IMG/VR virus record: IMGVR_UViG_3300029585_000037
Coordinates: 29,935-93,934 of that record
DNA from: a virus
Reading direction: 5' to 3' (one strand)
DNA: 64,000 nt
Shown: one piece after another, positions 1 to 64,000 of the stretch
How the letters are laid out: every line of letters begins with the position of its first letter
Position numbering within the stretch: position 1 is the stretch's first letter
The notes under the pieces: generated by a model
Told to the model about the DNA's origin: nothing
The model's input: the letters and a program-made list of their open reading frames with translations, nothing else
The model's database searches: none
Position numbers and translations under genes: made by a program

Positions 1-22
1 TATAACACCTTTTGATTGGCAA

Positions 23-403
23 ATGTATAGTGGATGGAGTGGAGGTTTTTACATGTTAGAAACCTTTAATGGATTCATTCCTAAACCTAAATTAGACAAA
101 ATTCCATCAGGTTGGAAATTTGATAAGGATAATGAAGAATTGTTAGTACCTAACAAAAGAACTAAATTAGGTAAGAAGATTTATGAAGATTTAAACAATT
201 TACAGAATTGGAGTTTTCATAAAATTTTTGATGTTCTAAATATACATGTAGAAACTATTGGTAGATTCACAATTCCAGGATTATATTTATCAAAAGATGA
301 AAAAGAAGTTTATCTCAAAGTTGATTTTAAAGTAGAACTTGATGAAAAAGATTTTGAAGAAGTTACAGTAACATATGTAAATAAAATGTTAGGTATAAAA
401 TGA
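23..403 (+). CDS. hypothetical protein (126 aa)
   Basis: ORF in the co-directional + array; stop overlaps the next start (ATGA at 400-403); no recognisable motif. Confidence 0.55.
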   Translation: MYSGWSGGFYMLETFNGFIPKPKLDKIPSGWKFDKDNEELLVPNKRTKLGKKIYEDLNNLQNWSFHKIFDVLNIHVETIGRFTIPGLYLSKDEKEVYLKVDFKVELDEKDFEEVTVTYVNKMLGIK

Positions 404-1005
404 TCAAGGATAGAACATTTATGGATATAGCGAGGTTAATCGCAAATGAAAGTAAAGCTAAGAAACGTAAAGTTGGAGCTATCATAGTCAAAGACAATAA
501 CATCTTAGCAGTAGGCTACAATGGAACTCCATCAGGACATGATAATACGTGTGAAGATGAAGAAGAGTATATGGGGAGAGATTACAAAGCTCATACAAGA
601 TTAGTAACCAGACCAGAAGTCCTACATGCTGAAAGTAACGCTATATCTAAATGTGCAAGATCAGTTAATAGTAGCGAGAGTGCAACGATTTACACGACTA
701 CTGCACCATGTTTAGAGTGTGCTAAGCTCATTATCCAGTCAGGTATAGTAGAAGTTGTATATGAAGATGAATACGGCAAACCTGATGGTGTTAATTTACT
801 ATTAAAAAATCATACAAAAGTTAGAAAATTAAAAAGTAATGAAGATATATTGATTAATGATTACTTCATTTACAATAAAAGTCATAATTCAAGAAATCCT
901 GAATGGGAATTACATAGATGTGAACAAATAGATGTAATACAAGGAGTTGGAAAATTCATAAATGGTAAATATCATCATATTTGGTGTTTTAAAATTAAAA
1001 GATAA
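400..1005 (+). CDS. dCMP deaminase (cytidine/deoxycytidylate deaminase fold) with about 50 aa C-terminal extension
   Basis: Zinc motifs HAE (VLHAESNAI) and PCxxC (APCLECAKLI); N-terminal FMDIARLIA...KVGAIIV...GYNG typical of the dCMP deaminase/ComEB family. Confidence 0.85.
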   Translation: MIKDRTFMDIARLIANESKAKKRKVGAIIVKDNNILAVGYNGTPSGHDNTCEDEEEYMGRDYKAHTRLVTRPEVLHAESNAISKCARSVNSSESATIYTTTAPCLECAKLIIQSGIVEVVYEDEYGKPDGVNLLLKNHTKVRKLKSNEDILINDYFIYNKSHNSRNPEWELHRCEQIDVIQGVGKFINGKYHHIWCFKIKR

Positions 1006-1355
1006 TGAAAAAATTACATAAAGACTTAAAAGAAGTCATAGACAATAATTACTTTGATCTAATTGTAAAGATTGAAAGTATAGATAGAGGTGGTATCCTT
1101 AATTATGTAAAGGATGGATCAATGTTAATATGTACGATTGATCATGACACTTCAGAGGGTATTGTAGAATTAGATTTGTTTAAAGAACAGATTAACCTAC
1201 TTATCAAAAATCTGGAAGACCTTACAAACGCTTCAGTAGGCTTTATAATTCCAGATGAACAATTACGCATATTCGAGTCAGATGAATTTGTTATAGACTA
1301 CTTAGACCGTAGAATGAAGACATTTGATTTAACATTAATCCAAGAAACTGAATAA
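1005..1355 (+). CDS. hypothetical protein (116 aa)
   Basis: TAATG stop/start overlap with the upstream gene; ordinary composition. Confidence 0.55.
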   Translation: MKKLHKDLKEVIDNNYFDLIVKIESIDRGGILNYVKDGSMLICTIDHDTSEGIVELDLFKEQINLLIKNLEDLTNASVGFIIPDEQLRIFESDEFVIDYLDRRMKTFDLTLIQETE

Positions 1356-1367
1356 TCAAATATTATA

Positions 1368-1583
1368 ATGGCAAAGAAAGTAAGATACAGATTTAATACG
1401 TCATACAATTTAAAGAGAACTCATGCACATATGTTAAAGAATTTTGACGTAAGTCAAGTGAGTTCAAATAATACAAAACACGATGGTTACCACATGTTCT
1501 TTACAGTAAGAGATGAAGTGGAAGAGGCAAGAATAAAATCTCATTTTAAGAAAATAGGAATAGAATTAACAAAAATATCATGA
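1368..1583 (+). CDS. hypothetical protein (71 aa)
   Basis: Short ORF in the array; shares an R(Y/F)RFNT motif with ORF 1791-2042. Confidence 0.45.
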   Translation: MAKKVRYRFNTSYNLKRTHAHMLKNFDVSQVSSNNTKHDGYHMFFTVRDEVEEARIKSHFKKIGIELTKIS

Positions 1584-1822
1584 CACGTTACGCAAGAGTA
1601 TCAAAAACTTATGGAGTGCCACCTAATCAAAAATTTAAAGAGCCTAATAAAAGTAAAATGGTTAAAGAGATGAAAATGGAAAAATCTAAAGAAGACATCA
1701 ACAAGACTAAAAAAGAAGAGTTCAACAAAAACAAACAAGATGAGTTGAATAAGTCTTCAAGAGATAGTATCAAACCTCAAACCTTAGAAGATGGCAAAAA
1801 TACTGATAGACTTTCAAAGTAA
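1580..1822 (+). CDS. hypothetical Lys-rich protein (80 aa)
   Basis: ATGA overlap with the upstream ORF; basic low-complexity sequence. Confidence 0.4.
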   Translation: MTRYARVSKTYGVPPNQKFKEPNKSKMVKEMKMEKSKEDINKTKKEEFNKNKQDELNKSSRDSIKPQTLEDGKNTDRLSK

Positions 1823-2042
1823 GCTAATAGACCTCTATTTGCTTAAAACTGTTGAAAAGGGTGAGGAATGGGATGAAAAAGAACAAGAGATGAAGTGGAC
1901 AATACTCATCAATAATTCTGTTCCTGAGTCTATGGTATCGACAAAATTTCGTTTTAGATTCAATACAGAAGAGCACCGAGACAGAGAATGGAAAGTATTG
2001 AGAGGTAAATTAGAGGGCGTAGAGTTCTTAGAAATTCTTTAA
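1791..2042 (+). CDS. hypothetical protein (83 aa)
   Basis: ATG ORF overlapping the upstream ORF end; FRFRFNT motif similar to ORF 1368-1583. Confidence 0.45.
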   Translation: MAKILIDFQSKLIDLYLLKTVEKGEEWDEKEQEMKWTILINNSVPESMVSTKFRFRFNTEEHRDREWKVLRGKLEGVEFLEIL

Positions 2043-2122
2043 CAAAGTTAATGTAAATGAATAAGCCTGATGGATCGACAGGTATAATAATTTCGATTAA
2101 GTGTAATTTTAAATTTTTAATT

Positions 2123-2560
2123 ATGAAAAACCTTTTAACAATTGTGTGCTTTATCTTCTGTGTAGGATTTGCCACGACAAGCTGGGGGATGATCCCAGAA
2201 ATGGAAGACAATCCGATTGAGATTGTAGATTTAGTTGATTATGACGTAACTATTAGTGTAGCTGAGTTTACACCTGTAGATTTGCAGATTAACGATATAA
2301 ATTATAATTCCTTTGTAAAGCAAGAAAATGCTGAAACTATCTTTGTAGTAACCTCTGAAAAATTTATCGATGTAGCTGTGCCTGATATTCCTATTATGGT
2401 TATGCGATATAATGATACTTATAAGAATTTACAAGAAGATACCATACCAGATAATTACAATAAACTAAGTGCCTTTAAATACTTGAAGCGACAACATAGT
2501 GAAGTCAGTTATGATAATCCGTATATTGAAACAAAACGATTGTCCAGCTGGCGAGTGTAA
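2123..2560 (+). CDS. secreted or membrane-anchored protein (145 aa)
   Basis: Internal ATG at 2123 gives a signal-peptide-like N-terminus MKNLLTIVCFIFCVGFATTSWG; the track start at 2057 adds an implausible leader; terminator follows. Confidence 0.55.
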   Translation: MKNLLTIVCFIFCVGFATTSWGMIPEMEDNPIEIVDLVDYDVTISVAEFTPVDLQINDINYNSFVKQENAETIFVVTSEKFIDVAVPDIPIMVMRYNDTYKNLQEDTIPDNYNKLSAFKYLKRQHSEVSYDNPYIETKRLSSWRV

Positions 2561-2583
2561 CAAGCAATACTATATATATTAAG

Positions 2584-2614
2584 AAAGTCCTGTCTAATTG
2601 ATAGGACTTTTTTT
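2584..2614 (+). terminator. rho-independent terminator
   Basis: AAAGTCCT (2584-2591) pairs with AGGACTTT (2603-2610), followed by a T-run. Confidence 0.7.
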
Positions 2615-2647
2615 ATGTTCATAGTTAAGTAATTAAAACCGATAAAT

Positions 2648-2899
2648 ATGGACGGAATAACTAAAGAAACTAAACAAGATTGGAAACGTATTCGTAAAAC
2701 AAATGCGTACCGATTTATGAGTAAGTATGAAGACCATGTAATTCATATAATTAAGGCTGGTCATAAGAACGCTTATAATCCAGATGAAAATATGTATTTT
2801 GTAGTACATGAAGATGCTCATATGATGAGAAATGGTGAGTGTAACTTTTTGACTAAACAAGAGATTAAGGACACATTCGATATAGACGTGGATTTTTAG
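2648..2899 (+). CDS. hypothetical protein (83 aa)
   Basis: Preferred over the antisense ORF 2633-2908, whose product is hydrophobic low-complexity sequence. Confidence 0.5.
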   Translation: MDGITKETKQDWKRIRKTNAYRFMSKYEDHVIHIIKAGHKNAYNPDENMYFVVHEDAHMMRNGECNFLTKQEIKDTFDIDVDF

Positions 2900-2921
2900 A
2901 TTTTTCACCTATAATATCTAT

Positions 2922-2952
2922 ACCTCAGCGTAGTTCGTTGGGGTTTATTTTT
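2922..2952 (+). terminator. possible weak terminator hairpin
   Basis: ACCTCA (2922-2927) pairs with TGGGGT (2939-2944, one G:U), then a T-rich tail. Confidence 0.35.
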
Positions 2953-2976
2953 CATTCAAATTTTTCTAAATAATTT

Positions 2977-5304
2977 ATGAGTAACGTACAAATGCAAGAC
3001 TTCAATTTCATCAGTAAGTACTCCCACTACTTGCCAGAGGTCGACAAAAAAGAAACATGGGAACAGAGCATCGATAGGATTTACAATATGCATATGATAA
3101 AATATGCTGACGAGATGACTCCAGAATTAGAAAGTCTAATTGAAAAAGCAAAACAAGCTGAAAAAGAACGTAAGGTGTTATCAGCTCAAAGAGTTAGGCA
3201 GTTTGCTGGAGTAGGTATTCTAAGGAATAATTGTAAATTATATAATTGTGCATCATCCTATGTAGATAGAGTGCAATTCTTTCCAGAAATAATGTGGGTT
3301 CTGCTTTGCGGTGCAGGTGCAGGATTTAGTATTCAAAACAAACATATAAGTCAATTGCCTGAAGCTCATGATGTAGGTAATGATAAATTCTATTATACAA
3401 TAGAAGATAGCATTGAAGGGTGGGCACATGCAATAGGTTATCTGGTAAACTCTTATATGAAAGATGAAAACTCAGAGTACCACGCTGCATATGGTAAAAC
3501 AGTAGTGTTTGATTATAGTCTAATTAGACCTGCTGGAGCATTAATTGCAGGACAATTCAAAGCACCTGGACCAGATGGACTTAGAAATTCTATTGAAAAG
3601 ATAAGAAGTATATTTGAAAAGGCAGTAGGTGGAAATAAGAAGTCGAGACAGTTATTCAGTATCGAAATTTATGATATTACGATGTGGATAGCTGATGCTG
3701 TTTTAAGTGGTGGCGTAAGACGTAGTGCAACCATATGTATATTCTCAATCGATGATGAGGATATGATGAAAGCTAAGACAGGGAATTGGTTTAATGAAAA
3801 TCCTCAAAGACGTTTGTCTAACAATTCAGCTGCTCTGATAAGAGGCAAGGCTACTAAGGAACAATTTTTAGACATATTTAATTCTATTAAGGAATTTGGC
3901 GAGCCAGGATTTGTATTTACACCAAATGAAGATATTACATATAATCCTTGTGTAGAGATAGGTAAAAGACCTCAAACAGAAGATGGGCGATCAGGATGGC
4001 AATTCTGTAATTTAACTGAAGGTAATGGACGTTATTGTGATACTCCAGAGAAATTCTATGAAGTATGTGAAGCATCTGCGATTATAGGAACTTTACAAGC
4101 TGGATATGATAAATTTTCATTCCTTGGAGAAATAACAGAAGAGATAGTTGCACGTGAAGCCTTACTTGGAGTGTCTATTACAGGATGGATGATGAATCCA
4201 GATGTATTATTTGATAAAGAAGTGTTGAAAAAAGGTGCTAATATAGTTAAGGAAACAAACGCAAGAGTTGCTGATATAATAGGTATTAGACATGCTGCAA
4301 GAACTACTTGTACAAAGCCTGCAGGCAACAGTTCAATTCTATTAGCTACATCTTCAGGAATACATGGAGACCATTCACCGAGATATATCAGACGTATTCA
4401 AGTTAATAAAGACGAAACAGCTGGACAAGTTTATGCTGAAACTAATCCTTTCGCAGTAGAGCAGTCTGTATGGAAACACACTGATAATATCGTATCTTTT
4501 GCAATAAAATCTACAGGTGGAGCTAAATTTAAAAAAGAACTTGTAGGAATAGAACAATTAGAATATGTTAAGCATGCACAAAAGTACTGGGTTGAAGAGG
4601 GTACTCGACAAGAATTATGTGTTGATCCAGAGACCAGACATAATATATCTAATACAATACAAGTAGCTCATGACGGATGGGATAAGGTAGCAGATTATGT
4701 TTGGGAAAACAAAGATTATTTCGCTGGTATTAGTTTCTTGGCAGCTTCAGGTGACTTAGATTATCCTCAAGCTCCATTTAGTCAAGTGCTAACTCCAGAA
4801 GAGATGGTGAAAGAGTATGGGTCAGGTGTAGTCCTTGCTTCAGGTTTAATCGTAGATGGTTTAAAAGCCTTTGAAAATAATCTTTGGACTGCTTGCGACT
4901 ATGGATTAGGTCGTATGAAGTTAGAATTCAACAAAGAGAAAGCAATAGAACTTATTTCAAATAATACAAGAGACAATGACAATGGAGATATTTTCTTCAG
5001 CTACATGATAGAGGGTGTTATGGTTACTGATATAAATGCTGTTATTGGTCATGTAAAGAATAAGTATGATGAAAAGATAGATTGGGTAAGACGTTTCCAG
5101 AAATTCGCTAAGTCTTATTTAGATGGAGATTTACAAAGAACTGCATATTGTTTAAAACATGTATCATTATGGCATTCTTGGTGTAAGCTAAGAAATGAGA
5201 TGAAAGAAGTGGATTGGAACAGCGTTAGTTTTAAAGATGACTACATCGCATCTGCTGCAGATAATGTAGCTACAGCTTGTGCAGGTGGAGCTTGTGAAAT
5301 TTAA
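2977..5304 (+). CDS. nrdJ: ribonucleotide reductase, class II-like (adenosylcobalamin-type, NrdJ-like)
   Basis: 775 aa; active-site-like YNPCVEI and FCNLTE motifs; C-terminal Cys cluster ACAGGACEI; no glycyl-radical motif. The class assignment is by motif memory only. Confidence 0.75.
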   Translation: MSNVQMQDFNFISKYSHYLPEVDKKETWEQSIDRIYNMHMIKYADEMTPELESLIEKAKQAEKERKVLSAQRVRQFAGVGILRNNCKLYNCASSYVDRVQFFPEIMWVLLCGAGAGFSIQNKHISQLPEAHDVGNDKFYYTIEDSIEGWAHAIGYLVNSYMKDENSEYHAAYGKTVVFDYSLIRPAGALIAGQFKAPGPDGLRNSIEKIRSIFEKAVGGNKKSRQLFSIEIYDITMWIADAVLSGGVRRSATICIFSIDDEDMMKAKTGNWFNENPQRRLSNNSAALIRGKATKEQFLDIFNSIKEFGEPGFVFTPNEDITYNPCVEIGKRPQTEDGRSGWQFCNLTEGNGRYCDTPEKFYEVCEASAIIGTLQAGYDKFSFLGEITEEIVAREALLGVSITGWMMNPDVLFDKEVLKKGANIVKETNARVADIIGIRHAARTTCTKPAGNSSILLATSSGIHGDHSPRYIRRIQVNKDETAGQVYAETNPFAVEQSVWKHTDNIVSFAIKSTGGAKFKKELVGIEQLEYVKHAQKYWVEEGTRQELCVDPETRHNISNTIQVAHDGWDKVADYVWENKDYFAGISFLAASGDLDYPQAPFSQVLTPEEMVKEYGSGVVLASGLIVDGLKAFENNLWTACDYGLGRMKLEFNKEKAIELISNNTRDNDNGDIFFSYMIEGVMVTDINAVIGHVKNKYDEKIDWVRRFQKFAKSYLDGDLQRTAYCLKHVSLWHSWCKLRNEMKEVDWNSVSFKDDYIASAADNVATACAGGACEI

Positions 5305-5326
5305 CAAACAATTAAAACAATAATTT

Positions 5327-5767
5327 ATGTCACAAAAAGTAAGAGTAGTAGCTGAGAATGGAGTTCAGTTACCTAAGTATGAAACAGAAGCATCTGCTGG
5401 TATGGATGTGAGAGCAAATATCACCGAGCCAGTAGTATTAGAGTCGATGGAAAGAGCACTCATTAAAACTGGTTTGTCTATTGAATTACCAGTAGGTATG
5501 GAGTGTCAAGTAAGACCAAGAAGTGGTTTAGCCTATAAGCAAGGAATTACTGTATTAAATGCTCCAGGCACTATTGATGCAGATTATAGAGGTGAAATTG
5601 GTGTAATTCTTGTTAACCTATCTAATGAGAATGTAACTATACACCCTAATGACAGAATAGCTCAATTAGTATTCGCTAAGCATGAAAGAATACATTGGAT
5701 ATCAGCTACAGAGTTATCTGAAACAGAACGTGGCTCTGGTGGTTTTGGTTCTACTGGTAAGTCATAA
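5327..5767 (+). CDS. dut: dUTP diphosphatase (trimeric dUTPase)
   Basis: All five dUTPase motifs: [44 protein letters not shown]. Confidence 0.92.
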
Positions 5768-5790
5768 TTTGTATTTTACTTCCATCCCTG

Positions 5791-5826
5791 AAAGGACATT
5801 CTGTAATGGAGTGTCCTTTTGTTTTT
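5791..5826 (+). terminator. rho-independent terminator
   Basis: AAAGGACA (5791-5798) pairs with TGTCCTTT (5812-5819), then TGTTTTT. Confidence 0.7.
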
Positions 5827-5856
5827 ACAAAGTTTTCTTATACAAAACAAACAAAA

Positions 5857-6249
5857 ATGAAAGCAAAAGTGATTTTAGCAATAGTATTATTTGTGTTAAA
5901 TACTATATTATGCTTAGGGCAAAGTGGGATAGCTATAAAGGGTGATGATACTTTTACAGAAGAGGACAAAAGGATAGGTAAGGAAATCATAATTCTGAGA
6001 AATATACGTCAGGCTATGCAAAATTCTTGTGATTCAATACAATTTTATTCAGTTCAATATTACAATGTTCCACAAGATGAATGGAATAGTATAGATAAAA
6101 AGATACTGTTTTTTCAAAAAGAGTTGAAGGAACGCATAAATACATATAATCTTCAGTCCAGAATATTCTTTATACCTTATAAAAGATTACAGGTTGTTGG
6201 ATTAAAACAAGAATACAGCTATGAAAATTTCACTTGTATATCCGAATAG
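5857..6249 (+). CDS. secreted protein or possible lipoprotein (130 aa)
   Basis: ATG at 5857, downstream of the terminator, gives MKAKVILAIVLFVLNTILCLGQSG; the track start at 5806 lies inside the terminator hairpin. Confidence 0.55.
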   Translation: MKAKVILAIVLFVLNTILCLGQSGIAIKGDDTFTEEDKRIGKEIIILRNIRQAMQNSCDSIQFYSVQYYNVPQDEWNSIDKKILFFQKELKERINTYNLQSRIFFIPYKRLQVVGLKQEYSYENFTCISE

Positions 6250-6303
6250 AGCATTTACAAGGTTATTAGTAGTGTATAATATAAATTTTAAATACAAATC
6301 ATT

Positions 6304-6507
6304 ATGGCAAAAGATGCAATTATGGCGTATAACGTCAAGAAAAAAGAAAAAGAAGAGATGCAAGATGCAGTCATCGACAGAAATGGTAAGCGTTGTTTCG
6401 CTAAAGGAGTTTCTGCAGATGGAGACAAATTGTGTGTTGCAATCGGACTTGATAATGCTAAGAAAGCTATCAAGAATGGCGTAGCCACAAAAGGTGAAGG
6501 CTGGTAG
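6304..6507 (+). CDS. hypothetical protein (67 aa)
   Basis: Clean ATG ORF; preferred over the overlapping ORF 6221-6484, which has junk-like composition. Confidence 0.5.
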   Translation: MAKDAIMAYNVKKKEKEEMQDAVIDRNGKRCFAKGVSADGDKLCVAIGLDNAKKAIKNGVATKGEGW

Positions 6508-6540
6508 TCTAACTTTAGATTGATTAATAGCTCAATCGTT

Positions 6541-6612
6541 TCTACATTAGCTCAGTAGGTAGAGCAACAGAGACTAATCTGTAGGTCACTGGTTCGAGTC
6601 CAGTATGTAGAT
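6541..6612 (+). tRNA. tRNA-like gene with a non-canonical anticodon arm (anticodon not assignable)
   Basis: Acceptor stem TCTACAT/ATGTAGA; D arm GCTC-AGTAGGTA-GAGC; T arm ACTGG-TTCGAGT-CCAGT; 5-nt variable loop. The anticodon stem ACAGA/TCTGT encloses only 6 nt (GACTAA, 6572-6577). Confidence 0.7.
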
Positions 6613-6635
6613 CAAATTTATGTTCTTTTACATTT

Positions 6636-6981
6636 GGGGGTGCTTGGTTTTGACAGGTACGAAATTTAAAACAATTAGTCAAGGTATATGGTTGTGAATA
6701 CCTTTAAAATTCCATCTAAATTTTAAATGGCAAAGTTTTAACAATGCCTTCTATGAATGCTCCGATGAGAGCAGCTGCCTAATAGGTTCATAGACGAGTG
6801 ACGACTACTTTGGAACAGAAAGTCGTAAGTTGTGCAGTTTGTCTATTCTGCCTATAAAGATAGTCTGGTGGAGTCATTCAGTTGACCTTATCTTGGACAG
6901 ATGTAAAATGTATCCTATGACTATGAATAAATTGTTTTGAGTGGACTATTTTGGACGGCAGTTCGACTCTGCCCACCTCCA
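6636..6981 (+). ncRNA. ssrA: tmRNA (SsrA), one-piece, CCA not encoded
   Basis: 5' GGGGGTG pairs with 3' CACCTCC plus discriminator A, including a G3:U pair; 5' GGGGGTGCTTGGTTTTGACAGG resembles E. coli GGGGCUGAUUCUGGAUUCGACGGG; T arm GGACGGCAGTTCGACTCTGCC; internal tag ORF ends GCA GCT GCC TAA TAG (6771-6785). Confidence 0.9.
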
Positions 6982-7052
6982 CGAAAATCCAACCGATAGG
7001 TAAGGTATTACTCAATACCGAACTGACTGCGGATAGGGTCAATAGGAGTTGC

Positions 7053-7194
7053 TTTTGGGTGAAGTGACACGGAGTTTGTTAGACTTATATAACATGATGC
7101 ATCGCTGCGCACCGTATTTGACGCTGCCAAAAAATCATGGGAGATTAATGGCTTGTCTTTCAAACTCCAACCCACCTATTGTTAACACCCAAAA
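7053..7194 (+). ncRNA. candidate structured RNA (nested helices) between the tmRNA and the next CDS
   Basis: Properly nested pairings: TTTTGGGTG (7053-7061)/CACCCAAAA (7186-7194); GGAGTTTG (7071-7078)/CAAACTCC (7161-7168); AGAC (7081-7084)/GTCT (7155-7158); CATGAT (7093-7098)/ATCATG (7134-7139). Locally GC-enriched. Confidence 0.35.
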
Positions 7195-7202
7195 TTCATA
7201 TT

Positions 7203-7451
7203 ATGTTAACAGAAACAGAACTTCAAGCGACTTTAGAAAAACAATCTAATGATGAATTAGACCTTTATCAGAGAATGATGGAGATAATAAAAAGTTGTGT
7301 AGTACAAGAACACTGTGATACTGCAAAGAAAATGTTAGACCAAATTTCTAACACTAATGAGAATTTAGCAGCAGCGTTAATGTATCCATTAAGGCTTAAA
7401 AGAAGAGCCATAAGAAATATGAATCCAGAAATAAAGTATGAAGAAAGCTAA
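7203..7451 (+). CDS. hypothetical protein (82 aa)
   Basis: First ATG at 7203 (MLTETELQ...); the track start at 7179 is a TTG inside the proposed RNA helix. Confidence 0.55.
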   Translation: MLTETELQATLEKQSNDELDLYQRMMEIIKSCVVQEHCDTAKKMLDQISNTNENLAAALMYPLRLKRRAIRNMNPEIKYEES

Positions 7452-8067
7452 ATACATTATCTTAGATTGCGAGACAGGTGGTTTAAGTCCTCAAGAAAAT
7501 CCAATAACACAAATAGCGTTACTAACTATTGATAATACCTTAAAAGAAGTAGAACGCTTTGAAACTTTCATAAAGCCTTATGATGATTTGAAAATAACCA
7601 AAGGTGCTTTAGATGCAACAGGGTTGTCCATGGCTGATATAAATTCAGGAATATCGAATAAACAAGCTGTAAAAGTTTTAATAGATTATTTCAAAAAAGC
7701 TAAGGGTGGAAGTCATGCTTCATTAAAACCTGTAGTTGTAGGTCATAATGTACAATTTGATACTGGATTTTTAGAATACTTATTCCAGTCAGCTAATGAT
7801 GATTTTTGGAAATATGTTAATCCTACTACTGTAGATACTATGGTACTCACTAAGATGTTTAATCCTACTATATCAAGCCTAAAATTAGGTATATGTTGTG
7901 AAGAAGTAGGTATTGATCTTCCAGATGCACATAAAGCTATGAATGATGTTATAGCAACTACAGATTTATTCAGAGTATATATAAACAAATTAAGAGATGC
8001 TGGAGATGTGACAGTATCTAATTCTAACAATGATAAACCTAAATCAAGGGTAAAATTCCAATTTTAA
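7438..8067 (+). CDS. DEDDh 3'-5' exonuclease (DnaQ/epsilon-like)
   Basis: Exo I ILDCETGG, Exo II VGHNVQFDTGFL, Exo III HKAMNDVIAT. Confidence 0.85.
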   Translation: MKKAKYIILDCETGGLSPQENPITQIALLTIDNTLKEVERFETFIKPYDDLKITKGALDATGLSMADINSGISNKQAVKVLIDYFKKAKGGSHASLKPVVVGHNVQFDTGFLEYLFQSANDDFWKYVNPTTVDTMVLTKMFNPTISSLKLGICCEEVGIDLPDAHKAMNDVIATTDLFRVYINKLRDAGDVTVSNSNNDKPKSRVKFQF

Positions 8068-8069
8068 TT

Positions 8070-8816
8070 ATGTCTAAAAAAGAAAATGATAAGGTAACCA
8101 AAGACGTACCACAAACGTCAACGAGCAACCAGAAAAATGACCAACCTACTGATAAAGAGGTTCAAGAGAAAGTAATGAAGCGTGTGGATGAGATAGTCCA
8201 AGAGAAACAAGAAGAGGCAGATGCTAATTTTAAGTTTCTAATGATAGGTGGAAATGTACCTGAACTATCAGAATCAATTTTAGCCTTAGCAGAAGCATCA
8301 GATCATCAAATTTCTGTATTTGAATTAGATAATAGTGAAATGTCTTTTATAACTAAGAGCCGAAGTGAAAAAAGAGCAGAAGAGTCAGCTGTAGATTTTC
8401 TGAAAGATGAAAAGAATATACAACATGCTAAACAGCAGTGTATAGAAATTAAGAAGATATACTATGGTGATAAGGTTGAAAATCCTGAAGAGATTGAAGG
8501 CTGGATGGACAAAAGACGTTTAAAAAAGAAAGTTAATGCGAGTTGGAAACAATTAGATAGCTTATTACAACATTTAGACTTATTTGGTATGGTTAAATGG
8601 GATACTGATAATCGACATAGATTTGATGTTACAATTGATCCAAATTTAATCATTAATAATAAAGTAAATGAGCTTGAACAACTATTAAATTTAGCGAAAG
8701 GTAAAATACTTGCTTTGTATGATGACAGAAGTCAAATGTCAGATGAGTCAAAGAAAGTATTAACGAGCCTTAAACGCAAATTTAATACGGACAGAGAATG
8801 GAACTTGAAACATTAG
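8070..8816 (+). CDS. hypothetical protein (248 aa); small terminase candidate by position only
   Basis: Immediately upstream of, and overlapping, the large terminase gene; no motif recognised. Confidence 0.5.
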   Translation: MSKKENDKVTKDVPQTSTSNQKNDQPTDKEVQEKVMKRVDEIVQEKQEEADANFKFLMIGGNVPELSESILALAEASDHQISVFELDNSEMSFITKSRSEKRAEESAVDFLKDEKNIQHAKQQCIEIKKIYYGDKVENPEEIEGWMDKRRLKKKVNASWKQLDSLLQHLDLFGMVKWDTDNRHRFDVTIDPNLIINNKVNELEQLLNLAKGKILALYDDRSQMSDESKKVLTSLKRKFNTDREWNLKH

Positions 8817-10471
8817 ATTATAGGGTACTCGACAAATTTGATAATGCCTTTTCAGTTGAAAAACTTGGAGAGGCATTTCGTATTTTAGATGAGATTATCG
8901 ATGGATTAGATGAATATGGAATGCGTGAGCTTTTAGGTGGTAGAACTGCCGATATTGATAAAGTTTATGCAGTTCTATTAGAAGAGATACTAAAGGTACT
9001 TTACGGACAAGAAAATCAGATAGATGAAAAATTAGGCTATTTCGACCATCTTACAGACAACATAGAGAATGTATTATGTACAGAAAATCTTACATATTTT
9101 ATCATTTCTAAGATACCAGAATTTGAACTAAACTGGCATCACTTAGAATGGGGAGACATAGCTCAAAGATACGATAAATTTAACATAATTGCAGCACGTG
9201 ACCATGGTAAGAGTTTCTACTGGAGTAATGCTTATCCAATATGGAAGATGTGGAGATATCAGTCAGCAAACAATGCACGTAAAGACTTAAAATTATGTAA
9301 AAAAGGATTTATGTTTTCATTTTCTCAAGAACAGGCAATAGACCTCTTAGAGATTATGAAAAATACAATAGAAGATAATGATAGTTTACGTGAAAGGCTA
9401 TTTCCAGGCAAAGGTGATGGTTGGGCAAAAACAGAGATAGTTTGTAAGAATGGAGCCAGAATGAAAACAAAAGGTTTTGGATCATCTGTACGTGGAGCTC
9501 ACCCTGGATATATAATAGTAGATGATGGTTTAAAAGATAATGTAATTTACAGTTCAGTACAACGTAAGAAGTCTATAGATTATTTTCATGCGGTGATTAT
9601 GAATATGATTGTTCCTAAAGGACAAGTTGCTGTTGTAGGTACTCCATTTCACTCTAATGATTTATATGGAGATTTGAAGAGTAAAACAGGTTGGCATGTT
9701 CGTGAATATCCAGCTATATTTCCAGATGGTAAAATACTATGGCGTGAGCGTTGGGGTTTTAAGGAACTTTTAGACAAACGTGAAACGCAAGGTAATTTAA
9801 TATTCTCAAGAGAAAATCTTGTAAAACCTGTAACAAATGAAAGTACGATATTTCCAGATGAGGTTATCAGAAGAGCCTATGTTGGAATGCAAGATTATAC
9901 ATTTAGTCATAGTAGAGATGGGTTTAAGATGAAATTCGATAGAGTTGTAACAGCTGTCGATTTTAGTATATCATCTTCAGTTGGAGCCGATTATACTGTA
10001 ATCATGACTGCTGGAGTAGATGATAAAGATAACATTTGGCTGATGAACATTACCAGATTTAAAGGTAAGAAGTTTGCTGAGCAAATGGCTGTAATGAAAC
10101 AGATAAATACAGCTTTTAAGCCTGATGTAATGATGATGGAAGATAACGTATTCCAACAGATATTTGTTCAAGAAAGTGATCGAGCAGGACTACCAGTTCA
10201 AGGTCATACGACTGGTAAGAATAAATACGACTTAAAAGCTGGTTTGCCAGGATTAGCAATACTTTTTGAACGTGGTAAGATTAGAATACCAAGAGGTGAT
10301 CAAAACTCAATAGATATGAGTGATTTATTAGCTTCAGAGTTATCGAGTGTAACTTGGACTGAAAAAGGATTAGAGGGTGTTGGGGAACACGATGATATGG
10401 CGATGTGTATGTGGATACTATCTTTAGCTGCCAAGAAACTAACTACTGGATTCAGTTTTAAATTCTTATAA
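8798..10471 (+). CDS. terL: terminase large subunit
   Basis: 557 aa; Walker A-like AARDHGKS; Walker B GYIIVDD; coupling motif VGTPFH; C-terminal nuclease-like region with acidic residues (VTAVDFS, MMMEDN, EHDDMAM). Confidence 0.85.
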   Translation: MELETLDYRVLDKFDNAFSVEKLGEAFRILDEIIDGLDEYGMRELLGGRTADIDKVYAVLLEEILKVLYGQENQIDEKLGYFDHLTDNIENVLCTENLTYFIISKIPEFELNWHHLEWGDIAQRYDKFNIIAARDHGKSFYWSNAYPIWKMWRYQSANNARKDLKLCKKGFMFSFSQEQAIDLLEIMKNTIEDNDSLRERLFPGKGDGWAKTEIVCKNGARMKTKGFGSSVRGAHPGYIIVDDGLKDNVIYSSVQRKKSIDYFHAVIMNMIVPKGQVAVVGTPFHSNDLYGDLKSKTGWHVREYPAIFPDGKILWRERWGFKELLDKRETQGNLIFSRENLVKPVTNESTIFPDEVIRRAYVGMQDYTFSHSRDGFKMKFDRVVTAVDFSISSSVGADYTVIMTAGVDDKDNIWLMNITRFKGKKFAEQMAVMKQINTAFKPDVMMMEDNVFQQIFVQESDRAGLPVQGHTTGKNKYDLKAGLPGLAILFERGKIRIPRGDQNSIDMSDLLASELSSVTWTEKGLEGVGEHDDMAMCMWILSLAAKKLTTGFSFKFL

Positions 10472-10472
10472 A

Positions 10473-11045
10473 ATGAAAGTATATAATTTTCCATCTAAAT
10501 TTCTATTTCAAACAAAAGTAGAAAATCATAAGGAACTTAAAAATCAACTTTTTGATAAGATAATAGATTTATCAAAAAAGAATGAAAAAGAATATAAACA
10601 AAATCATGATACTTGGGATTGTAAAGTATTAACAAGTTTCTTTGATCCAGACTCAGCTGTTATATTTAATGAAAATCCTGATTTGTATGATGCTATTTGG
10701 AAAGCGTTTGATGAAATGTTAGGTAATGTAATTTTAAATTCTAAAGTGCCAAAAAGTAAGCTAAATAGAATATGGTTTAATCTTTACAAAAAAGGATATA
10801 ACCAAGAGGTACACCAGCATTGTGGTAGTGATTTTTCAGGAGTTTATATATTACATTGCACAGAGCCTAACAAGACAGTATTCTATTCAAATGAAAATCA
10901 TAGATTGCTAAATAAGACATTAAAAACAGAAGATGTAGAAGAGGGTACTATATTATTATTTCCATCTCATCTATCTCATTATGTAAATGAAATACAAGAT
11001 GAATTAAGAGTTACAGTAGCTTTTAATATCACTTGCGAAGTTTAA
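10473..11045 (+). CDS. 2OG-Fe(II) oxygenase-like protein
   Basis: VHQHCGSDFSGVYIL ... LLFPSHLSHYV pattern recalled from the small phage/cyanophage 2OG-Fe(II) oxygenase family; not searched. Confidence 0.5.
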   Translation: MKVYNFPSKFLFQTKVENHKELKNQLFDKIIDLSKKNEKEYKQNHDTWDCKVLTSFFDPDSAVIFNENPDLYDAIWKAFDEMLGNVILNSKVPKSKLNRIWFNLYKKGYNQEVHQHCGSDFSGVYILHCTEPNKTVFYSNENHRLLNKTLKTEDVEEGTILLFPSHLSHYVNEIQDELRVTVAFNITCEV

Positions 11046-11062
11046 TTTAAAAAATATATATT

Positions 11063-11353
11063 ATGAGTAAAAAGACAGTTTTAGTATTAAATGGAATTTC
11101 ATATGTGTTGATGAATCAACAAATTTATGAAAGAAACGGAATTAAGTACAAAAATTCTTACTGGTTAGAGGGTGCTGGATATGATACAAATGATGATGGT
11201 AAGATAGCTAACATAACATTTGAATGTAAAATTCCTGAAGGGTGTTCTGATGTTGATTTAGGAAGTCTTAATCCAGATTGTTTAATTAAGAATGAAAACG
11301 GTTCATTAGAACTTATTTCAGAAATTAATGAAGAAGCAAAAATAGCTGCTTAA
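11063..11353 (+). CDS. hypothetical protein (96 aa)
   Basis: ATG ORF followed by a strong terminator. Confidence 0.55.
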   Translation: MSKKTVLVLNGISYVLMNQQIYERNGIKYKNSYWLEGAGYDTNDDGKIANITFECKIPEGCSDVDLGSLNPDCLIKNENGSLELISEINEEAKIAA

Positions 11354-11370
11354 AAACAATAAAATTATTG

Positions 11371-11407
11371 AAAATCCTACTTTATGAAAATTTAGTAGGA
11401 TTTTTTT
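11371..11407 (+). terminator. rho-independent terminator
   Basis: AAAATCCTACT (11371-11381) pairs with AGTAGGATTTT (11394-11404), then a T-run. Confidence 0.8.
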
Positions 11408-11471
11408 ACACCTTATAATATGTATTAAATGTACAAAATCAAAAAATATTTACAAAATAATTGGTCAAAAA

Positions 11472-11514
11472 TTTTGTTAATTTACAAAATAGTTAGAATT
11501 TAGCTTCAGATTTA
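11472..11514 (+). promoter_or_regulatory. class A promoter candidate, copy 1: TTTTG-N19-GAATTTAGC
   Basis: TTTTG 11472-11476, exactly 19 nt, GAATTTAGCTTCAGATTTA 11496-11514; ATG lies 37 nt after the G of GAATTTAG. The same architecture occurs at 12309 and 62152. Confidence 0.6.
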
Positions 11515-11532
11515 ACAATTAATATTTCAACA

Positions 11533-12087
11533 ATGGAAACTTTACAAACAACAGAATTAGGAAAATCTTACTGGGCTGAAACAGGAGTATATCAAAAACA
11601 ATATAGTGAATTATACGAGAAACATGTTCCAGCTTCAGGTATGGCAAAAACATTAAATGGAGAACTTATTAGAGCAATTAGCCGATTATTTTATGAGTAT
11701 TGTAATAATGGTAATTGTAATGCTTGCCATGTAGAATATGCTACTGAAGAATATACTTGTCACGATTGTCATGGAACAGGATATTATGATGAGGATGAAG
11801 AAGATGAATGTACAACTTGTTATGGTAGTGGAATTTATGAAGAAGAGTATGAAGAGGATGGTGAAGTAACTGAAATGTATGCTGCTTTTTTAGACTTAAT
11901 AGAAGAGAATGTTCCTGATACTTCTAAAGAAGTTCAAGAAGTCCGAGAATTTATTTCAGAAAATCTTTATGGTAGTAGTCAATTTGGAGATAAGAATATG
12001 CAGAAGTACAACATACTTTGTGACAAGGTTATTTTCTATGTGCTAACCAACGATGATAAAGATTTACCAGAAAATTACGATAACTAA
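11533..12087 (+). CDS. acidic protein with two DnaJ-type CxxCxGxG zinc-finger motifs (184 aa)
   Basis: CHDCHGTG and CTTCYGSG separated by an acidic linker, plus an upstream CNNGNCNAC; monocistronic unit between a class A promoter and a hairpin. Confidence 0.65.
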   Translation: METLQTTELGKSYWAETGVYQKQYSELYEKHVPASGMAKTLNGELIRAISRLFYEYCNNGNCNACHVEYATEEYTCHDCHGTGYYDEDEEDECTTCYGSGIYEEEYEEDGEVTEMYAAFLDLIEENVPDTSKEVQEVREFISENLYGSSQFGDKNMQKYNILCDKVIFYVLTNDDKDLPENYDN

Positions 12088-12097
12088 TAAATAATCA

Positions 12098-12125
12098 GAA
12101 GAGGGTGTGTAAAATCATCCTCTTC
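12098..12125 (+). terminator. stem-loop without a U-tract (possible terminator or stability hairpin)
   Basis: GAAGAGG (12098-12104) pairs with CCTCTTC (12119-12125); the downstream sequence is A-rich, not T-rich. Confidence 0.3.
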
Positions 12126-12174
12126 ATAATAAAACTCAATCATGATAAAGAAGATATATTCAGACTTAAAAGAA

Positions 12175-12288
12175 TGGTGGAATGATAATCCATGGGAATT
12201 CATTGGAAATTTTCTATTTGTATTACTTATATTTACCTTATTCTATGGAATTATGTTACTACATGCTGTAGCTACAGGAAATTATTAG
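12175..12288 (+). CDS. possible 37-aa single-pass membrane peptide
   Basis: Not in the ORF track (under 60 aa). ATG at 12175 gives MVNDNPWEFIGNFLFVLLIFTLFYGIMLLHAVATGNY with a clear hydrophobic helix. Confidence 0.3.
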   Translation, partial: WWNDNPWEFIGNFLFVLLIFTLFYGIMLLHAVATGNY

Positions 12289-12308
12289 ACAAAATAATTT
12301 ACAAAAAA

Positions 12309-12351
12309 TTTTGTAGTTACAAAACAAATATCGAATTTAGCTGTATATTTA
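12309..12351 (+). promoter_or_regulatory. class A promoter candidate, copy 2: TTTTG-N19-GAATTTAGC
   Basis: TTTTG 12309-12313, 19 nt, GAATTTAGCTGTATATTTA 12333-12351; ATG again 37 nt after the G of GAATTTAG. Confidence 0.6.
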
Positions 12352-12369
12352 ATCATAAATACTTAAAAG

Positions 12370-13101
12370 ATGGAAAGTAAAATTTTAGACAAAATCAAGA
12401 AATTAGTAAAGAAACAACAATCGGCTGAAGAGTTAGGTTCAGTTAAAGAAGCAGAGATATTTGCTTCTAAGGTTCAAGAACTTCTTAACAAGCATAATCT
12501 GTCTATGTCTCAGTTACCTAAAGACAAAATTCAAGAAGAGGTGACTGATAATATCTTAAAGAGAAAAATACCGAGTATTGGTGGTAATTCTAATATGCAG
12601 ATACTTTCTGCTATAGCAAGAAATAACTGGTGTAAAGTATATTCTTATGGTAAGGCGAGTTCTAATCAATGTATCCTTATAGGAAGTCCTGAAAATGTTG
12701 AAGTTGTTAAATATATTGCTTCAGTAGTAACACCTATATTCGTAAGAGCAAGTAAGGATGCTTATCAAGAATATTTAGCTGATTATGGGCCAGTTATAGG
12801 CTTAGATACTTACCAGAGACGATTTATAATGGGTGCAGCTGAAGGGTTGAATGATAAATTAGCTGCTGAAAAAGAAAAATTTGTAGCTGAAAATAATTGT
12901 ACTGCACTTGTGAGAACAAATGAAGTAGCTATTACAGATTATGCTGAAAATAAGTATGGTAGTTCATCCAGAGGTCGTAAAACTGTAACTAATCGTGCAG
13001 CAGCTGGAGCGTATGATAATGGATACAAAACTGGAAAGAATGTATCTATCAACAAAGGAGTTGGAACTACCAAACCGATAAGCAGAGGTTTGTTGAAATA
13101 A
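12370..13101 (+). CDS. DUF2786-like phage protein (243 aa)
   Basis: N-terminal ILDKIKKLVKK...EAEIFASKVQELLNKHNLS resembles the DUF2786 helix pattern, by memory only. Confidence 0.5.
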   Translation: MESKILDKIKKLVKKQQSAEELGSVKEAEIFASKVQELLNKHNLSMSQLPKDKIQEEVTDNILKRKIPSIGGNSNMQILSAIARNNWCKVYSYGKASSNQCILIGSPENVEVVKYIASVVTPIFVRASKDAYQEYLADYGPVIGLDTYQRRFIMGAAEGLNDKLAAEKEKFVAENNCTALVRTNEVAITDYAENKYGSSSRGRKTVTNRAAAGAYDNGYKTGKNVSINKGVGTTKPISRGLLK

Positions 13102-13110
13102 CAGTTATTA
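13101..13110 (+). promoter_or_regulatory. class B intergenic motif ACAGTTATTA
   Basis: Exact 10-mer overlapping the stop TAA; one of 7 intergenic copies of ACAG(T/C)TAT(T/A)A. Confidence 0.35.
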
Positions 13111-13115
13111 ATCAA

Positions 13116-13150
13116 AGCGTATAGAAGTTTATTTTTTATACGCTTATTTT
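13116..13150 (+). terminator. rho-independent terminator
   Basis: AGCGTATA (13116-13123) pairs with TATACGCT (13137-13144), then TATTTT. Confidence 0.65.
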
Positions 13151-13160
13151 ACATTTAAAT

Positions 13161-14213
13161 ATGAAGACATCAGAACACTTAAAAGATATACTTGAAAAAG
13201 CACGTAAAGTAGGTGATACCAAAGTAGGTAAGGATGGTAAACAAAGAGTTTGGACAAAAACCCCATCTGGATATGATTGGAGAAGAGTTAAAGGATCAGG
13301 AGATAAGTCTGCTGGCTCAAAAGCAACTGCCTCTACCAGTAAAAAGAAAGATGTTAAAAAACCTTTACCTAAGTCAGGTAAACCTCAAGGAGCAATTAAA
13401 AAGAACTCTATTGCTGATAAGAAACCAAAAGATAATTCTATTGGTAAAATGATATCAATAAATAATGATGTTAATCTTATTAGTATGTCTGATTTAAAAG
13501 ACAAAAAATTAGAGGTTGTTGATGTAAAAAATGTTGAATTTGCATCTGGCTCAAAAAAATATTATATTGTTAATTTTGATGGGGTACAAAGAGAAATATC
13601 AGAAGATTTAGCCAGTATTGATGATGGAGTTACAGTAGAACGTAATGATGATAGTAATTCTAAGTCTGAACAAGAAGATGAAGAAATTTTACAAGAAAGA
13701 TTGAATAGAATAGATGGCGACCCATCAGGATTTAAGGGTGCTGGAGAACAAGTGGTTATCAGAAAATTGAAAAATTCTGAAAATTATGAAGATTTTAAAC
13801 AAAAATTATCTGATAGTTTCTTAGGTAAACAAAAGATGGGTAATTGGGGTAAATATAAGGTTGAAGAAAAAGATATTTCAAATTACGCAAATAAAATTTG
13901 GGGTAAAAAAGAAGATGATTTTAAGTTAGATGTAAAAGATATAGAGAATAAAATCCCAGAACCAGATGTAACTATTGCAGTTTTGCAAGATATAGAGGTT
14001 GATAATGAAAATAAAATTATCAATATAAATAGACTTGCTTCAAGAGAAAGCAGACATCCAGGTGAATATGGTAAAAGAGGTTTAAAAGCTGCTAAAAAGT
14101 TAGATGAATGGGAGAATGATGTAACTGATAAATTATCGAAATATAATTATACCATTCATTTTTCAGCTAAAATTGATGAAGTACAAAAAGCATTAGAAAC
14201 TTTTAATTTATAA
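13161..14213 (+). CDS. hypothetical protein (350 aa) with an N-terminal module shared with ORF 29747
   Basis: MKTSEHLKDILEKARKVGDTKVGKDGKQRVWTKTPSGYDWRR aligns with the N-terminus of the P-loop protein at 29747; followed by a Lys-rich linker. Confidence 0.7.
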   Translation: MKTSEHLKDILEKARKVGDTKVGKDGKQRVWTKTPSGYDWRRVKGSGDKSAGSKATASTSKKKDVKKPLPKSGKPQGAIKKNSIADKKPKDNSIGKMISINNDVNLISMSDLKDKKLEVVDVKNVEFASGSKKYYIVNFDGVQREISEDLASIDDGVTVERNDDSNSKSEQEDEEILQERLNRIDGDPSGFKGAGEQVVIRKLKNSENYEDFKQKLSDSFLGKQKMGNWGKYKVEEKDISNYANKIWGKKEDDFKLDVKDIENKIPEPDVTIAVLQDIEVDNENKIININRLASRESRHPGEYGKRGLKAAKKLDEWENDVTDKLSKYNYTIHFSAKIDEVQKALETFNL

Positions 14214-14216
14214 ATT

Positions 14217-14465
14217 ATGTTAGACAAAATATTAGAAATTCTTGGAAACAATCCTACAGTTAGTATAATAGCAGTAGCAGTCATACTTATTGTATTTATG
14301 TACTTATTTAGAGATTTAATCAAAAAGTACCTATCTAAAAAGTTTAATCTGTTTACAGAAGAGCAAGTTAAGGACTTTGCAAGATTTTATGAAAGAAACA
14401 ATATGATGAAGACAAGCGAATTGCAAGAAGATTTGTTTGAGCTTTGGAAACAAGATAACAATTAA
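14217..14465 (+). CDS. small membrane protein (82 aa)
   Basis: N-terminal hydrophobic helix PTVSIIAVAVILIVFMYLF. Confidence 0.55.
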   Translation: MLDKILEILGNNPTVSIIAVAVILIVFMYLFRDLIKKYLSKKFNLFTEEQVKDFARFYERNNMMKTSELQEDLFELWKQDNN

Positions 14466-14476
14466 AACCTTATAAA

Positions 14477-15316
14477 ATGAGTAAATTATTCTTAGAAACA
14501 GAAGACTTCAATGGAAGACTTAATAAAAGTATCTTCACTAACATTGAAAAAGGAATGAGTCAAAAAGAATTTGACAATATGTATCCATCTGCTAATTTCG
14601 ATGTATTTGAAAAATCTGTAGTTGAGGGATATATTTTAGATACCTATAAAGCTACTGGTGGAGAGATTGTTAAAGGTAGTTTTAATGATACTCCAGAAAT
14701 AGCTAAAGCACTTGCTCATATGAAAGAGCAAATATCAGGATTATCACCTGTTAACATTTCAGATAATGGTGTTAAAAAAGAAGTTTTTGTAATGTTGAAA
14801 GCAAAATCTGAAGAGGGTGATGATAAATTACAAAAGGGTAAGATAGCTAACAATTTAATGTATAGCGATGCTGGAGCAATAGAGTTTGAAAAAACAGGTG
14901 AAGAGATTAAAACGCAAGTATCAGCCTTAAAACTTATTGAAAAGAATAAGTGTAAGGAATTAGCTGATAAGTTAAGCGAAATGCAGACTAAATTTAAAGA
15001 AAATCCTACTGAGGATTGTTATAAGTATGGTTTAGCTGCTGATATAGAATGTCCTTACAAATGTTTTAATTGGAACTTGACTTACTTTGATGCTGGAGAG
15101 AACATGAACAGTTCTTTTGAAAATTCAGATGGTAGTTATTCTAACAGAGTAGCTTCAGAAGAGGATGCTCAATTCCATAGAGAATGGAATAACACTGTAG
15201 AAAAATGGATTGATTGTCATGCTGAGATAAAAGCAATAGAGGTTTATGAAAATAACCTTAAAGATGATAAGACATATAAACTAACTGCTAATCAAATGTT
15301 ATTCTTTGGGTTTTAA
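14477..15316 (+). CDS. hypothetical protein (279 aa)
   Basis: ORF followed by a terminator; LSPVNISDNGVKKEVFV resembles LNPVNVIGEDGLPTTVFL in ORF 17604. Confidence 0.6.
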   Translation: MSKLFLETEDFNGRLNKSIFTNIEKGMSQKEFDNMYPSANFDVFEKSVVEGYILDTYKATGGEIVKGSFNDTPEIAKALAHMKEQISGLSPVNISDNGVKKEVFVMLKAKSEEGDDKLQKGKIANNLMYSDAGAIEFEKTGEEIKTQVSALKLIEKNKCKELADKLSEMQTKFKENPTEDCYKYGLAADIECPYKCFNWNLTYFDAGENMNSSFENSDGSYSNRVASEEDAQFHREWNNTVEKWIDCHAEIKAIEVYENNLKDDKTYKLTANQMLFFGF

Positions 15317-15340
15317 TTGTTTGTAATTTGAAGTTAGTCG

Positions 15341-15369
15341 AAAATGCCTGTGTAATGCGGGCATTTTTT
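15341..15369 (+). terminator. rho-independent terminator
   Basis: AAAATGCC (15341-15348) pairs with GGCATTTT (15360-15367) and runs into a T-tract. Confidence 0.7.
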
Positions 15370-15390
15370 ATCCATCGTTACTAAATAAAA

Positions 15391-15744
15391 ATGAGTTTAG
15401 CATTATTTAGAGGCAAAGGCAAAGTAAAAAGCATTGGAGAGCCTGTTCATTTCGATAACGGAATAACTTTACTTAATATAGAAGTAGAAATGGAGCATTC
15501 TAACCAGATTTTACCATTCTATCTGGTAGATACCAAAGATAAGCCGAGAACTTTTAATATGATTCAAAAACATTTTGGGAAATATGGTGCTTTTGAAATA
15601 GATGAAGAAATACAATTCGATTACAATGTTATAGTAAAAGATAAGGACAAAGGATTGTGTAAGATGAAAATTTGGTCAATATATAATAGAGTTCTAAAAA
15701 ATGTGGAAAGACAAGATAAGACAACAAGTAAAACAAGGAAGTAA
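15391..15744 (+). CDS. hypothetical protein (117 aa)
   Basis: ATG ORF after the terminator; basic C-terminal tail. Confidence 0.55.
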   Translation: MSLALFRGKGKVKSIGEPVHFDNGITLLNIEVEMEHSNQILPFYLVDTKDKPRTFNMIQKHFGKYGAFEIDEEIQFDYNVIVKDKDKGLCKMKIWSIYNRVLKNVERQDKTTSKTRK

Positions 15745-15937
15745 GTTAAGAAAAATACATTCTGAACTCAAGAAATTGATTAAAGTAATGTTGCTTGGAG
15801 ATACTGAATTTGATTTGATATATTCTTCAAGTAGAGATCAGTATGTATTTATAAGACCAAAAACAAAGTTATCTAAGAAGACATCTAAGTTGCTATTAAT
15901 GAATGGATACAAAAAACTTTATTTAACATGGAAATGA
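15701..15937 (+). CDS. hypothetical basic protein (78 aa), start uncertain
   Basis: Overlaps the upstream gene by 44 nt; alternative ATG at 15789. Confidence 0.35.
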   Translation: MWKDKIRQQVKQGSKLRKIHSELKKLIKVMLLGDTEFDLIYSSSRDQYVFIRPKTKLSKKTSKLLLMNGYKKLYLTWK

Positions 15938-16164
15938 GAAACAGAATTTTAGTAGTGATATTTCTGGTAGTGGGAATATTAGGAGTGATATTTTTTACAG
16001 GTGATGATATAACTCCACAAAGAGAGCCTATATTTGATATAATAGACAAGAACAAAAATCTTGAAAAAGAAGTGGATACATTGAAAATAGAAATTGATTC
16101 ACTTGAAAATCAAATTGATACTCTTAATTTAGAATTAGACAAAATACGTGCACATAATATTTAG
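15928..16164 (+). CDS. membrane-anchored coiled-coil protein (78 aa)
   Basis: N-terminal helix ILVVIFLVVGILGVIFF, then heptad-like LEKEVDTLKIEIDSLENQIDTLNLELDKI. Confidence 0.5.
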   Translation: MEMRNRILVVIFLVVGILGVIFFTGDDITPQREPIFDIIDKNKNLEKEVDTLKIEIDSLENQIDTLNLELDKIRAHNI

Positions 16165-16204
16165 AAGTTTTACAGATATTTAAAATTGTAGAACTTAATA
16201 TATA

Positions 16205-17221
16205 ATGGCATACGAGCGCAAGAATTGGTATCATCTTCTACCAAGTGATAAAAAGGAATTAGATAAGAAAAATCTAAAATTGTTTTTCAATTTAATGATT
16301 GAAAGACAAGATATTTGGTATAAAAGATTTTTATTAGGACAACCTGCTCCATGGACTAAAAATAAATTCTTCAAAAATCACAAGTTTACAAATGTTTATA
16401 GAGAATTAGACCGTAATTCTCAGTGGCTTATACAAAATGTAATTCTAAAAGAAAAAGATAAAAGAAATCTTGTATGGAAAATACTTTTATACAGGATTTT
16501 CAACAATCCAGAATTATTTATTTGGATATCATTCCAAGAAACTTCATTTAATAGCTATTTTCCAGACTTTAAGGAATATGATAGAGATGAATTAGCTAAT
16601 CTAATAATAGAATATAGAGAATTGGGTAAAAAGCCATTTACATCAGCTTATTTCATCAATCCTAATTGTAGAGGTATGACTAGAACTGAACATTACGCTA
16701 AGAATGTAGTGTTTGATTTATACAATTCTGTAGAAGATGTATTGCAAATAATGGAAAATTCTAATGATCCAGAAGATTTAATACAAAGACTTGAAAAGTG
16801 CAGAGCAGTGGCGAGTTTTATATCACATGAGTTCTACCAAGATTTTACTTATCCAGAAATTTATACAGGAAAGTCTTTAATGAACTTTGATCAAGATGAT
16901 TATACGAATGTGGGAGATGGCGCAGCACTTGGAATACGTTTGATATTTCCATCACTTGTAGGTAAAAAACAAAAAGAAGCAATTTACATTTTACGTGATT
17001 ATGGTAATGATTATCTTGAGTCACATGGCTTTAAATTTCTGGTATGGAATATTGATAAGCAAAAGTATGAGGTGTCTAATAAAGGTAGTATAACTTTACA
17101 CCAAGTGGAGATGTGGTTGTGTGAGTTCGGCAAGTATTGGAAAATGAAAGTTGGGCTGGGGAAACAACGTGGAAAATTCATACCGAGAACCATCGCCACA
17201 CGTCAACCTCGAAACATGTAA
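16205..17221 (+). CDS. candidate DNA base hypermodification enzyme (aGPT-Pplase-like), tentative
   Basis: 338 aa; N-terminal ERQDIWYKRFLLGQPAPWTKNKFFKNHKFTNVYRELDRNSQW matches my recollection of the PWT...(F/Y)xFxNVYRELDxxT signature of alpha-glutamyl/putrescinyl thymine pyrophosphorylase-type proteins; no Walker A motif. Confidence 0.4.
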   Translation: MAYERKNWYHLLPSDKKELDKKNLKLFFNLMIERQDIWYKRFLLGQPAPWTKNKFFKNHKFTNVYRELDRNSQWLIQNVILKEKDKRNLVWKILLYRIFNNPELFIWISFQETSFNSYFPDFKEYDRDELANLIIEYRELGKKPFTSAYFINPNCRGMTRTEHYAKNVVFDLYNSVEDVLQIMENSNDPEDLIQRLEKCRAVASFISHEFYQDFTYPEIYTGKSLMNFDQDDYTNVGDGAALGIRLIFPSLVGKKQKEAIYILRDYGNDYLESHGFKFLVWNIDKQKYEVSNKGSITLHQVEMWLCEFGKYWKMKVGLGKQRGKFIPRTIATRQPRNM

Positions 17222-17223
17222 TT

Positions 17224-17233
17224 ACAGTTATTA
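17224..17233 (+). promoter_or_regulatory. class B intergenic motif ACAGTTATTA
   Basis: The extended 20-mer ACAGTTATTACTTATTCAA (17224-17243) is nearly identical to 48386-48405. Confidence 0.4.
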
Positions 17234-17265
17234 CTTATTCAATAAATAATTAAAATCATAAAATT

Positions 17266-17601
17266 ATGAATGCTGATACAAGAATTTTCGGAGTTATAAA
17301 CAAAGAAGATGAAACAATTTCATGTGAGATCAAAGGACTTGCAGTGAAAGAAAAGGAGATAGTAGTGTCTCATGTTCAATTTTCTGAAGGATGGTTAGAA
17401 CAAAAAGCTGCAGAAGACAATACAAGTAGTGTGTTGGAAACAATTTCTTTTCATCCAGAACAGGAATTAACACAAACAGAAATTAAAGAATTTTTTGAAA
17501 CTGAAGATGACAAAGAAAACTTTAATTGGGAAGTTAAGAATTTAATAACAGGTGAAGTTTTATTAGAAGCAACTGAAGCTGAACCAGAACAAGGATTATA
17601 A
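17266..17601 (+). CDS. acidic hypothetical protein (111 aa)
   Basis: ATG ORF downstream of a class B motif; rich in Glu. Confidence 0.55.
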   Translation: MNADTRIFGVINKEDETISCEIKGLAVKEKEIVVSHVQFSEGWLEQKAAEDNTSSVLETISFHPEQELTQTEIKEFFETEDDKENFNWEVKNLITGEVLLEATEAEPEQGL

Positions 17602-17603
17602 TC

Positions 17604-19163
17604 ATGTCAGAAATTAATCAGAATATTCAGAAAAAAGAATTTGAGAGACGTTTGCACATTCTTAAAGGCTTTACAAACATTGATGAAATAGCTAATGTGC
17701 ACATTCAACAGCTTGAAAAGGCAGTAGGTAGCGAGAATATTTATGAATATTCTGGTTTACAAAAACTGACTCAAGATGTATTAGCTAAAGGAGACAAGGC
17801 TGAAATTTTTAAGGCTAAAAAATTCATCAATGAACTCAATCCAGTTAATGTAATTGGAGAAGATGGTTTACCTACAACTGTATTCCTTGAAAAAGGACAT
17901 ATGGATTTTTCTAATTCACGCACCTATGCAGACAACGCTGAAAATCGTAAGAAAAACAGAGTAGGTCAGCAGTATGGTGGGCGTAATGTAGAAGATAAGA
18001 ATGTAGATAATTCTACTAAAGATAATGATCCACCTAAAGAACAAAATGAGGGTGCTAAGGATTATGATAAAAGTCCTGAAGACTGGGTTACTGAGACCTC
18101 TTCTGAAGATTTAAAGAAGTTCGTAGATACTGCAGATGACAGTCAGATAGAACTCATAGAATTAGCTGAGGAAGAGTTAATGAACAGAGGTGAGTACGGA
18201 ACTGATCCAGATAATGATCCAGGCAATCCTGAAAATCAAAATTCTGAAACAAATCAAGAACAGGAAGATGAGGCTGGAAGATATGATGATGAATTATCTT
18301 TAGATGAGATGAATAGGATGTTTTGGGATTTACCAGATGATCAAAGAGAACAAATAATTGGCGACAGTATCAGACATAATGTTTCTCCAATTACGGCTAT
18401 GAAATTTCAAAATATGCATGTTCGTAATAATGAAGAAACTCACGCTAAAATAGATGCTGCACAAGCCGCATTAGACGAGTTAAAAGGAGCAACTGGCCAT
18501 CCTGATACTAATTCTGAGACAGTTTCTGAAGATGAAGTTAAGGCTTGGGTGAGAGGTGAAGCAGAACTTGACAAGGAACAATTAGAACAATTTTTATTCG
18601 ATAATCCTAATTTTGCACAAGCTGATATACTTAAAAATGAATTAGCTAATTGGGATGAAGAAGATGTTGAAGATATGGATAATGATTCAGAAAGTTCTAA
18701 AATAGCTGATCAAGTTGAAAAAGAAACTTATACAGATGATGGCAGTCAATATAAAAAAGATGTTCAAAAAGATGAACAATCTTACAAAGATCAAGTTGAT
18801 TCAGATGAAGCACAAGAAATAAATGATAAAATAGATGATTTTACTGATGATATAATTGATTCTTTGAATTCTGATGATATAGACTCAATTATAAATTCTA
18901 TAGAACATTATCAAGAGTCATATCTTGGAACAATGAACAAATTATTATTACCTTTAAGTGAAGAACAAAAATCTAAGGTAAATGAAATTTGGAATGAATA
19001 TTCAGGAAATGAAGGTAGATTTGAAGATTATGAAAAAGGTTTCTTTGATTCAGAAGATAAGGAACAAGCTGAACAATTAGCATCTAAGATAGGTGGAGAA
19101 ATAGAAGAACAAGGTGGTTTAATATATGTTTACGACAAAGATGGTAACATATATAATGGATAA
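17604..19163 (+). CDS. large acidic protein (519 aa), possible virion or scaffold-associated
   Basis: Long D/E/N-rich ORF directly upstream of the portal gene; no catalytic motif. Confidence 0.6.
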   Translation: MSEINQNIQKKEFERRLHILKGFTNIDEIANVHIQQLEKAVGSENIYEYSGLQKLTQDVLAKGDKAEIFKAKKFINELNPVNVIGEDGLPTTVFLEKGHMDFSNSRTYADNAENRKKNRVGQQYGGRNVEDKNVDNSTKDNDPPKEQNEGAKDYDKSPEDWVTETSSEDLKKFVDTADDSQIELIELAEEELMNRGEYGTDPDNDPGNPENQNSETNQEQEDEAGRYDDELSLDEMNRMFWDLPDDQREQIIGDSIRHNVSPITAMKFQNMHVRNNEETHAKIDAAQAALDELKGATGHPDTNSETVSEDEVKAWVRGEAELDKEQLEQFLFDNPNFAQADILKNELANWDEEDVEDMDNDSESSKIADQVEKETYTDDGSQYKKDVQKDEQSYKDQVDSDEAQEINDKIDDFTDDIIDSLNSDDIDSIINSIEHYQESYLGTMNKLLLPLSEEQKSKVNEIWNEYSGNEGRFEDYEKGFFDSEDKEQAEQLASKIGGEIEEQGGLIYVYDKDGNIYNG

Positions 19164-19180
19164 ATAAAGTAAAGTAATTT

Positions 19181-20779
19181 ATGTCTAAGATAGCTAAACA
19201 ACTTGAAGCAACTGAGAAACTTCAACAGAAACTTATGGTAAAACAAGGTATTCTGATGGAGAAGGCATTGTCTTCAAGTTCACCTACAGACATTCTAAGA
19301 GCTCAAAAGACATTAGAGTTCATAGAACAAAGGAAACAGAGTCAAAAGAAATCATTTATTGTTGATCCTTTAGATTTTCAATCTAATTTTGGTTATAAGG
19401 ATAAACCATTTTCTATGAGTTATAATACTCTTAGAGCAATGTCTAAAACACCTATAATCAACGCTATCATAAAGACACGTAAAAATCAGATAGCTGATTT
19501 TGCAGAGCCTCAAGCTGATAAGTATTCTACTGGATTTGTAATTCGTAAGAAACGTAAACTTGGAAAAGAAGAGGATGATGAGACAACTCCAGAAGAGTGG
19601 GCTAAAATAGAGTATATACAAGACTTTATTTTGAATTGCGGTCGCAATCAATCTTGGGAGGGTGATGATTTTGAAACCTTTATACGTAAGGTAGTAGAAG
19701 ATAGCTTAACATATGATCAAATGACTTTTGAAGTTGTTAGAGACCATTCTGGAGATTTATTTGAATTCTTTGCTACAGATGCATCTACTTTTAGAGTAGC
19801 TGATAGTTATGATGATGACGAATATGATAAGGATGAGCGTGAAGAGGTTATGGGATATTACCCATCTTATGTTCAGGTTTATAATAATGAGATAAAATCT
19901 GAATTTTATCCTTGGGAATTATGCTTTGGAGTTAGAAATCCATCTACTAATTTATATAATGTGGGTTATGGCGTATCTGAGCTGGAAGAACTGGTTGCTA
20001 CAGTCACTTCTATGCTTTGGGCTGAGGATTATAATAAAAAGTTCTTTTCACAAGGTAGTGCACCAAAAGGATTATTGAAAGTTAAGGCTGGTAATGTTAG
20101 TGAAAAACAACTTTCTGCTTTCAGACAAGAATGGCAGGCAATGTTAACAGGTGTGCAGAACTCTTGGAAAACACCGATAGTAGATGCAGACATAGATTGG
20201 ATAGACCTGCAAAAGAACAATAGAGATATGGAGTACACTCAATGGATGGACTATCTTATCAAAATTTCTTGTGCAATCTATTCTATGGATCCAAATGAGA
20301 TAGGGTTCAATATTTCTAACTCATCTACAGGTGGGTCAACATTTGAGTCTAATAATGAACAAAAATTAAAGCATTCAAAAGACAAAGGATTATATCCTAT
20401 ATTAAAGTTTATACAAAGAAAAATTAACAAATACATAGTAGGTCAGATTGATCCAGATTATGAATTTGTATTTGCAGGACTAAATGGAATGACTCTTGAA
20501 GAAGAGTTAGATGTAGAAGTTAAAAAGCTATCTAATTTCCAAACCTTAAATGAGACACGTAAGAAATTTGGTATGAGTGAAATAGAGGGTGGAGACATCG
20601 TACTTAATCCTACATTTACTCAAAATCAAATGATGCAACAGCAACAAGAAATGGGAATGGGTCAAAATCCATTTATGATAGATGATGAGTCTGAAGATGA
20701 TAACAATAATCCTTTTTTACAGGATGACGATGAAGATGGAAATAATCCATTCTTGAAATCGTTTCTAAATAACTTATAA
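19181..20779 (+). CDS. portal protein
   Basis: 532 aa; core ...GYGVSELEELVATVTSMLWAEDYNKKFFSQGSAPKGLLKV... resembles the portal wing/stem region; Q- and D-rich C-terminus. Confidence 0.65.
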   Translation: MSKIAKQLEATEKLQQKLMVKQGILMEKALSSSSPTDILRAQKTLEFIEQRKQSQKKSFIVDPLDFQSNFGYKDKPFSMSYNTLRAMSKTPIINAIIKTRKNQIADFAEPQADKYSTGFVIRKKRKLGKEEDDETTPEEWAKIEYIQDFILNCGRNQSWEGDDFETFIRKVVEDSLTYDQMTFEVVRDHSGDLFEFFATDASTFRVADSYDDDEYDKDEREEVMGYYPSYVQVYNNEIKSEFYPWELCFGVRNPSTNLYNVGYGVSELEELVATVTSMLWAEDYNKKFFSQGSAPKGLLKVKAGNVSEKQLSAFRQEWQAMLTGVQNSWKTPIVDADIDWIDLQKNNRDMEYTQWMDYLIKISCAIYSMDPNEIGFNISNSSTGGSTFESNNEQKLKHSKDKGLYPILKFIQRKINKYIVGQIDPDYEFVFAGLNGMTLEEELDVEVKKLSNFQTLNETRKKFGMSEIEGGDIVLNPTFTQNQMMQQQQEMGMGQNPFMIDDESEDDNNNPFLQDDDEDGNNPFLKSFLNNL

Positions 20780-20780
20780 T

Positions 20781-22457
20781 ATGTCAGGAAACAGCGGCAG
20801 AGGTACAAAGAATTTAGGCTTAATGAAAGCTATTCATGTAGGTGTTAACCCACCTTTGAATACAAAAATTCTTTGGTACAACGATAATACAGAGCCTTAT
20901 ACTACTGGGCCAGCAAAAGTACATTATTTCTATAATGTTATAAATTCTCAATGGGAGCCATTATATGGGCAAGGAACAGGTAGTGGTAATTTTGGTTATA
21001 TGTCTTATGCATCAGATTGTAAAGGTGCTGATTTTTCTTTGGAATTAGATACTGAAATTCATACTCATTGGGCTTTAGTTATTTCTGATAATGAAATACA
21101 GCAGAACCAGCTAATTCCATCTTTATTCGATGGAAGATGGACTAAGTATTGCAGTGATGAATCAGTAGGTGGTGGAAATTATACTTATATTGCTTATGCA
21201 GATGATTGTGATGGAGATAATTTCAGCACTAATAGAATTTACAAAGTACCTTGCAGTGATTGTGAATTGATATCTTCAGCTGAGAAAATAGAAGGCAGTG
21301 AATCAATAATAAAGACTTATAATGGAGATGGCTCATTTGATTTAGAGTTTGTCAATGCTAAACCAGGTGATAAGATATTATTGGACTTAGAAATGGGTGG
21401 AGAGCCTTTGATTGATTTTAGAACTTATTGTATAAAAGTACAAAAAGGTGATTTATCTGGAATAGTAGCCTTAAATTTAGATACAACTGATCAAGGAAGT
21501 TTTTATGTTAGTGGAGCTTCAGAACCAGAAGAGAAATTCATAGATGACAATGATGGTGGATCAAAAATGTTAGTTTATCTACCAAATAATCAAAAGATAG
21601 AAACTATTACTGGAACTATAAGAGTATTTGTAGGAACTGAAGGTTGTTGTAGTGATAATGCAGGTGGAGCAGATTGTATAGCTTATAGAAAATGTTTTGC
21701 TATAATTACTTCAGAAGAACCTATTGATGAATTAACTGTAGATTTATTTGCTGGTAAATGGATTTGTAATTGTTGTTGTGATGATTCAAAAGATGATCCA
21801 AAAGTAAAAAATATAGAGGTTCAAGTAAAGTCTTTAAATGATTTTGTAAAAGAAGATAAGATTGAACAAGACCAAAAAATTGAAGCTAATTCAAATAATA
21901 TCATAAAAAATGCTGATAATCTGACATTAGTTGAACAAGAATTATTATTAGCTATACAAAATATTGATAAAAATTATAGCCAACAAATAAACAATCTTAA
22001 TCAGCAAATTTTAGATTTACAACAAGTTAATCAAGACCAGTCTGATCAAATTGAAGAATTGCAAAATCAAGATATTGTAGCTATTGTAACACCTACAATA
22101 GAAGATTTAATTGAACAGAATAATACAGAGATACAATCTGATATACAAGATGTTCAAAATAATTTACAAGAATTCATTAGTAATACCTATAATGTAGATC
22201 ATGCTCAGGTTGTTGATGATATAGCTAATCTAAATGATAGAATAGATGAGCTTGAATTTACTCCACCATTCTATAAGGATTTATTTGGAGATACAGTTAC
22301 GATAGGTTCAGATGAACACGGAATACCTAAAGTATCTTCTGTATTTGTATTTGATAATGAGAAAAAATCTGTAGAGGTAGATATAATTCTTGTAGATAAT
22401 GATGTTACAATAAGACATAATGATAAATTAGATGGCTATTTTGCTATTATAAACTAA
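20781..22457 (+). CDS. tail-fibre-like structural protein with coiled coil
   Basis: 558 aa; two GN(F/Y)xY(I/M)xYAxDxxGxxFS modules (GNFGYMSYASDCKGADFS, GNYTYIAYADDCDGDNFS); Q/N-rich heptad region QQINNLNQQILDLQQVNQDQSDQIEELQNQ. Confidence 0.5.
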   Translation: MSGNSGRGTKNLGLMKAIHVGVNPPLNTKILWYNDNTEPYTTGPAKVHYFYNVINSQWEPLYGQGTGSGNFGYMSYASDCKGADFSLELDTEIHTHWALVISDNEIQQNQLIPSLFDGRWTKYCSDESVGGGNYTYIAYADDCDGDNFSTNRIYKVPCSDCELISSAEKIEGSESIIKTYNGDGSFDLEFVNAKPGDKILLDLEMGGEPLIDFRTYCIKVQKGDLSGIVALNLDTTDQGSFYVSGASEPEEKFIDDNDGGSKMLVYLPNNQKIETITGTIRVFVGTEGCCSDNAGGADCIAYRKCFAIITSEEPIDELTVDLFAGKWICNCCCDDSKDDPKVKNIEVQVKSLNDFVKEDKIEQDQKIEANSNNIIKNADNLTLVEQELLLAIQNIDKNYSQQINNLNQQILDLQQVNQDQSDQIEELQNQDIVAIVTPTIEDLIEQNNTEIQSDIQDVQNNLQEFISNTYNVDHAQVVDDIANLNDRIDELEFTPPFYKDLFGDTVTIGSDEHGIPKVSSVFVFDNEKKSVEVDIILVDNDVTIRHNDKLDGYFAIIN

Positions 22458-22463
22458 TAAACA

Positions 22464-23264
22464 ATGTATACAAAAGATTTTCATGTAGATACCGATGGTA
22501 ATGGTAATAGACTTTTAAATTGGCTATTAGATCCATCTTGTGATTTAAAAGAATTACAAGGTGTAAAATCAATAGATAGCTTAAATTTAGTAAGTAATAA
22601 TTTAGTCATTGCTTTTACAAAATTTGATGGTTCAACAGGAACAGTATCTCAAGATATGTCAGGATTTGCTGCAGATGTAAGTGTTGATAATGTTACATTT
22701 ACTAATCCGAGTTCTGGAGTATGGAATTTAAATGTTATTGAAGATGACGGAACGACTCATACAGTAAATTTAGCATCACTTTTAGCAGTGGTAGTTAATT
22801 CGAGTTCAGAAATAACTTTAAATGGTAACGGCACACCAGAAAATCCTTTAACAGCGACTATAAAAGAGATTGCAGCTGATAAAATTCTATATGATAAAAG
22901 AAAGGTGGAATTATTAGATGCAGCTAATGTTCAAGAAGCAATAGATGAATTAGCTACAGATTATGACAAGTTAGATAAAACAAGAAGATGGGTTTCATAT
23001 AGAGTAGATGATCCACCTACACGTGTCGATATAGATTTGAATTTACCAGAGCCTATGGCTGATATGAGTTCTTTTATTATACAGTGTAAGGCTATAGATA
23101 AAGAAAAAAATAATGGTGAACTTGTAGAATTGAATGTAATTTTAAAAGGAATAAATAAAGTAGCTGTTTATCTTGAAAGTGAATTAAGATATCCAACATT
23201 AGCTGTAGAGATAAGTTATATAGTTGGACAACTTCCAATAGGTACTTTATATGTAAATAAATAA
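22464..23264 (+). CDS. structural protein, putative (266 aa)
   Basis: Located between two fibre-like genes; no motif. Confidence 0.45.
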   Translation: MYTKDFHVDTDGNGNRLLNWLLDPSCDLKELQGVKSIDSLNLVSNNLVIAFTKFDGSTGTVSQDMSGFAADVSVDNVTFTNPSSGVWNLNVIEDDGTTHTVNLASLLAVVVNSSSEITLNGNGTPENPLTATIKEIAADKILYDKRKVELLDAANVQEAIDELATDYDKLDKTRRWVSYRVDDPPTRVDIDLNLPEPMADMSSFIIQCKAIDKEKNNGELVELNVILKGINKVAVYLESELRYPTLAVEISYIVGQLPIGTLYVNK

Positions 23265-23270
23265 TAAATT

Positions 23271-24098
23271 ATGTGTTGCGGACAAAACGATATACAAAAA
23301 GGTAATTTTACTTACATCAGATATGCTACTGACAAAAATGGTAGTAATTTTTCTAAGAATAGAAATGATGTTCAACATAAGAGATGTTATCAAGCTATCT
23401 ATGTTTCAGATGTAGAATTAGATGAGACAAGTACTTTATTTCCAAACTATTTTAATGGGCTTTGGTTTAATATTTGTGATGTAGAACAAAGTAAAAATGA
23501 TGATTTACGAATAATGTTTGAATGGGGTATTCGTAAAGAACAAGATGTTAAGGATCAATTAATAATCAAAAGAAGTGATTTTTTCTCAAATGAATATGGA
23601 TTGATTTTAGATTATGAATTACTTACAATTAAATTAAGTAATTTTGATACTGTAAAAGACAAAAATCCTGTATTACTCATAGACCGATATAAGAGTAAGA
23701 AGTATAGAGGTATGGATCCAATTTCTGAAGGTTCAACAACGGATGAAAGAAAATACAGAAGAGCAGGATATAAACATGAAATTGACCCTCAATCAAATAA
23801 TAGAATAAATGAGATACCTTTATTGAACTCTATACAAGATATAGATTTCAATCAGGATAGATATTTTAGATTTCAATCAGGATATGTATATCCATCTGGG
23901 TCACCTAAGATGCACAATAGAACAAGAAGATTTAATTGTGGATGGTGTTATTTATCATTTAGAGTTAGATATGTAGAAGATGGTAAGGTAATAGAAACAG
24001 GTTCATTAGGTCAGCTTAGAATGATGGTAAATGGAATATATGATGATAAAACAAGAGAAAAAGGTCAACCGTATAGATTGACATACAACTATAAATAA
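23271..24098 (+). CDS. structural protein with a fibre-type N-terminal module (275 aa)
   Basis: GNFTYIRYATDKNGSNFS is a third copy of the module seen twice in ORF 20781. Confidence 0.5.
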   Translation: MCCGQNDIQKGNFTYIRYATDKNGSNFSKNRNDVQHKRCYQAIYVSDVELDETSTLFPNYFNGLWFNICDVEQSKNDDLRIMFEWGIRKEQDVKDQLIIKRSDFFSNEYGLILDYELLTIKLSNFDTVKDKNPVLLIDRYKSKKYRGMDPISEGSTTDERKYRRAGYKHEIDPQSNNRINEIPLLNSIQDIDFNQDRYFRFQSGYVYPSGSPKMHNRTRRFNCGWCYLSFRVRYVEDGKVIETGSLGQLRMMVNGIYDDKTREKGQPYRLTYNYK

Positions 24099-24158
24099 GA
24101 TGTACTGGACTTGCAATATAGTTCAGTATAGTGAAGTTGGAGTGACGCTTAGTTTTAG

Positions 24159-24296
24159 TAGGTTCGCCTATTGAGATTAAGCTGAAAGCTAATTTCACTT
24201 GATAGGCAGCGATGTCTATCTTTAGTGGGAGTGTGAAAAACTAATCCTGATAAGGAGAGTTTGAAAACCTGCCCTGATAAGGGTGGGTTGAAACAC
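24159..24296 (+). promoter_or_regulatory. structured RNA or regulatory region upstream of the holin
   Basis: TAGG-TTCG-CCTA hairpin (24159-24170) competes with GCCTAT (24166-24171)/ATAGGC (24202-24207), which encloses ATTAAGCT-GAA-AGCTAAT. Followed by tandem units TCCT-GATA-AGGA..TTTGAAAAC (24245-24268) and CCCT-GATA-AGGG..GTTGAAAC (24272-24294). Confidence 0.35.
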
Positions 24297-24317
24297 TTCC
24301 AATTAAATATATGAAAT

Positions 24318-24938
24318 ATGAAACCTATTCAACAAGACTACAGATATAATTTGTTTGTAATGTTTAATGAATTAAAAAATGAATTCATAATGATTTTAAA
24401 ATCAATAATAAGTTTTGCATTAAAACAACTTGTATTGATGCATAAAGGTAGTATCATGGTAAAATTTAAAAGCACATTGGTATTGTCTATAATGACAGCT
24501 GCTCCTGTAGGACTGTTTGAAACGCTAAGTAATTGGCTGATTGATAACAGTGCTTACATAGGCTTTGTCTTGTTTGCAATAGTTGTAGATCATATTTTAG
24601 GATCAGCAGTCCACCTTTGGGTGAAAAGAGATTTTAGCTTTAAGAAAAATATAATAGGTATTTTTGTAAAATTAGGACTTGTTTTTACAGTAGGTGTTTT
24701 ATTTGAAGGCTTTCAATATATATATCCTGAAGATAATGTTATAACAGATTATCTTTCATTAATAACGAGATTGATGGTTTTCTTATATCCAGCAGGTTCT
24801 GCATTTATGAATTGTGCAATATTAACAAAAGGCAAATTTCCACCGATAGGATGGATAAATAAAATATCTAAGTTTAATCAGAATTTGAACGTAAGTGAGT
24901 TTAAAACTGATGGAGAAAAATCAGAAAATTATGACTAA
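24318..24938 (+). CDS. holin-like membrane protein (start uncertain)
   Basis: Multiple TM helices; FAIVVDHILGSAVHLWVKRDFSFKK and YPAGSAFMNCAIL resemble the holin-4 family pattern; sits two genes upstream of the amidase (a small TM-protein gene, 24895-25203, lies between); alternative starts at internal Met codons. Confidence 0.55.
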   Translation: MKPIQQDYRYNLFVMFNELKNEFIMILKSIISFALKQLVLMHKGSIMVKFKSTLVLSIMTAAPVGLFETLSNWLIDNSAYIGFVLFAIVVDHILGSAVHLWVKRDFSFKKNIIGIFVKLGLVFTVGVLFEGFQYIYPEDNVITDYLSLITRLMVFLYPAGSAFMNCAILTKGKFPPIGWINKISKFNQNLNVSEFKTDGEKSENYD

Positions 24939-25203
24939 TACTAGAAGGACAAGTAAAATAGAGAAACTGGTAAATTTCTTGGTTTTAGTGAGTCTTTTAT
25001 TGATATTACCAGCAGCTGTAATAGGAATGTATAATTCTTATGAAAATGCTAATAAGATTAAAAGCATGCCAAAGGATTTTCCAATGCAACAAAAATTGGA
25101 AATGATTGAAAAATATGATAGAAATATCATTGTTGTAGATAGCTTAAAGAAACGTGTTAAAATTCTTGAACAAAAAGTAAAAGCTATAAATAATCAAAAA
25201 TAA
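24895..25203 (+). CDS. single-pass membrane protein in the lysis cassette (102 aa)
   Basis: Helix LVNFLVLVSLLLILPAAVIGMY; lies between the holin-like and amidase genes. Confidence 0.5.
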   Translation: MSLKLMEKNQKIMTNTRRTSKIEKLVNFLVLVSLLLILPAAVIGMYNSYENANKIKSMPKDFPMQQKLEMIEKYDRNIIVVDSLKKRVKILEQKVKAINNQK

Positions 25204-25208
25204 TAGTT

Positions 25209-25745
25209 ATGAAAAGATTTGCAGTGTTAATAGGACATAGATCAAAAAGACAAGGTGCTTTTAGTGAAACATTACAACAATCAGAATTTCAATTTAATGA
25301 GCCTATTGCTGAAATGTTATCAGATGTAGCTGATATTTATTATAGACCTAATACTCCAGGTGTAAGTGAAACATATAGAGTTAAACAAGTGTTGAATAAG
25401 GTTAATAAAAAGAAATATGATTTAGTTGTAGAATTACATTTTGATAGTTTTTCAGACCAAAGAGCAAATGGCTGTTCTGCATTACACTACATAACTAATA
25501 GAAAAACAAAAGAATTAGCTCAATATTTTGTAAATGAAGTTAATTCCAGAATAGGCATAAGAAAACGTAGTTTAATACCTATAAAATCAAGAAAACAAAG
25601 AGGTGGTACATTTATAATTCATTCAAAGGCAGATGCTATATTATTAGAGCCATTTTTCGGTAGTAATAGAGATGATTGTTATAAAATAATGAATTGTAAA
25701 AGAGAATATGCTCAAATTATAAGAGATTTATTCAGCAAGGTTTAA
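25209..25745 (+). CDS. N-acetylmuramoyl-L-alanine amidase (Amidase_3-like endolysin)
   Basis: LIGHRS (His), VELHFDSF (His), LLEPFFGSN (Glu): Zn-ligand/catalytic pattern of the CwlC-type amidases. Confidence 0.75.
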   Translation: MKRFAVLIGHRSKRQGAFSETLQQSEFQFNEPIAEMLSDVADIYYRPNTPGVSETYRVKQVLNKVNKKKYDLVVELHFDSFSDQRANGCSALHYITNRKTKELAQYFVNEVNSRIGIRKRSLIPIKSRKQRGGTFIIHSKADAILLEPFFGSNRDDCYKIMNCKREYAQIIRDLFSKV

Positions 25746-25761
25746 TAAGTAAAATATTATC

Positions 25762-26184
25762 ATGATTTTCATAGGTAACTTATTGAAAAAGTATTGGCCA
25801 TACCTGCTTTTAGCAGGTGTTGTCATCTTCTTGGGTGTTAGATTATTTGATTCATCTAATGCTACAAAATTAGTAAAAAAAGAACTTGAAGAAGTTAAAG
25901 ATGAAAAGAAAGTTCTACAGGAGTCTGAAGAATGTTTGATAGACTCATTAGAAGTTGTACAAGAAGAGTATAAACAGCTTGAAAAAGAAAAACAACAACT
26001 CTATAGAACGTATATTAAAACCAGAAATGAAATAGACGATAAAATCCAAAAAGATGAAGACAATATTTCCAACATTGATTATATTCCTATTGATTCCATT
26101 CGCAGGTATCTGTCAGGATACAAATATAGTCCTCTCCCAAGAACAAGGAGTAGAAGTAACCAAAGGACTACAGCAAGGCAGTGA
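25762..26184 (+). CDS. i-spanin-like protein (N-terminal TM plus coiled coil)
   Basis: Helix YWPYLLLAGVVIFLGV, then a charged coiled coil; directly follows the endolysin; the 3' end overlaps the next gene in another frame. Confidence 0.45.
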   Translation: MIFIGNLLKKYWPYLLLAGVVIFLGVRLFDSSNATKLVKKELEEVKDEKKVLQESEECLIDSLEVVQEEYKQLEKEKQQLYRTYIKTRNEIDDKIQKDEDNISNIDYIPIDSIRRYLSGYKYSPLPRTRSRSNQRTTARQ

Positions 26185-26488
26185 TCTCAAAGAAACTGTA
26201 TTACAATTAGAAGATGCCTTAGCAGAGGCAGAAGCAATTATAGCTAAACAAAAAGAGCAATTATTGAAAAAAGATCATGAGATAAGTTTACTTAATCTTA
26301 GATTGGAAAATAATGCTAATCAAATAGCTAATCTAAATAGACAATTTGAACTTGAAGAAGCACTCTTGAAAGACCGATTGAGAAAGCGTTTTGGTTTTGG
26401 TTTAGCTTCAGGACTCAGTATAGGTGAAGAATTTAAGGTGCAACCATTTATAGGTGTAGGTGTAACATGGAATTTATTTAGGTTTTAA
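26054..26488 (+). CDS. o-spanin-like secreted or outer-membrane protein
   Basis: Signal peptide MKTIFPTLIIFLLIPFAGIC-Q with a Cys; coiled-coil middle; Gly-rich C-terminus ending WNLFRF; start embedded 131 nt inside the upstream gene. Confidence 0.4.
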   Translation: MKTIFPTLIIFLLIPFAGICQDTNIVLSQEQGVEVTKGLQQGSDLKETVLQLEDALAEAEAIIAKQKEQLLKKDHEISLLNLRLENNANQIANLNRQFELEEALLKDRLRKRFGFGLASGLSIGEEFKVQPFIGVGVTWNLFRF

Positions 26489-26721
26489 TGTCTAAGAAGC
26501 AAGATGAAATAAAGAAACAAAAGGCTAAAGAAAACAAAATCATTAAACAAAATCAAGAGATACTTAATGATATTGTTAAAACTAAGCAACAACGTCATGT
26601 CAAAGTTCAAGACGAGCCTATATTTTCAAATATTTTGAAAGATTTTAGAGTTTCATATGCTAAAACTGTAGTTATGAATTCTGCTAATGAAATACTTAAA
26701 TATGTGAGGGATGAAGTTTAG
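26488..26721 (+). CDS. hypothetical basic protein (77 aa)
   Basis: TAATG overlap with the upstream gene. Confidence 0.45.
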   Translation: MSKKQDEIKKQKAKENKIIKQNQEILNDIVKTKQQRHVKVQDEPIFSNILKDFRVSYAKTVVMNSANEILKYVRDEV

Positions 26722-27613
26722 CATGAAACAAATAAATAAAATGATAGAGATTATCCAAAAAAATCAAGCGATTTTTATTGGTTCTCAATTAGGCTTAGAG
26801 TATTTATCAGATTATCAAATACAAGTCCTTAAAACTCACGGAATAGACTTAAAAGACTTTGAAAATATATCTGATTTGGAAAAATCTTACTATTTCGGAA
26901 TGTTTGCACAAGCATTAGGTGGAACAAAATCATTTAAGGCTAAGAAAAAAGATTTTGATAAATGGTTAAAAAAGGAATTGGAAACACCTTTAAGTCCTAC
27001 AAAACAATCTGCATTAGAATATCTTAAAAATAGAACTTTTACAGATATATCTGGATTAGGTAACAAATTTTCTACAAATTTTTCTAATAGAATTTTAACA
27101 GCATCTGTAGCTAAGCAAAATAAATTACAAAAGAAGATTAAAAAGAAAACTATACAGGCTGTAAAAGATAATTCTACTGTACAAGAACTTGCTTCAGAAT
27201 TAAGAGAAATGACTGAAGATTGGGCAAGAGATTTTTCCAGAATATCAGATTATGTCTTACAAGAAGCATATGGATTTGGAAGAGCACAACAAATTATAGA
27301 AGATTATGGTGAAGATGTTTTAGTATATAAGCAGACTTTTCCAGGTGTTTGTAAACCTTGCGAAAAGAATTATGGAACACCAGGTGAAAAACCAGTAATT
27401 TATAAATTAACAGATTTATTAAAAAATGGAAATAATATAGGTCGTAAGGAACAATTACCAGTTGTAGGTAATGCACATCCTTGGGCCAGAAGTATATTGC
27501 ATCCTATACCACCTAATAGTAAATGGGATGATGAAAAGAAACAGTTTGTTTTGAAGCGTAATACTAAAGGTGTAAAACGTAAAAGCAAAGTTAAGATTAA
27601 AATAACGGAATAA
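26711..27613 (+). CDS. MuF/SPP1 gp7-like minor head protein, divergent
   Basis: C-terminal GVCKPCEKNYG...VVGNAHPWARSILHPIPP resembles the CxxC...PP(L)HPNCRC motif of the Mu F family, but the second Cys pair is replaced. Confidence 0.45.
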   Translation: MKFSMKQINKMIEIIQKNQAIFIGSQLGLEYLSDYQIQVLKTHGIDLKDFENISDLEKSYYFGMFAQALGGTKSFKAKKKDFDKWLKKELETPLSPTKQSALEYLKNRTFTDISGLGNKFSTNFSNRILTASVAKQNKLQKKIKKKTIQAVKDNSTVQELASELREMTEDWARDFSRISDYVLQEAYGFGRAQQIIEDYGEDVLVYKQTFPGVCKPCEKNYGTPGEKPVIYKLTDLLKNGNNIGRKEQLPVVGNAHPWARSILHPIPPNSKWDDEKKQFVLKRNTKGVKRKSKVKIKITE

Positions 27614-27619
27614 TTTATT

Positions 27620-28285
27620 ATGGCTAAGAAAAAACAAAAGCAAGATTTATTGCTTATCCAACCTCATTCAGATGATATAATATTTAGTGCAAGTTATTTT
27701 CTATTTAATAGAGAAAAATATGGTAAGGTTACTATGTTAACTATTGAATATGATGAAAAAAGACTTGAAGAAGATGCAAAACTTTGTGAGATGTTCGACA
27801 TGAAATTACTCACAATAAAAACAAAGGTTGATTCAAAAGGGTATCATAAAGAATATTATGCTGACCGTAAGAAAATAGATGATGATAGTGCTTGGGAATT
27901 TTGTTTATCTAAATTAGGTAAAAAGAAAATGAACAAAATGATCAATGATATTGATAGAGTATTAGACAAATATTCTGATAGAACTATTGTTACTTGCATG
28001 GGAGTTGGCCATCCTTTTCATTGGTTAATTACTCTGCTTACTTCAGAAGATGCAGACCTCTTCTACAGAGATTTTCCTCATAGTTATAAAAGACGTAATC
28101 AAGAATATCTAAAGTTAGTTCAACAAGAAAATTTTAAACCTAATTTTGAATTTTTTGATAAAGAATTACATGATAAGAAGTTTGATATTGTAAAACAAAT
28201 TTACAAGTCTCAATCATCCTTATTATTCTTTGAGAAACGATACATTGAGAAATTACTACCAGAAGAGTTTTATGAAAAAAGATAA
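27620..28285 (+). CDS. PIG-L/LmbE-like deacetylase, putative
   Basis: N-terminal LLLIQPHSDDIIFSASYF matches the (A/P)HPDD strand-loop pattern; later VGHPFHW could supply the second His ligand. Confidence 0.45.
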   Translation: MAKKKQKQDLLLIQPHSDDIIFSASYFLFNREKYGKVTMLTIEYDEKRLEEDAKLCEMFDMKLLTIKTKVDSKGYHKEYYADRKKIDDDSAWEFCLSKLGKKKMNKMINDIDRVLDKYSDRTIVTCMGVGHPFHWLITLLTSEDADLFYRDFPHSYKRRNQEYLKLVQQENFKPNFEFFDKELHDKKFDIVKQIYKSQSSLLFFEKRYIEKLLPEEFYEKR

Positions 28286-29699
28286 AAAATTAAAAATACG
28301 CATTTGTACATTCGATATTGCTAAATATGGAGGTATAGTGCAGAATGTAGAAAGTCGTGTGAAGGCTTTTAAGGAATTAGGTCATGATGTAGATATAATA
28401 TTTCTTACATATTCTAAGACCTTAGCTCAATCTCAATATGAGCGTAAATTAGCAAGTTTAGAAAGTGGTGAATTTCAAGCTACAAAAGATAATAAAAGCC
28501 AATATGGTGGATATACTAAGTCTGAGATAACAGGATATTGGAGAAATTCTTATTATGGTTGGTTATTGCCACCTGAGACTAACAGAATACCAGTATTTCA
28601 TGAAGATGCCTTAGAAATGTGGCATAATGCTGTAGATGATGCTGATTTATTATTTTGGAGTTTTATGCCTACAAAAACTAAAGAAGCAAAAGGATTTGAT
28701 TTTTGGCCAAAATTCTTTGATTTACCTAAGTCTATAAGACAAGTCATGGCAGTTCATGATGGTTATTTTGATATAAGAAGTTCTTGGGTAAGATATTTAG
28801 CTAAAAAGATAACTTACTTAGATTGCGTACATGTATCTGCTTATAATTCTGTTCAGAATGTGAAGATACCAAGATATTTGAATTTTGCAAGTAGATATAT
28901 ACCAGATAATTTTCCATATAAGGATATAAATGATAGACCAGTAGATTTTTTTGCTGCTCATGTATTTAAGTCTATGAAGAAAATGGAAGATATATTAGCA
29001 TTAACACCTTATTTAGAAGATAGCACTGTTTGGATAGGTGGTTCTGGTATAGAATTATACTATATGATGGCTAAAGATGATGTTAAGCCTAAATATACTG
29101 TTTCTGAAAAGACTGATCCAGATTGTAAAAAGAAACATATTGGAATGAGTCTGTGGGATAGGGCAGTAAAGTATGGTATGGAACACATGGGTTTCATGTC
29201 TAATGAAGATGTTTATTTCACCTTACAAAATGCAAAATTTGCAATAGACCCAAGTTTTAGTAAACATTATGCTCAGTATTCTAATACGCATTTAAATGGC
29301 TTTACGATAGAAGCAATAATAAATGGTTGCTATCCTGTATTACGTGATACTACTGGTTTAGTACCACCTGCAGTAGAAATAGATGATATTATATACGATG
29401 AGTTAAAAGCTATATATGTCCCATGGGATGCTACTCCTAAAGAATTTGCTAAAATATTGAATAAGGCTAAAAATATGTCATCTAAGAAATACAAAAAGGA
29501 TGTAAAACATAATTTTGAATTAGCTAAGAGATTATTTGATCCAAACAAAAATATGCAATCAGTCATAGACATAGCATTTTCAAAAAAGAAATTAAAGAAA
29601 CTTAAAAAAGGTGAAAATTCAGACAAAGTAATCAAAGACAGTGAAAAGGTAATGACTGAATTTTTCAATTGTCAAGTTCCAATAATTTGGAGTGAATAA
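28272..29699 (+). CDS. GT-B fold glycosyltransferase (GT4-like)
   Basis: ATG at 28272 overlaps the upstream stop; N-terminal KIRICTFDIAKYGGIVQNVESRVKAFKELGHDVDIIFL; C-terminal NGFTIEAIINGCYPVL resembles the f(g)xxxlEAmaxGxPV motif. Confidence 0.6.
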   Translation: MKKDKKLKIRICTFDIAKYGGIVQNVESRVKAFKELGHDVDIIFLTYSKTLAQSQYERKLASLESGEFQATKDNKSQYGGYTKSEITGYWRNSYYGWLLPPETNRIPVFHEDALEMWHNAVDDADLLFWSFMPTKTKEAKGFDFWPKFFDLPKSIRQVMAVHDGYFDIRSSWVRYLAKKITYLDCVHVSAYNSVQNVKIPRYLNFASRYIPDNFPYKDINDRPVDFFAAHVFKSMKKMEDILALTPYLEDSTVWIGGSGIELYYMMAKDDVKPKYTVSEKTDPDCKKKHIGMSLWDRAVKYGMEHMGFMSNEDVYFTLQNAKFAIDPSFSKHYAQYSNTHLNGFTIEAIINGCYPVLRDTTGLVPPAVEIDDIIYDELKAIYVPWDATPKEFAKILNKAKNMSSKKYKKDVKHNFELAKRLFDPNKNMQSVIDIAFSKKKLKKLKKGENSDKVIKDSEKVMTEFFNCQVPIIWSE

Positions 29700-29706
29700 T
29701 TTTTCT

Positions 29707-29716
29707 ACAGCTATTA
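29707..29716 (+). promoter_or_regulatory. class B intergenic motif ACAGCTATTA
   Basis: Intergenic copy 31 nt upstream of ATG 29747. Confidence 0.35.
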
Positions 29717-29746
29717 TTTGGGTAAATAAATTTATTTTACCTGAAT

Positions 29747-31225
29747 ATGAAAACATCTGAAGAATTAGACAACATATTGACCAAAGCAAGGCAAGTTGGA
29801 GATACAAAAGTAGGTAAAGACGGACAAACGAGATACTGGACAGAAATTAAACCAGGCAAATTCGACTGGAGAAAAACACCTCCAAAAGGCATGAAGTCTC
29901 AGAGTTCAGAAGAGCCTAAAAAACAAACTAAGTACGATAAATTAAAAAGTCATCTGAAGAATACCACTTCAGATAAATTACGTAAATTCGCATCTGGAGA
30001 CCGAAATGATCCAAATTTGAGACAATATGCTTTTGATGAATTAAAATCAAGAGGTGAAGATGTTTCAGACATAGATTTGAATACTGGTAATTATGGAGCT
30101 TTAAAGGAAGCATTTAAAACAGATGACAACGTTGAAGACTTTAATCCAGAAGCAACAGGTGATGTAGAATTAGTAGATGATTGGAAAGATCCAGAATTCA
30201 TTAAAAAGAATTTCGGTAATTTAAAGACTAAGCAACAGCGTATAGAATACGATGATTTTGCTTATAAACAAAAAATCAATAGTCCAAGATATAAATCACC
30301 ACAAAAAGAGATACATTCATTAAATAAAATGTATGCTCAATTCTTAGGTTCAAAATCACCATTAATGATTGCGTCTGGTGGTGCAGGTGTAGGTAAAACT
30401 TATAATTTACATCTTGTAGCTAAGGCTATGAAGATGGAACAATTTGATCCTGCAAAACATACTGCTGTTAATCCAACTTTTGCTGAAAAAATAGAAGAGG
30501 GTGAAGAAGATTATTATGACGAGCCAAATACGAGTTATGATTATGTTGAAGTGCCTGAAGTAAAGTCCCCACTACAGTTAGTACAATTACTTAAAGAACA
30601 TAATGGTAAAACATTAGTGTTTGATGATACAGACAATATACTTAAAGACCCAGACTCATTAGGTATAATGAAGAAAGCTACTGCATCATCTGGAAAACGT
30701 ATAGTTGGTAAGAAGTCTTCAAATGAAAAGACAAATATTGACCCATTTGAATTTACTGGTAAAATTCTATTCCTATCTAATATGGGTCAACATGAATTTA
30801 CAAAAAATGAACATCTTAATGCTATTTATTCAAGAGCATTGAAAAAAGATATTTATTTCACAAAACAAGAACAACTTCATTTTATAGATAAGTTAAAACA
30901 TAAATTTGAATTCACTGGTATTCCAAGACTTGAAGACAAAGAAGAGGATATCAAAGAACGTGAAGAAGTATTTAACTTATTAAAAGATAACATAGACGCT
31001 ATTGATCCAGGCAAATTTAATGTTAGATCAATGAAAGAAGCATTAGAAGTTAAACGTGCTAATGATAATGCTATACAAATAACAAAAGATAATCCAGTAA
31101 TTGGAGAAATGTTATTCGGTAACACAGAAGAGGACTGGAAAGAAGATGTTATAGATTTCTTGGTTAAAGGCTATGTTCCTAAGCAGCAAAAAATCAGCAA
31201 GGCGATGCGTTCAAGCATATTGTAA
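29747..31225 (+). CDS. P-loop (AAA+-like) NTPase with an N-terminal module shared with ORF 13161
   Basis: Walker A ASGGAGVGKTYN; Walker B TLVFDDTD; sensor-1-like ILFLSNM; N-terminal MKTSEELDNILTKARQVGDTKVGKDGQTRYWT. Confidence 0.7.
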   Translation: MKTSEELDNILTKARQVGDTKVGKDGQTRYWTEIKPGKFDWRKTPPKGMKSQSSEEPKKQTKYDKLKSHLKNTTSDKLRKFASGDRNDPNLRQYAFDELKSRGEDVSDIDLNTGNYGALKEAFKTDDNVEDFNPEATGDVELVDDWKDPEFIKKNFGNLKTKQQRIEYDDFAYKQKINSPRYKSPQKEIHSLNKMYAQFLGSKSPLMIASGGAGVGKTYNLHLVAKAMKMEQFDPAKHTAVNPTFAEKIEEGEEDYYDEPNTSYDYVEVPEVKSPLQLVQLLKEHNGKTLVFDDTDNILKDPDSLGIMKKATASSGKRIVGKKSSNEKTNIDPFEFTGKILFLSNMGQHEFTKNEHLNAIYSRALKKDIYFTKQEQLHFIDKLKHKFEFTGIPRLEDKEEDIKEREEVFNLLKDNIDAIDPGKFNVRSMKEALEVKRANDNAIQITKDNPVIGEMLFGNTEEDWKEDVIDFLVKGYVPKQQKISKAMRSSIL

Positions 31226-31228
31226 TTT

Positions 31229-31238
31229 ACAGTTATAA
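31229..31238 (+). promoter_or_regulatory. class B intergenic motif variant ACAGTTATAA
   Basis: Intergenic copy upstream of ATG 31262. Confidence 0.3.
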
Positions 31239-31261
31239 TTTTAACATATTATATTTAACAA

Positions 31262-32812
31262 ATGAGTAAATTCAAATTTTATACACCAGTCGAAATTCGT
31301 AAGGCTAAAGATAAGGATGGAAATCATATCATGCGTCTTGGTGGAATAGCATCTACAATGGATGAAGACTCAGATGGTGAATTCTTAGACCCATCTGGAT
31401 TTGAAATAACAGAATTTGAAACTGTTGGTGTAGTTAATTGGCATCATCAGGCAAAAGATAAGCCTTCAACAATAATTGGTGAACCAGCAGTAGCTGAGAT
31501 ACGTAAAGATGGTTTCTATGTAGAGACAGATTTATATCCATCTTCAGCAACAGCTCAAGAAGTATATGAATTAGCTGAAGTGCTTGAAAGAGATAGTAAG
31601 ACCAGAAGATTAGGATATTCAATTGAAGGAGTGGTATTAGAACGTGCGAGTGATGATAAAACTCATCCTGATTATAAGATAGTTAAGAAAGCTCAAATAA
31701 CTGGTTTAGCTATCACACATATGCCTAAGAATGCTAATACTTTTGCACAAATAATCAAAGGTCATGTAGATAATATAGATTGTTGTGATGAGGATGAAGA
31801 AGATACTGAAAAATCATTATCTACAGAGTCAGGAGCAGCTTTAATGCCTGAATCAGTTGATGGTTCTAAAAAGAAAAAAGACATAGATAATGTTAAGTTA
31901 GTTAAGTCTAATTATAATGTTGTCCAATTATCTGAAAAATTAATGTATAAGAGGATTTTCGATACATTTTCAGATATTAACATACAGAAAGCAAAGAAAA
32001 TCTTTACATTTTTAACTAAAATTAATGACGTTATGGCAAAAAATAAGGTATCAGATGCCGATTTACAGAAAGCTATGTCATACTTTGGGTTTGAAGATAA
32101 TGACCAAAATCCGTTTTTGGAAAAGTCTGATAAGTCAGAGGACAAATCACCAGATGAAATTGCTGACGAAGTCGAGCAAATGACTTATGGCGATGACAAC
32201 AATGACAAAGATAGCGAAGACAAAGAAGATGATAACGTAGAAAAAGGTCAATCATCTTCTGAAGACGACAAGAAAATTGCTAAAAGTAAAGATAATACTG
32301 AACTTGATAATTTATCAAAAGGTACAGTACTTATCTTGAAGAAAGCAATAGAGAAAGCTCAAACCAGTAATTCTACTGAGAATAAGGCTTTAGCTACACT
32401 TGTAAAAGCTCAGTTAGACCAAAATGAAATCTTAAAATCTAAGGTAGAAAGTTTAAGTGAAGTTGTTGAATCACAACAAGAACTTATTAAAGGTCAACAA
32501 GAGACCATATCTTCTATCTCATCTAAGATGGAAAGAATGGGAAGAGCACCACGAGCAAGAAAATCTATTACGAAAGGGTACACTGAAAAAGAGTCATTCC
32601 AGAAAGGTAAACAAGCACCTCAAGGGAATGTTCTATCTATGACTAAGAATTATGGACAAGTTCTTGAAGTATTAGATGCAGCATCTATGAGTAAGGGTGG
32701 TTATGATGAAGAATTTGGAAAGGCTGTTATGTCTTTTGAATCTTCTAAAACATTACCATCTAATGTTATTGCTCGATTAAAAACAGAAAAAGGATTAGTA
32801 ATTGTAGATTAA
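31262..32812 (+). CDS. prohead protease (HK97/S78-like) fused to a scaffold-like C-terminal region
   Basis: N-terminal RLGGIASTMDEDSDGEFLD...VVNWHHQ...LGYSIEG pattern of prohead proteases; acidic linker and coiled-coil C-terminus; directly upstream of the major capsid gene. Confidence 0.6.
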   Translation: MSKFKFYTPVEIRKAKDKDGNHIMRLGGIASTMDEDSDGEFLDPSGFEITEFETVGVVNWHHQAKDKPSTIIGEPAVAEIRKDGFYVETDLYPSSATAQEVYELAEVLERDSKTRRLGYSIEGVVLERASDDKTHPDYKIVKKAQITGLAITHMPKNANTFAQIIKGHVDNIDCCDEDEEDTEKSLSTESGAALMPESVDGSKKKKDIDNVKLVKSNYNVVQLSEKLMYKRIFDTFSDINIQKAKKIFTFLTKINDVMAKNKVSDADLQKAMSYFGFEDNDQNPFLEKSDKSEDKSPDEIADEVEQMTYGDDNNDKDSEDKEDDNVEKGQSSSEDDKKIAKSKDNTELDNLSKGTVLILKKAIEKAQTSNSTENKALATLVKAQLDQNEILKSKVESLSEVVESQQELIKGQQETISSISSKMERMGRAPRARKSITKGYTEKESFQKGKQAPQGNVLSMTKNYGQVLEVLDAASMSKGGYDEEFGKAVMSFESSKTLPSNVIARLKTEKGLVIVD

Positions 32813-32821
32813 CAGTTATTA
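32812..32821 (+). promoter_or_regulatory. class B intergenic motif ACAGTTATTA
   Basis: Overlaps stop TAA of the protease gene, 44 nt upstream of the capsid ATG. Confidence 0.4.
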
Positions 32822-32864
32822 ATTGTTTGTAAAATGAATATATTAACAATAAAAACGATTTAAT

Positions 32865-34358
32865 ATGACACCAGGATTAAATTTAGCCGATTATGCTAAA
32901 CAAGCCGTGAATAACGGACAGTCGCAGTTGATCGGTGGTTCGTCTATGCAAGAATTGAACCAATTAAACAAAGCGTTGGAAGCTGGGCAAATCACTGGCC
33001 GTGAGACTACTGATTTATCCACTGCTTCTGGTGCTCCTTTGAAAGTTGAGAGTCTTGACAAGACCTTAAAACATTTGACTTTCAAGGAAAGTGACATTGT
33101 ACTTTGGAAAAACATTCCAAAGAAGTCTGCCTATAACACTGTAGAAGAGTACAACCAATTAGTTGATTACGGTCAACAAAGAGGTGGTTTCTACAATGAA
33201 GGTGAATTACCTAATGAAGAGGACTCAACGTATGTAAGACGTGCTCAGTTAGTTAAGTTTATGGGAGTAGTGAAGTCTGTGACTCACCCTATGACCTTAG
33301 TTAACACGCATGTTGGAAATGCTATTGAGCGTGAAGTTAAGAATGGAACTATGTGGATTTTACGCCAATTGAACCGTTCTTTATACTTTGGTGATGAAAC
33401 TCTTGTACCTCAAGAATTTAATGGCTTTTTAGCTCAACATCAAAAGAACTCTGGTTATACAGACCTTGATGCCTACTTCAATTCAGAAGTTGTAATAGAC
33501 CTTAGAGGTCAGGCACTTTCAGAAGATGCTATTGAAGATGCAGCGAATGGAATTGTACAAAACTTTGGTTTAGGTACTCAATTATTTGCTCCACCAAAAG
33601 TATTATCTGATTTTGTTAAGAATTTCTATGGTAATAAATTTATCAATCCTAATACTAATCAGACTTCTGCTGGTATTATGGGTCAAAGAGTTCAAGCCTT
33701 TGATTCTCAATTCGGTAGAATTGGTTTAAATTGGGATATATTCTTTAACAAAAAAGCACCTAAGCGTTCTACTGCTGGTTCTACTTCACCTATGGCACCT
33801 CAGCCTGTAGTTACTGGAGCAGTTACGCCAGTTGGAGTAGATGCTTCATCTGCTTGGAATGCTGATGATGCTGCTGATTATATCTATGCTGTTTCTGCTG
33901 TTAATAGATATGGAGAAAGTTCTTTAACAATACTTGGAGGTGGAAACCCTGCTACTGTTGTAGCTGGTGGTTCAGTAGATTTAGCCTTTACAGATGGTGG
34001 AGGTATCAATCCTGCAACAGCTTACCAAGTATATCGTTCAAATAAGAATGCTGCTACTGCTGCAGCTGCTACTTTCTATCCTGTTTATACAGTTTCTAAA
34101 CAAGAACAAGTAGATGGGTATGATGGTGCTGCTGCTGGAACTGTGCGTGATCGTAACAGATGGATGCCAGACTCTGATCAAGCTATCCTTTTCCAAATGG
34201 ACAATGAAGTAATTGAATTTGCTCAACTTGCTCCACTTATGAAAATGGATTTAGCTATCTTATCACCAGCGTATAGATTTATGGTACTATTATATGGTAC
34301 TCCTTTCTTATATGCTCCTAAAAAGATGGTTAGAATAGTAAACATCGGTAAACTTTAG
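32865..34358 (+). CDS. major capsid protein
   Basis: 497 aa directly after the protease/scaffold gene; visibly higher GC and biased codons; has its own upstream motif and a strong terminator; Ala/Gly/Thr-rich. Confidence 0.75.
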   Translation: MTPGLNLADYAKQAVNNGQSQLIGGSSMQELNQLNKALEAGQITGRETTDLSTASGAPLKVESLDKTLKHLTFKESDIVLWKNIPKKSAYNTVEEYNQLVDYGQQRGGFYNEGELPNEEDSTYVRRAQLVKFMGVVKSVTHPMTLVNTHVGNAIEREVKNGTMWILRQLNRSLYFGDETLVPQEFNGFLAQHQKNSGYTDLDAYFNSEVVIDLRGQALSEDAIEDAANGIVQNFGLGTQLFAPPKVLSDFVKNFYGNKFINPNTNQTSAGIMGQRVQAFDSQFGRIGLNWDIFFNKKAPKRSTAGSTSPMAPQPVVTGAVTPVGVDASSAWNADDAADYIYAVSAVNRYGESSLTILGGGNPATVVAGGSVDLAFTDGGGINPATAYQVYRSNKNAATAAAATFYPVYTVSKQEQVDGYDGAAAGTVRDRNRWMPDSDQAILFQMDNEVIEFAQLAPLMKMDLAILSPAYRFMVLLYGTPFLYAPKKMVRIVNIGKL

Positions 34359-34383
34359 TAAGTAACAACTATTAGAAATCTTG

Positions 34384-34418
34384 AAGGGTGGTAGGCGTGT
34401 GTTCTCCACCCTTTTTTT
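34384..34418 (+). terminator. rho-independent terminator
   Basis: AAGGGTGG (34384-34391) pairs with CCACCCTT (34406-34413), then T7. Confidence 0.8.
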
Positions 34419-34448
34419 AGTTAATATTAACAATTAAAACCGTAAATT

Positions 34449-34973
34449 ATGTCAAAAAAAGTAAAAATAGTGTCTAAAAACAAAGCACTATATGGCAAGT
34501 CTGTAACCATCCCATTTGATGGTACAGTAGAAGTTGCTGAAGATGGAACAATAGAAGTTTCTGAAAAAGCAGCAGAAATCTTAATGTCTAATTCAAGTAA
34601 TTATAATTATCCTGAGTCTGAAGACGAAGATGATAATGATGATATCGATGATCAAGATTTAGACGATACAGAAGAGGATGAAGATGAAGACTTAGATGAG
34701 GATGAAACAGATGGAGACAATGACGAAGAGGATGAGTCTGAGGAAGATGATTTAGATGAAGACGAAGACGAAGACGATGAGTCTGAGGAAGATGAAGATG
34801 AGTCTGAAGAGGATGACGAAGAGTCTGATGTACTAACTGAAGAAGAGTTAAAAGGTTTGAAACTTTCAGAGATGAAAGATATGGCTAATGAAGCAGGATA
34901 CCCTGAAAAAGAGTATGCTAAATTCAACACTAAAAAAGCTATGATAAAGTATCTTTTGAAAAAGTCTAAATAA
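34449..34973 (+). CDS. poly-acidic protein (174 aa)
   Basis: Central tract of about 85 aa that is almost pure D/E (EDEDDNDDIDDQDLDDTEEDEDEDLDEDETDGDNDEEDESEEDD...), flanked by short ordinary termini. Confidence 0.65.
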   Translation: MSKKVKIVSKNKALYGKSVTIPFDGTVEVAEDGTIEVSEKAAEILMSNSSNYNYPESEDEDDNDDIDDQDLDDTEEDEDEDLDEDETDGDNDEEDESEEDDLDEDEDEDDESEEDEDESEEDDEESDVLTEEELKGLKLSEMKDMANEAGYPEKEYAKFNTKKAMIKYLLKKSK

Positions 34974-34981
34974 TTTTACAG

Positions 34982-35782
34982 ATGCCTGAATTAAGACTAA
35001 AAATAAAGTTCAATAAAAATGAAGGGCTCATAATGAGTCCTTCAGAACTTTTAGACCTATATTTGTCTGGAATACCATTGTGTCATCCTAATGGAGCTAA
35101 GGTTAGTCAATCTACAGTTAAGCAAAAAATAGTAGCTGCACAAAGGCAACTTGAAAATTTCTTATCTATAAAGCTAAATAGACAAGAGATATTTGAAACT
35201 CAAGATTTTAACAGACAAGAATGGATGAGCTGGGGGTTTATAAAGACAGTTTACCCTATAATGGAGCCAAAAATACTTGAAGGCTACATTAATGAAATAA
35301 AACAAGTCACTTATCCAAAAGATTGGTTAAGTATAAAGAATAACAATGACAAAACTAAATTCAGAAATCTTCATTTAGTACCTAATACTGGTGGAGATGG
35401 AGCTACAATGACTAATCATGGTTTTGCATTTTCAGGAATAACTCCACATTTAGGTTATTATGGTTCAGACCATATACCTAATTATTGGAGAGTTACATAC
35501 TGTACGGGATGGAAACCTGGTGAAATTCCTGCTGAACTATTAGATGCTGTAGGTAAGTTAGCTGCAATGCAACTTCTATCAATTACAGGTGATTTAATAT
35601 TTGGTGCTGGTATAGGAAATCAAAGTATATCTATAGATGGTATATCTCAGACATATTCTACTACAAAAGGTGGTGGTAAGGGAGCATTTGCTGGTAGAAT
35701 AGAGCAATATAAGAATGAGCTTGAAAATGAATTAGCGAGATTAAAAGCAGAATATGTAGGAATAACTTTTAGAGTAGTGTAA
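34982..35782 (+). CDS. head-tail joining/neck module protein, putative
   Basis: Position between the capsid and sheath genes only. Confidence 0.4.
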   Translation: MPELRLKIKFNKNEGLIMSPSELLDLYLSGIPLCHPNGAKVSQSTVKQKIVAAQRQLENFLSIKLNRQEIFETQDFNRQEWMSWGFIKTVYPIMEPKILEGYINEIKQVTYPKDWLSIKNNNDKTKFRNLHLVPNTGGDGATMTNHGFAFSGITPHLGYYGSDHIPNYWRVTYCTGWKPGEIPAELLDAVGKLAAMQLLSITGDLIFGAGIGNQSISIDGISQTYSTTKGGGKGAFAGRIEQYKNELENELARLKAEYVGITFRVV

Positions 35783-36576
35783 TGGGTCAAGGTGAAAATT
35801 TTCAAAAAAGAGCAATAATAAGTGAAACTCCACCAGAAAGTGTAGAGCATCAAGTAAGATTTGAACCTCAAAGATTTAATTCACTTGTATTTGACAAAGG
35901 ATATGATGTTTGGCATGATAAGGCTTATAGATGTCCTTGTTCTGTAAAAGGTGCTGGACAACCTTTGACTACATGTAATAATTGTCTTGGAGTTGGTTGG
36001 GTGTTCATTTCCAGAACTTCTACAAGAGTTGCTATACAAAGTATAAAAGCTGACGTCAAGTACGAAAATTGGAGTAAGACAACTACAGGGATGGCTAAGA
36101 TAACTGCAAGAGCAATAGATAAATTAGCCTTTATGGATAGGATTATATTGCAAGATGTTGAAGGGTATTATAATGAGATAATTCGTACAAGAAATTTAAA
36201 AGACAAAATAATAGGGTTTACAGAATATCCTATAATAGAAATAGAAGATGTTATGTTGTTCGATGGAGATAAAAATCCATTAAAGCATCTTAAACAAGGA
36301 GTAGATTTTACTATTGAAGATGAGTCTAAATTAGTTATTGATCCTAAATATGGAGAAAGTCCTGTAATGTCTATAAGGTATAGACACTATATGACATATC
36401 ATATTATTGATATGAATAGAGATATAATTAAAGTTAGACAAAAAAATTGTAAATTGCCTGATGAACAACTAAAAGAAATGCCTATTAGTGGTATAATGCG
36501 TAAGGCTCATTATTTATTCGATAACATAAAATATGAGGCAGAAGATAGACTAATTAGGAATGATGGTACAGACTAA
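35782..36576 (+). CDS. neck module protein with a Cys4 motif, putative
   Basis: CPCSVKGAGQPLTTCNNC zinc-ribbon-like motif; TAATG coupling with the upstream gene. Confidence 0.4.
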   Translation: MGQGENFQKRAIISETPPESVEHQVRFEPQRFNSLVFDKGYDVWHDKAYRCPCSVKGAGQPLTTCNNCLGVGWVFISRTSTRVAIQSIKADVKYENWSKTTTGMAKITARAIDKLAFMDRIILQDVEGYYNEIIRTRNLKDKIIGFTEYPIIEIEDVMLFDGDKNPLKHLKQGVDFTIEDESKLVIDPKYGESPVMSIRYRHYMTYHIIDMNRDIIKVRQKNCKLPDEQLKEMPISGIMRKAHYLFDNIKYEAEDRLIRNDGTD

Positions 36577-36578
36577 CA

Positions 36579-37373
36579 ATGAAAATAGAATTAAACATAG
36601 ATGAACTTATACAGGAATTTAATCTGCCTACAAATACTGCAGATTTTATTGTTGAATCATCTGTTGATTTAGTTACTCAAGAAATTTATCGTAATTGGAC
36701 TCTTCAAGCTACAAAAGGTTTAAAATCTACAAGAAATGAATACATAAATAATCTTAATATAATTGAGAATAGTAGATTTTCCAGAACAATTCTACTTACT
36801 GGAAAATTACCTAATATGCTTGAAAAAGGTATTGGGCCATATGATATGAAAGAACACTTCAGGAAGAGTTCTAAAGTAAAGTATTCAGCTGTAAAAGATA
36901 AGCAAGGTAACATAAAATTAAAGTGGTATCTTACAATACCTTTTAGAATGGGGACACCTGGAATAGTAGGTGAAAATCAAGCATTTTCAGGAATAATGCC
37001 TGCAACTATCCATAATATAGTTAAAAACATGCCATCTAATAAAGGTTTGCAAGCTAAGAATATACCATCACCTTTTAATATACCAAGTAGTCGTAAGGCT
37101 ATTGAATTGCCTAACAGGACTATACCAGAATATAAACATAAAACAAGCATATATGAGGGTTTAACTAAGAAAACAGCAGTTTATGGTAAGACTAATCAAA
37201 ATATGTATGTTTCATTTAGAAGAGTTGGAGAAAACTCTGATCCCAATAGTTGGATACATAGAGGTATTCAGGCTAATAATTTTATGAAAAAAGCATTAAA
37301 TGAAACACAAATAGAGATTGTTGTTGAAAATAATGTGGATCAAATTTTAAGTAATTTAGGATATGGCAAATAA
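36579..37373 (+). CDS. neck module protein, putative
   Basis: Synteny only. Confidence 0.4.
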   Translation: MKIELNIDELIQEFNLPTNTADFIVESSVDLVTQEIYRNWTLQATKGLKSTRNEYINNLNIIENSRFSRTILLTGKLPNMLEKGIGPYDMKEHFRKSSKVKYSAVKDKQGNIKLKWYLTIPFRMGTPGIVGENQAFSGIMPATIHNIVKNMPSNKGLQAKNIPSPFNIPSSRKAIELPNRTIPEYKHKTSIYEGLTKKTAVYGKTNQNMYVSFRRVGENSDPNSWIHRGIQANNFMKKALNETQIEIVVENNVDQILSNLGYGK

Positions 37374-38040
37374 TGGAGAGGCAGTTTTAATGCCAGAAAT
37401 AGTATTATACAATACATTAAAGTCTTTTTTTAAGATAATTAAAGATGACTTTTCAGAACAGACTGAACAAGAAGATACGCTATTGTATAAGATATTTGCA
37501 AAAGACAATTGTGATAATGATGTTAAATTTGAAAATTTTAATTATCTTGAACAAGCAATTCAAACTTTTGTAAATAAAACACCTGAAGTTAATTTAGGTT
37601 ATAATATGGAAGTTAGTGCTATGGGTTGTGTTCACATATTACTGCCTCAAGAAACTGGTAAACCAATGGCAATAGGGGCTGACGAGAATTATCAACCTAA
37701 TATTATAAATTCTGAAGAAACAGAGTATAGAGCAGTGTTTACTCAATCATTTTCATCTACATATAATTTGATGATAAGTTCTGAAAATACATTTGAAGTA
37801 ATTTTGATTTATAATCTTATGAAAGCTGGTTTGATAAGTTTAAATGCACATTTAGGATTATCTGGATTACAAAATCCAAGAATAGGTGGTAGTGATGTGA
37901 CTATGCAAAATGATTTAATACCACCTCATATATTTCACAGATCATTAACTATAAATTTTGATTATGAAGTGAATGTTCCTAATTTCTTTTCCAGAAAAAT
38001 AATAAAAGATTTTGTAGCTGAAGGAACTCCAATACCATAA
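37363..38040 (+). CDS. neck or tail-terminator module protein, putative
   Basis: Synteny only; overlaps the upstream gene by 11 nt. Confidence 0.4.
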   Translation: MANNGEAVLMPEIVLYNTLKSFFKIIKDDFSEQTEQEDTLLYKIFAKDNCDNDVKFENFNYLEQAIQTFVNKTPEVNLGYNMEVSAMGCVHILLPQETGKPMAIGADENYQPNIINSEETEYRAVFTQSFSSTYNLMISSENTFEVILIYNLMKAGLISLNAHLGLSGLQNPRIGGSDVTMQNDLIPPHIFHRSLTINFDYEVNVPNFFSRKIIKDFVAEGTPIP

Positions 38041-38054
38041 TAATTCAAACAATA

Positions 38055-38064
38055 ACAGTTATTA
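38055..38064 (+). promoter_or_regulatory. class B intergenic motif ACAGTTATTA
   Basis: Intergenic copy upstream of ATG 38087, at the head of the tail operon. Confidence 0.35.
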
Positions 38065-38086
38065 TTGAAATATAAAATCATAAATC

Positions 38087-38338
38087 ATGACTGTAGAAAA
38101 ATTCGCAAGTAAATACAAAATGTCATCAAGAGATAAGGCTATTGCTAAAAAAATCTATGGTGATGTAGAAAAAGATGAAGCTCAGTGGATAAATGAGCTT
38201 AAAGATAAATTTGTTTTCGATTATGATAAAGCAGATAAAATCTTAAAAGTAAAAGAGATCAAGAGCAAGTCTTCATCTAAGAATGAAAAAGACGATAAAA
38301 AAGCCGAAACAAAGGCTAAAACTAATAATAAAAAATAA
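38087..38338 (+). CDS. hypothetical Lys-rich protein (83 aa)
   Basis: ATG ORF immediately upstream of the sheath gene. Confidence 0.5.
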   Translation: MTVEKFASKYKMSSRDKAIAKKIYGDVEKDEAQWINELKDKFVFDYDKADKILKVKEIKSKSSSKNEKDDKKAETKAKTNNKK

Positions 38339-38343
38339 CGAGC

Positions 38344-40293
38344 ATGGCAACAGTTGTAAGTTTCAATGGTAAACGAATTATAGAGCCAGGTGTCTATTCT
38401 CAGATTAAGAGTGGAATACCTGCAAGACCAAATAGCTTTTCATTTGGTAACCTTATGATTATAGATACAGGAAGTGGAGCTAAATATGGCGGTGGTTCTG
38501 GTATTAATGGTCAATTTGCAAATGGTTTAAATGCTGTTTATTCTTTTGATGATGTAGATGACTTTAAAGCCTTTGTTAAAGGTGGTTTAATGTGGGATTT
38601 AGCAGATTATATATTTAATCCTTTAAATGGCGCATCTGGACCAGAGACAGTATATATCGCAAGAGCAGCAGAAACTACTCCAGCAGAAATTAACCTAAAC
38701 TTAGTAGGTGGAGGAGCAAATGGAGGAACAGTAACATTATTAGCTAAAAACGAGGGTGAAGCTGGTAATGGTAAATTAGATGAACAACTTGCTGAAGCAG
38801 TAGTAAGAATTGATCTTTCAGGTGCTGCAATTGGTCAAGATTATAATATAGATTTTACAATAGATGGAACAGTTTATGGTTTCAATCATGTATTAGAAAG
38901 TTTATCTACAATACAAGAACAAGCTGCCATGGCTGATGCTATAAATTCTGATAATACTGGAGTTACAGCATATGTTCGTGATCAATATTTAATATTAGTT
39001 GCTCCAGATAATACTGGAGATACTTGGAATGATGAAGAAATAACTTTAAGTGGAGATGTAGTAGCTCCAGCAGGATATACGGCTAAATTCCAAAATGGAG
39101 TTAATGGTACTAAGTTAATTAGAGGTTATGCTGCAAAAGTTATTACTGCTGAAACAGATGGTTATTTACAAGTAGAATTTTATGAAGGAACTTACAATGG
39201 TGCTACTCCAGATGGAAATCATTATGGCGGATTAGAGCCTAAACAAACAAAGCCTGATTTATTAACAGTAAGTCCTGAATTTAATAATATAGATACTTTT
39301 ATACAATGGGCTAAAAACGATTTTGTATTAGGTAAGATTTTTGGAGTTTCTGAAAATTATATAATCAATGGAGATGGCTCAGTAGATGAAGATGATGTTA
39401 CTGATTTAGTACTTGCAGAAAATGGTTCAGAAACTTACAATCCAGCTGATTTAGATAGACTTCTTGATGATATAAGAGAATTAGACAATACATTCTTTTT
39501 AAGTGATAGAGGTGGTGATCAAGCAAGAAGTGTTCAGAATATGAAAATACTTAATCATATCCAAGACGATGCTGAGTTTGATAAATTCTTAATTGTAGCT
39601 GGTGGGGATGATGAAACTAAATTTGAAGGTGATCCAAATTCAAGTATAGAAATAGCTAAATTTTTCGATACTACAGATGTTATAGTAGTTCACTCTGGTA
39701 TAAATAAAGAAGTATTCAATACTGGATTGTTTGAAAAGATGCCTGCTTTGTATCATGCTGCTAACTTTGCTGGACGCTTAGGTGGACTTGAATCTCAAGT
39801 GCCTGCAACATTTAAGGCTTTACGATTGAAAAACTTTAGACACGTTTTAGGCATGAAAGAACGTGAGAAAGCACTTCAGGCTGGAGTAATACACAATCGT
39901 TTCGTGCCAGGCATAGGTAACGTGGTAAACCAAGCTGTAAACTCATTACAGCGTAATACTCAACTGATAAATACGGATGGAACTTCATTCGAGATATCAA
40001 TTATGAGAATTGGAGCTCAATTGAACAAAGAATTAACACTGAATATGAGACCTTTATTTGTAGGTAATAACAGAGGCACTGTTACTGCTGCAGATGTTAA
40101 GTCTTTTGTAGAGGGTTATTTACTTAGTAAAACAGCAACTACAAATTCTGATAACTTAATAATCAGTTTCAAAAATATTACTGTACGTCTAATTGAAGAC
40201 TACTATGATGTTAAATATGGATTTGTTCCTAATGGTCCAATAAATAAATTGTTTAATACTGGATTTATGTTAGATACTAATTTATCAGCATAA
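38344..40293 (+). CDS. tail sheath protein
   Basis: 649 aa; N-terminal ...IIEPGVYSQI... typical of sheath proteins; followed by tube, two small ORFs and a tape measure. Confidence 0.75.
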   Translation: MATVVSFNGKRIIEPGVYSQIKSGIPARPNSFSFGNLMIIDTGSGAKYGGGSGINGQFANGLNAVYSFDDVDDFKAFVKGGLMWDLADYIFNPLNGASGPETVYIARAAETTPAEINLNLVGGGANGGTVTLLAKNEGEAGNGKLDEQLAEAVVRIDLSGAAIGQDYNIDFTIDGTVYGFNHVLESLSTIQEQAAMADAINSDNTGVTAYVRDQYLILVAPDNTGDTWNDEEITLSGDVVAPAGYTAKFQNGVNGTKLIRGYAAKVITAETDGYLQVEFYEGTYNGATPDGNHYGGLEPKQTKPDLLTVSPEFNNIDTFIQWAKNDFVLGKIFGVSENYIINGDGSVDEDDVTDLVLAENGSETYNPADLDRLLDDIRELDNTFFLSDRGGDQARSVQNMKILNHIQDDAEFDKFLIVAGGDDETKFEGDPNSSIEIAKFFDTTDVIVVHSGINKEVFNTGLFEKMPALYHAANFAGRLGGLESQVPATFKALRLKNFRHVLGMKEREKALQAGVIHNRFVPGIGNVVNQAVNSLQRNTQLINTDGTSFEISIMRIGAQLNKELTLNMRPLFVGNNRGTVTAADVKSFVEGYLLSKTATTNSDNLIISFKNITVRLIEDYYDVKYGFVPNGPINKLFNTGFMLDTNLSA

Positions 40294-40314
40294 TAACTAA
40301 TAAAAAGAAATAAG

Positions 40315-40800
40315 ATGGCACAAAAAGTAATGACTGCTCCTTTGGCGATTATAAAAGTAGATGGTATCGCAGTTGGTAAAATGAAAAATATCCGTGTTAC
40401 CGAAAACATAAGACGTGGTAAGGTGCAAGGTATAGGTGAATTGACTCCTCAAGAAGTACCTGCATTAGATTGGAGTGGAACTCTTAATGCTGGTTTCTAT
40501 TCTATCACTTTCAACAATCAAGATCAATTGATTAAGAAAGCATTGTTACGTAATGTAAACAACTTACAAGAATGGGTCGACACCGTTCTATTACAAGAAG
40601 ATGGGATAACGATAGACATTATGAAAAAAGTCAAAGATTATCAAGACCCAGCGACAGGGATTATATATCCAGAATTTGAGCTATTTGCCAGCATTAGAAG
40701 TGCTTTTAGTACTAAAGAGGGGTTTGATATATCTGAAGGTCAGATATCTGGCAGAGACGTGGATTTTGAGTATATAACACCTATCTTATTCCCAGTATAG
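40315..40800 (+). CDS. tail tube protein
   Basis: 161 aa directly after the sheath gene; size and position canonical for contractile tails. Confidence 0.7.
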   Translation: MAQKVMTAPLAIIKVDGIAVGKMKNIRVTENIRRGKVQGIGELTPQEVPALDWSGTLNAGFYSITFNNQDQLIKKALLRNVNNLQEWVDTVLLQEDGITIDIMKKVKDYQDPATGIIYPEFELFASIRSAFSTKEGFDISEGQISGRDVDFEYITPILFPV

Positions 40801-40832
40801 AAACAAATTTTTAATAACGTAAATTTTTTAGA

Positions 40833-41210
40833 ATGGTTTTACAACAAATTATTCAAATCAAAGGTAAGGACTACAATGTAAAGTTTCCAACAGTAGGACA
40901 ACTTATGGATATTGAGTCGTTTAAAATATCTTACACAAATGGTAAGTATATTGATATGGCATTAAGTGGTATGAGAGTTCATTTATTTGCTTTAGATATA
41001 GCAGATGCTTTGTCTTATTTCGCTATACTCATTCCAGAATTGAAGACTGATTTAAAGGTTAAAAACTGGCGTGATATAGATATAAATTTAGCTAAAGAAC
41101 TTGTTGAAGTCTATAAAGACAAATTCATTCCTTGGTACAAACCTATCATAGACGATTTATACGGATTTGATAAAAAGGGTGAACAAGATGGCAAACAAGT
41201 TAAGGAATGA
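40833..41210 (+). CDS. tail assembly chaperone, putative
   Basis: Position between the tube and tape measure genes. Confidence 0.5.
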   Translation: MVLQQIIQIKGKDYNVKFPTVGQLMDIESFKISYTNGKYIDMALSGMRVHLFALDIADALSYFAILIPELKTDLKVKNWRDIDINLAKELVEVYKDKFIPWYKPIIDDLYGFDKKGEQDGKQVKE

Positions 41211-41490
41211 TATCCATAAATTCATAATAGATTGGAATCAAAAATTTCCAATAGACTACTGGTGGAGAACAAAATACTCAATTCCATTTGGTAGCGAAAA
41301 ACATCGCAATACTACATTTATAGATATGTTCATCGATTATGAAGAAGATAAATTGATGAACAATATCTACAGAGAAAACTTACCTGAAGATGATAGCTTA
41401 GTAGGTAATTCTATGAATCAACAAGACATAGATGACGCTTTTGACAACATTGATTTAAGCAACTATAATAATGTAAAAGAAGATAACTAA
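41188..41490 (+). CDS. second tail assembly protein, putative (100 aa from ATG 41188)
   Basis: The track start at 41167 is a TTG; ATG at 41188 in the same frame; overlaps the upstream ORF by 23 nt. Confidence 0.4.
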   Translation: MANKLRNDIHKFIIDWNQKFPIDYWWRTKYSIPFGSEKHRNTTFIDMFIDYEEDKLMNNIYRENLPEDDSLVGNSMNQQDIDDAFDNIDLSNYNNVKEDN

Positions 41491-43364
41491 TGTCTGATGT
41501 TAACATAAATATTCGTGGTAGAGATGATGGTTTAGGTAACCAATTAGATAATTTGCGCCAAAAAGCAAAAAGTCTTGGTAGAGACATAGATGACTTGAAC
41601 AGAATGTCTCAAATGACTCCTACTGAAAGAAAGTTATCTATCAAAGATGTTAATGATGATACGTTAAGAGAGCAAAGACGTAGAATTAAACAAGAATTTG
41701 AGGAAGCAAGAAAGGCTAATGATAGAGAATTTTCACAAGCAAGAGATGATTTCAGTTCTGGTAGAATATCTAAGGAAGCATTTGATGAACAAAAGAAGAG
41801 ATTTTCCAGCAGTAATTTAGACTTAAATACTGAAATGGAGCAAGAACTCTTACAGGTTGAAAAAGAGTCAGCTGCTTTACTTAGAGAAATTTACAAAGAA
41901 CTTGCAACTCAAGATAAATTAGACCGTGAAAGAGCACAAAGAGATAAGGATGAATTTAATGAAAGCAAACAAGGTGGTTTATTTGGTAGTTTAGCTTCAG
42001 AGAATAGAAAATTAAGAGCACAACAAGCAGCATCAACAGATGAGGCAGAAATTAAGTTATTACAAGACAGAATTGACAATAACAATTCTCAGATGCGTAG
42101 CTTAAAAGATACTGGTAATGACACAGATTATAGTGGTTTTCAAAATGGAGCATTAGCAGCTGCAAGAGGGGATTTATCTGGAACTGTAATGGGTGGTATG
42201 CAAGGATTTGCTGGTATGGGTAAATTAGCTAAAGGATTTACTATTGCAGGTTTAATTGCTATGGTTGTAAAGGAATTTATAGGTCATGGTGATAAAATAC
42301 AAGAAGCAATAGGGCAATCAGCTGCTATGCGTGGTATGGGAAAGACAGGTGCAGGTACTAATAGTAGATTACAAGAAATAATTGCTGGAGATAGTAGAGT
42401 TAATGATTTAGGATTAGGTGGAGAAGATTTAGCTGAAATGATGAATCAAAAGGCTTTAGCATCCAGAATGACTGGTGATTTGACTGGCAGAACTCTTGAT
42501 GATTTAGCATTCCAAAAAGGATTTGGAGCAGATGTAGGTATGTTTTCACAATTTGAAAGATTTACAAAAAATCAAGAAAATTCTACAACTATTGGTTTAG
42601 ATGTATTGAATGTCTTAACTTCTATACAAAGAAGTAATTTAAAAGAGGGTGATTTAGCAGCTTTAGGTGAAAAGTTAGACTCACAACAAACTATAATGTC
42701 TATTCAGAGACAAAAACGTGACTCTGTAGATAATACTAATGCTTTAAGAGTTTTAGCAGCATTTGAAAGTATAGGTTTAAGTGATAAGGGTGAAAAAGGT
42801 GGAGACTTCTTATCTCAAACTATACAAGGATTAGGTGAAGGTGGTGGAGACAATGCTATGTTGTTAAAGTATGAAGCAGCAAGAAGAGCAAGACCTGATT
42901 TAGCTAATGATCCAGCAGCACTTAGAAGATTTGTAAGATTTAATTCTGATGATCCAACTTACATGAAAGAAGCATTAGGATTTTTAGGTGATGTTTCAGG
43001 TGGAGATGAAATGGCTATGGACGATTTGATTTATACATTATTTAATCCTCAATCTGAAAAGGATATGCAAATGTATAAGAAAGCTATGCGAGGTGATGAA
43101 GGGTTTAATAGACTTCTAACTGGTACTGGAATAGAAGATATGAAGCAGCGTAAAACAACGCTTGATAAGGATACAATGTATGAAGATGCTATGAAAACAG
43201 TTGGTGCTGTAACTGAAGCGATGAACGGATTTTCAAATTTCATGCAACAATTATTTATAGACCCATCTGGAGCACTTAATGTTAATGTTGTTTCAGATAA
43301 AACAAAAACAGGTAAGTCCAATAGTACGACTATACCAGCTAACAAAACAAGAACAGGTAAATAA
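41490..43364 (+). CDS. tape measure protein
   Basis: 624 aa; coiled-coil N-terminal half; Gly/Ala/Met hydrophobic segment GGMQGFAGMGKLAKGFTIAGLIAMVV; canonical position. Confidence 0.75.
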   Translation: MSDVNINIRGRDDGLGNQLDNLRQKAKSLGRDIDDLNRMSQMTPTERKLSIKDVNDDTLREQRRRIKQEFEEARKANDREFSQARDDFSSGRISKEAFDEQKKRFSSSNLDLNTEMEQELLQVEKESAALLREIYKELATQDKLDRERAQRDKDEFNESKQGGLFGSLASENRKLRAQQAASTDEAEIKLLQDRIDNNNSQMRSLKDTGNDTDYSGFQNGALAAARGDLSGTVMGGMQGFAGMGKLAKGFTIAGLIAMVVKEFIGHGDKIQEAIGQSAAMRGMGKTGAGTNSRLQEIIAGDSRVNDLGLGGEDLAEMMNQKALASRMTGDLTGRTLDDLAFQKGFGADVGMFSQFERFTKNQENSTTIGLDVLNVLTSIQRSNLKEGDLAALGEKLDSQQTIMSIQRQKRDSVDNTNALRVLAAFESIGLSDKGEKGGDFLSQTIQGLGEGGGDNAMLLKYEAARRARPDLANDPAALRRFVRFNSDDPTYMKEALGFLGDVSGGDEMAMDDLIYTLFNPQSEKDMQMYKKAMRGDEGFNRLLTGTGIEDMKQRKTTLDKDTMYEDAMKTVGAVTEAMNGFSNFMQQLFIDPSGALNVNVVSDKTKTGKSNSTTIPANKTRTGK

Positions 43365-44869
43365 TGGGTAGAATAGTAGAACTTCATTATAATGGTGAAA
43401 TTGGTTATAATCAATCTTTAAAGAATGTAATTCAATTCTTTAAGGCAACAATCACAACAGATGAATTCTTAGATTTTAAGGGTGAGAATGGTTTAAGTAA
43501 TAGAGAACTTGTTTTTGATACATATGATGTAAAAACAAAAATAAAACAAGACTTAGCTGATCAAGATGGAGTAGATATAAAAACCTTTGAAGATATAGAT
43601 GTTCTTATGCCTTGTCCTGTTCCTATGGTTTTCTTCATAGATGGAGATTTTATAACAAAAGATATAATAGTAGGTCAAGGCAATTTATTAGCTGACAATT
43701 TTTCAGTTACAAATTTAGGTGTTTCAAAAGATCAAGAAAAATCTGCATTTAGTGCTTATACTAATAAATTTTTTGAAGAAAATATAAGATTTATAGAAGA
43801 TAACTTCAGTGATAATTCTAAAATTGATTATTTTGGAAATTCTGAAAGACAGCATTTAAGTCCAACCGTATGGATATGGTGTAAAAGTTTAAATGAAAAT
43901 GGAGAATTTAATCCTAATTCTATATTCAATCTAAGTCCTTTTATACAATCATTAGATATAAACAATACTGAAACAGGTGGTAATTTTTCTTTGAATTTAA
44001 TTCCTATTAGTGGTATTTTAGATACAGATGAAGATGGTTTACCAGTAGGTATTTGGCACCCTTTAAAGTCACAATATGTAAAATTTAAAAAGAATGGAAG
44101 AGATAATTTCTTTTTCAGAAGTATTTTAAACCAGCGAGGCACCAGAAAAACTACTGATGAGGGATATATTACTCCAGATACCACTTTCGGCAGAAGATAC
44201 CAGAATACAAGTACTAATAATCTGAATTTCCAAGATGTGAAACAGGATGGAGAAGTTAGCACAACTATTCGTAGTGAAGTTTTGTTTAAAAATATGATTG
44301 CTGAGAATGACGTTATATTTATAAGTTTTCATGAAAGAAATTTCGCAGACAATATGTCAGATGATTTTTTTATAGGTCATCATAATTTAGCAGAACAAGA
44401 GTGGGATATGATTGGGTTAGTAGATACTAATTCAACAGGTATTGTTTTTGAAAATTCAGATGTAACATCTGATATATCAGGTCGTGATTTAATGAAATTG
44501 TTGTTAGAGGATGGATCATATTTCTTTGCTAAAAGTTTTACTAATCCAGATGACTCTAATACAGCATTTGATAATGTTGATTTGCCATTTTCTGGAGATG
44601 ATTCCAATACTACAAATCAAAATTTTGAAGGTAATGGGAAATCCTTAAATAGACTTGTGACAACAGGAATGATAAATATGTTGTTTGGACAAGAAGCAAG
44701 AAATGTTCATTTTGTAATGAATTTATTGATTAGTAGATTAGCTAATATTGAAATTTGTCCTACTCAATTATTTGAGTATTACGGAGATAAAAGAACTAAA
44801 TTTTCTGTACCTACTTATGAAACAGTAGTTGAAGAAGTAGATACAGATGAAGATATAGATAAAGATTAA
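43364..44869 (+). CDS. baseplate/tail-tip module protein, putative
   Basis: TAATG coupling to the tape measure gene; synteny only. Confidence 0.45.
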   Translation: MGRIVELHYNGEIGYNQSLKNVIQFFKATITTDEFLDFKGENGLSNRELVFDTYDVKTKIKQDLADQDGVDIKTFEDIDVLMPCPVPMVFFIDGDFITKDIIVGQGNLLADNFSVTNLGVSKDQEKSAFSAYTNKFFEENIRFIEDNFSDNSKIDYFGNSERQHLSPTVWIWCKSLNENGEFNPNSIFNLSPFIQSLDINNTETGGNFSLNLIPISGILDTDEDGLPVGIWHPLKSQYVKFKKNGRDNFFFRSILNQRGTRKTTDEGYITPDTTFGRRYQNTSTNNLNFQDVKQDGEVSTTIRSEVLFKNMIAENDVIFISFHERNFADNMSDDFFIGHHNLAEQEWDMIGLVDTNSTGIVFENSDVTSDISGRDLMKLLLEDGSYFFAKSFTNPDDSNTAFDNVDLPFSGDDSNTTNQNFEGNGKSLNRLVTTGMINMLFGQEARNVHFVMNLLISRLANIEICPTQLFEYYGDKRTKFSVPTYETVVEEVDTDEDIDKD

Positions 44870-46917
44870 TGTCAGTATATACAGAAAATATAAAGCATAT
44901 AAATAAACTTCATCCAAATGTAAGACAAGCATTTACTGGATTTGAAGCAGATTGTCGAGCAGCAGGGCTTGAAATAAAAATTTATTCGAGCCTTAGAACT
45001 TGGCAAAAACAATCTTATCTTTATAATAGGTATAAGTCTGGAAAAAGTAAAATTCCAGCTGCAAGACCTGGAAATTCATTTCATAATTATGGATTTGCGA
45101 TAGATTTTTATGTATATTCATCATCAAGTAAAAAATTTGTAAGAGAATATTCATTATATCAAAAAGTTGCTAAAATAGCTAAAAAATATGGTATTTTCTG
45201 GTTAGGTTCAAAGATACGTTCAGAGATGCATCATTTTGATATGGGTGGCCAAATTGGACCAAGCAGAACTGATATAAGGAATAAATTAAAATCAGGTTTT
45301 TTAGCTGGAAGATTAGATGATGAAGGGTATGTTATAATTGATGAACAAACTGGCATAAAGTACCTTGAAACTTATAAACAAAATTGGAGCATATCTATTG
45401 GAACAGAAGCATTAACTGTAGATAAAACTGAAGAAGAGCCACCAGAGCCATTATATACTACTAAATTATCTAAAGTTGAAGAATTCAATGCTGTAGGTAT
45501 TTGGCAAATTGTGAAGTTAGTAGCTGACCAATATTCTTTAAGTCAGAATGTAAATGATGCAACAATAGCATACAATCAAGGCAGTTTATTTAATTTTGTA
45601 CAAAAAGTAGTTCAAAAACCTTGGTTGCAATTTTGGGGTGATACTGTAAAAGATCAATATTATTTCTTTGTAAGAAAAGAACCATTTGATTATAATGGTT
45701 GGGTAGATTTACCTTTCATAGACGATATAAATGACCAGTCAGTCATATCAGATGATTTAGATTGGTATAATGGTGATATATTTTCTTGGTTCCAGATAAT
45801 CCCAAGAGGTTCATTCTTAGGACAGCAAGACCTTATATTTGCTTATGTAACAGCTGTTTTCTTTGAAGAATATGCTGAGATATGGGGCAGTAAGCCTAAT
45901 ATACAAGTTAGTAATTATGTTAATTTTAGAAAAATTAATGGACAATCTTCTATGCTTGATAAAGCCTTAGAAGATTTAAGATATATGGTTGAATCAAATA
46001 TGTATCTACCATTCACCAGACAAGGAACTATTGTATTACGTGGAAAGTCTAAAATAAAAAGAGGTTATAAAATTAGATATTTTCCAACTGGAGAAGTATT
46101 TTATGTAGATGCAGTTTCTCATAGATATAACATTACAGAAACTGGGCCAGAATTCACTACTGTATTACAAGTAAGTAGAGGTATGAAAATGGAGTATGTA
46201 ATAGCACCTACTGGTTCAGATACTATAAGTTATTTTAATCTTATATCTTTTGATAATCCACCTAATTTAGTAGAAAAAACTATTGAGACTGTAAAAGATG
46301 GAAGTGCATATTTTTATTTTGATAATGCCAGAAATTATCTAATAGATTTAGATGAAAATTTTGAAGATAGTAATGATACTATTAGTAGAAAAATGCAAGA
46401 ACAAATTAAAGATTTTCCATCTTTAAGAGCAGAATTACATAATAGAAATACTCAAACCATAGAATTAGCAGCTGACTTAATCAATAGACATCCAGAAGCA
46501 AAACAGTTCATTTCTAAAGGTTTTGTAGATAGTGATGGTGATAGAAGATTTGATAGATTAGCTAAACAAAGAGCAGTTACTGTAAAAACATTAATAATTG
46601 AATCTTATTTGTCCAAGTATAATCATTTCACAAAAGCTCAATTAGAAGAGATGATTATAATAGATTTTGATGTAAGTGGAAATACTTTTGCTGCTTTTGA
46701 TATAGATGGACAACCTTTAGATTATAATGATATAGCTAAGTCAGATAATGAAAGAAAACTTAAAGTAAAAGCATATCAAAGATATTGTAAATTCAATTTA
46801 GTACCTTATGAAGTTGAAAAAGAAACTGAGACAGAACAAAAAGGTGTAAATTGGAGTGTGAATGATAAGGTATTTCAATATTTTCTAAATAGAAAACAGT
46901 TTGCAAATGAACAATGA
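44869..46917 (+). CDS. tail-associated peptidoglycan hydrolase (N-terminal M15 VanY-like peptidase) fused to a baseplate hub-like region
   Basis: LRTWQKQSYLY (Arg/Gln), SFHNYGFAIDF (SxHxxGxAxD), EMHHFD: M15 Zn-peptidase signature in the first roughly 125 aa of 682. Confidence 0.75.
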   Translation: MSVYTENIKHINKLHPNVRQAFTGFEADCRAAGLEIKIYSSLRTWQKQSYLYNRYKSGKSKIPAARPGNSFHNYGFAIDFYVYSSSSKKFVREYSLYQKVAKIAKKYGIFWLGSKIRSEMHHFDMGGQIGPSRTDIRNKLKSGFLAGRLDDEGYVIIDEQTGIKYLETYKQNWSISIGTEALTVDKTEEEPPEPLYTTKLSKVEEFNAVGIWQIVKLVADQYSLSQNVNDATIAYNQGSLFNFVQKVVQKPWLQFWGDTVKDQYYFFVRKEPFDYNGWVDLPFIDDINDQSVISDDLDWYNGDIFSWFQIIPRGSFLGQQDLIFAYVTAVFFEEYAEIWGSKPNIQVSNYVNFRKINGQSSMLDKALEDLRYMVESNMYLPFTRQGTIVLRGKSKIKRGYKIRYFPTGEVFYVDAVSHRYNITETGPEFTTVLQVSRGMKMEYVIAPTGSDTISYFNLISFDNPPNLVEKTIETVKDGSAYFYFDNARNYLIDLDENFEDSNDTISRKMQEQIKDFPSLRAELHNRNTQTIELAADLINRHPEAKQFISKGFVDSDGDRRFDRLAKQRAVTVKTLIIESYLSKYNHFTKAQLEEMIIIDFDVSGNTFAAFDIDGQPLDYNDIAKSDNERKLKVKAYQRYCKFNLVPYEVEKETETEQKGVNWSVNDKVFQYFLNRKQFANEQ

Positions 46918-47950
46918 TAATGATGAAATATTAGGTATAAAAGGAATACCAAGTGAAAACTTGAGTGCTGGCGTTGGATACGTTATCATACCAGATGGAG
47001 AAGACAGAGACAAATACATAGAAGATGTATATAGAAGTGGTAAAATTTCTATATATGGCGGATATGGTCACAGTAATTTTTATAATATACATATTGATAG
47101 AGAAGTATTACAAAGAATACAATTTCCTAAAAAACCTAATCAATATGGTTCTCCAGTAGTTTGGCTAAATGTTCCAAAGCATAATGAGCCAATAGTTATA
47201 TCTTGTTTGAAATATGATGAAACTCTTCATACTCTATCAGAATTTAGAAAGCGTTTAACCAGAAGTTTTAATGGTTCTATGGTAGATGTAGACTTAGATG
47301 CTAAAAAGGGTAAAATAACCATTTCTGCCAAAGGAAACAAAGAAAAAAGAGGTGAAATTGAGATTAACTTAACCAGTATAAATAATGATGGTTTATTGAA
47401 GTTAGATATAAATGGTGAAGTGTTATTAAGAAGTACTAATAGAATTGTATATGTATCAGAAAATAAAATAGAAACAGCTGTAACAGATAAGTCTGGTATA
47501 ACTAAAGTATTTACAAGACTAAATTCTGCAAAGGATGAGAATAGGTTTGAATATAAGGATGAATTTGAAAATGAAATTACAGCAAATAAAGACCTTATAA
47601 ATATAAAGGATGGAAAAGAAAATGAGATTGAATTAAATGAAACAGGAATTTCTCATGTAAGTAAGGCTATAAGTCTTGGAACAAAAGATGGGTCAAAAGA
47701 GCCTGTAACATTAGGTAAGACAAACACTAAATTACATCAAGATCATATAACTGAGTTAATTTCTGAAATTGATTTAATTGTTAAATATTGTGATACACAA
47801 TCTTCTATTACAAGTGCATTAGTATGGTTAAGTCCTTTAACACCTGGCTATAGAGTTCTATCAGGTGCATTAGCTGGAGTAAAATCTAAATTACAAACCT
47901 TAAAAGAAAATGCACCACAGACAGAAAGTAAACAAAATACTACTGATTAA
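46907..47950 (+). CDS. baseplate module protein, putative (spike/hub position)
   Basis: ATG at 46907 (the track start at 46901 is a TTG); synteny only. Confidence 0.4.
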   Translation: MNNDNDEILGIKGIPSENLSAGVGYVIIPDGEDRDKYIEDVYRSGKISIYGGYGHSNFYNIHIDREVLQRIQFPKKPNQYGSPVVWLNVPKHNEPIVISCLKYDETLHTLSEFRKRLTRSFNGSMVDVDLDAKKGKITISAKGNKEKRGEIEINLTSINNDGLLKLDINGEVLLRSTNRIVYVSENKIETAVTDKSGITKVFTRLNSAKDENRFEYKDEFENEITANKDLINIKDGKENEIELNETGISHVSKAISLGTKDGSKEPVTLGKTNTKLHQDHITELISEIDLIVKYCDTQSSITSALVWLSPLTPGYRVLSGALAGVKSKLQTLKENAPQTESKQNTTD

Positions 47951-48375
47951 TGGCTTTAGATATACAAATATTGGAAGATGGATTTTTAGATATTCTACAA
48001 AATCCACCTCAGAATATAGATGAATATATTGATAGGGTTTGTGAGAATTTTCATCAATATGCATCAGCTGTAATACCAGCATCTTCAACAAGTAATGCTG
48101 CATTACAAGCTATGAAATCTATTATGCCAGTAGCTCCAAGAATGGAAAATGTTTATAGAACTTATGTGAATATACTTGCGACTGGTATGATCACTTCAAA
48201 TTTTAATGGAACTCCACCACCATCATTATTAGTTTTTGATAGTTTATTACCATTAGGATTATCAGGACAACAAGAACAATCTGCTTTAGGTATGGCTCAT
48301 ATAATTCATACTTGGATGAAAACTGGTTTAGCTACTTTGATACCTTCACCTCACACAACAGTTAATTGGTCGTAA
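47950..48375 (+). CDS. baseplate module protein, putative (141 aa)
   Basis: TAATG coupling; synteny only. Confidence 0.4.
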   Translation: MALDIQILEDGFLDILQNPPQNIDEYIDRVCENFHQYASAVIPASSTSNAALQAMKSIMPVAPRMENVYRTYVNILATGMITSNFNGTPPPSLLVFDSLLPLGLSGQQEQSALGMAHIIHTWMKTGLATLIPSPHTTVNWS

Positions 48376-48385
48376 ATATTCTTGT

Positions 48386-48395
48386 ACAGCTATTA
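48386..48395 (+). promoter_or_regulatory. class B intergenic motif ACAGCTATTA
   Basis: The extended ACAGCTATTACTTATTCAAG closely matches 17224-17243; the track ORF start at 48382 would read through it. Confidence 0.4.
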
Positions 48396-48420
48396 CTTAT
48401 TCAAGAATATTTTATCAATT

Positions 48421-49152
48421 ATGTCTAAAGAAATAGTAAGAAAAAAAGCACAAGATGTGATATCAACATTAGGTAGAAGTGCATTGCATGCAATAGCACC
48501 TGATGATTTTGAGTTATATGCCTGTTCTTTAGAGTTAGTAAATTCTTATGGTGAAATTGAAGAAATTTTCCATTTTCCAGTTATGCCTAATGGAATACAA
48601 ATTGGCAGACAATCTTTAGCGAGTATAAAGAAAACTGGTCAAGGGTATCTAAGTCAATTTAGTAATACATTTGTAGGTAAGAATATAAATATAAATGGTA
48701 CTTTTGGTAGAAAGTTTAGACTGTTAGTTGGTGATTTATCTAATAGGAGTTTATCAGCTGCTGAAAAACAGCAATTTGATCTAAAGATAAAGACAGGATA
48801 TGGTGCTTTCAAATTATTAGAGAAAATGGTTGAAAAATCTTTTGAATTAGATGAAAAATATAATCAACCAAGACTTCTGATATTTCATAATTTTGCTATA
48901 AATCACCATCATATAGTAGAGGTTATAAATTTCAGTCCTACTCAAAGCATGGAAAATAATATGCTTTGGAATTATACTTTAGAAATGAAAGCATTAGCTG
49001 AAGCATCATCATTAAGTTATAATGGGAATAAAAAAGGTCATTTGGTGAATTTATTAGCTGTGTCTGCATTACAAAAGAGTGCCAATATAGTATTTGATAA
49101 CATTTCTTTACAAGGACTTGAAAGGACAGGAGCAGAATTGAATTTGTTTTAA
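48421..49152 (+). CDS. baseplate module protein, putative (243 aa)
   Basis: First ATG at 48421 (MSKEIVRKK...); the track start at 48382 is a TTG. Confidence 0.45.
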   Translation: MSKEIVRKKAQDVISTLGRSALHAIAPDDFELYACSLELVNSYGEIEEIFHFPVMPNGIQIGRQSLASIKKTGQGYLSQFSNTFVGKNININGTFGRKFRLLVGDLSNRSLSAAEKQQFDLKIKTGYGAFKLLEKMVEKSFELDEKYNQPRLLIFHNFAINHHHIVEVINFSPTQSMENNMLWNYTLEMKALAEASSLSYNGNKKGHLVNLLAVSALQKSANIVFDNISLQGLERTGAELNLF

Positions 49153-49154
49153 TT

Positions 49155-50081
49155 ATGGTAGAAAAAGATTTGATACAAAAATTTGAAAAGATAGCTAATT
49201 TTCCAGTTAGTTATTTTCTTACAGATTCAAGAGATTTTTTCAAAGATGATTTTCCAAAAATAGTTTCATTTTTCAAAGGTGAAAGTGATTTTATTGATAA
49301 GAAGCATATTAAAATGCTTAATAAATTATCAGAACAATCTTTACAAATTAGTTATATATTTTCTGATAAAAAGAATTTATTAAATACGGTAGATTATTGG
49401 GAATTACTTGATTCCATAGAAACTCTCACCACTAAATTTAAAACTGCTCAGAATATATCTAAGTATTTAAGATCATCAATCCTGCAAGCTAAAAATAAGT
49501 CTGGATTTGTGTTTGAACATATTACTGATCAAGAACAAACATTGGAAAGTATATCAGACAATATTCTTGGTGATAGGAATTATAATAATGATTGGACAAA
49601 AATAGCCTTAGAAAATGATTTAAAAGAAGTTGATTGGGATATTTCTGGTGGAGATAAATTGCGATTAAGAAAACGAATTTTCCAATCTAATCTTGTAACT
49701 TCAATGATTGACAACACAATTGGAGAACGTATTTATGGTAAGGACATAAAAAGATTATTGAATTTTAAGGATGGAGACCTTGAAACATTATCTTACAAGG
49801 ATACAGTTTATCAAAGTGTAGATATACTTTCTACACTGAATAAAAACGATATACCAGAATTCAAATTTTTAGGTTTAAATTCAGATTTGTATAAAGGTAC
49901 TAATTTTTCTCAATTAAATTATCCATCAATTGCAAGAGAATTAGAAAGGAATTTCAGAACAGATGATTTGTTTAGAGATTTTGAAATTAAGAAAATGGAA
50001 TATAAAGATGGGGACATTTTTATCGAGTTCTCAGTGGACACGAAATATGAACTCACTGTAATAAAAAATGTATCATTATGA
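49155..50081 (+). CDS. baseplate module protein, putative (308 aa)
   Basis: Synteny only. Confidence 0.4.
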   Translation: MVEKDLIQKFEKIANFPVSYFLTDSRDFFKDDFPKIVSFFKGESDFIDKKHIKMLNKLSEQSLQISYIFSDKKNLLNTVDYWELLDSIETLTTKFKTAQNISKYLRSSILQAKNKSGFVFEHITDQEQTLESISDNILGDRNYNNDWTKIALENDLKEVDWDISGGDKLRLRKRIFQSNLVTSMIDNTIGERIYGKDIKRLLNFKDGDLETLSYKDTVYQSVDILSTLNKNDIPEFKFLGLNSDLYKGTNFSQLNYPSIARELERNFRTDDLFRDFEIKKMEYKDGDIFIEFSVDTKYELTVIKNVSL

Positions 50082-51274
50082 TAACAAAGATAACAACAGT
50101 TGAAGAGTTAAAACAGATATTTACAGAAACTCTTTTGAATAATACAGATGAAGTAACAAAAATTTCAGATGGGAGTGTTCTTAATGGTATAGCATATGGT
50201 AATGCTAAATTAGCTCAAAAGATACTGAAAGATGTAGCAGTAATAGAAAGTCATTTGTTTCCTGATTCAGCTGTAGGTGAATATCTTGATAATTTAGCTA
50301 AATTAAGAGGTATTGCTCCAAGATTGCCTGAAACAAAAGGTTCGACATATGTTAGAGTAGTGGGAACACCTGGTGTTACTTATACTCCAAATGTTCATGT
50401 ATTTAATGGTAAGGGTGAAAATTTTGATGTAGTAGAACAAACTATTATACCAGATACAGGATTTACGTATGTAAAAGTTAAAAGTCAATCATTTGGTTCT
50501 AAGGTTAATATATCTGCATTAGCTATTAATAGAGTTAATCCTATACCAGTAGGTCATGAATATTGTGTTAATGAATTTAAAGTAGAGGGTGGAAGAGATT
50601 TTGAAAATGATGATATGTTCAGAAAACGTATCAAGGAAGAGGTGAATGTACTTGCAACCAAGACAATATCTTATTTAGAACAAGTTTTACGCAAGATCAA
50701 TCCAGATGTTTTGAGAGTTAAAAATATTGGATTGAATAATACTGGAGATGTAGTTATTGCTATAGCTACTGTAAGTGGAGTAGAACTAACTACAAGTCAA
50801 TTAAATGAAATAAAAGTAAAATCAGAACAGTTTTTATCTATGGCTGAATTTAAACCAAATGGATTAAATAGTTATGGAATAGAATTTGTAAATGTTTCTT
50901 ATTTTCCAATAGATGTTAGCTTTAGAGCAGATATCAATAGTTCATATGATTTGGATCAAGTTAGAAAAAATATACAAATAGCTTTAAATAAAGTTGTTGA
51001 TTGGAGAACTTGGAAAGATGGTGGATATATAGATTGGATAGACCTTATAAATGCTGTAAAGGGAGTGAATGGAGTGGAACGTGTGTTAGATAATCATTTT
51101 TATCCAAATACTCATGTAGAAATACCAAGAGGTTATTTGCCAAGAATGAGAGGATTTACAATGATGAATATACAAGGTGTATTGATAAAAGACTTACAAG
51201 GTGTATTGAATCCTAACTTCTATCCAGCTATTTCAGATTTTGCTTATCAAGCAACTGTTTTAAAATCTTTATAA
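50078..51274 (+). CDS. baseplate J-like protein
   Basis: 398 aa; SDGSVLNGIAYGNAKLAQKILKDVAVIESHLFPDSAVGEYLDNLAKLRGI resembles the conserved N-terminal region of the gpJ/gp47 family. Confidence 0.65.
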   Translation: MITKITTVEELKQIFTETLLNNTDEVTKISDGSVLNGIAYGNAKLAQKILKDVAVIESHLFPDSAVGEYLDNLAKLRGIAPRLPETKGSTYVRVVGTPGVTYTPNVHVFNGKGENFDVVEQTIIPDTGFTYVKVKSQSFGSKVNISALAINRVNPIPVGHEYCVNEFKVEGGRDFENDDMFRKRIKEEVNVLATKTISYLEQVLRKINPDVLRVKNIGLNNTGDVVIAIATVSGVELTTSQLNEIKVKSEQFLSMAEFKPNGLNSYGIEFVNVSYFPIDVSFRADINSSYDLDQVRKNIQIALNKVVDWRTWKDGGYIDWIDLINAVKGVNGVERVLDNHFYPNTHVEIPRGYLPRMRGFTMMNIQGVLIKDLQGVLNPNFYPAISDFAYQATVLKSL

Positions 51275-51624
51275 TGAAAGAAAAAACATTAAATACAATA
51301 TCGAAGTCTAATGTTAATAATTTAGATAGTTTGAATTCATTAAATGGATCAATTTCTATACGTACAGATTTTGTTAAAGAACAGGTCATTGATGATAATA
51401 ACAATGTAGTAGATTTAAATGCTACTACAACAGATGAGATAGAAATACTTGAAAGTAGAAAAAGAAAAAATGGGATTGAAGGAATTGAAGGTGAATTGTT
51501 AATTAATCAAAATATAAAACCGATATTTCAAGTAGATGTAGATGGTTCTATTTTAGTCTCTGATGAAAATGTAGAAGACAAATATGAAATCAATGATCAA
51601 GGTGAACTAATTTTCAAATTTTAA
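51274..51624 (+). CDS. hypothetical tail protein (116 aa)
   Basis: TAATG coupling; synteny only. Confidence 0.4.
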   Translation: MKEKTLNTISKSNVNNLDSLNSLNGSISIRTDFVKEQVIDDNNNVVDLNATTTDEIEILESRKRKNGIEGIEGELLINQNIKPIFQVDVDGSILVSDENVEDKYEINDQGELIFKF

Positions 51625-51626
51625 TT

Positions 51627-53378
51627 ATGGCAGTAATCAACAATACAGTAAGTGAAATAGGAGATGTATTATTTATATATTCTCAAGTAGCTATTGACGG
51701 TGATTTAACCTTAACTGGTTTCACTGATACAATTGAAGGTGAAACTGTTGATAGGTATTTTGAAAAGCAATTTAGATATTCTACAGACAATTTGAATTAT
51801 AGTAATTGGATGGAATTATCTAATTCTAATATACAATCTATTAATGAACTTGTTAGAGGTTTATTATTCTTAGAATTCAAATACACGAGGTCTGGATCAG
51901 ATAATTCTGGGATATTAGAATTTCAAAATCTTGAAGTTGAAGGTAACATTATATTACAGATTTGTAATAATACTGCTACAATGGAAAGTATTTTCAACGA
52001 ATTGTATTGTAATGATTTTTATACTACTTCTGTCAGAAATAATTTATTACGAAAAATCTTTCATCATGGAATAGTACCTAAATTTATAGAACGTGGAGAG
52101 GGTATAGATGATGAAGATTTTATAGCATTTTGGGGTGCTATTTGTATGTTTTTAGCTTTTGTAAGTTCATTCAGTAATAATTTTGATTTTATTTTCTTTA
52201 GAAGAGATATGCTTGTTGAATATCTTCATCAACAAGGCTTAAAGTTCTGTAAAAAAGAAATAACATTTCAAGACTTACAATATCTAACATCTTCACTTTA
52301 TGAAGAAATAAGAAAGCGTGGAACTAAATTAACTTATCAATCTAAATTTACTGAATTATTAGATGGTAATTTCACACAAACTGATGGAGAATGGTTGAGA
52401 CTTCTTTGTAGAAATAGATATGATGAATTTTTATTAGATATTATACCTAAAGAAAATCATGGTTTTTGTTTAGGTCATTCGTCTCCAATGTATAATGGTA
52501 CTAACTATTCTACTCAGTTGAATAAAACAGAAGAGAATACAGAAGATTTTTTAGACTTATCTAAGTACAATACTGTAGGCTCAGTAGCATTGGATACAGA
52601 TGGTTCTAAGCAATGTTTACTTTTAGATGATAATAATTATAGTGGGATAGGTTTTTCTGACTTTAAACCATCTAATTTAGAAAAAATAAGTGATTTAATT
52701 TCTGTAGATGATGAAATAGATTATGAGATAACTTTTGATGTAAAAATTATTGGCCCATCATCTGATATATATTTTGGAGTAAATGCTTTTAATAGAAATG
52801 GAGCATACAAACCTTTAGGATTTAAAAGTATTTTGAATAATAATATACGTGAACATTTCTTTAATGGTCCAATGAGTGATATAGCTAAGATAGGTGATGA
52901 ATGGTATTCTGTACGTGGTATAATATATGCTAAAAATAGTAAAATTATCAATTCAAATGCTGCAAGATTAAATTTCAATAAAGGCGAAAATCTAAAATTT
53001 AATGAAAAAGAAAATATAAGTTTTATAGCTATAAATTTACAATGTACTACTTTTAATGAAATTTATATACATAACTTGAAAATGAGACCTTTAATACGAG
53101 GCAAAAATATCTTACCAAGATATACAAGTTTATTACAAGTTATATCAAATCCATTTACGTTGACTACCAAACCAGTAAAGCGTATTGATCCATATGTGAA
53201 AAATCCTCAATTTATACAAAGTGCTACACAAGTTTTAAATTGGCGTAGAAACAATAATGAAAATATGACTGATATAGAAGTAGATAATTTCATTCAAGAA
53301 TATCTATTGCCATATCAACAACAGATAAATAGCATCCCCTTAACACCTAAAGTGGATGACAAACAGGTATTATTTTAA
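51627..53378 (+). CDS. baseplate or tail-fibre-associated protein, putative (583 aa)
   Basis: Position after baseplate J (the gpI-like slot); no motif. Confidence 0.4.
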   Translation: MAVINNTVSEIGDVLFIYSQVAIDGDLTLTGFTDTIEGETVDRYFEKQFRYSTDNLNYSNWMELSNSNIQSINELVRGLLFLEFKYTRSGSDNSGILEFQNLEVEGNIILQICNNTATMESIFNELYCNDFYTTSVRNNLLRKIFHHGIVPKFIERGEGIDDEDFIAFWGAICMFLAFVSSFSNNFDFIFFRRDMLVEYLHQQGLKFCKKEITFQDLQYLTSSLYEEIRKRGTKLTYQSKFTELLDGNFTQTDGEWLRLLCRNRYDEFLLDIIPKENHGFCLGHSSPMYNGTNYSTQLNKTEENTEDFLDLSKYNTVGSVALDTDGSKQCLLLDDNNYSGIGFSDFKPSNLEKISDLISVDDEIDYEITFDVKIIGPSSDIYFGVNAFNRNGAYKPLGFKSILNNNIREHFFNGPMSDIAKIGDEWYSVRGIIYAKNSKIINSNAARLNFNKGENLKFNEKENISFIAINLQCTTFNEIYIHNLKMRPLIRGKNILPRYTSLLQVISNPFTLTTKPVKRIDPYVKNPQFIQSATQVLNWRRNNNENMTDIEVDNFIQEYLLPYQQQINSIPLTPKVDDKQVLF

Positions 53379-53393
53379 CAAAATTTAAGACAA

Positions 53394-55844
53394 ATGGGAT
53401 ATTTAAAGTTTAGTGAAAATATGTTTCTTGAAGTTGCTGAATTTAAGCGTCTTCAGAAATTTCTTGATAAGAACGGAATAAAGAGACATACGCTAATAAA
53501 TACGGATATATTTGGGTTGGTAAGACAAGCTGTTTTGCCACAAGTTGGTTCTATAGAATTAGCTGATTCATTTTATGTTGCAAAAGCTGGCACACCATTC
53601 GATAACGTGATAGTTAATCCTGGTATTGCAGTTGATTCAGATGCGAATTTAATTATAAATGCTAAAGCACAAAATTTACAAGTTCCAAATGATGGCTTAT
53701 GGTATTGGTTGAAAATAAAGCATAAGTTTGATGTAAAGGAAAATGGAGTTGTAAGTATTGATACTCTTGGAAATATGACAGGAGTAGGAACAGAATTTAC
53801 TCAAATACTTAGAGGTCAACCAAATTATCCAGCTAAAATAAAATTTCTGAATTCCACAACTGGCAATGCTGATGTGTATGAAGTTGTTAAGGTTATTAAC
53901 GATACTTCAGCAATATTACAAGGTGATTTTACAGCTGAGCAAGATTTAGAGTTTGGAGTATATGGAACTTTCACACCTGGATATCCTGTTCCTACAGATG
54001 ATCAAATGATATTTCAGTATGACTCTGTAGAAATAGAAATGATACCTGAAACAGTATTAGGACAAGCACCTAATTACTTACTAAACAAAGAGTTCTATAT
54101 TGCACGTGTTCGTAATAATGGAGTTGATGTAACCTTACAAGATAAGCGTATTAATTGGTGGGAGACTGAAGCAATGGCTTATCTGAAACAAATTGATAGA
54201 ACTCTTCAAAATCCACTCATAGGTGTTGAAGCTGTAAAATATGATATTGGAACTTCTACCAGAGCAAAAAATTTAGTAGAGTTAGCATGGGGATTTAGAA
54301 CTGATAAATATACCATAGATACCAGTTCTAAGAAAATTTCTATACTTATAGGTGAGGGTGGATTGTATAAAGATACTTCTCACTTCCAAAGTGGAGATTT
54401 TAATGGTTGGAGATTATATGCTAAAAATGGTAGCTGGAGAACTATTATAGATAGCCAAAAAACAGGAACACAAATTGTAATTACTCTGGATGTTTTAGAG
54501 CCTACAGAATATTCTATAAATACCTTAACTAATTCTGATACTGTACAAGATCAAATTTTTATAGCTCCACCATTTGAAGCTATAGAATTTAGATTTAGAC
54601 AAGATGGAAATCCAACTACATTAGCTGCTCAAATTGTAGATGATGAAGATGAAAATCCTAATCCTAATTGGCCAACGCTTGAAAAAAAGTTTAGATATAA
54701 TATAAATACACCATTAGCAAGAGCAAGTGTGCCTGCATTAGATGGTTGCTATAAATATAATCTAACTTATAGAGTAAAAATATTCAATGAATATACAGAT
54801 TGGTTAGTAATGCCAGATGATCTGATAGGTTATTATAATGAAACTTCTTTTGATGAAAGAGGTAATTTAAACAGTAATCAATTAGACAGAACAAGAGTAC
54901 CATATGAAGGACATTTAGAATATGGATTTATAAGGCTATGTGAACATCCAAATTCTTTTAATAATTTCCAAGAATATATAGATACTGGAGATTTATTTGG
55001 AGTGAATACTACTGAATTTGCAAATTCAACACCAACATTAAATTTAGTGGTTGGAGAAAGTAAGCGTTATCAACATTTTAAAGGTCAAGAATTAGCATTA
55101 AGTGCAGATATGTATATTCATCTTAATCGTAAAGATATAGATGGAAACTTCTTTAGAGAGGGTAATACATTCTATATACATATAGAACAATGGATAAATT
55201 TATCAACTTTTAAATTAAGAATAGTAGAAGATTTTGTTGATCCAACAAACTTTACTGAATTAGCTAATTTAGATGCTAATGATATGATGTATGTTAGGAA
55301 TAACACTATAAATAATACAAGTCAAAATCTTAGAAGAGGTTTATTCATAACTTGCACTTATAATGAGTTTAATCATTGGATAGTCAGTTACGATACAGAG
55401 ACTTGTCCAAAAGGAACTACAAGAATGTTTAAAGATATACCATCTAATACTTTTGATAGTTCAGGAAATGGTCAAAAACAAGGATTTTGGGGTTGGAAGA
55501 GAATAGATGGAATGAATGATGCATTTCCAGTAGGAACTTTAAATACAGGAGCAACTGGTACTTTAGAGGGTGAAAATAGTGTCGTTCTTGATGCAAGTAA
55601 TATGCCAAGACATACGCATACTATTAATGATCCAGGTCATACGCATGATGTAACTATAAAACAAGGTAGTGATGATCACTCTTCTGGTAGACATAGTAAC
55701 TCAAGAATTGACCGTGATAGAACTTATACAACTACAAGAGCATATACTGGAATTACTCTTAATCCGAGTGGTTCTACTAATCCAGCAGCAATAGATAAGC
55801 GTCCAAAGAGGATGAAATTTGTTTTTGCTGAAAAAATAGTTTAA
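53394..55844 (+). CDS. tail fibre protein with a C-terminal tail-collar-type motif
   Basis: 816 aa; C-terminal NMPRHTHTINDPGHTHD resembles the MPxHxH phage tail collar motif. Confidence 0.65.
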   Translation: MGYLKFSENMFLEVAEFKRLQKFLDKNGIKRHTLINTDIFGLVRQAVLPQVGSIELADSFYVAKAGTPFDNVIVNPGIAVDSDANLIINAKAQNLQVPNDGLWYWLKIKHKFDVKENGVVSIDTLGNMTGVGTEFTQILRGQPNYPAKIKFLNSTTGNADVYEVVKVINDTSAILQGDFTAEQDLEFGVYGTFTPGYPVPTDDQMIFQYDSVEIEMIPETVLGQAPNYLLNKEFYIARVRNNGVDVTLQDKRINWWETEAMAYLKQIDRTLQNPLIGVEAVKYDIGTSTRAKNLVELAWGFRTDKYTIDTSSKKISILIGEGGLYKDTSHFQSGDFNGWRLYAKNGSWRTIIDSQKTGTQIVITLDVLEPTEYSINTLTNSDTVQDQIFIAPPFEAIEFRFRQDGNPTTLAAQIVDDEDENPNPNWPTLEKKFRYNINTPLARASVPALDGCYKYNLTYRVKIFNEYTDWLVMPDDLIGYYNETSFDERGNLNSNQLDRTRVPYEGHLEYGFIRLCEHPNSFNNFQEYIDTGDLFGVNTTEFANSTPTLNLVVGESKRYQHFKGQELALSADMYIHLNRKDIDGNFFREGNTFYIHIEQWINLSTFKLRIVEDFVDPTNFTELANLDANDMMYVRNNTINNTSQNLRRGLFITCTYNEFNHWIVSYDTETCPKGTTRMFKDIPSNTFDSSGNGQKQGFWGWKRIDGMNDAFPVGTLNTGATGTLEGENSVVLDASNMPRHTHTINDPGHTHDVTIKQGSDDHSSGRHSNSRIDRDRTYTTTRAYTGITLNPSGSTNPAAIDKRPKRMKFVFAEKIV

Positions 55845-55847
55845 GAA

Positions 55848-56366
55848 ATGATTTTATTACTTTCAGGAGCAACTCATAAAAATGCTCAACAATTAGACCT
55901 TAATAAAAGTCTTGGTGGATTAGTTTCATCAACACCAGTGCCTAATGGTAGAATTAATGGTTTATTTTCAGATGTTTCTAATTATACCATAAATAATAAT
56001 TCAGTAGAAACAGTTGGTGTATTTTTACACAATAATACTGAGAATGATTTAGCTAATCTAACCTTACAACAAATTTATGAAGAAAATAATTTATGTAAAT
56101 TTGAATTCGCTGTAGTATCAGTAACAGATACAGGTGCTATGGAATTAATTGGTAGTAGATTTGAAGAGCCTTTTTATGCTAATTGGTTCGAGCCTACTGA
56201 TCAAACTTTAGTAAAGGATTTATTCAAATCAGATGAGTTGATAGGCTTATGGATTAGACGAAGTATAATAAAACAAGAAGATAATGCGATTGATCCATGT
56301 GTAAATATGGAATCAAGTGAAGTAGATATAGATGAGTGCTTAGAAGTTATTTTTAGTCATGATTAA
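55848..56366 (+). CDS. hypothetical protein (172 aa), possible fibre accessory or assembly protein
   Basis: Last gene of the late block; followed by a strong terminator. Confidence 0.45.
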   Translation: MILLLSGATHKNAQQLDLNKSLGGLVSSTPVPNGRINGLFSDVSNYTINNNSVETVGVFLHNNTENDLANLTLQQIYEENNLCKFEFAVVSVTDTGAMELIGSRFEEPFYANWFEPTDQTLVKDLFKSDELIGLWIRRSIIKQEDNAIDPCVNMESSEVDIDECLEVIFSHD

Positions 56367-56396
56367 CCAATTGTTTGGTGTGTAATATTTTTGCTT

Positions 56397-56435
56397 AAAG
56401 CCTTAGAATAATTTTTTAAGGCTTTTATTATTTTT
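56397..56435 (+). terminator. rho-independent terminator ending the structural block
   Basis: AAAGCCTTA (56397-56405) pairs with TAAGGCTTT (56417-56425), then a T-rich tail. Confidence 0.75.
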
Positions 56436-56529
56436 AAAAATATCATTCTTTAAAACTCATGTATTGAGTTTAGTGGTTAAAAATTTTCATAGTTAATTCT
56501 AAATGTGTTAAATGCACTGCATTCTTTTT

Positions 56530-56680
56530 GAGGGTTTGGTGAATGCGTAGCAGCCTCAATTCGATGGGAATAATTCCTTTTGAACGTCTAAGGTCATAAA
56601 CTTTCTATGTGTTACAATGTTTATTTGTTTCGCATATAGAGGGTTTATGTTTTTATGACCTTAATCTTCTGGGAATAATA
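56530..56680 (+). promoter_or_regulatory. repeat-rich control region (candidate operator or origin) upstream of the helicase gene
   Basis: 12-bp inverted repeat TAAGGTCATAAA (56589-56600)/TTTATGACCTTA (56652-56663); direct repeats TGGGAATAAT (56565-56574, 56670-56679) and GAGGGTTT (56530-56537, 56639-56646). Confidence 0.35.
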
Positions 56681-56689
56681 ATTTATATA

Positions 56690-58252
56690 ATGGTTGAGAT
56701 TACAAGAACATCTTTTAATAGAGCAAAATTTTCAGGAAAGTCAAAAGAGACAAAGCATATAAAACGTCTTTTGAAGATTTGGGTTGATGGTGCTCAATAT
56801 TCACCTAAATACAATGAAACTGACAAACATGGGAGACGTAAGTGGGATGGTTACTACAGATTTTACAATACAAATAATGAATTTGATTGGGGGATTGTAG
56901 ATGAAGTTCTACATCATTTAAAGCTAAAAAAAGTGAATTTTACTGTTTTAGATGAATCAGGAATAAAATTCATAAAAAATGTAAAAACAAGGGATACATT
57001 ACGCCCACACCAAAACAAAGCAGTAAAAAGATTTTTCAAAAATAATTTAGGTATAACAATAGTACCAACCAGAGGTGGTAAAACTTATATAGCATCTGAA
57101 AAAATAAGGATAGCTATGAAAAATGACGCAAATTTAGTTTCTTTGTTTATAGTAGATACAATTGATTTATTTGAACAAACAATAGAAGAGTTTTCAAAAT
57201 ACTTTAAGATACCTAAAGAAGATATTGGCACGATAAATGATAAAGGTGTAAATATAAAGAATATTAATGTTTGTATGATACAGTCATTAGTTTCTAAGAT
57301 GTATCCTGTTAAGCGTAAAACTGATTCACGTGAAAAAATTCGTGAGAAAAACAAAATTACAAGAGATATGAGAAAATTCTTACATACAGTAAATTTTCTT
57401 ATAGTAGATGAAATTCAAGAGTATTCTTCAACAAAGAGGATGAATTGCTTAAAGGCTTGTAAGAATGTTTCTTATTTATCAGGATTATCAGCAACACCAT
57501 TTAAAGATGAAGAAGAGGACAGTACTAAAAATGTTATACAAAATCTAAAAATTAAAGCATTTTTTGGTGGTATAGTTTATGAAGTACCTATATCAGAATT
57601 ACAAGAACAAGGCTATCTTGCTTTAGATAAAGCTATATTGTTTAGTTATAATCATGAATATTATAAGTTAGACAATAGAATTAATGAAGATGATGGATAT
57701 CATGCTTTACTTACTAAATTGATTCATGAGAATAAAGAACGTAATAGAATTTTGATAAATTTTATTAAGATTTGTAGAAAAAATAAATGGAAAACACTTG
57801 TATTGTTTAATTCTAAAAAACATGGTAGGATTATATCTAAGAAAACAGCGCAACCATTTATTTGTGGGGATGATAATTCTGATGTTCGTAAGGCTGCTAA
57901 AAATAAATTTTTGTCTGGTAAGGGTAAAATTTTATTAGCATCAAATATATACAAAAAGGGTATAACTTTACCAGAGGCAGAGATACTTGTATTTGGAGAT
58001 GGTGGTTTAGAGGGGAGTAATGTTACTCAGAAAAAAGGTCGTGTGTTAGGAGCAGTAGAAGGCAAAACAAGAGCAATAATTGCCGATATAATGGATATTG
58101 AAGATAAGTATTTCTCAAACCATAGTTATAATAGACTAAGAGTATATGATGAAGAAATTGGCCAAGACAGAATAGAAATTCATGATCCAGCCGATATGGA
58201 AGATGTTGAAGATAGTATTAAGGAATGGTTAGATGAGAAAAAAGGAATTTAA
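56690..58252 (+). CDS. superfamily 2 DNA helicase (DEAD/DEAH-like)
   Basis: ATG at 56690 (the track start at 56609 lies in the repeat region); motif I PTRGGKT, II LIVDEIQE, III LSATP, VI QKKGRVLG. Confidence 0.8.
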   Translation: MVEITRTSFNRAKFSGKSKETKHIKRLLKIWVDGAQYSPKYNETDKHGRRKWDGYYRFYNTNNEFDWGIVDEVLHHLKLKKVNFTVLDESGIKFIKNVKTRDTLRPHQNKAVKRFFKNNLGITIVPTRGGKTYIASEKIRIAMKNDANLVSLFIVDTIDLFEQTIEEFSKYFKIPKEDIGTINDKGVNIKNINVCMIQSLVSKMYPVKRKTDSREKIREKNKITRDMRKFLHTVNFLIVDEIQEYSSTKRMNCLKACKNVSYLSGLSATPFKDEEEDSTKNVIQNLKIKAFFGGIVYEVPISELQEQGYLALDKAILFSYNHEYYKLDNRINEDDGYHALLTKLIHENKERNRILINFIKICRKNKWKTLVLFNSKKHGRIISKKTAQPFICGDDNSDVRKAAKNKFLSGKGKILLASNIYKKGITLPEAEILVFGDGGLEGSNVTQKKGRVLGAVEGKTRAIIADIMDIEDKYFSNHSYNRLRVYDEEIGQDRIEIHDPADMEDVEDSIKEWLDEKKGI

Positions 58253-58823
58253 AATTGTAGTAGAATTATATAAAACTTATTATAAGCAAATTACAAAAAA
58301 TGAAGGCTTTAGACTTTATATGTCTGATAGTCGTGCTAAAATGATAGATAATTTCTTAGATAATTTTTATGAGTTGACGCAATCTACATTTCTACAAGAG
58401 GATGCTCTCAAAAAATTTATGGAGTTCCAATTTAATTATTGGTATAAGAGAAATGCTAAATATGGTGCAGGAACTTCTATTCAGTTGGAGTGGATAATAG
58501 GTAAAAAAGCTATTGTAAGGTGGGAAAAAGCCAATCCAAAATATATTAGCTGGATAATACGTAAGAATTTAAAGACAGACCATAATATTGTGGTTAAAAA
58601 GGCTGACAATTCTTATTCACAAATGGTTGTAAAAATTAGTGATGTTGAAGAAAATGAAAAAGAACGTTTCCATAATACTGTAAAAGGGTTTTGGAATTGT
58701 ATGATTAATACTACTATGTATAATCATAAAAGCAGTTTTTGTCTATCTTGCGATAAGTCTATGGATTGCAAAGAAAATCTACAAAAAAAGTTTCCAAAGA
58801 TATATAAAAAAAGAGGTTATTAA
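58233..58823 (+). CDS. hypothetical protein (196 aa)
   Basis: Replication-module ORF; C-terminal Cys pairs (CLSCDKSMDC); no assignment. Confidence 0.5.
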   Translation: MRKKEFKIVVELYKTYYKQITKNEGFRLYMSDSRAKMIDNFLDNFYELTQSTFLQEDALKKFMEFQFNYWYKRNAKYGAGTSIQLEWIIGKKAIVRWEKANPKYISWIIRKNLKTDHNIVVKKADNSYSQMVVKISDVEENEKERFHNTVKGFWNCMINTTMYNHKSSFCLSCDKSMDCKENLQKKFPKIYKKRGY

Positions 58824-59362
58824 TGGATAATTTATTTAAGTCATTTGGAAAAAAGTATAATAGAAATATGTCTGGATTAGAAGTAGCTAAACTAATTGGT
58901 ACTTCCAGAACTATATTGTATAAATTTTTACGTGAACAAAACATATTTTGTAAGTCTAATGGTAGAAATTTACCTACTGATTTATATTTACGTAAAAAAT
59001 GGTTTGTAGTTAAAGAGACAAATGTAGAAAATGAAGGCTTTTCAGGTATCGTTACTACAACAATGTTTACTCCTTTAGGATATGAAAATATAAGAGATTT
59101 AATCTACAATGAATATCCAGAGGTTATACATACTTTAACAAATGATAGTTTTTGGTTAGTTTTAGCTAATAAAATTAGGTCAAAGTTATCTACTTTAGGA
59201 ATAAATTTTTCATCTGATTTACAAATGGAAAATCACCTAAAAAGTAATTCTGTTACCCATTATAGTAATGATACAAATGATAGTACTATTAGATATTGGT
59301 TTGGAGATGATATAATAGAACTCATCAAATTTAATAAAGAGAAATTAGAAATTTATGGCTAA
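58823..59362 (+). CDS. helix-turn-helix DNA-binding protein, putative
   Basis: N-terminal MSGLEVAKLIGTSRTILYKFLREQNI has the HTH pattern. Confidence 0.45.
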   Translation: MDNLFKSFGKKYNRNMSGLEVAKLIGTSRTILYKFLREQNIFCKSNGRNLPTDLYLRKKWFVVKETNVENEGFSGIVTTTMFTPLGYENIRDLIYNEYPEVIHTLTNDSFWLVLANKIRSKLSTLGINFSSDLQMENHLKSNSVTHYSNDTNDSTIRYWFGDDIIELIKFNKEKLEIYG

Positions 59363-60716
59363 AAAAGAACAATTAACCAGTGAGTTTATACTGGAACTTT
59401 TTAAGGCTGCTTTTGAAAAAGATTATGTATTTGAGATATTAGTTCAGTATCTCAAATATTCATATTTAACATATGATTATGAAAAGAAGTTTTGGAAAAA
59501 GGCTTTGCAAATTTATAAGCTAAAAAGTAAAGTTCCAACACTTGGATTAATACAAGTTGAATTGCGTAAGGATGAGTCTGTAAAAGACTTTATAATTGAT
59601 ATAAAAGAAGCAAAATTAAGAGATGTAAAAAGTGTCGTAGAGTCATTTCAGGAATTTATAAAAGAAAGTAAATTTGTTGAAATATTCGAGAAAGCTGGGG
59701 AATTGTATAATAGAGGTGATGAATCATCTGCTTTTAAAGAATTTCAAAAAGGTGCTGAAGAGATGGCATCATTTTCTATACAAGACAAAGTATTCAAAAA
59801 GGTATTTAAAGAATTTGAGGAACGTCATGCTGGTAGAAAAATAAATGAACAAAGGACTAAGGTGCCATTTTTTATAGACCGATTAGACGAGATAACCTAT
59901 GGTGGACCAGAAACTGGAGAAACAGTGCTTGTTACAGCTGAGTCTGGTATAGGTAAGTCTCAATACTTAATACATAGAGCAATACAAACTGCAAGATCAG
60001 GTAATGATGTATTATTGTTTCAAATAGAGGGTACTGAAAGACAAGTTTTAGATAGACTTGATTCAGCTTGGACAGGTGCTTTGTATCATGATATGAAAAG
60101 AGGTGATGTAGATGATAAAAGATATAGAAAGTTAAAATCTATATTAAAGAAGATGTCTGGCGAGATTTATGTTGAAGCATTTGAGAAGTTCGGTGGAGCT
60201 ACTGATACAGACATAAAAAATTCTGTAATTGAAGCTAAGAAGATGTACCCTAATATAAAGTTGGTTCTGATTGATTATATGGAGTTAATGTCTATAAATG
60301 ATGGAGTTAGGTATGGTCCAGGTGATGAAAGACATAGACAACAAAAGATAGGTAGATTTATGAAAGAACTTGCTATGGAACAAGATGTAGTAGTAGATAC
60401 TGTAACTCAAGCAAGTAATTTACCTTCAGACCTTAAAAAAGATCCAAGCTTTGTTATGACAAGAGAATATTTGTCTGAAGACAAAGGTAAAATACGTCCA
60501 TTCGATTATCACTTCACTCTTAATCAAACTTTTGATGAAATGAAGTTCATAGATACAGATGGAGTACGAGCTTCAATTATACGTATGTATGCTGATAAGA
60601 TACGTGAGTATAGTTCAGGTCAAACAGTACCTATTATTACAAACTTTAAAAGTGCCAGATTTTACGATAGACGTAGAACATTAGAGCACTTTATAGATGA
60701 TGAAGACGATGAGTAG
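59355..60716 (+). CDS. DnaB-like replicative helicase
   Basis: Walker A TAESGIGKSQYL; Walker B LVLIDYMELM; RHRQQKIGRFMKELAMEQDVVVDTVTQASN resembles DnaB motifs H3/H4. Confidence 0.8.
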   Translation: MAKKEQLTSEFILELFKAAFEKDYVFEILVQYLKYSYLTYDYEKKFWKKALQIYKLKSKVPTLGLIQVELRKDESVKDFIIDIKEAKLRDVKSVVESFQEFIKESKFVEIFEKAGELYNRGDESSAFKEFQKGAEEMASFSIQDKVFKKVFKEFEERHAGRKINEQRTKVPFFIDRLDEITYGGPETGETVLVTAESGIGKSQYLIHRAIQTARSGNDVLLFQIEGTERQVLDRLDSAWTGALYHDMKRGDVDDKRYRKLKSILKKMSGEIYVEAFEKFGGATDTDIKNSVIEAKKMYPNIKLVLIDYMELMSINDGVRYGPGDERHRQQKIGRFMKELAMEQDVVVDTVTQASNLPSDLKKDPSFVMTREYLSEDKGKIRPFDYHFTLNQTFDEMKFIDTDGVRASIIRMYADKIREYSSGQTVPIITNFKSARFYDRRRTLEHFIDDEDDE

Positions 60717-61656
60717 TACAATTCCACAAGAAGATTTAGAAAGTCTATTTGGTAAATTTAGAAATGGATCAAAACGACATATGATCACAACTTGTCCTTA
60801 TTGTGGTAAGGATAAGCATTTCTACATACAAAGAGACACACAAATGTGGGATTGTAAAAAATGTGGTGAAGAAGGCAATATAATAAAATTATTACATTTT
60901 CTTGGTAAGTTATTTCTACTTGGTGACTTTAAGTCTATAGATAGGACAAAAATAAAAATGTTAGAGGATGAAGATGATGAAGAGATAACTGATCTTACAG
61001 TACCTAATAGACGTTTGCCAGCTGGTTTTAAGCGAGTTTATGAAGATGAATATCTATTTGGTAGAAGATTTACTAAGGATAATTTAAAGAAGTTTAGAGT
61101 TGGTTATACAGAATTAAAGCCATCTTTAAAAGATTACATAATATTTGCTGTAGATGAAGAAGATGGATGTAAAGGATATGTTGCAAGATATTCAAAACCT
61201 ATCGCAAAAGGAGACAAAAAAACATTGAGATACCGAAATGATAAGGGTGCTAAATTTTCACAACTTATGTTCGGCTATAATGAAATAATAGATAATGTAA
61301 CTGATACTGTTATACTGGTAGAGGGTTTACCAGACAAAGTAACTACAGATAATGTTTTACAGCTTGATGAACAAGATGAAATTAAATGTTGTTGTACATT
61401 TGGAAAGAAAATTTCCAAATTTCAGATATTAAAACTTTTGAAAAAGAATGTCAAGAATATCATATTAATTTTTGATTATGATGCTATTCCAGAAATGAAA
61501 AAGTATGGAGTTGTTCTTGAGGAGTTTTTTAACGTACAAATAGGTTTCACTTTCCAAAAGGATATCAATGATTCATCAGATGAAGAGATTTTTGGTATTT
61601 TTAATAATTTAAAAGATGTCATGTCGTTTAAAAGGAAAACTGTAAAAACATTATGA
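60697..61656 (+). CDS. DNA primase (zinc ribbon plus TOPRIM)
   Basis: CPYCGKDKH...CKKCGEEG zinc ribbon; TOPRIM VILVEGLPDKV and ILIFDYDA. Confidence 0.75.
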   Translation: MMKTMSSTIPQEDLESLFGKFRNGSKRHMITTCPYCGKDKHFYIQRDTQMWDCKKCGEEGNIIKLLHFLGKLFLLGDFKSIDRTKIKMLEDEDDEEITDLTVPNRRLPAGFKRVYEDEYLFGRRFTKDNLKKFRVGYTELKPSLKDYIIFAVDEEDGCKGYVARYSKPIAKGDKKTLRYRNDKGAKFSQLMFGYNEIIDNVTDTVILVEGLPDKVTTDNVLQLDEQDEIKCCCTFGKKISKFQILKLLKKNVKNIILIFDYDAIPEMKKYGVVLEEFFNVQIGFTFQKDINDSSDEEIFGIFNNLKDVMSFKRKTVKTL

Positions 61657-61657
61657 A

Positions 61658-62080
61658 ATGGCAAAATCACATATTTCAATATTGGAATATTACGAAAGGT
61701 TACAAATAGAGTATATCATTTATGAGTTAAGACTAAAGATATACCCATCTTCAAAAGACAAAGCTAAATTTAGAGACATATTAGAATACAAACAACAAAA
61801 GATATTCGATATATCAGACAAAAATGATTTAAAGAATATGTTTGAGTCTAAAGATAAGAGACAAGAAATTGAATCTAAAGTCTTTAATGAATTTGGCAAT
61901 CCATTTAACATTACTAAAAAAGATAAGTATTTCTATTACTTTTTGAATACTGACTTCTCATATAAAGGTGAGGGAGTTAAATTATCCAGCTATAATTTAG
62001 ATGCTGGAACAGCAGTTATTCGATATAAGAATGATACTACAGAAACAGTGGATATCAATTTTATACGCAGAATTTTGTAA
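61658..62080 (+). CDS. hypothetical protein (140 aa)
   Basis: ATG ORF directly after the primase gene. Confidence 0.5.
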   Translation: MAKSHISILEYYERLQIEYIIYELRLKIYPSSKDKAKFRDILEYKQQKIFDISDKNDLKNMFESKDKRQEIESKVFNEFGNPFNITKKDKYFYYFLNTDFSYKGEGVKLSSYNLDAGTAVIRYKNDTTETVDINFIRRIL

Positions 62081-62151
62081 AAATTTTTACATTGCTAAAG
62101 TGTATTATTTGTACAATTTTGAAAATTATTTCAAAAATATTTGTAAAAAAA

Positions 62152-62194
62152 TTTTGCCGTTAAGAATATTATACCGAATTTAGCCTCAGATTTA
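62152..62194 (+). promoter_or_regulatory. class A promoter candidate, copy 3: TTTTG-N19-GAATTTAGC
   Basis: TTTTG 62152-62156, 19 nt, GAATTTAGCCTCAGATTTA 62176-62194; the upstream region also resembles the copy 1 flank (TGTATTA..TGTACAA..AAAAATATTT(A/G)(C/T)AAAA). Confidence 0.6.
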
Positions 62195-62217
62195 TTAAAC
62201 AACGGAAAATTTTTATT

Positions 62218-62451
62218 ATGGACTTACAAGGAGCAAAAAACAAATTAAGACAATTATTTACTGATCATAGATATGCTATGATGGAAAATAATTCAGATAA
62301 GGCAAATGCCTTAGGCAATGAGTATAAGATAATTAGAAGTTTTTGTATAGAATTTGATATAATAACTTTTAAGGATATGGAGAGACTTGAATTTGAATGT
62401 AATGAAAGAATAGACCGACTTGAAAAACAATCATTAAAAGATAACCAATAA
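62218..62451 (+). CDS. hypothetical protein (77 aa)
   Basis: First gene after class A promoter copy 3. Confidence 0.5.
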   Translation: MDLQGAKNKLRQLFTDHRYAMMENNSDKANALGNEYKIIRSFCIEFDIITFKDMERLEFECNERIDRLEKQSLKDNQ

Positions 62452-62475
62452 TAATCATCTTAATTCTTAAAATTT

Positions 62476-63066
62476 ATGACAAAAGTAGAACGAATTTATC
62501 ACAGACACGAACATCTTGTGAACTATTACGCTAATAAAATCTGGGATGAGAATAATTTAGCGATGGAAAAAGAGGACTTGAAGCAAGAATTACGTATAAA
62601 ACTATTCTTAGCTATAAAAAGTTATGCTAAACGCTGGAAACAGTATAGAGAAACTAATTCAAATAAGCCTGTACCGATTGAATTCTTTTTAAAAACAGTA
62701 ATGGCTAATAAAGTGAAAGACTTTATAAAATTGATTAATCGTATGCCTACAGACTCAATGAGTGATATGAATTTCGATTATGGCAGAGAAGATATGGAAG
62801 AGATTGTTTATGATAATGCTGACATAATGATAGGTGAAAAAAGTTTAGTTAGTCTATTTAAAGGAAAACAAAAACAAGTAATGAGACTTCTTATACTTAA
62901 AGATTTTGATCAACGTAAGGTTAAGAAAATCTATAAAAAGATAGATAGTCAACAATTAGACTTGTTAATGGAAAAAGGCTTAGATAAATTAAGAGAATAT
63001 TTAGAAACGAATTACAATTCTGTACAAGAATATAGAATTACTTACTCTGAAAATTTACAAAGTTAA
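62476..63066 (+). CDS. sigma-70 family (ECF-sized) sigma factor-like protein
   Basis: 196 aa; region 2-like EDLKQELRIKLFLAIKSY...FFLKTVMANKVKDFIKLINR; region 4-like KQKQVMRLLILKDFDQRKVKKIYKKIDSQQLDLLMEKGLDKLREYL. Confidence 0.55.
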   Translation: MTKVERIYHRHEHLVNYYANKIWDENNLAMEKEDLKQELRIKLFLAIKSYAKRWKQYRETNSNKPVPIEFFLKTVMANKVKDFIKLINRMPTDSMSDMNFDYGREDMEEIVYDNADIMIGEKSLVSLFKGKQKQVMRLLILKDFDQRKVKKIYKKIDSQQLDLLMEKGLDKLREYLETNYNSVQEYRITYSENLQS

Positions 63067-63110
63067 TTATAACACAATTACAAACAATAATAATTTAAAA
63101 TTCAAAGAAA

Positions 63111-64000
63111 ATGGCAAAGAAAGCTAAAAAAGTTGAAAAACTTACAAAAGAACAAATCAAAAACCTTAACACGATAGGTATTAAGGCTAAGAGTGTAGAA
63201 GATGCGAGAAATCAAATGATTGAATTCCTTGCAGAAAATGACATCGAAGATGTTGAAGATGATCCGTTTGATGAGTTATTTGATATGTGCTCAGTTATGT
63301 ATGAAGACTCAGAAGATGAAATGGATGATTTAGTTGAAGAAGAGGATGAGTCTGAAGAGGATGAGTCTGAGGATGAGTCTGAGGATGAGTCTGAGGATGA
63401 GTCTGAGGATGAAGATGAAGATGAAGATGAAGATGAAGATGAAGATGAAGATGAAGATGAAGATGAAGATGAAGATGAAGATGAAGATGAAGATGAAGAT
63501 GAAGACGATGAGGATGAAGAAGAGCCTGCTCCAAAGAAAAAGTCTGCTAAGAAGCCTACAAAAGCTGCTAAACCAGCCAAGAAGTCTGACAAGAAAAAGA
63601 CAAGAACTAAGCGTTTGAACCCTAAAGAAAACAAGGATGATGCAGCACGTTATGATATAGTTCGTGAAGCACTTGAGGGATTAGGTGAGTTTATTTTTAA
63701 CTTCATCGCTAATGGTGGTGTATCTGTTAAATATAAAGGTAAGAACAGTAACAAAGTGTTCTTTAGTTATGATTCACCTAAAGTAGATGTAGATGGAAAC
63801 ATTACTGGACGTGTATATTTATCTTCTGTAAAAGATGAAGAAACATTATACGAGTTATTTGGTGATGAGATTGAAATCAAAAAGTCTTGGTCTGGCAACT
63901 TACTTGTTATAGATATGCCACTTGAAGAATTAGCTGCTGCACTTTCTGATAATGCAGAGCACTTTGAAAAAGTTCTTGCTGGCTTAGGTAAAAAAGATGA
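63111..64000 (+). CDS. acidic-tract/basic-tract protein, 3' end outside the window (absent from the ORF track)
   Basis: ATG at 63111; open frame to the window edge, translated by hand with no stop; MAKKAKKVEKL..., (DES/DE)n tract, then PAPKKKSAKKPTKAAKPAKKSDKKKTRTKR, then a globular region. Confidence 0.75.
   Translation, partial: MAKKAKKVEKLTKEQIKNLNTIGIKAKSVEDARNQMIEFLAENDIEDVEDDPFDELFDMCSVMYEDSEDEMDDLVEEEDESEEDESEDESEDESEDESEDEDEDEDEDEDEDEDEDEDEDEDEDEDEDEDEDDEDEEEPAPKKKSAKKPTKAAKPAKKSDKKKTRTKRLNPKENKDDAARYDIVREALEGLGEFIFNFIANGGVSVKYKGKNSNKVFFSYDSPKVDVDGNITGRVYLSSVKDEETLYELFGDEIEIKKSWSGNLLVIDMPLEELAAALSDNAEHFEKVLAGLGKKD
63342..63503 (+). repeat. in-frame tandem repeats: (GAGGATGAGTCT)x4-5 then (GATGAA)x16
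   Basis: 12-mer copies at 63342-63353 and 63357-63404; perfect hexamer array at 63408-63503 encoding (DE)16. Confidence 0.95.

Follow-up and report, generated by a model that had tools for sequence, protein, structure and literature searches.

The window analysed here, a stretch of 64 kb, belongs to a JGI metagenome contig recorded at 93,934 bp; the window has a G+C content of 30%, and nearly all open reading frames (ORFs) of at least 120 aa lie on the + strand. On this strand, positions 6636-6981 match the tmRNA family of Rfam (RF00023) as a full-length gene, whose mature RNA, ending at the discriminator A, would measure 346 nt without its CCA. Rfam gave a single further match in the window, a tRNA-like gene at 6541-6612 (+ strand, 57 bits), which lies 23 nt upstream of the tmRNA gene and is also kept in three related phages (L001, L007 and L115). 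Its anticodon loop is abnormal, and ARAGORN reports it as 'tRNA-???'. The CUA present in this loop prompted us to consider a recoded TAG codon, an idea that was unsupported; ORFs read in the standard code tile the window densely. Both RNA genes probably belong to one transcription unit; a scan for sigma-70 promoters and terminators returned sites no more numerous than in shuffled sequence. Between the tmRNA gene and the next ORF (7203-7451) there is a gene-free spacer (6985-7202, + strand) of 41% GC with an MFE z-score of -2.4, for which no Rfam match and no similarity to the relatives was found.

The surroundings of the gene are those of a phage. Genes for a class II-like ribonucleotide reductase (RNR; 2977-5304), a dUTPase (5327-5767), a DEDDh exonuclease (7438-8067) and the large terminase (8798-10471) all lie within 4 kb of it, and the major capsid protein (32865-34358), baseplate proteins, a DnaB-like helicase and an amidase are encoded further along the window than the terminase. 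No integrase was found among the window ORFs tested. Because phage genes surround the locus, the contig is as long as 93.9 kb, the tested ORFs include no integrase and a related phage (L007) carries the gene in the same slot, the assumption of the earlier note that this tmRNA is phage-encoded is borne out: its position within a phage genome, rather than as a bacterial ssrA flanking a prophage, is supported. Metagenomes contain hundreds of relatives of the window terminase, encoded on contigs about 96-100 kb long; among isolates it is most similar to the terminases of the Bacteroides phages DAC19, DAC20 and DAC22, with an identity of 36%, which makes a host in Bacteroidota plausible and, in our view, probable. 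An uncultured, virulent-looking phage of about 94 kb is thus the best explanation for the carrier of the gene. As to a phage-borne partner of the RNA, no SmpB domain was detected in the 30 window ORFs scanned with Pfam, which included every ORF of 120-248 aa, and tblastn with an E. coli SmpB query gave nothing below E = 1 in the window.

The earlier note had proposed a full-length tmRNA at this locus, and covariance models and ARAGORN had been suggested as checks. The two gave opposite answers. The RF00023 model folds positions 6636-6984 from end to end (model positions 1-374 of 374), with 67.5 bits against a gathering score of 47 and E = 3.8e-24 for the whole 64-kb window, and this match is far above chance; its posterior probabilities are low, and many of its pairs non-canonical, across the PK2-PK4 region. 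ARAGORN made no call on the gene, either by default or at lowered thresholds (40%), and its sole tmRNA output for the window was a spurious one on the opposite strand. It was silent on the L007 tmRNA as well. The heuristics of this program are a criterion of annotation, not of biology. A permuted, two-piece tmRNA was considered and rejected, as the corresponding model (RF04321, tmRNA_permuted) reached 16.1 bits against a gathering score of 47, matched the 3' end alone, and the gene is colinear. The reading as an attP fragment of a host ssrA, in which just the 3' part would sit beside an integrase gene, was likewise rejected: the match is full length, the 5' half, PK1 and the tag are all present, and none of the tested ORFs was identified as an integrase gene. 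Taken together, the covariance model and the compensatory changes relative to a homologue (see below) support a full-length, one-piece tmRNA. Judged from the sequence, every feature of one-piece tmRNAs that we tested for appears to be present apart from recognition by ARAGORN, with the downstream pseudoknots seen only in part.

All elements of the RNA are encoded on the + strand, and those at its ends agree with what had been read there before. The acceptor stem pairs GGGGGUG (6636-6642), whose G3 forms a G:U pair, with CACCUCC (6974-6980); the discriminator A6981 closes the 3' strand (6974-6981) and is followed by CGA, so that CCA is indeed not encoded, as in most relatives. All 7 bp of this stem form both in the window and in L007, and none varies. 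The conserved GAC-GG block is present as GACAGG (6652-6657), and the T arm, GGCAG-UUCGACU-CUGCC, occupies 6957-6973 and is preceded by GGAC (6953-6973 overall); compensatory double changes affect three of its five pairs, the L007 version being GAGGG/CCCUC. Helix 2 (6664-6680 with 6919-6942) comprises 16 pairs, with compensatory changes in 3.

Pseudoknot PK1 (6681-6718) has the usual topology, S1a-S2a-S1b-S2b. Its first stem joins AAGGU (6681-6685) to ACCUU (6700-6704) in five invariant pairs, which are therefore uninformative on covariation, and its second (6689-6699 with 6709-6718) has nine pairs, three of them with compensatory changes. An extension of helix 2 over part of the first stem may compete with the latter. 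PK1 is followed by the single-stranded leader AAUUUUAAAU (6719-6728), the same in L007, and by the tag reading frame of 17 codons, GGC to GCC, with tandem stops UAA UAG (6729-6785). Downstream lies a second pseudoknot of the H type (6792-6851), in which S1 pairs 6792-6798 with 6838-6844, S2 pairs GCAG (6834-6837) with CUGC (6848-6851), and an inner hairpin spans 6801-6826. S1, the post-tag helix, has one compensatory pair; S2 reads GUAU/AUAC in L007, with identical geometry and two compensatory pairs. The 67 nt that remain between this pseudoknot and the 3' strand of helix 2 (6852-6918), where PK3 and PK4 would lie, differ from L007 by indels, L007 having 22 extra nt, and no conserved PK3/PK4 fold was found there between the two sequences. 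Of the four pseudoknots whose inspection had been proposed, PK1 is recovered; downstream of the tag, one pseudoknot with three compensatory pairs is seen, but no conserved fold in the PK3/PK4 region.

The homologue used for this comparison lies at 2268-2632 of contig L007 (56.6 bits against RF00023), at the same site, after a tRNA, in a phage whose terminase is 81% identical to that of the window. The two tmRNAs share 83% identity, expressed as mean column identity of the alignment. The structure examined consisted of the acceptor stem, helix 2, PK1, the post-tag helix with its inner hairpin, and the T arm. In both RNAs, every one of the 58 modelled pairs is formed, and ten of them show double-sided changes (three each in the T arm, helix 2 and PK1 stem 2, and one in the post-tag helix), this being a covariation analysis of two sequences on a structure drawn from the same pair. 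When the 3' partners were slid by 1-3 columns as controls, no more than one double-changed pair was seen (0-1), and pairing fell to about 45-51%. An exhaustive listing of helices from the two sequences contained AT-rich noise, and its top helices alone were used. Ten compensatory changes without a single broken pair, between phages whose terminases are 19% apart, indicate that the fold is apparently subject to purifying selection.

The reading frame that starts at GGC, nucleotide 94 of the RNA, has no start codon and is translated as GKVLTMPSMNAPMRAAA before the two stops, exactly as the earlier note had it. Resumption of translation at this codon had been proposed there by analogy with E. coli, and several features now argue for it. 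The RF00023 alignment sets the consensus resume codon on GGC; the codon is located 10 nt past PK1; and its choice places U6724 at -5 and A6725 at -4, which matches the frame determinants U85 and A86 of E. coli. It was demonstrated for the E. coli tmRNA that A86 is the main frame determinant and that U85A leads to misframing (PMC2481249). The Bacteroides ssrA tag is GETNYALAA, i.e. it likewise has a Gly resume codon (bioRxiv 10.1101/2025.03.18.644028). In L007, the 20 nt that comprise the leader and first codons (AAAUUUUAAAU-GGC-AAA-GUU) are identical to those of the window, and the same frame again runs for 17 codons, encoding GKVINMMPSTRIAAIAA, and then reaches UAA. Relative to the window, L007 has gained one codon before the AUG-CCU-UCU block and lost one after it; therefore, the frame has been maintained across indels. 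What both tags have in common is the GKV start, the MPS block and the C-terminal Ala-Ala directly before the stop. The middle is poorly conserved, and the antepenultimate residue is Ala in the window and Ile in L007, not Leu. Because of the Rfam placement, the U(-5)/A(-4) context, the spacing from PK1 and the frame and length shared with L007, GGC is supported as the probable resume codon and GKVLTMPSMNAPMRAAA as the predicted tag; with the alanine borne by the RNA itself, the appended peptide would be AGKVLTMPSMNAPMRAAA. The +2 frame offers neither an Ala-Ala end nor a common stop, and resumption in the +1 or +2 frame is unlikely.

The RNA architecture, its compensatory conservation, the reading frame and the phage context are what we observed here. 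The reading that we favour, with a probability of roughly 0.8, is that the gene is a working ssrA, accessory in the phage and reliant on host alanyl-tRNA synthetase, SmpB, EF-Tu, CCA-adding enzyme and proteases. We infer expression, charging, SmpB binding, tagging and proteolysis in the following manner. Transcription of the gene would accompany, or directly follow, that of the tRNA-like gene located 23 nt upstream, and the transcript would be processed by host enzymes, with its 3' end trimmed to the discriminator A. Since CCA is not encoded, it would be supplied by the host CCA-adding enzyme, and alanine would then be loaded by the host alanyl-tRNA synthetase with the G3:U pair as identity element. 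The charged RNA would bind SmpB of the host (no smpB was found in the 64-kb window), and the complex would enter ribosomes stalled on broken or stop-less mRNAs. Resumption at GGC (6729) would append (A)GKVLTMPSMNAPMRAAA, termination at UAA would release the ribosome, and the Ala-Ala C-terminus would mark the product for host proteases. The likely benefit to the phage is an extra capacity for ribosome rescue during infection, when the load of stalled ribosomes may be raised by decay of host mRNA, transcription shut-off or RNA-cutting defences. It was shown previously that plaque formation by an E. coli hybrid phage needs ribosome release by tmRNA, not correct tagging (PMC2481249).

A separate problem is whether the long tag has a purpose of its own, and tmRNAs found elsewhere with the same 5' end bear on it. 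In IMG/VR, 92 contigs carry the 5' motif GGGGGUGnnUGGnUUUGACAGG. Their viral status is that of the IMG/VR listing together with a spot check of two loci, where little matched PHROGs and nothing was clearly a housekeeping gene of bacteria. Among 185,579 bacterial and archaeal species, each represented by one genome, the motif is confined to 11 places. On viral contigs, this 5' end of tmRNA genes is thus far more common. Real-looking tmRNAs among the 11 were found in a Bacteroidetes MAG (L104; 160.8 bits against Rfam, tag DKKIELMPKVMPGFAPAMPFALAA), on a genuine bacterial contig where the tmRNA adjoins MetRS, in one Gracilibacteria genome, in one Cloacimonadota genome and, as a permuted gene, in Sunxiuqinia indica. 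The one-piece genes extracted from the viral contigs fall mostly into few groups and encode tags of 21-38 residues, nearly all ending xAA (for example DVELSTMTFEDAMAFVGADYAVAA and GKNNSRVVALGANAQIEANMNKVFSLLREEVAVAA); for the first of these groups ARAGORN independently arrives at an identical tag, for the second at an identical frame. In the 52 distinct one-piece tags that could be derived, the frame opens directly after UAAAU or UAAAC, with UAAUU, UAGAC or CAAAC in a few, and all have a hydrophobic C-terminus, with Ala-Ala in nearly all. Internal positions of the viral-contig tags are conserved, and some of the conserved residues use more than one codon. A CC follows the discriminator in only 16 of 88 tmRNAs with this 5' end, so that CCA is mostly not encoded in this group either.

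One may therefore ask whether trans-translation by the window tmRNA directs the tagged chains not to a plain host-type degradation but to a fate useful to the phage, such as evasion of an adaptor or protease of the host, a turnover rate changed in either direction, or being recognised by some factor of the phage. The window tag is about twice as long as that of Bacteroides, the viral-contig tags are longer still and conserved inside, in part through different codons, and the antepenultimate residue in the window and in L007 departs from Leu. On the other hand, the middle of the tag is poorly conserved between GKVLTMPSMNAPMRAAA and GKVINMMPSTRIAAIAA, which suits a degron better than a specific functional peptide, and no candidate phage partner was identified, so we consider such a specialised fate unlikely. 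Similarly doubtful is the broader idea of a virus-enriched tmRNA group, sharing the stem GGGGGUG/CACCUCC and including the window gene, that uses tags of 17-38 residues for a phage-specific purpose rather than as plain degrons and moves as tRNA-adjacent cassettes alternating with homing endonucleases. The long-tag tmRNAs sharing this 5' end on viral contigs nevertheless deserve a study of their own, more than the window gene itself does.

The distribution of the gene among close relatives, sampled via the terminase neighbourhood and homologues of the neighbouring genes, raises the question of whether it is of any use at all. The tmRNA was found in two of the four closest relatives examined (five phage lineages in all). 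In the window and in L007 the tRNA is followed by the tmRNA. In L001, the closest relative for which the locus could be read, with a terminase 88% identical to that of the window, its place is taken by 130 nt of unrelated spacer, and in L115, whose downstream 82-aa ORF is 73% identical, by an ORF for a GIY-YIG endonuclease. A short contig from the same sample as L115 (L006, terminase 96% identical) ends short of the locus. The more distant relatives L003, L005, L009 and L010 have no tmRNA, and the only members of the subfamily found, besides the window's own record (L116), were L007/L008. Searches of wider collections were negative: blastn against 50,697 isolate phage records gave no match to the locus, to the window tmRNA or to a group-A viral tmRNA; in IMG/VR, a terminase-based locus search retrieved no relatives and the exact 3'-end pattern no match; and two gapped subfamily patterns matched nothing in JGI metagenome contigs. 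An 18-mer from the resume region had eight matches in IMG/VR, all by chance inside protein-coding sequence. In this phage group the tmRNA is an accessory, dispensable gene.

This patchiness, with the slot empty in one close relative and occupied by a homing-endonuclease gene in another, is what would be expected of a neutral or decaying passenger, i.e. an ssrA acquired horizontally into a variable hotspot beside a tRNA gene and now being lost; the modest Rfam score, the failure of ARAGORN and the variable 3' pseudoknot region point in the same direction. Against this, ten compensatory changes and no broken pair were seen relative to a phage with a terminase 19% different, the frame, length and stop of the tag are preserved, and nothing is damaged in the acceptor stem, the leader or the T loop. 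We regard a passenger as quite improbable. The proposal that the RNA is a decoy, soaking up host SmpB, EF-Tu or alanyl-tRNA synthetase and so inhibiting trans-translation in the host, could draw on the finding that tRNA-like-domain molecules of the DS6A type inhibit tmRNA, perhaps by titrating SmpB (PMC4131195), and on the search of the window, in which no phage smpB was found; but a decoy needs the tRNA-like domain alone, and the conservation of PK1, leader, resume codon, the 17-codon frame and stops makes this highly improbable. Equally remote is resumption one base later, at GCA, which is the Ala resume codon of E. coli (PMC2481249) and would give, before an in-frame UAA after three codons in both phages, the tags AKF in the window and AKL in L007, since it would put A rather than U at -5, a U85A-type misframing context in E. 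coli (PMC2481249), goes against the Rfam consensus on GGC, forgoes the Ala-Ala end and the equal length across codon indels that both phages have in the GGC frame alone, and disagrees with the 52 distinct one-piece relatives, in which the frame corresponding to that of GGC leads to a hydrophobic C-terminus and ARAGORN agrees on tag or frame.

With a working, host-dependent ssrA as the preferred reading, the gene leaves the knowledge of tmRNA itself unchanged. That phages carry tmRNAs as accessory genes is already known, and what is new here is one more member, with a 17-residue tag. With it, a tmRNA is now seen in a large, uncultured phage family of about 95-100 kb, distant kin of Bacteroides phages, of which the members in the isolate collection have no detectable copy. 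Since only some of the closest relatives examined (two of four) carry it, they lend themselves to a natural test of how a phage profits from bringing its own RNA for ribosome rescue. The case also indicates that genuine phage tmRNAs within reach of a covariance model can escape ARAGORN. The tmRNA calls of Pharokka come from ARAGORN, too. Because of such misses, published frequencies of phage tmRNAs may be underestimates; in one survey, 402 of 18,146 isolate phage genomes (2.3%) had a tmRNA, with 133 distinct sequences (PMC9004378). A tmRNA was also reported in eight Bxz1-type mycobacteriophages and Bacillus phage G (PMC4131195), and huge phages carry it, sometimes together with SmpB (PMC7162821).

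Compared with bacterial tmRNAs of the RF00023 family, such as those of E. coli and Bacteroides, the window RNA has in common the acceptor stem with G3:U, the T arm, helix 2, PK1, the U-A context of the leader, the Ala-Ala end of the tag and, with Bacteroides, the Gly resume codon. It differs in being carried by a phage, in the length of the tag (17 residues against 9-10), in the antepenultimate Ala instead of Leu, in not encoding CCA and in having no recognisable PK3/PK4, and its Rfam score of 67.5 bits contrasts with the 160.8 bits of the bacterial Bacteroidetes gene with the same 5' end. The IMG/VR group defined by GGGGGUGnnUGGnUUUGACAGG shares with it the acceptor-stem sequence, UAAAU or UAAAC before the resume codon, long xAA tags and a CCA that is usually unencoded; outside the ends, however, identity is about 55-63%, the tags have other sequences and 21-38 residues, the gene neighbourhoods are unrelated, and ARAGORN calls most members of the group.

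Among characterised phage systems, the mini-tmRNA of mycobacteriophage DS6A is phage-borne and derived from ssrA too, but consists of the tRNA-like domain only (PMC4131195), whereas the window gene has kept a complete mRNA-like domain with PK1, tag frame and stops. Marine phages such as the OM43 phage Melnitz possess a two-piece, permuted ssrA, which has been suggested to keep the hijacked translation apparatus running (PMC9004378); the window gene, although likewise borne by a phage, is not permuted and has no riboswitch. Bxz1, of the cluster C mycobacteriophages, offers a parallel in its tmRNA (NC_004687, 100059-100493), a one-piece gene beside tRNA genes in the genome of a lytic phage, to which the window phage may be likened. 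The differences are that its host belongs to Actinobacteria, that its tmRNA measures 435 nt against 346 nt, that it lies in a cluster of about 26 tRNA genes rather than beside a single odd one, and that ARAGORN sees it; Bxz1 was present in the phage collection searched by blastn and yet gave no match to the window tmRNA. Its tag, as re-derived with ARAGORN, has 25 residues (ATDTDATVTDAEIEAFFAEEAAALV) and ends in ALV, not in the LAA of E. coli. The earlier note had called the window tag unusual, and relative to bacterial tags its length is so; its Ala-Ala end, on the other hand, is the usual one, and the tags of Bxz1 and of the viral contigs place its length in company. Thus, a long tag, an end other than LAA and a position next to a tRNA gene all have precedent in phages.

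The site just downstream of the tRNA-like gene, which in the window holds the one-piece tmRNA gene (6636-6981, plus strand), is a hotspot of gene exchange. In the close relative L115, which shares 73% identity with the window in the 82-aa ORF further downstream, the place corresponding to window positions 6636-7202 is taken at 3250-3855 by an ORF of 201 aa resembling a GIY-YIG homing endonuclease, and in the related contig L001 the site is empty. Directly after the window tmRNA lies a gene-free spacer of 218 nt (6985-7202, plus strand), with a G+C content of 41% against 30% for the genome and a predicted fold slightly more stable than that of shuffled sequence (z = -2.4). This spacer had no match in Rfam and no similarity to the relatives.

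The tRNA-like gene bordering this site (window 6541-6612, plus strand) is itself peculiar. Its anticodon loop is abnormal, with 6 nt (GACUAA), and ARAGORN reported it as 'tRNA-???'. Conserved copies are present in L001 (4264-4338), L007 (2076-2149; a relative with a tmRNA at the same site) and L115 (3168-3241), where the loop has 7 nt (CAACUAA) with A rather than U at position 33; ARAGORN assigned these three as tRNA-Ser(ACU), although none of them has the long variable arm expected of a tRNA-Ser. The tRNA-like molecule is under selection, as shown by covariation in its acceptor and T stems across the four phages. Immediately 5' of the gene, at window positions 6508-6540, a motif CTGATTGATTAATAGC...TCAATCGTT was found to be kept in all four when the upstream regions were aligned. 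Its GATTGA is complementary to TCAATC, so that the two could pair, and the motif might serve as promoter, terminator or processing element.

The region around the tmRNA also carries a cluster of four nucleotide-metabolism genes, encoding dCMP deaminase (400-1005), B12-type ribonucleotide reductase (2977-5304), dUTPase (5327-5767) and a 2OG-Fe(II) oxygenase (10473-11045). HMUDK_hel and TAGT-family genes occur in L001, L007 and the more distant L010, a hint that phages of this family may modify their DNA bases.

The 5' end of the tmRNA, GGGGGUGnnUGGnUUUGACAGG, is present on 92 IMG/VR viral contigs; across 185,579 bacterial species genomes it turned up at just 11 positions. One-piece tmRNAs recovered from the 92 contigs encode tags of 21-38 residues (about 50 distinct sequences), strongly conserved inside each group, as exemplified by DVELSTMTFEDAMAFVGADYAVAA and GKNNSRVVALGANAQIEANMNKVFSLLREEVAVAA. 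No isolate phage was matched by blastn with one representative of the group bearing 24-residue tags, and full-text searches of the literature for phage tmRNAs yielded no description of the group. Among the matches to GGGGGUGnnUGGnUUUGACAGG are also tmRNA genes of the permuted, two-piece type, whose tags are short (for example GEQVEMAMAA); they lie on IMG/VR contigs L017, L023, L031, L032, L050, L053, L075, L098 and L101, and in the cultured Bacteroidota species Sunxiuqinia indica (L105 4766-4983, minus strand; 75.8 bits with the Rfam model tmRNA_permuted), where the gene adjoins tRNA genes.

A bacterial source lineage of the phage tmRNA gene may be indicated by a canonical tmRNA on a Bacteroidetes MAG contig (L104, JAAGZN010000174.1; 2076-2490, 160.8 bits), which is bona fide bacterial, carrying MetRS and glycosyltransferase genes. 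The 5' end of this tmRNA is identical to that of the window tmRNA, and its tag, DKKIELMPKVMPGFAPAMPFALAA, with 24 residues and rich in Met and Pro, loosely resembles the ...MPSMNAPM...AA of the window.
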